From contig NC_043000.1 of the NCBI RefSeq assembly GCF_006345805.1, forward strand, positions 20,150,001 to 20,214,000: 64,000 bases of DNA, in the 5' to 3' direction. Shown piece after piece: positions 1 to 64,000 of this stretch. How positions within the stretch are numbered: position 1 is the stretch's first letter; each line of letters begins with the position of its first letter. Below the pieces are notes generated by a model. The model did no database searches, was not told where the DNA came from, and saw nothing but the letters and a program-made list of their open reading frames with translations. The position numbers were made by a program, and so were the translations under genes. Origin of the DNA: Octopus sinensis (taxonomy: Eukaryota).

Positions 1-11262: not shown

Positions 11263-11559
11263 TATTTGTTTATGAATCTGTGTTGTAAGATTCCCGATGT
11301 CAAACTGTGCGTTGAAACAGATATTGTATTTCGGAACGGTCTTTTCTTTTCTTTTTTGACAGGTGAGATACTCTGAGATACAGGAACGGTACCAAAAGTT
11401 GGGTCTAAGGGCAGCAGCAGCGACAACGGAGCGGAGGTGGTGCGGAGACGGCACTGTTTGGAGGATCATAGTGCTATTAAGAACATGACACTCATACATA
11501 TACACACATGTACACACACACACACACACACACACACCACATACACAAATACACAAAGG

Positions 11560-11762
11560 CTAGTGCATATAAGAAAAACAGAATTGAATAAGCGGAGCAG
11601 ATGCACAAACGAAGATGCAAAGTGTCACTGAAGAGGTCACAGATGTGTGGCGAAAGTTTCCCGGAGAATGGAGATAAGTTAGAATAAGAATAGTGAAGAA
11701 CGAATATATAGTGCGTTCGTTTTTTTGGCAAAAGCAAAATGACACTCCCGAAATACAATATA
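11560..11762 (-). mobile_element. Fragment of dispersed repeat X (related to 56540-56760)
   Basis: The reverse complement TATTGTATTTCGGGAGTGTCATTTT...CACACATCTGTGACCTCTTCAG aligns by eye to TTGATTTCGGAACGGTCATTTT...CACACACCTGTGACCCCCTTCAG. Confidence 0.6.
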
Positions 11763-11854
11763 TATAATATATATAGAGAGAGGATAGATAGATAATAGAT
11801 AGATAGACAGCAGATAGATAAAACTTATATATATATGTATACATATATATATAT

Positions 11855-11920
<66 letters not shown>

Positions 11921-12671
11921 TATATATTACATACATACATATATGCACATACATACATATACATGTATAACATATGCATATATGGGTACAGGATGTCATA
12001 GAACATAAACAACATGAACAACGAAAGAAACAAATGGAAAACAAGACAAGCAACATAAAGAACGACCTTTCATCAGTTGTCGACTGTTTTTCTCCTCCGT
12101 ATTTCAAGCGATTCACGACAAGGTACCGCTTCGACTAAACAGTGGCTCCCAAAACCAAATTAAATAAAATTTGGCTTCTGCGGAGGATCAAGGTTAGTAA
12201 CAAAAGTAGGACAGGGAAACAAACAGGGAGGCCTGCTAAGCCATAACGAGATGAGGTGTGAACGCTGAAGGTACAAGCTTTGACAAGAGACAGACAAGAA
12301 TGCGTCTGATCCCTGCCGCTGATCGTAAGGAAAGAAACTCAAGTTAGGAAAATAAATATAGCCGATGGTCACGTGCGAGCAACGAGAGTGCAAAGGAGGA
12401 AGAGTGAGGGAGAGAGTGACAGATAGAGAACGGCGAAGGGGAGAGGAAAAGAATTAATGAAAGGATGATAGAGAAAAAACGAAAGGTGGAGAAGGGGAGA
12501 TAAAAAGAATTACAGAAAGGAAGAAAGAGGAAACAAAAGGAGAAAAAGAAAGAGAAATAAGAATAGAGATAGTAATAGTAATAGTAATAGAACAATAAGA
12601 GTCGCATCGAAATTATTACGATAAAACTCACTTGGAAGTGGATGCGTGGCGTTCAATCATTTAATAATGTA

Positions 12672-12739
<68 letters not shown>

Positions 12740-12750
12740 TATATATATAG

Positions 12751-12785
<35 letters not shown>

Positions 12786-12913
12786 TATACATATATATAT
12801 ATATACATACTACATATATATATATTATATGTATGAATCTTAGAGTAGCAAGAATATTCATAGAAAAATTCTTAGTTACCAGTGGTCTAGCGAGAAAGAA
12901 AAAATTAGTCAAA

Positions 12914-13092
12914 GAAGAATAGAGTGTACTTTCAGACACAAAGGAGATACCCGAAGAATAGGATATCTGACTCGCTGGAAAGAACAGTTAAAAGAGCAGA
13001 TGTGGCTCGGAGTTTTAACTGCTCTTTCTAGCGAGTCAGATATCCTATTCTTAGGGTATCTCTTTTGTGTTTGAACGTACACTGTATTCTTC
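12914..13092. repeat. 179-bp near-perfect hairpin (fold-back/MITE-like)
   Basis: 80-bp arms (12914-12993 and 13013-13092) with 7 mismatches and a 19-nt loop. Confidence 0.9.
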
Positions 13093-13249
13093 TATGTATA
13101 AGTATATGTATATGTGTGTTTTTGGGGGGGTATACATACGATAATATAAGAGAGGTGGAGTAAGAGTTCTACACCTGATTTGGTGGATAAATATCCTTTA
13201 TATAAGGATTAACTATTCTACCAATCATTTCCTGCAGAAAAAATTTCCA

Positions 13250-13668
13250 AGGCGCAGGAGTGGCTGTGTGGTAAGTAGCTTGCCTACCAACCACATGGTT
13301 CTGGGTTCAGTCCCACTGCGTGGCATCTTGGGCAAGTGTCTTCTGCTATAGCCTCGGGCCGACCAATGCCTTGTGAGTGAATTTGGTAGACGGAAACTGA
13401 AAGAAGCCTGTCGTATATATGTATATATATGTATGTATGTGTATGTATATGTTTGTGTGTCTGTGTTTGTCCCTCTAGCATTGCCTGACAACCGATGCTG
13501 GTGTGTTTACGTCCCCGTCACTTAGCGGTTCGGCAAAAGAGACCGATAGAATAAGTACTGGGCTTACAAAGAATAAGTCCCGGGGTCGATTTGCTCGACT
13601 AAAGGCGGTGCTCCAGCATGGCCGCAGTCAAATGACTGAAACAAATAAAAGAATAAAAGAGTAAAAGA
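13250..13668 (+). mobile_element. SINE-B (tRNA head, CORE-like, internal microsatellite), full length
   Basis: AGGCGCAGGAGTGGCTGTGTGG...GGGTTCAGTCCC, CTTGGGCAAGTG (CORE-like), tail GGCGGTGCTCCAGCATGGCCGCAGTCAAATGACTGAAAC plus (AAAAGAG/T)n. Probably the octopus OR-type CORE-SINE (from memory). Confidence 0.92.
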
Positions 13669-13954
13669 GAACCTAGTGAATTCTCAAATTTTCATCTAAA
13701 ATTGAGGCGATTACGAGCAATCTTAAGTAGACCGCCGGAAAACCGTGGAAATTTTTTCCTCATAAAACCATTGGTAGCATCGTTGATCCGTTAGTTCACA
13801 ATGTGTGTGTGTATGCATGTGTATGTGTGTGTGTATGTAAGAATGTATGTACGAATGAATGGATGGGTGGATAGATGGATGGATGAATGAATGGATGCTT
13901 GTGTTTGTCTGTGTGTGTGTGTGTAATGTCGATACGTTTGTGTTTGAGGGATGT

Positions 13955-14054
13955 NNNNNNNNNNNNNNNNNNNNNNNNNNNNNNNNNNNNNNNNNNNNNN
14001 NNNNNNNNNNNNNNNNNNNNNNNNNNNNNNNNNNNNNNNNNNNNNNNNNNNNNN
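13955..14054. other. Assembly gap (100 N)
   Basis: Run of N. Confidence 1.
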
Positions 14055-14612
14055 TCTACACAACGGTTTCGGGTATGAAGTTACTGATATCAATGATACT
14101 GATCGTGTTTATTTTACAGTTACCTATTTGATATATGGCTATAGTTATTGTTAATTGTTATAATGTGGATCCTCCTCCTCTGGTATGATATTGTCGGCAC
14201 TGTAATATTCTTGTCACCACTATTATATCGTGGCGGTATTCCGCATCTTATTATCTTTGACTCGTCTATCGTGCTAGCGCTGATAGCTTCACAAGACAAT
14301 GACTTTGAAACGTCTACCTTGACATTAACTCGAACTCGTATATCACATAACTGACACTGACTCCAACTGAGAACTCGTACAACGACTCTACTACTACTGA
14401 TCTCTTACAACGACTGACGGTCTGACTTTATTGTGACTGCTTCATACTACTTTGTCTCATGGGAAGGGGTGTACCATTTCCACTACAACATTAATTAAAT
14501 CCAGATCGACTCTTATCCGGCAGCAGTATGACAGAATACATTCCAGCCATTCTAGGATTGCATTATGTTATTCAATATGTCTTTCTTTTCTCAATGTAGT
14601 AATTTGAGGGAG

Positions 14613-14988
14613 GGAGGCACAATGGCCCAGTGGTTAGGGCAGCGGACTCGCTGTCGGAGGATCGCGGTTTCGATTCCCAGACCGGGCATTGTGAGTGTTT
14701 ATTGAGCGAAAACACCTAAAGCTCCACGAGGCTCGGCAGGTGAACCCTGCTGTACTCTTTCACCACAACTTTCTCTCGCTCTTTCTTCCTGTTTCTGTTG
14801 TATCTGTATTTCAAAGGGCCAGCCTTGTCACAATCTGTGTCACGCTGACTCTCCTCGAGAACTACGTTAAGGGTACACGTGTCTGTGCAGTGCTCAGCCA
14901 CTTGCACGTTAATATCACGAGCAAGCTGTTCCGTTGATCGTATCAGCTGGGACCCTCATCGTCGCAACCGACGGAGTGCTCCTACTAC
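14613..14988 (+). mobile_element. SINE-D, full length with 13-bp TSD
   Basis: Head GGAGGCACAATGGCCCAGTGG...TTCGATTCCC and (CTA)n tail. TSD TAATTTGAGGGAG at 14600-14612 and 14989-15001. Confidence 0.93.
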
Positions 14989-15139
14989 TAATTTGAGGGA
15001 GATTTGGTGGTTATTTCAAACAGGTCGAACGTCCACTTTGGGTTTTATTTAAGGGATTGGTGTTGACACGAATGATTGAGGGCAGATATTAATGATAGTT
15101 TGGAGTGAAGTAGTGTTGGAGCTGGCCGTTCATATTGGC

Positions 15140-15782
15140 AATATTCTTCTCTACTAAAGGTACAAGGCCTGATATTTTGAAGGAGGAGGCTAGTCTGTTA
15201 TATTGACCCCAGTACTCAACTGGTACTTATTTCATCAACCCCGAAAGGATGAACGGCAAAGTCTACCTCGGTGGCATTTGAACTTAGAACGTAAAGACGA
15301 ACGAAATGCCGCTAAGAATTTTGTCCACCGTGCTAACAATTCTGCCAGCTTGCCACCATAAATAGTGATGGTAATATTGATTTCCAATTTCGGCACAAGG
15401 CCAGCAATTTCGATGAAAGAGAACAAGTCATTTCCATCAATCCCAGTGCTCAACTGGTGTTTACTTTATCGATATCGACAAAGTCAACTTTGCAGAATTT
15501 GAACTTAGAATGTAAAGACAAACGAAATTCCGTTAAGCAATTTGTCCGCCGTGTTAACGATTCTGCCAGCTTACCGCCATAAATACTGATGGTAATACTG
15601 GTTTCCAATTTTAGCACAAGGCCAGAAATTTCGGCGAAGTTTAAACGGCACTTATTTATCGATCCGGAAAGGGAGAGAGGCAAAGTTGACCTAGGTGGTA
15701 TTTGAACTCAGAACGTAAAGACGGAAGAAATGCCTCTAAGCATTTGGCTCGGCATGCTAACGATTCTGCTAGCCCGCCGCCA
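15140..15782 (-). mobile_element. Three head-to-tail decayed SINE-A copies
   Basis: Period ~220 bp. The spacer AT(A/G)(A/T)ATA(G/C)TGATGGTAAT follows each head. Confidence 0.8.
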
Positions 15783-15811
15783 TGTATAGTGATGGTAATT
15801 TTAGAAGTGGT

Positions 15812-16035
15812 GAAAGCAACGAGCTGGCAGAATCGATAGTATGCTGAACAAAACGCTTAACGATTGTTCTTCCGGCTCCTTAGATTCTGAGTTCAAACCC
15901 CGTCGGAGTCAACTTCGCCTTTTATCCATTTGATTGGATCTAGAAAATAAAGTACAAACCAAGTTCTGAGATCGATGTAGTCGACTTGCCCCCTCTCCTC
16001 AAAATTGCTGGTTTCGCGCCGAAATCAGAAAGAAA
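15812..16035 (+). mobile_element. Decayed SINE-A
   Basis: GAGCTGGCAGAATCG...GAGTTCAAACCC...CCTTTTATCC...AAAATTGCTGG tail. Confidence 0.75.
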
Positions 16036-16104
16036 TATCAGGAGCGGTGGAACTATCGTTGGTGATGTAGTACAGAAAAATAGATAATGAAAATAGAATG
16101 CAAA

Positions 16105-16114
16105 TGAGAGTGAA

Positions 16115-16157
<43 letters not shown>

Positions 16158-16266
16158 GAAGAAAGGAAGAAAAGAAAGAAAGAAAGAAAGAAGGAAGAAA
16201 GGAAAAAAGAAAGAGAAAGAAAGAAGAGGAAGGAAGGAGAAAAGAAAGAAAGAACGAAAGAAGAAA

Positions 16267-16298
<32 letters not shown>

Positions 16299-16330
16299 AA
16301 AAGAAAGAAAGAAAGAAAAAAGAAAGAAAA

Positions 16331-16370
<40 letters not shown>

Positions 16371-16372
16371 AG
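16105..16372. repeat. (GAAA)n purine tract
   Basis: Read directly. Source of the KKER/SFFL ORFs. Confidence 0.97.
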
Positions 16373-16624
16373 GAAATACTGTCGCTGCATTCTATGTAGT
16401 AAAGAATTTAGTGGAAAAGATGGAGGAAGATAGGGAGCGAAAAGATACAATCTAACATGGCGAGAAAGACTGCTCTATAGAATAGAGCCATCTTTCTCGA
16501 TCCAGCGATAACTGGACGGCTTTCTACATACAGATAAGATGGAGAGCCAGCGGCAAAATACAGAGAATGAGAGAGAGCTTCATATGTGTGTGTGTATGTG
16601 TGTGCGTGCGCGCGCGCGTGTATG

Positions 16625-16790
16625 TGCGAGGTGGGGCCGAGGAATTAAGAAACTCGCTTTGCAGGCACGTAGTTTTGAGTTCAATCCCAGTACTCGACCC
16701 CATAGACAAGAGTCTTTTACTATAGCCCCTGGCCGACGAATGACTTTTTGGTAGATGGAAACTATGTGGAAGCCCGTCGTATATATATAT
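16625..16790 (+). mobile_element. Degenerate SINE-B 5' half
   Basis: GAGTTCAATCCC...CTATAGCCCCTGGCCGAC...GGTAGATGGAAACT...GAAGCCCGTCGTATATA. Confidence 0.7.
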
Positions 16791-16794
16791 ATAT

Positions 16795-17185
16795 TTTTAT
16801 ATACAAAAGTGAAGTTGTGTGCTGTCTGTCTCCTACGATCTAGATTCCTAACTACTCCCACATTTTGCGGTGAAGTTAAACCAAAACCGGGTATCTTATA
16901 GTCGTGATTCATATCGAGCCCTTCTGGGTATTAGCGCGCATCTACGATGAGTCTACGATTTAAAAAAAATTTACCATCAATTTTTCCCATTTTTAATGCA
17001 TTTTCGGCATATATAAGGGAAGCAACTCTCAAAAGGTTATTATTAAATCTCAGAACGTAAAAAGCTACAGTAACCCCCCCCCCTTGTGGTTAGCCAAATT
17101 GAGATGGCTATTATACTTTACATCTCTAAAATGCTTATATAGTTATTTCCCTTACAAATCCGAGCAACGCCGGGCGATACTGCTA

Positions 17186-17186
<1 letters not shown>
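16795..17186 (+). mobile_element. Non-autonomous Helitron-type element
   Basis: 5' TATATACAAAAGTGAAG. 3' GC-rich hairpin CCGAGCAACGCCGGG, then CGATACTG, then CTAG|T. Flanked by (TA)n. Confidence 0.6.
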
Positions 17187-17229
<43 letters not shown>

Positions 17230-17287
17230 CGGGAAGCTTATGAAAATAGACAAAAGACGAAGGCAGGTGGAAACAAACAAACAATTG

Positions 17288-17374
<87 letters not shown>

Positions 17375-17385
17375 ATATATGTATG

Positions 17386-17424
<39 letters not shown>

Positions 17425-17428
<4 letters not shown>

Positions 17429-17585
17429 GGCGGGCTTCTTTCAGTTTCTGCCTACTAAATCCACTCACAAGGCTTTGGTCGGCCCGAGGCTATAGTAGAA
17501 GACATTTGTCCAAGGTGCCATGCAGTGGTATTGAACACAGAACCAATTGTTTGGTTAGCAAGCTATTTACCACACTCCTGCGCCT
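17425..17585 (-). mobile_element. SINE-B 5' half
   Basis: Head, CORE-like segment and GAAAGAAGCCCG, ending in (TA)n. Confidence 0.85.
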
Positions 17586-17849
17586 ATAATCAAATATTAT
17601 TAGGAATTTTGTTTTTAAAAAATTCGATTTTGTATCTGCTTTGCAAGAGTCTTGATGTGAATCCGAGTGTTGAAAAAAATTTTGTTGTGTCATGGAAGAG
17701 TCAGTATGCCAATATTAATAACACACTCACTGGTTCAATTAGACATCAGAGCACATTGTCCTTCAGCGTCTTGCTAACTTGACTAGATCTTATTCTACTT
17801 CGTTTTTGTATCTGACTTGCAACATTCTTGATATGAATCCGTGTTGAAA

Positions 17850-18077
17850 CAAATTTTGTTTTGTCTAGAGAGAGAGTCATCATGCCAATATTATTAACAA
17901 ATGCACTGGTTCAATTCCACTCCGTAATTATTAGTCAATTGGTTAAATCACCATATTAAACAAGCAATCAGTTAGTTGGATATTTAACCATCTGACTAAT
18001 AATAAAGGAATGAAATTGCACCAGTGCGTGTGTTAATAATACTGGCAAAATGACTCTCCTCAGACAACAAAATTTTT
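17850..18077. repeat. Long imperfect fold-back (arms ~100 bp)
   Basis: 17850-17953 aligns to the reverse complement of 17977-18077 at roughly 80% by eye. A third, direct, partial copy lies at 17629-17740. Confidence 0.85.
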
Positions 18078-18137
18078 TTTAAATTGCAAAAATATTTTGT
18101 GCATCGTAAAAGCATAACCAATTTATTGTACCTAAAT

Positions 18138-18353
18138 TTTCTTTTCTACTCTCGGCACAAGACCCGAAATATTGGGGGAGGGGGCCAGTCGATTAGATCG
18201 ACCGCAGTACACAACTGGTACTTAATTTATCGACCCCGAAAGGATGAAAGGCAAAGTTAACATCGGTGGAATTTGAACTCAGAATGTAAAGACAGATGAA
18301 ATATCACTAAGTATTTCGCCTAGTGGGCTAACGTTTCTACTAGCTGGCCTCCT
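18138..18353 (-). mobile_element. SINE-A monomer
   Basis: Head, core and CTTGTGCCGAGAGTAGAAAAG tail. Confidence 0.88.
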
Positions 18354-18753
18354 TATTGTACCTAAATATTAACAACAAAACCTGATGTGAACTACCAAGG
18401 GTCATATGGACTCGGTTGAGAAACACTGCTCAGCACAAATTCAGTCAGTATATAAGAAACAGCTCAGAAGACAAATATATTCAATTCAAATCTTGATAAC
18501 GAAACTGTGAAGATCTAGAAATGTCGTTTCTGGGTTACGGAAAACTACTGTCAAACACCACCACTATCACAATAAAAAGAAAAAAATTCTAAAGTGCTAA
18601 TGGGGAAATATGAAAACTATAAAATAAAGAGAAAAATTAAACATTGTCATATATTTAGTGAGATACACAAGTGCGTACAAACATACGCGTATACGTATGT
18701 ATGTATGTACGTATGTAATACGTACATACACTTATATATATACATACTTATAT

Positions 18754-19053
18754 CTTTCTTTTTTTTTCTTTTTTTTTTTGACCAGACCATCAGATGTTGT
18801 TACACATCGCTGGTCACAATGCGTTCGCATTGTTTTAGCCTTCGAATGACGCCACCCCGCTGGCTAAGCGAGCAGGCCAACAGAACAAAGAGTGGGAGAA
18901 AGAGCGGTGAAAGAGTACAGCAGGGATCACCACCCCCTGCCAGAGCCTCGTGGAGCTTTTTAGGTGATTTCGCTCAATAAACACTCTGGGAATCGAAACC
19001 GCGATCCTGTGACCGCGAGTCCGCTGCCCTAACCACTAGGCCATTGCGCTTCC
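18754..19053 (-). mobile_element. SINE-D-headed element with an alternative tail, 12-bp TSD
   Basis: D head and core. Tail GGCCTGCTCGCTTAGCCAGCGGGGTGGCG...GATGGTCTGGTC plus an A-rich end. TSD ACATACTTATAT at 18742-18753 and 19054-19065. Confidence 0.88.
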
Positions 19054-19085
19054 ACATACTTATATACATATTAGTATTATTATAT

Positions 19086-19305
19086 AAAGGCAGTGATTGA
19101 GCAGAATCGTTAGCACGTCGGACAAAACACTTAGCGTACTTCGTCCGTGTTTCGATCTGAGTTCAAATTCTCCCAAGGTCGATTTTCCTTCTCATCTTTT
19201 TAGGTTCGATAAAATAAGTACCAGCTGACTACTGGAGTTGGTGTAATCGACTAGAGCCTATTCACATTAAAATATCATTCTTGTGCCTATTAGAGAAAGG
19301 ATTAT
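19086..19305 (+). mobile_element. Decayed SINE-A
   Basis: GCAGAATCGTTAGCACG...GAGTTCAAATTC...CTTGTGCCTATTAGAGAAAG. Confidence 0.8.
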
Positions 19306-19762
19306 CAATATTGTATTATATTATATATAATTGTGTGTGTGTATGAAGAGAGAGAGAGAGTAGAGGCAGGTATACTATAGAATTGAGGGATTAAAGAGAG
19401 ACAACGGAAACTAGAAAGAAAAGCAGATAGAAAGAAGGAAAAAGGAGAGGAAGATTCTATAGAATATGGAGGATAAAGATAGAACGATAACGACAAAGAG
19501 AGGCAGCATAAGTAGAGTGAAAGAGAGAGGAAGAAGGCAAGAGAGTGCGGCGGTTGGGAGGTGGAGAATAGGAAGATTGTATATTCTATAGAACACGGAA
19601 GCCAAAAGACATGTGCTGATCTGCGCATTATTGATTATTTCATAAAGATAGCAGAATGGAGTGCTGCTGCCGTTGCTACTGCGATTGCTGCTGATGGTGA
19701 TGCTGCTGTTGTTTTTATTATGCAGGTGTTTGTAATTGCTGTATTTGTTGTTGTTGTTGTTA

Positions 19763-19833
<71 letters not shown>

Positions 19834-20149
19834 TCTGTTAATTGATGTAGCAATAGTTATCGTTGTTGTTGTTCTTGTTCTTGTTCTTGTGTCTTTCTAC
19901 TGTGTGGCGTGTTTATGAATCTATCAACAGTTTTATGGAATCATCAGATTCCACGATGAAGTATTGAGGTCAGACAGTCTTCAGGTAGTGTTTGCGTTGT
20001 GTGCTGTGTTATGTTATATGTTGCATGGTGTAGCGTGGAGCGGCGCGGCACGGCGCGGCGCGGTGTGGTTTGGTGAGGTTTTACGTAGTGTGCCGTTACA
20101 TAGAGTTTCTGTTGTGTGATGGTGTCACATTTAGTGTTGTACTCTCTTT

Positions 20150-20575
20150 ATTCTTTACTCTTGTACTCTTTTACTTGTTTCAGTCATTTGGACTGCGGCT
20201 ATGCTGGAGCACCGCCTTTCGTCGAGCAAATCGACCCCAGGACTTATTCTTTGTAAGCCTAGTACTTATTCTATCGGTCTCTTTTGTCGAACCGCTAAGT
20301 TACGGGGACGTAAACACACCAGCATCGGTTGTCAAGCGATGTTGGGGAGGACAAACACAGACACACAAACATATACACACACATACATATATATATATAC
20401 ATACATATATACGACGGGCTTCTTTCAGTTTCCGTCTACCGAATCCACTCACAGGGCTTTGATCGGCCTGCGGCTATAGTAGAAGACACTTGCCCAAGGT
20501 GCCACGTAGTGGGACTAAACCCGGAACCATGTGGTTCGTAAGCAAGCTAATTACCACGCAGCCACTCCTACGCCT
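20150..20575 (-). mobile_element. SINE-B, full length
   Basis: Reverse complement matches 13250-13668 along its length. Confidence 0.92.
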
Positions 20576-20685
20576 ACTGTGCACCATAGTGTTATATAAA
20601 GTAGGATAGTATAGTAGAGAAGTGTAGTAGTCTAACGTAGTTTGTTAGAGTGGCAGTTAGTAATGGTACGGTAATGCGTACAGGG

Positions 20686-20947
20686 TGGAGGCGCGTGGCT
20701 TAGTGGTTAGGGTGTCAGCATCATGATCGTAAGATTGTGGTTTCGATTCCTTGACCGGGCGACACGTTGTGTTCTTGAGCAAAACACTTCATTTCACGTT
20801 GCTCCAGTCAACTCGGCTGGCAAAAATGAGTACCGCTGCGATGGACTGGCGTCACCTCCGTCTGGGGAACACATACATCATAGAAACCGAGAAACCGCGC
20901 CCATGAGCCTGGCTAGGGTTTAAAAGGGCGCATTTTTTTTATTTTTT
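20686..20947 (+). mobile_element. SINE-C (tRNA head, CORE-like, V-domain-like), 14-bp TSD
   Basis: GGAGGCGCGTGGCTTAGTGG...TTCGATTCC, TTGAGCAAAACACTT, CTGCGATGGACTGGCGTC. TSD TAATGCGTACAGGG at 20672-20685 and 20948-20961. Confidence 0.9.
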
Positions 20948-21061
20948 TAATGCGTACAGGGAGTTTGGGCTAAATTTGGCGGTTTTCATAGAAAGAAAAT
21001 AAACCACAATATCCTATCGAAAAATAAAAGTATTTTAAAAAGTCAAAAATATCAAATAAGT

Positions 21062-21346
21062 GCAAGAGTGGCTGTGTCGTAAGTAGCTTGCTTACCAACC
21101 ACATGGTTCAGGGTTCAGTCCTACTGCGTAGCACCTTGGCCAAGTGTCTTCTACTATACCATCGGGCCGATCAAAGCCTTGTGAGTGGATTTGGTTGATG
21201 GAAACGGAAAGAAGCCCGTCGTATGTGTGTGTGTGAGCAAAAGAGAATCGATAGAATAAGTCCTGGGGTCGATATGTTCGACTAAAGGTGGTGCTCCAGC
21301 ATGGCCGCAATCAAATGACTGAAACAAGTAAAAGAAAAAGATAAAA
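21062..21346 (+). mobile_element. SINE-B with internal deletion
   Basis: Head, core and full tail. The segment after the microsatellite is missing. Confidence 0.88.
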
Positions 21347-21364
21347 GAAAGGTTAGGGTTGGGA

Positions 21365-21610
21365 GATAACTGTTTTCTCAAAGTAGTAGCTATAAGCTTC
21401 CACTGTAGCCTGAAGACGGACCCAGAACCTAGCGCATACTTCCCTCATTGTGTCTCCGAGATCTTCAAACGCTTCTTCGATCTTGGCCCCCAGATCGGCC
21501 TTGGCGTTGCCGGCAGAGCGATTGTTGTCTTTCTCAACCGTACTTCTCGCATAGTAATCCATGAGATTACAATCGGGTGAATTAGGAGGCCAGAAACTGG
21601 GGCTGATGAC
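21365..21610 (-). pseudogene. Tc1/maT-like transposase C-terminal fragment
   Basis: FWPPNSPDCNLMDYY...AKIEEAFEDL...CARFWVRLQATVEA..YFE. WPPNSPD is the Tc1-type motif before the third catalytic residue. Confidence 0.85.
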
Positions 21611-21616
21611 AGAAAC

Positions 21617-22000
21617 GAGCAGGCAGAAACGTTAGCACGCCGGGCGAAATGCTTAGCGGTATTTCGTCTGCCTTTACGTTCTGAGTTCAAATTCCGCCGA
21701 GGTCGACTTTGCTTTTCATCCTTTCGGGGTCGATTACATAATTACCAGTTACGCACTGTCTGTTCTTGTTTGTCCTCTCTGTGTTTAGCCCCTTATGGGT
21801 AGTAAAGAAATAGGTATTTCGTCTGCCGCTACGTTCCGAGTTCAAATTCCGCCGAGGTCGACTTTGTCATTCATCCTTTCGAGGTCGATTAAATAAGTAC
21901 CATTTACGCACTGGGGTCGATATAATCGACTTAATCCGTTTGTCTGTCCTTGTTTGTCCCCTCTTTGTTTAGCCCCTTGTGGGTAGTAAAGAAATAAGAA
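21617..22000 (+). mobile_element. SINE-A dimer
   Basis: Junction GAAATAGGTATTTC at 21807-21820. Confidence 0.9.
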
Positions 22001-22439
22001 ACTGGGGTTGATGGAAAAAGAAATTCTCCGACAACCATTGCTGATTCTTTCAGGATGTACAGCAAGGAGCCGAACCCTGCTGTGACACACATAAGTCCTT
22101 CCAGCAGCGACCCTCTCCATCTAGGTTTAGACCAGTCTCCTGCAATTTCACATTACCGTCTGAGTTGAGACTAAGACCTTGTTCAAAGTTGTGAGGATGC
22201 ATTGTGGCGTGCAGACAGAAAGCCAATTGCGTCCATTCCTGCTATCCGCGGCCTCGTAGTCTCCGTTGCAACTGTTATATCTTACAGCCTTTATAGTGTA
22301 CACATAGCATTAAGCAATAGTCATGATGTCGGCATTTTAACATCCGGCGCGAATTGTCATGATACAGGGGAAATATTCTCCAATATTCAGATGACTCCAG
22401 TCCTCAATGTATAAGCTAAGCGTCTTGTTATTTTCTCTT

Positions 22440-35750: not shown

Positions 35751-35889
35751 ACGATGGATAGATGTCAATTCATTATAGCTGTTGTTTCCAACAAATTTTT
35801 TAATTGCTTAATGGGTACATTAATTACATCGTTATAAAAAACCGTTTTCTTCAGATGAGTACACGAACCGCAGTACCAGGAATATTAAA

Positions 35890-36642
35890 AAAAATTTTAA
35901 TGACGTGGAGCTTCGTCGGCGTCCAACCACTGATCTGAGCGTCGCCCGTTGTCGTAAAGAATCCACTTTTCATCGCAAGTCACAATCCGGTTGTTCTTGT
36001 TGCGTAAAAGAAGGGAAGACAACACTTCAAAATGGCGTTTTCTTGTTGTTGTTGTTTTTTTTTTTGTTTTTTGTTTTTTTGGTTATCGTTCAATTCGTGC
36101 GACATCCATTTCTGAAGATATTTTGTTTTTCCAATCTCTTTCAAGTGGTTGGAAGTTGTCGTTATACGTTACGCCTAATTCAGAAGCAAGCTCTAGAACA
36201 GTTGTGCGTGGATTGGCTTCGACTAAGGCTCTTAGTTGATCGTTGTCAACATCCGATGGACGACCACTATGCATATCATCTTCAAGACTCTCGTCACCGC
36301 TATGAAATTTCTTGAATCACCATTGTGCTGTGCGTTCATTAGTGGTTCCTGGGCCAAACGCATCGTTGATATCGTGAGCTATTTCAGCAGCTTTTCGGCC
36401 TTGCTTGAACTAGAATTAGAAAATTGTGCGAATTTGTCTTTTGTCCATGTTGTATTCAACATTCCAGAAAAAATGGCCTAATTATTCAAAGAGAAAAAGA
36501 ATAACATGATTAGATAGAGCGAAAAAACGGGCTTTAAAATGATATATAAAGTCAAAATAATTTAACGCAAATTAATTTGTTTGAAAATACATAATTTAAA
36601 ACCAAAATCAAAAATTCCGTAAGCAATTTCTTGACAACCTAA
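35890..36642 (-). mobile_element. Mariner 5' half (TIR plus N-terminal transposase pseudogene)
   Basis: TA then TTAGGTTGTCAAGAAATTGC end. ATG at 36448: MDKRQIRTIF..., SGRPSDVDNDQLRALVEANPRTT, RIVTCDEKWILYDN. Confidence 0.9.
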
Positions 36643-36858
36643 TAGTTATGTGTGATCAACAGGCAGAAGGGAAGGGGGACGAGAGAGAGGAGAAGAGAAA
36701 GAAACGGATGGAGTAAGGAGAAGGGCGAAGGAAAGAAAGATAGACAAGGAACAGCAAAGAAGGAGGGGGCGAAAAATAAATATAAAGGATTATAGAGGGA
36801 TAGAGAGAAAGAAAGAAAATAGGAAGAGAACAGAGTGTGGAATCGCAGAAATTATATC

Positions 36859-36910
<52 letters not shown>

Positions 36911-36974
36911 TTTAATAATATATATATATTATATATATATGTATATATAATGTATATTATATATATATATATAG

Positions 36975-37016
<42 letters not shown>

Positions 37017-37049
37017 GAGATGCACACACATACATATATATATATATGT

Positions 37050-37356
37050 CTTTCATTCTTTTGCTTGTTTCAGTTATTTGGTTGTGGCTATGCAGGAGCA
37101 CCACCTTTAGTCGAGCAAATGGAACCCAGAACTTATTCTTTGCAGCCTAGTACTCATCCTGTCGTAGACGCACCAGCACCGGTTGACAAGCGATGGTGCT
37201 GGGGACAAACACAGACACATACACACATACGATAGGCTTCTTTCAGTTTCCGCTTCTACGAAATCCACTTTTTCTGAAGGAGCTAACGCAGTGGGACTGA
37301 ACAGGAAATACGTGGTTTGGAATCAAGCTTCTTACCACGCAGCTACGCCTGAGCCT
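37050..37356 (-). mobile_element. Decayed SINE-B with deletions
   Basis: The tail (AAAGGTGGTGCTCCTGCATAGCCACAACC..) and head remnants are recognisable. Confidence 0.75.
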
Positions 37357-37363
37357 ATATGTA

Positions 37364-37401
<38 letters not shown>

Positions 37402-37425
37402 TGAGTGCATAAGTATATTGCTGAG

Positions 37426-37716
37426 ACCCCCTTCGGTCATTGCACCTAGAAAGTTACCCTCCCAGGCACAAGTCCGGGCAAGATTGTTTATGGAAGACCA
37501 GCAGTCGCCCATGCATACCGGCTTCCCCAAGGAAAAGGCAAAGGCCGATACAGCTTGGCACCTGTGACATCGCAACTCATTTCTACAGCTGAGTGAACTG
37601 GAGCGACGTGGAATAAAGTGTCTTGCTCAAGAACACAACACGCAGCCCGGTCTGGGATTCGAACTCACAACCTCATTTCGTAAGCTCGACGCTCTAACCA
37701 CTGAGCCATGCGCCTC
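37426..37716 (-). mobile_element. SINE-C-headed element with a distinct tail
   Basis: GGAGGCGCATGGCTCAGTGG...GTTCGAATCCC, TTGAGCAAGACACTT. Tail GGCGACTGCTGGTCTTCCATAAAC...ATGACCGAAGGGGG. Confidence 0.88.
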
Positions 37717-37751
37717 CCCCAAAATAAATAAATAAATAAAAATATATATAT

Positions 37752-37792
<41 letters not shown>

Positions 37793-38767
37793 CATATATA
37801 CATATATATATACATGCGTGCGCGTGCACTTTGAATCATGTAAACAAGGCTTAAGTTTTGTTCTGAGAATTTGTTGCTGTGTGGCTAATCTATTGAGATG
37901 AATACAATAAAAATAGATTCCCAAAACATGACAATAAGCAAATTATACATGCACGTGCACGCACACAGGCACATACACATGAATACCTCCCCCCACACAC
38001 ACACACATATATATATATATATACATTAAGATGCATATTTATAGTGGGGAGAGGTTTGTTTTCCTGTGCCTGAGTTCTCTACGGTTCAAAACAATCTGAT
38101 GCTAATACCAAAACAAGAGAAAGCAAAAGCGGCTACTACCATCATTCAACGCCACTACATGTATTACTACTACTACTACTACTACTACTGCAATTATATT
38201 TCGAAATGCAAATAATGTTATATTTTGCAGAAAACAAAAGGCATTAAGCTATATACAATAACAAATATGGCAGCTACCAATAAAATTCCGTTAGATGAAC
38301 CCAAAGGTGAAGAAGAGAAGAGATTTCAATGGTAGATATTTGTGTGTGTTCGGCAGAGTTGCCACGGGTAGATTCTATATATAAACAACCAATATCTATT
38401 TGGATTTTAGTTAAATTAACATTTTAACCTTGTTGTCATCATACGGCATTGGTTGAAAAAAAAGATTGCTGTGCGAGCCAATGAGCAACGTCTCTATGCG
38501 GTCGACAGATCTGCTAGAAATAAGAGTTTACTCACACCCTACCGTTCTAAAAAGAAATAGGGTTTGAGAGAAAATAAAATATTTGATAATGTAACTTTAG
38601 ATAAAATACCAAACATGAAAAAAAAAACATGAGGATTTTCATTTTTGTACCATTCGTGATCATAGGGTCTGAGTGATCGAATGTGACCAGGGGCTAAACA
38701 ATAAAAACAGTAATTAATAGAGACACAAACAGTATTAATCCCAAAGGAACCCAATTAAAGTGGATGT

Positions 38768-38985
38768 TACTCTTTTACTCTTTTACTTGTTTCAGTCACT
38801 TGACTGTGGCCATGCTGGAGCACAGCCTTTAGTCAAGCAAATCGACCCCAGGACTTATTCTTTGTAAGCCTAGTACTGATTCTATCGATCTCTTTTTGCC
38901 GAACCGCAGAGTTACGGGGACGTTAACACACCTGCATCGGTTGTCAAGCGATGTTGGGGGGACAAACACAGACACACAAACATAT

Positions 38986-39035
<50 letters not shown>

Positions 39036-39198
39036 GACGGGCTTCTTTCAGTTTCCGTCTACCAAGTCGACTCACAAGGCTTTAGTTGCCCCGAGGCTAT
39101 AGTAGAAGACACTTGCCCAAGGTACCATGCAGTGGGACTGAACCCTGAACCATGTGGTTCATAAGCAAGCTACTTACCACACAGCTACTCCTATGCCT
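38768..39198 (-). mobile_element. SINE-B, full length
   Basis: Collinear with 13250-13668. Confidence 0.92.
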
Positions 39199-39937
39199 AC
39201 AAGGAGAACTCAAAATACTGTGTTATGCACCACAAGTCCAAATGAGAGGTTCTCTTGTGGTAAATAAGACAGTATTCTGTGTTCTAACAGAACATTCACT
39301 TTAAGTGAGTAATAAAAATTTATCTTTTAATAAAAGAAAACGTTTGTTGAAGATTCAAGATAGCTAAAACATTTATATTATTAATCGAATGCTACATATT
39401 GAGATTCTCGGTTACGGCTTTAATCTAAAAATGTGTTTTCTATTGCACAATATTATACATATACACGTATCAATATATAAACGTTAATCACCGAGGTCGA
39501 GTTTGTCTTTCATTTCTTTCGGAGCCGATAAAATAAGTACCAGTAGAGCACAGGGGTCGATGTAACTGACTTACTCCCGCTCCAGAAATTGCTGGCATTG
39601 TGCCAAAATTTGAAATCAGATATATAAACATTAACAACTACCGTTGTTTTGAAATCATTAGAGAGGTCTTCCGACTCATAGATATCATTGAAGAGTTCTG
39701 TGAGTTTGTCTCTGCCATAATCATCTGGTGCTTCTAACATTTTACATGTTATTGTATCTGGTTCTAGAGCTTTATATTTTCTCATTAGATAATGAATTAA
39801 ACTTTTGGTTAAACGTGTACATTATCTCGTTTCAAATTTAGGTAAAAAAAATTATATCTACTGCTACCTTCAGCACCGTTATTCCCTAGCATAAATTTAC
39901 AAGTATTGACACCTACGTATAAGAACAGCGACTTCAT

Positions 39938-39974
<37 letters not shown>

Positions 39975-39977
<3 letters not shown>

Positions 39978-40335
39978 GAGCAAAACGCCCCACCCCATCC
40001 AATGGACGGTGCTGAGTTGTCAAAGTTAAGCCAAATTTTCTCAAAACAACTTGTCCGACTTTGAGAAACACTGATTTAACCTAAATTTGAGACACCGTGC
40101 ATCTTTCTCGCGTACGCGTAGTATCGATCGCAACGGCTGATGTACTTGCGCGGACTAATGCACGATTCCACGGCTTTATCGATCGCATTCTCACCTGGAA
40201 TTGATTTTTGTAATTTTTTCAAGACTTATACACGCCCTGATACCGTCGGTACCTACATATCAAATTTGAGCGCAATCGGATGGAGAATGCCCGATATCCT
40301 AGAAGACACGCACACACACACACAGACAGTTTATT
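39975..40335. mobile_element. Possible Helentron/HINE-like non-autonomous element
   Basis: Starts after (TA)n, has an internal imperfect palindrome at ~40006-40100, and CATATCAAATTTGAGCGCAATCGG followed by (CA)n/CAGA. Architecture recalled from DINE/HINE elements; weak. Confidence 0.3.
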
Positions 40336-41023
40336 TTCGAATGCAGGCACGCCGTTAGAACTGCTAAAACATTGGGTAAATTAACCTTACGAGTCCCATG
40401 GCTGTTTGTTGACAAATTTTTCCACTTTATAAGGAACATCATGGTTGCATCAATAACAGTTCAAGTCTAATATACGTACAGAATTTACTCTACAATGTAT
40501 GGAAGGCCAGAACTGAGCAATATTACATTGATTTGGTCAGTAATAGGTAAACATCACCGTAAAGATATACTGCTTCGGTATTATTACAGACATTTTTTTT
40601 CTTCGCTTATGAACCTCGATTCCACATCATTTAACTTAGAGTGCTAGACAGAATTTAAGGAATTTAATTTAGATTTCATAATTAAATCTCAGAATGAGAT
40701 TGAAACAGTAATCGCTCGATAATGTAAAGTATAGAAGCCATCTTATCATGGGGAGGGGGTGTTACTGTAGCTTTATAGCCCCAAGAGATCGTCGTCTCTA
40801 GCTGGCTTTAGACACAATATCAGTGCACTTGGAGTATTTGCAAAGGGAGGCCATCCCTTCCTCGCAAGCCTGAGTGATACGCTCGAACTAGTTTCGGGAT
40901 TTTTGTCCCTTGTCAACGGGCGGTAACCACCAAGCAAAATAACAACAAATATAAAAAAGATTTTGCAAGAACAAAATAGTAGGTAAAGTAAAAAATAAAA
41001 TAAAGATATTAACAAAAGTTAAT

Positions 41024-41440
41024 AGGCGCAGGAGTGGCTGTGTGGTAAGTAGCTTGCTAACCAACCACATGGTTCCGGGTTCAGTCCCACTGCGTGGCAT
41101 CTTGGGCAAGTGTCTTCTGCTATAGCCCCGGGCCGACCAATGCCTTGTGAGTGGATTTGGTAGACGGAAACTGAAAGAAGCCTGTCGTATATATATATAT
41201 ATGTATATATGTGTGTTTGTGTGTCTGTGTTTGTCCCCCTAACATTGCTTGACAACCGATGCTGGTGTGTTTACGTCCCCGTCACTTAGCGGTTCGGCAA
41301 AAGAGACCAATAGAATAAGTACTGGGCTTACAAAGAATAAGTCCCGGGGTCGATTTGCTCGACTAAAGGCGGTGCTCCAGCATGGCCGCAGTCAAATGAC
41401 TGAAACAAGTAAAAGAGTAAAGAGTAAAAAAGAGTAAAAG
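41024..41440 (+). mobile_element. SINE-B, full length (young, very close to the 13250 copy)
   Basis: Near-identical head, core and tail. Confidence 0.93.
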
Positions 41441-42145
41441 TATTTTTTAGCAAAGTAATTACAAAAATGGATAAGCGGGGGACAAAAGAGCTGGTGGTTT
41501 AAAGATTCTACAGGGTTCATGGATGAAAGCATAAAGACAGGGTGGTTGAACTAATAACAAAAAAACTGTGTTCTATAACAATAAACGTCTAAATGACGTC
41601 AATAGGGTCACAAAAACATCACAGAAAGCATTTGAACTTCCAAGAATTTTATTCACACAGCAACCACGCCCCGATATGCTTTTCAGCATATTTACCTGAG
41701 TAATATACACGCATAGATATTTATCTGAGTAATATACACACCTGGGTAGAAACACGATACGTATATATGCTTCTACATAAGCATATATACGTATCGATAA
41801 ATATGCATACGTACATATACATACATGCATGCATACATACATACATACATGCATGCATGCATGCATACATACATACATACATACATACATACATACATAC
41901 ATACATACATGCATGCATGCATGCATGCATGCATACATACATACATACATACATACATACATACATACAAACAAACAAACAAACAAACAAACAAACAAAC
42001 AAACGTGTGTGTATTCATAAATGTATGTGCGAATGAAAGACTGTATACATACCATACCCATCGGGGTATATATTGCACCTGCCTAGCACTCTAAGTTAAA
42101 TGATATGGAATCGGGGTTCATATGCGAAGAAAAAATGTCAGTAAT

Positions 42146-42376
42146 AATACCTATTTCTTTATTACCCACAAGGGGCTAAACACAGAGGGGACAAACAAGG
42201 ACAGACAGGTATTAAGTCGATTACATCGACCCCAGTGCGTAACTGGTACTTAATTTATCGACCCCGAAAGGATGAAAGGCAAAGTCGACCTCCGCGGAAT
42301 TTGAACTCACAACGTAACGGCAGACGAAATACCGCTAAGCATTTCGCCCAGCGTGCTAACGTTTCTGCCAGTTCGC
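42146..42376 (-). mobile_element. SINE-A monomer ending in the dimer-junction sequence
   Basis: Tail ends AAAGAAATAGGTATT. Confidence 0.9.
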
Positions 42377-42477
42377 CATACCAAAGCAGTATATCTTTAC
42401 GATGACCAAATCAATGTATTTTTGTTCAGTTCCGGCCTTCCATACTTATACTTATACTTTCTAGCACTCTGTCTTTT

Positions 42478-43078
42478 ACGACAAGTGTTCCAGTTAATCC
42501 GACGAACGGAACAGCCTGCTCGTGAAATTAATGTGCACGCGTACCCCTAACGTAGTTCTCGGGGAGATTCAGCGTCAGTACAGAATGTGATAATGCTGGC
42601 CCTTTGAATTACTGGTACAACTCATTTTTGCCAGCTGACTTGTTGTTTGTTCTTTCTCGAACCACGCCCGGCTCATAAGGGCCGGTTTCCCGGTTTCCTT
42701 GGCGTATAGGTTCCCCACCTGGACGGGACGCCAGTCCGTCGCAGGTGAGCTGCAAGATGCAGGAGGAAAGAGTGAGAGAAAGTTGTGGCGAAAGAGTCAG
42801 CAGAAGTTCGCCATTACCTTCTGCTGGAGCCGTGTGGAGTGGAGCTTAGGTGTTTAGCTCACAAACACACACATCGCCCGGTCTGAAATTCGAACCCTCG
42901 ATCCCTCGACCGCGAGTCCCCTGCTCTAACCACTAGGCCATGTGCCTCCACTTTTGCCAGTTGACTGGACTGGAGTGACGTGAAATAAAGTATTTCAGGG
43001 TTACAACACGCCGCCAAGAATCGAATTCACGACCTTAAGATCGTGATCCGACTACCCTAACTACTAAGCCACTCGGCT
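42478..43078 (-). mobile_element. Host SINE (C head and CORE-like, D tail) split by SINE-E
   Basis: Head at ~43078-42967. Continues after the insert as CAGCTGGCAAAAATGAGTTGTACC...TTAATTTCACGAGCAGGCTGTTCCG. Confidence 0.82.
42641..42951 (-). mobile_element. SINE-E (D head and core, V-like domain), 15-bp TSD
   Basis: TGGAGGCACATGGCCTAGTGG..., CCTGCGACGGACTGGCGTCCCGTCCAGG, tail GAAACCGGGAAACCGGCCCTTATGAGCC...AACAAACAAC. TSD TTTTGCCAG(C/T)TGACT at 42626-42640 and 42952-42966. Confidence 0.93.
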
Positions 43079-43134
43079 TTACACTCTGCTTATATATAAG
43101 GTAAAGTAAAAGGACAAATTAAGCTTATCTAACA

Positions 43135-43480
43135 TGGAAGCACTCCATCGGTTACGACGACGAGGGTTCCGGTTGATCCGAATCAACGGAACAGCCTGCT
43201 CGTGAAATTAACGACACGTGTACCCTTAACGTAGTTCTCGGGGATATTCAGCGTGACACAGAGAGTGACAAGGCTGGCCCCTTGAAATACAGGTACAACA
43301 GAAACAGGAAGTAAGAGTGAGAGAAAGTTTTGGTGAAAGAGTACAGCAGGGATCACCACCATCCCCTGCCGGAGCCTCGTGGAGCTTTAGGTGTTTTCGC
43401 TCAATAAACACTCACAACGCCCGGTCTGGGAATCGAAACCGCGAGTCCGCGCTGCCCTAACCACTGGGCCATTGCGCCTC
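43135..43480 (-). mobile_element. SINE-D
   Basis: Collinear with 14613-14988. Confidence 0.9.
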
Positions 43481-44026
43481 AAACCCGATTTCGGCCAACT
43501 GAGACTCTTCATGTTAAGTTATGATCAAATTCCTGATGCAAACACCTTGTTTCCAAAGTGGTGCGCTTTTTGAAGGAACTTTCTTATACGATACGCTCAA
43601 AGGCACGTTTAGTTGAATCGACATTGAACAGAGTGAATGGTTATGACATATTACATAACACATACATGCACACACCTCCACACACACATACACTCATATA
43701 CACACACACACGCATGAAGGGGAGCCTTTCTCCCTCCCCTTCATCCGCTTCCCCTTTTTTTATCTGTCGCTCCTTCTTTCTGCTGTCTTTCTCCACTACC
43801 TGCTACTTTTACACGACCAGCGGCCAGTTCCTCTTTTTCTTCCTTTCTTAGACTGGTCCCAGAGCTGACCAGTCGCAAATGCTGTCTCTCCGTTCCCCAT
43901 CCTTCAAAACATTTTCTAAGCGTTACCCACTATTCTCGTTTCCTTGGCCCCAAGGCTGTATTTTGTTCGACTTCACACACACACACACACATATATACAT
44001 ACATACATACATACATACATATGTAT

Positions 44027-44093
<67 letters not shown>

Positions 44094-44094
<1 letters not shown>

Positions 44095-44290
44095 TCTTTT
44101 ACTTGTTTCAGTCTCCTGACTGTGGCCATGCTGGAGCAACGCCTTTAGTCGAGCAAATCGACGCCAGGACTTATACTTTGTCAGCCTAGTACTTAGTCTA
44201 TCGGTCTCTTTTGCCGAACCGCTAAGTTACGGGGACGTAAAAACTTCAGCATTGGTTGTCAAGCGATGTTGTGGCGACAAACACAAGCAC
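44094..44290 (-). mobile_element. SINE-B 3' half followed by a (CA)n/(TA)n tract to ~44458
   Basis: Tail and GGTTCGGCAAAAGAGACCGATAG segment. Confidence 0.87.
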
Positions 44291-44291
44291 A

Positions 44292-44344
<53 letters not shown>

Positions 44345-44415
44345 GCACGCACACGCACGCACACACACACACACGCACGCACGCACACACATACACACAC
44401 ACACGCACACACACT

Positions 44416-44457
<42 letters not shown>

Positions 44458-44466
44458 ACTGCGTGA

Positions 44467-45632
44467 CCTTGGCATTGCTGGAAAACTTGGAGACTGGTTA
44501 CATGACTTCCTGAAAGATAGGAGTCAGGCAATAGTGGCTAATGGAGCCACCTCAATGAAGACACAAATAGTGAGCGGTGTCCCACACTGCTTTTTATAGT
44601 GGCCCTCTCAGATATGCCCTCAAATGTCCGGATAGCCACCCTTGCAAGCTATGCAGATGATACGAAAGTCTCGCAGAAAATACAGAACTCCAGCGATGTT
44701 GCACACCTTCAGCAGGAGTTGGACTCAATTTACAGATGGGATGAAGATAATAATATGCAGTTTAATGCTGAAAAATTCCAAGCTCTGTGCTACCAGCATC
44801 CAAAACTGAATATGAAACTTACAGGGTACACCGGTCCACAGGGAATTTCAATCCCAGAGCCTAAGTCAGTGAGGGACCTGGGTATCGACATGAGTGATGA
44901 TCCCTCTTTCCAAGTGCACATTACCAGGATGGCGACAAAGTGCAGACGACTGGCTGGATGGATCCTAAGAACATTCAGAACCAAAGATAATGAAACCATG
45001 ATGGTCCTCTGGTGGACATTCGTCCTCGGCCGCCTGCTTTACTGCTCACAGATATGGTCACTCACCAGTGTGAAATTAACAGCGGACATTGAAGCAATCC
45101 AGAGAAGATTCACAAAGAAGATCGTCTCTTTGTAACAGCTCAGCTACCGGGAAAGGTTGAAACAGTTAAGACCCTACTCCCTGGAAAGAAGACGGGAGAG
45201 GTATGCAGTAATATATATCAGGAAGATCCTGGAAGGAATTGTGCCAAATTTTGGCGTTGAAAGCTACACCAATGCCAGAACGGGACGACACTGCATAGTG
45301 CCAAAGGTCCCAGCAATGCCATCACGCTTCAGGACCAGTTACTACAACAGCCTGGGTTTCAAGGTACCACAGCTTTTTAATATTCTCCCAAAGAGTCTGA
45401 GAAACTTGCACAAAGTAGATGTAGGGCTTTTTAAATCAAAGCTGGACCTCTTCCTGTCGAGAGTCCCAGATGAACCTACCTCACGGCAAGAGGTGCAAAT
45501 GAGGGTAGCTATATCAAACTCCATGCTTCACCAAGTGCCACATATTAGAGGAGGTTCTTAGTAATAACAGTGTAGTAAAACGGCGATGCATTAGCATGGC
45601 CGCAGCTCTGAGCTGAAACTAGAGAAAAAAAA
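44467..45632 (+). mobile_element. 5'-truncated CR1-group LINE (RT C-terminal half plus 3' UTR)
   Basis: [29 protein letters not shown] (YADD at 44650), RDLGI, LERRRERY, A-rich end. Possible TSD ATATA(A)CTGCGTG at ~44454-44466 and ~45636-45647. Confidence 0.92.
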
Positions 45633-45647
45633 TACATATACTGCGTG

Positions 45648-45740
45648 GACAGGAGCAACGTGAAATAAAGTGCCTTGCTCAAGGGCACGACGCGCCGGCG
45701 AGAATCGAACGCACCTTAACCATTAAGCCACACGCCTCCA
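45648..45740 (-). mobile_element. SINE-C head/CORE fragment
   Basis: GTGGAGGCGTGTGGCTTAATGG...TTCGATTCTC...CTTGAGCAAGGCACTTTATTTCACGTTGCTCC. Confidence 0.75.
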
Positions 45741-46092
45741 CTTATGTATATACACATACACACAGACATACGCGCGCACATATATGTATATATGTGTGCA
45801 TTCAAGTATGTATGTATGTTTGTACGCATGCAAGTATGTATGTATGTATGTATGTATGTATGTATGTATGTATGTATGTATTATGTATGTATTATGTATG
45901 TATGTATGTATTATGTATGTATGTGTGTGTGATGTGTATGTATGCATGTATATACGTACGTATGTATGAAGTCTGAAACCAACTGCTGCTTACAATGAAA
46001 TAATTTAATATACAAAATATTAATTCTTGACGTATTACAGCTGTGAGTCATTTCTTTGATTGTAAGCTAACCGGTGACTCAACTAATCCTAC

Positions 46093-46127
<35 letters not shown>

Positions 46128-47463
46128 CACACACCCACACACACCCCCACACACACCCCCCACACCCCCCCCACACACACCCCCACACATAGATAGATAT
46201 TCATTCAGGCACTCCTGTTTCGTGGACACCTACGTGTTCCTTCACACAATTGTCATATAATACGTTTTCTATATCATAACTCACACACTTGACACACCCA
46301 AAAGATTCCCTTCCTCTCTTTATGCATCAATGATTTAGTGAGGAGACAGACAGACAGGCAGACGATCAGGTCCGACAGACAAACACAGAAAGAGAGAGAG
46401 GGTGAGAGAGAAAGAGAGAGAGAGGGCGGAGTAAGGGCTAAAGAAGGAGAGAAATATTACATTTCGCAAGTGATTACATTTTTCGCTTTTGTTGTAATTT
46501 CTAGTGGCGTAGATTTGAAATCCTTGATTTCATATTATCTTGTATGCTGTTGGCCATGTTTGTAACATTATGAAATATTATCAGTGTTTTGATATTACAT
46601 ATCTAGTCGATATTTCCATATTATGAATCATCTAATAACTGCCTGATGTGCTTATGAACGTTCTCTTTTATTTCAGCACGAAATATAAAATATCCAATAT
46701 AAGTTAGAGAGGATGCACTGTTCTCCGCCATTTTATGGTTCGTCAGAAACTGGGAGAAGACATCTTAAAAATAGACTCAATAGGTATTGATTTCTTACAG
46801 TTGTAATTTATATTGATTTCTGACAACACTTGATAAATATTGGCTAAAGTTCCGATACAATCTACAAATCTATAGAGGCGCAGTATACATAGTTATGCAA
46901 CGCAGACACACGTGCACACGCACGCACACAGAGATACATATACGTATATATGTATATGTATATACGTATATATGAATGTATATGTGCATGAATATACATA
47001 TATATACGCATATACATGTGTGTGTTCGTTTCTGTTAAAAGACGGCAAAGAAACCCATAATCAACAAATGTTCAAATGGAGAGTAAATGCTAAATGGTAA
47101 AATTGGAGATGAGAAACGAAACGAAATCAAATATTGGACAATACAGCAACGTAAATTGAACGAATTCAATTCCCGATACGTTGATTCTGAAACCCGGTTT
47201 CGATCTTCATAAGAGGTAGATATACTTCTTTTACAAAGCCTATATATATTTTAGGTGGCAAATGGTAAATAGCAGTGTTGTTGGATACAGTTTTCCAACG
47301 AGCCAATTAGAGAGAGGTTCACTGCATTTTTAAAGAAAAGGGTAACAAGTGATTAAGTCAGAGGGACAAATATTACACAAGGTATTACACAAAATATGGA
47401 AGTTTTTCTTCAAGTCATCGTACAAATATTCATAGTCACATGACATACATACATACATGGTGC

Positions 47464-47566
<103 letters not shown>

Positions 47567-47649
47567 ACTGGCAGGTAGTCAGACAGACAAATAGACAGAC
47601 AGAGAAAGGACCTTTCATCAGTTGTCAGCTGTCTATCTACACTCCTTCA

Positions 47650-48520
47650 GAGAAAAAAATATCTCAAGTTAATTCAACATGCCATATTCAACATGCCATA
47701 AGAAGAGAAAAGGAAATCCCGATCTCTACCTTACAGAGAAATACTCAGGCTAGGTGTGAAAATAAAAATACAAATACAAATATTCCGTTTGTCATCACCC
47801 ACAACCCTAGAAATCACATCCTAAATTCAGTCAAACGATACCTCCCAATTCTACATCAATCATCAAATCACCAGCGAAATTGAACGAATTCAATTCCCGA
47901 TACATCGATTCTGAAACCCGATTTCGATCCTCATAAGAGGTAGATATACTTCTTTTTTTTTTATATATTTTAGGTTTATCTATCTATCTATCAATATTTT
48001 AGGTTTATCTATCTATCTATCTATCTATCTATTTATCACAAATTATGGACAGTCGAAGACAGTCACCTGACTTCAAGTGACTCCAAGTCTAGATTCACAT
48101 TTGAAAGAGAAACGATGCAAGTAACCAACTGTGAAGACACACGTAGTGGGAGATGCGAATTAATTGAGCAAGGGACAACCAAAAGACTCAAGAATGGGAA
48201 GGAATTAAAAGTGAATGCAAATATGAATTGCAAAACGAAAAAACCTCATCTACTGCGTCACATGTCCACAATGCAATGAAAACTACATCGGGGAGACAGG
48301 AAGGAAACTGACCAGCCGTGTAAATGTGCATAAACACCAAATTAGGGATTCGTCTTTAAGGAATGTCCCATGCAGTGAACATCTAGATATCTGTGCAAAT
48401 TGCAAATTTAAAATATTCCCACTTTACAAAATAAACGATGAAAATGTACAACTACGAAAGGCAAAGGAAAATACTTTATAATAATTCTAAATTCGAAATT
48501 AAACCGAAAACAGCCAACAC
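47650..48520 (+). mobile_element. Penelope-like element 3' part (RT thumb remnant plus GIY-YIG endonuclease pseudogene)
   Basis: IPFVITHNPRN..LPILHQS, then NLIYCVTCPQCNENYIGETGRKLTSRVNVHKHQI...KAKE..FI..LN (LIY-YIG). Interrupted at ~47877-48030. Confidence 0.88.
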
Positions 48521-48536
48521 TTCATATATTAAACAA

Positions 48537-61689: not shown

Positions 61690-61745
61690 AACCATCACCG
61701 CCGCCGCCACCATATATCATTACCATCATCATCACCATCATCGCC

Positions 61746-61777
<32 letters not shown>

Positions 61778-61841
61778 CATCACCATCATCATTATCATCA
61801 TCATCATCATCATCACCATCATCATCATCACCACCACCACC

Positions 61842-61897
<56 letters not shown>

Positions 61898-62825
61898 TAC
61901 CGTCATATCATCACTATCACCATTACTAACTACACCAGCACCATCACTATCACCACCAGCACCACCGCTACCACCGCTGTTACTACCACTACCACCACCG
62001 ATACCATTACTATCGCCACCACCACCACCATCCCCGCTACGATCACTATCGCAACCACCAGCAACAACCACAAATAAACTCAGCGCCGCACATCCTCACC
62101 TCCACAACCATCACATTAAACCCACACAAACGTCAGTAAACACCACCACCACCATCACCACCACCATCACCACCACCATCACTACTATCACTACTATCAC
62201 TACCACTATCACCATCACCACCATCACTACCGCCACCATCACCACTATCACCAACACCACCACCATCATCACCACCACCATCACCACCATCACCACCACC
62301 ATCACCACCGCCACCATCACAACCACTACCACCGCCATCACCACTATCACCACAACCACCACCATCACCACCACCACCATCACCACCACGAACACTACCA
62401 CCACCCACATCACCACTTTCACCACTACCAGCACCACCACCTCCACCACCACCACCACCAATACCTAGAAAATTTAACATTACCACTTATACTACTGCCC
62501 AAACAACAACAACAGCAGCCAAATCTCTAAACACTATCACCACCACCACCACCACCACACCATCATATCACTACGACCACGACCACCGCAACTACACCTA
62601 CTACTACTACTGCTGCTACTACCTCTACTACTACTACTACAACTACTACTGCAGATGAAACTGCTACTACTGCAACTCCTGCTAATGCAACTTCTACTGC
62701 AGTTGCTACTACTACTACTACAACCACTTAAACTACTACTACTACTGCAGATGCTGCTACTGCTACTACAACTACTACTGCAACTACTTCTGCAGCTGCT
62801 ACTACTACTACATCTACTACTGTTG

Positions 62826-62859
<34 letters not shown>

Positions 62860-64000
62860 GCTGCTGCTGCTACTAGAACTACTACTACTGCTCTATCATC
62901 ACTACTACAAATAATAATACTAACGTCTCTACCGTTACGACTACCATCACCGCCACCACCAACACTATCACCACTACCACCACTACTTCCACTATCGGCA
63001 TTATGACTACCAACCACGACTACCACCACCACTACCACTAACAGCAACAACAAGAGTAGGAACAACAACACTGCCAACACCATCACCAACAGCATCACTA
63101 CTACCACCAACACCACAACCAATGGTACCATCGCCATTTTGGCAATTTCACTGCCTTCACTACTACCTACGCCAATACCACCATCAACAGCACCACTCCA
63201 ACAACCATAATCACCACTACCACCAATACCATCTTCAATACTGCTGCCAGAACCACCACAACCAGTAGAACTATCAATATCACCAGCACTCTGCAATCGC
63301 TACCTTCAATAGTACCACTACTACCATAACAACAACAACAATCACTAACGCCACAACTACCACCACCACTACAACTACCTCCATAGCCACCACTACCACA
63401 ACCATCACCACCACAATCGCTACCATAGCCACCACCACCAACACCACAACATCCACCGTCACCACTTCCACCACAACCACAACCAGAACCACCACCACCA
63501 CAACCACCACCACAGCAACCATCACCACCACAACCACCACCGCCACAACCACCACCACCACAACCACCACCACCACAAAACCACCACCACCACAACCACC
63601 ACCACAGCCACCACCACCAAAACCATCACAACCACCACCACCACAACCACCACCACAGCCACCACTACAACCACCATCACCACAACCAACACCACCACAA
63701 CCATCACCACCACAACCACAACAGCCACCACCACCAAAACCACCACCAACGCAACCACCACCACCACAACCACAACCACCACTACCACAATCACCATCAC
63801 AACAAACCCCACAACCTCCACAACCACCACCAATACTACTATTTCACCAATACCACCACTATCAATAGCACCCCTCCTACCACCCGTACTACTACCTCCA
63901 TCACAACCACCACCACTAGTAACAACAATAACATTGCCACCACCAATACCCACATCACTACCAACACCACCACCACCATTACCACAACCAGCACCTCCAC
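61690..64000. repeat. 2.3-kb degenerate (CAC/CAT/CTA/CAA)n trinucleotide domain
   Basis: Read directly. Triplet phase shifts repeatedly. Source of the poly-V/G/M ORFs. Confidence 0.88.

What the first reader, a model, noticed from the sequence alone, without database searches (positions are those of the whole stretch)
42626..42966. SINE-in-SINE targeting: SINE-E inserts at one ~20-bp site of another SINE
The window has two SINE-E copies, and both interrupt the same host family (CORE-like plus D tail) at ...CTCAGCTGGCAAAAATGAG.... Here host and insert are co-oriented, with TSD AGTCA(G/A)CTGGCAAAA. At 60067-60392 they are in opposite orientation, with TSD GGCAAAAATGAG. Different orientation and different but overlapping TSDs rule out one composite element, so these are independent insertions. 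An empty version of the site exists in SINE-C at ~20815-20833. This suggests sequence- or structure-specific targeting of a SINE by another SINE's LINE endonuclease, a parasite using a parasite as safe harbour. I do not know of this being described for cephalopods. With n=2, chance or a generic A-run preference is not excluded.
Basis: partly seen in the sequence, partly recalled or inferred. Interest (0 to 1): 0.75.

Follow-up and report, generated by a model that had tools for sequence, protein, structure and literature searches.

The report
Two SINEs nested at one CORE-SINE spot
Two copies of a young octopus SINE did land independently within about 20 bp of each other in two old CORE-SINE copies, but twelve other copies of the same SINE or its relatives sit elsewhere, so this is at most an insertion hotspot, which is a known phenomenon, and not a homing system.

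Summary
Two roughly 300-bp tRNA-derived SINE-E copies (42641-42951 and 60079-60380, both on the - strand) each split an older CORE-plus-D-tail SINE inside CTCAGCTGGCAAAAATGAG. One is co-oriented with its host (15-bp TSD), the other is opposite (12-bp TSD). Deleting the insert and one TSD copy restores an intact host. The window is from Octopus vulgaris or a close relative.

The targeting interpretation holds only weakly. I recovered 4 more SINE-E copies from O. vulgaris chromosomes and 8 diverged relatives from another cephalopod dataset. None lies in a CORE site; they sit in unique DNA or microsatellites. Most CORE sites in the 145 kb I hold are empty. The four nicks differ by 5-8 nt between the two events and share no nick motif or DNA hairpin. 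Strict site specificity (R2/Tx1 style) is excluded.

A moderate hotspot remains plausible. The motif TTTT-NN-CAGCTG occurs six times in 145 kb, and three of those sit at SINE-E boundaries, one of them outside any SINE. That motif was defined after seeing the data.

TE-in-TE hotspots (Alu-in-Alu) and SINEs homing into another transposon (crocodilian SINEU/Tx1-Mar) are already described. Interest is low to moderate, and a genome-wide flank census would settle the question.

The parts
42641..42951 (-). SINE-E copy 1 (311 bp). It has a tRNA-like head with an A box (TGGCCTAGTGG) and a B box (GGTTCGAAT), an E central module, and a roughly 100-nt tail ending AACAAACAACA.
   Evidence: It is 96.1% identical to the 6-copy consensus.
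42626..42640 (.). TSD of copy 1, on the 3' side of the element: TTTTGCCAGCTGACT.
42952..42966 (.). TSD of copy 1, on the 5' side of the element: TTTTGCCAGTTGACT (14/15 match).
42440..42640 (-). Host 1, 3' part: the end of the CORE domain (AGTCAGCTGGCAAAAATGAG), the D tail, and an (AAGTAT)n end.
42952..43078 (-). Host 1, 5' part: tRNA-like head plus the CORE domain up to ...CAGTCAACTGGCAAAA.
60079..60380 (-). SINE-E copy 2 (302 bp), with the tail AACAAACAACAAAAT. It lies in the opposite orientation to its host.
   Evidence: It is 96.3% identical to the consensus.
60067..60078 (.). TSD of copy 2, left copy: GGCAAAAATGAG.
60381..60392 (.). TSD of copy 2, right copy: GGCAAAAATGAG (12/12 match).
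59996..60078 (+). Host 2, 5' part: B-box remnant plus the CORE domain. It is 5'-truncated (no A box) and preceded by a CTA/CTG microsatellite.
60381..60600 (+). Host 2, 3' part: GGCAAAAATGAG plus the D tail.
20812..20830 (+). Empty copy of the site (CTCGGCTGGCAAAAATGAG) inside SINE-C (20688-20935). SINE-C carries the CORE domain joined to a tail homologous to the SINE-E tail.
37576..37594 (-). Empty variant of the site (CTCAGCTGTAGAAATGAG) in another CORE-SINE family with a different tail.

Best explanation
These are two ordinary, independent target-primed reverse transcription insertions. A relatively young tRNA-derived SINE (SINE-E, about 4-7% from its consensus) inserted into two much older copies of an octopus CORE-SINE family (copies 77-84% identical to each other).

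SINE-E is not a site-specific element. Most of its copies lie in unrelated DNA.

The two events share a roughly 20-bp zone at the 3' edge of the CORE domain, homologous to MIR's CTCATCTGTAAAATGGGG. The most likely reason is that the unknown partner LINE's nicking and integration step has a loose preference for a short sequence found there: a T/A run next to the CAGCTG palindrome. CORE-SINEs carry that sequence about once per 15-18 kb in the DNA I hold, which extrapolates to roughly 1e5 copies per genome. On this reading the SINE is hit often because it is the main genomic carrier of the preferred motif, not because it is recognised as a SINE.

Shown: the insertions, their TSDs, their independence, their relative ages, and the lack of strict specificity.

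Inferred: that a motif-level preference exists and what it is.
For: - Precise TSDs and restoration of a continuous host after removing the insert and one TSD copy.
- Intact host copies exist.
- Inserts are 93-97% identical to their consensus, hosts 77-84% pairwise.
- None of 4 independent O. vulgaris copies is in a CORE site. Their targets are TGGTCCTTTTCT in unique DNA, a TA/CA microsatellite, CA-rich DNA, and ATCTAGAAATAC in unique DNA. None of 8 related-species copies is in a CORE site either.
- TTTT-NN-CAGCTG occurs only 6 times in 145,392 bp, and 3 of those abut SINE-E insertions. One is the independent L001 copy, in the same geometry as window copy 2 (TTTTCT|CAGCTG versus TTTTTGCC|AGCTG).
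- The host core aligns to the MIR core with z = 6.8-8.6, and OR2 of O. vulgaris is a known CORE-SINE (PMC4758252).
- TE-in-TE hotspots used in both orientations are common in human: 82% of insertion types deviate from the expected distribution (PMC2836564).
Against: - Only 6 O. vulgaris copies were examined.
- The motif was defined after seeing the data.
- Window copy 1 uses the site in a different geometry, with CAGCTG inside the TSD near the first-strand nick, so a single recognition mode does not explain both events.
- Two CORE sites with a perfect motif are empty (L004 at 16659 and 13587).
- No partner LINE was found, so the endonuclease preference is untested.
- A chance coincidence picked out by screening many windows is not excluded.
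Confidence: 0.52

Rival explanations
1. Pure coincidence. SINE-E inserts essentially at random, and two of its copies happened to land in the same zone of an abundant repeat. The pair was noticed because many windows and many element pairs were screened.
For: None of 12 independent copies lies in a CORE site. The four nick sites share no consensus. Most CORE sites are empty. My rough look-elsewhere estimate for any such coincidence is 0.3-0.4% per window, which is not rare over hundreds of windows.
Against: The probability for this specific site is about 2e-6 for two of two copies. The independent L001 copy also abuts TTTT-NN-CAGCTG, a motif with only 6 instances in 145 kb. Hotspots in TE-in-TE nesting are the rule in well-studied genomes (PMC2836564).
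Confidence: 0.4
2. Dedicated site-specific homing. The partner LINE's endonuclease recognises the CORE site as R2, R1 or Tx1-clade elements recognise their targets, and SINE-E inherits that specificity and uses the older SINE as a safe harbour.
For: Two of two copies in the window are at the site. There is a precedent: SINEU-3, SINEU-1 and SINEU-2 insert into Mariner-N4_AMi at 90%, 23% and 13% through Tx1-Mar (PMC4494074).
Against: Four of 6 O. vulgaris copies and 8 of 8 relatives are elsewhere. The insertion points differ by 5 and 8 nt, both orientations are used, and the TSDs are 12 and 15 bp. Most sites are empty. SINE-E has a long LINE-type tail with an (AACA)n end, not the poly(A) tail of the SINEU elements.
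Confidence: 0.04
3. Position-based targeting through the Pol III machinery, like the Dictyostelium TRE elements near tRNA genes (from general knowledge). Insertion would occur at a set distance downstream of the host SINE's B box, through TFIIIC/TFIIIB or open chromatin, regardless of the local sequence.
For: Both insertions are about 60-70 nt downstream of the host B-box region. Independence from orientation and a few bp of scatter would be expected on this model.
Against: Host 2 is 5'-truncated and lacks the A box and most of the tRNA-like head. The L001 and L004 copies have no tRNA-like head nearby.
Confidence: 0.02
4. This is not two insertions at all, but one composite element or a segmental duplication carrying host plus insert.
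For: None beyond the same pairing of families.
Against: The relative orientation of host and insert is opposite at the two loci. The TSDs differ. The hosts are 78.5% identical while the inserts are 88.7% identical. The flanks are unrelated.
Confidence: 0.01

Closest known systems
TE-in-TE insertion hotspots in the human genome, including the Alu-in-Alu hotspot at the A-rich linker (Levy, Schwartz & Ast 2010, PMC2836564)
   Same: A younger SINE nests at a preferred position of an older SINE or other TE. Hotspots can be used in both orientations and need not match the canonical endonuclease site. The preference is quantitative, and most copies insert elsewhere.
   Different: In human the result rests on about 300,000 nesting events; here n=2 of 6. 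The mobilising enzyme there is L1 and the elements have poly(A) tails. SINE-E has a specific LINE-derived tail, so its partner is a different, unidentified LINE. The Alu self-insertion hotspot is mainly in the sense orientation.
Crocodilian SINEU families and Tx1-Mar LINEs, which home into the Mariner-N4_AMi DNA transposon (Kojima 2015, PMC4494074). The wider class is Tx1-clade elements such as Tx1L in Tx1D, Keno in U2 genes, and Kibi/Koshi in microsatellites.
   Same: The weaker families (13-23% of copies at the site) are in the range that 2 of 6 would allow here.
   Different: SINEU-3 is 90% at one site with a constant TSD, and a LINE with the same target was identified. Here the site is not constant, the orientation varies, none of 12 independent copies is at the site, and no partner LINE was found. 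The host here is a SINE, not a DNA transposon.
CORE-SINE superfamily (MIR, Ther-1, octopus OR2 of Ohshima & Okada 1994; cited in PMC4758252 and PMC5804259)
   Same: The host elements have a tRNA-like head followed by a central domain that aligns with the MIR core. The insertion zone corresponds to MIR's CTCATCTGTAAAATGGGG.
   Different: I could not compare directly with the OR2 sequence because I do not hold it. The hosts carry a 'D' tail, and other families in the same DNA join the same CORE domain to at least two other tails.
EhSINE/EhLINE insertion hotspots in Entamoeba (Mandal et al. 2006, PMC1635306)
   Same: Non-site-specific LINE/SINE elements whose insertions cluster where a short preferred nicking sequence and favourable local DNA features coincide.
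   Different: There the endonuclease preference (GCATT) was measured in vitro. Here nothing biochemical is known, and single-strand folding shows nothing special at the site.

Membership tests
tRNA-derived SINE (for SINE-E) | Internal Pol III promoter: an A box (TRGCNNAGTGG) and a B box (GGTTCGANNCC) in a roughly 70-110-nt head | tested here: met
   The consensus has TGGCCTAGTGG and GGTTCGAATCT (10/11), by direct reading of the 6-copy alignment.
tRNA-derived SINE (for SINE-E) | The head is recognisable as a tRNA by covariance or structure tools | tested here: not met
   Rfam at E<=1 over 42400-43500 and ARAGORN over the whole window gave no hit. This is usual for diverged SINE heads and does not argue against SINE status.
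tRNA-derived SINE (for SINE-E) | Short (<600 bp), non-coding, many dispersed copies each with its own TSD | tested here: met
   Six copies of about 300 bp in five O. vulgaris regions on different chromosomes, with TSDs of about 12-15 bp in five of them (shorter and unclear in L003), plus 8 diverged relatives.
tRNA-derived SINE (for SINE-E) | 3' tail shared with a partner LINE | not testable with these tools
   No LINE 3' end in the 145 kb held matches the E tail, and no searchable cephalopod genome was available. The tail is shared with SINE-C (78% identity over 78-80 nt).
CORE-SINE superfamily (for the host) | A central CORE domain homologous to the MIR core, downstream of a tRNA-like head | tested here: met
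   Global alignment to the MIR core segment scored 61-68 against a shuffle mean of 28 (z = 6.8 and 8.6). OR2 of O. vulgaris is listed as a CORE-SINE in PMC4758252 and PMC5804259.
Site-specific non-LTR retroelements and their SINEs (R2, R1, Tx1 clade, SINEU/Tx1-Mar) | A large share of copies sits in the same target sequence | tested here: not met
   Two of 6 O. vulgaris copies, 0 of 4 independently sampled copies and 0 of 8 relatives. The sampling is small and mildly biased.
Site-specific non-LTR retroelements and their SINEs (R2, R1, Tx1 clade, SINEU/Tx1-Mar) | A fixed insertion point, a fixed TSD and usually a fixed orientation relative to the target | tested here: not met
   The nicks are offset by 8 nt on the host antisense strand and 5 nt on the sense strand. 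The TSDs are 15 and 12 bp, and the orientations are opposite.
Site-specific non-LTR retroelements and their SINEs (R2, R1, Tx1 clade, SINEU/Tx1-Mar) | A partner LINE found in the same target | not testable with these tools
   The partner LINE was not identified.
TE-in-TE insertion hotspot (in the sense of Levy et al. 2010) | A statistically significant excess of exact nested insertions at one position of the host consensus | tested here: inconclusive
   Two of 6 copies, against a zone that is about 0.14% of the sampled DNA. The pair was selected after the fact and none of 12 independent copies is at the site.
TE-in-TE insertion hotspot (in the sense of Levy et al. 2010) | An integration motif shared between nested and non-nested targets | tested here: inconclusive
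   TTTT-NN-CAGCTG sits at 3 of 6 insertions, including the non-SINE L001 target, and has 6 instances in 145 kb. The motif was defined post hoc.

The most novel reading that the evidence does not exclude
SINE-E's unidentified partner LINE has a semi-specific integration preference for a T-run-N2-CAGCTG sequence. That sequence is rare in unique octopus DNA but is carried in roughly 1e5 copies by the conserved 3' edge of the CORE domain. As a result, 10% or more of SINE-E copies, and of the LINE and of SINE-C (which shares the tail), nest in CORE-SINEs in either orientation. This would be a SINE-in-SINE safe harbour in a cephalopod, and an analogue of SINEU/Tx1-Mar that works through a non-Tx1, tail-recognising LINE.
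Probability: 0.3. Interest if true: 0.5.

Novelty: new member of a known kind. Interest (0 to 1): 0.28.

Why it matters
If the hotspot is real, it would be the first target-site preference described for a cephalopod LINE/SINE pair. SINEs make up a large and recently expanded part of the octopus genome. It would also show that the deeply conserved CORE domain can act as a landing pad, which affects how nested SINE clusters grow and how CORE-derived regulatory sequences get disrupted.

It would also give a practical handle for identifying the partner LINE, which should share both the tail and the target. If the pair is a coincidence, the finding is just two ordinary nested SINE insertions. Either way the concept (TE-in-TE hotspots, SINEs inheriting LINE target preferences) is established, so the gain is incremental.

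Tried and rejected
1. Public DNA collections as a source of octopus sequence. Exact-pattern scans with SINE-E strings found nothing in metagenome contigs with a 34-mer, and only 7 chance 20-mer hits on a second scan. They found nothing in GTDB genome contigs or IMG/VR. No cephalopod genome is searchable here.

2. Protein route. Translating open SINE-E frames and searching for spurious ORFs gave 4 O. vulgaris chromosomal loci. The exhaustive HMMER run gave 7 more ORFs on short Logan contigs from the SRR118693xx runs, from an unidentified related cephalopod. The antisense frame -1 search found nothing.

3. DNA hairpin or cruciform at the site. Folding gave z-scores of +1.1, -0.2 and +0.2 against shuffles, so this is rejected.

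4. L1-like TTTT/A nicking as the explanation for the A-run. Neither first-strand nick lies in the run, so this is rejected.

5. A shared derived subfamily for the two window copies. The alignment shows no shared diagnostic changes.

6. Partner LINE among the window's three RT-bearing fragments (44.5-45.6 kb, 48.6-50.5 kb, 53.2-53.7 kb). Their 3' ends do not match the E or D tails.

7. A possible third event at the same site. The LINE at about 44467-45640 abuts a CORE copy at ...CACGCAGT, but the other side is a microsatellite rather than the rest of the host, so it is not counted.

8. tRNA detection in the SINE heads by Rfam and ARAGORN was negative.

Full report
**What is there.** I read the three regions directly and recomputed the coordinates.

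SINE-E copy 1 occupies 42641-42951 on the - strand. It is flanked by TTTTGCCAGCTGACT (42626-42640) and TTTTGCCAGTTGACT (42952-42966). Copy 2 occupies 60079-60380, also on the - strand, and is flanked by two perfect copies of GGCAAAAATGAG (60067-60078 and 60381-60392).

In both cases the DNA on either side belongs to one older SINE. That SINE has a tRNA-like head, a conserved central domain ending ...CTCAGCTGGCAAAAATGAG, and a 'D' tail. Host 1 is on the - strand, so it is co-oriented with its insert. Host 2 is on the + strand, so it is opposite to its insert.

Removing the insert and one TSD copy gives ...CCAGTCCAGTCAGCTGGCAAAAATGAGTTGTACC... and ...CCAGTTCACTCAGCTGGCAAAAATGAGTAGTACC.... These align without a gap to uninterrupted copies of the same family found later in L004.

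**Independence and age.** The two loci cannot be one composite element or a duplication. The relative orientation of host and insert is reversed, the TSDs differ, and the flanks are unrelated. The hosts are 78.5% identical to each other, while the inserts are 88.7% identical.

SINE-E copies are 93-97% identical to their consensus. Host-family copies are 77-84% identical pairwise. So a younger family has nested in an older one.

**What the elements are.** SINE-E has a head with an A box (TGGCCTAGTGG) and a B box (GGTTCGAATCT), a central module, and a roughly 100-nt tail ending in AACAAACAAC. Rfam and ARAGORN do not call the head a tRNA, which is usual for SINE heads.

The insertion zone corresponds to MIR's CTCATCTGTAAAATGGGG. 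The host is therefore a CORE-SINE, the superfamily to which the O. vulgaris element OR2 is assigned (PMC4758252, PMC5804259).

The families are modular:
- CORE + D tail: the hosts.
- CORE + an E-like tail: SINE-C, 20688-20935.
- E-central + D tail: 14613-14980 and 43142-43480.
- E-central + E tail: SINE-E.

**Getting more copies.** No cephalopod genome is searchable with the tools, and pattern scans of the metagenome, prokaryote-genome and viral collections gave nothing real.

SINE-E has open reading frames, so I searched for spurious proteins translated from it and fetched the DNA that encodes them. This gave four 20-kb regions of O. vulgaris chromosomes from GCA_951406725.2 (L001-L004). That identifies the window as O. 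vulgaris or a very close relative. It also gave eight short Logan contigs carrying roughly 80%-similar E-like elements from one other cephalopod dataset.

**Result of that sample.** The four extra O. vulgaris copies have these targets:
- TGGTCCTTTTCT in unique DNA.
- A TA/CA microsatellite.
- CA-rich low-complexity DNA.
- ATCTAGAAATAC in unique DNA.

None is in or next to a CORE-SINE. None of the eight relatives has CORE or D-tail sequence anywhere on its contig.

Conversely, the 145,392 bp of O. vulgaris DNA held contain 8 CORE sites within 3 mismatches of the 19-mer, plus two indel variants. Only the two window sites are occupied.

Zero of 12 gives a 95% upper bound of about 22% for the fraction of copies at the site. 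For O. vulgaris alone (0 of 4) the bound is about 53%.

One caveat applies. The O. vulgaris copies were reached through annotated ORFs of 100 aa or more, and the CORE site introduces early stop codons in most frames. Copies in that site are therefore somewhat under-sampled; I estimate their sampling efficiency at roughly 0.7 relative to other copies.

**Geometry of the two events.** The 3' tail marks the first-strand nick.
- Copy 1: the first nick is on the host antisense strand after ...CAGCTGACT, and the second is on the sense strand after GGCAAAA.
- Copy 2: the first nick is on the host sense strand after ...AATGAG, and the second is on the antisense strand after ...TTTTTGCC.

The nicks are therefore offset by 8 nt on the antisense strand and 5 nt on the sense strand, and the TSDs overlap by only 7 nt. 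Across the six O. vulgaris targets there is no common sequence at the first-strand nick. Neither first nick is in the A/T run, so an L1-like TTTT/A preference does not explain the site. The target DNA has no unusual single-strand fold.

This is not the behaviour of a site-specific endonuclease of the R2, R1 or Tx1 kind.

**A hint of a motif.** The independent L001 target reads TGGTCCTTTTCT|CAGCTG. Window copy 2, read on the SINE's sense strand, gives CTCATTTTTGCC|AGCTG. Both have the same T-run, a two-base spacer, and the CAGCTG palindrome at the 3' TSD boundary.

TTTT-NN-CAGCTG occurs only six times on either strand in the 145 kb:
- The two window sites.
- The L001 site.
- Two empty CORE sites in L004.
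- One site in another repeat.

So three of six SINE-E insertions abut the motif, and three of six motif instances are occupied. I defined the motif after seeing it, and copy 1 uses the site in a different register, so this is only a lead. If it is real, the preference is for a short sequence that CORE-SINEs happen to supply in very large numbers, and not for the SINE as such.

**How unlikely is the coincidence?**
- For this specific zone (about 0.14% of the sampled DNA), two of two copies has probability of about 2e-6.
- The relevant question for a screen is how often any same-family pair of insertions hits the same position of any host family. From the SINE densities seen here I estimate about 0.3-0.4% per window.

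That is uncommon, but it is expected to turn up if hundreds of windows are read. Weighing this against the motif hint and the known prevalence of nesting hotspots, my probabilities are:
- Real but moderate hotspot: about 0.5.
- Pure chance: about 0.4.
- Dedicated homing: about 0.04.

**Comparison with what is known.** Levy et al. analysed about 300,000 exact nested insertions in human (PMC2836564). They found that 82% of insertion types deviate from the expected distribution. Hotspots can be used in both orientations and need not contain the canonical L1 site, and Alu has a sharp self-insertion hotspot next to its A-rich linker.

Kojima showed that crocodilian SINEU-3, SINEU-1 and SINEU-2 insert into one region of the Mariner-N4_AMi transposon in 90%, 23% and 13% of copies. 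The cause is that their Tx1-Mar partner LINEs have that target (PMC4494074). Those SINEs have poly(A) tails, unlike SINE-E.

Mandal et al. showed hotspots for non-specific Entamoeba LINE/SINE elements that arise from a short nicking preference plus local DNA features (PMC1635306).

An octopus SINE-in-CORE-SINE hotspot would be a new member of that kind, not a new category.

**Verdict.** The partner LINE is unidentified. I could not run it here.

Noticed in passing
window 14613-14980 (+), 43142-43480 (-), 20688-20935 (+), 42641-42951 (-), and the hosts at 42440-43078 and 59996-60600: The octopus SINE families form a 2x2 module swap. The central domains (CORE or E-central) and the tails (D tail or E/C tail) occur in all four combinations behind similar tRNA-like heads. 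The junctions fall at the same place as the insertion zone, right after ...GGCAAAAATGAG or its E-central equivalent. This points to template switching or recombination at that boundary.
   Followed up: partly
window 44459-45648: A 5'-truncated LINE (RT C-terminal part with YADD, weak RVT_1 hit) lies at about 44467-45640 (+), with a candidate 8-bp TSD ACTGCGTG (44459-44466 and 45641-45648). Its 3' junction falls at ...CACGCAGT of a CORE-SINE copy (about 45641-45740, -). That is the position homologous to CTCAGCTG in the SINE-E zone. On the 5' side the flank is a TA/CA microsatellite rather than the rest of the SINE, so it cannot be counted as a clean third hit.
   Followed up: partly
window 45590-45640 (+) versus 44090-44135: The 3' end of that LINE (...GCATGGCCGCAGCTCTGAGCTGAAACTAGAG) resembles, in reverse complement, the end of a separate repeat at about 44090-44290 (...CATGCTGGAGCAACGCC... 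/ TTTCAGTCTCCTGACTGTGGCCATGC). This may be a LINE/SINE tail-sharing pair unrelated to SINE-E. I judged it by eye only.
   Followed up: no
L001 10235-10246, window 42626-42637 and 60062-73, L004 16659-70, 13587-98 and 11042-53: TTTT-NN-CAGCTG is rare (6 instances in 145 kb, both strands), and half of the instances are at SINE-E TSD boundaries.
   Followed up: partly
window 48610-50463 (-) and 53236-53667 (-): There are further degraded LINE reading frames: RVT_1 fragments with FADD, and a zf-RVT domain. Their 3' regions do not match the E or D tails.
   Followed up: yes
window 7917-8921 (+) and 28645-29043 (-): There are Mariner/Mos1-type transposase remnants. The first ORF gives an HTH_48 hit; I judged the second only from its translation.
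   Followed up: partly
window 1-1550, 22999-24774, 26980-27476, 59700-59990, 61600-64000: Very long trinucleotide and other microsatellite arrays give spurious ORFs of hundreds of codons. The one at 59700-59990 (CTA/CTG) directly abuts the 5'-truncated host 2. Two of the four independent SINE-E copies also sit in microsatellite or low-complexity DNA (L002, L003).
   Followed up: no
window 42440-43480: Three SINEs lie within about 1 kb: host 1, its SINE-E insert, and an E-central+D-tail SINE about 60 bp from host 1's head. This is a local SINE cluster.
   Followed up: no
L005, L014-L024 (Logan SRR11869384, SRR11869390, SRR11869391, SRR11869394): E-like SINEs about 75-86% identical to SINE-E occur in another cephalopod dataset whose species I could not identify. 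The family or its parent therefore predates O. vulgaris.
   Followed up: partly
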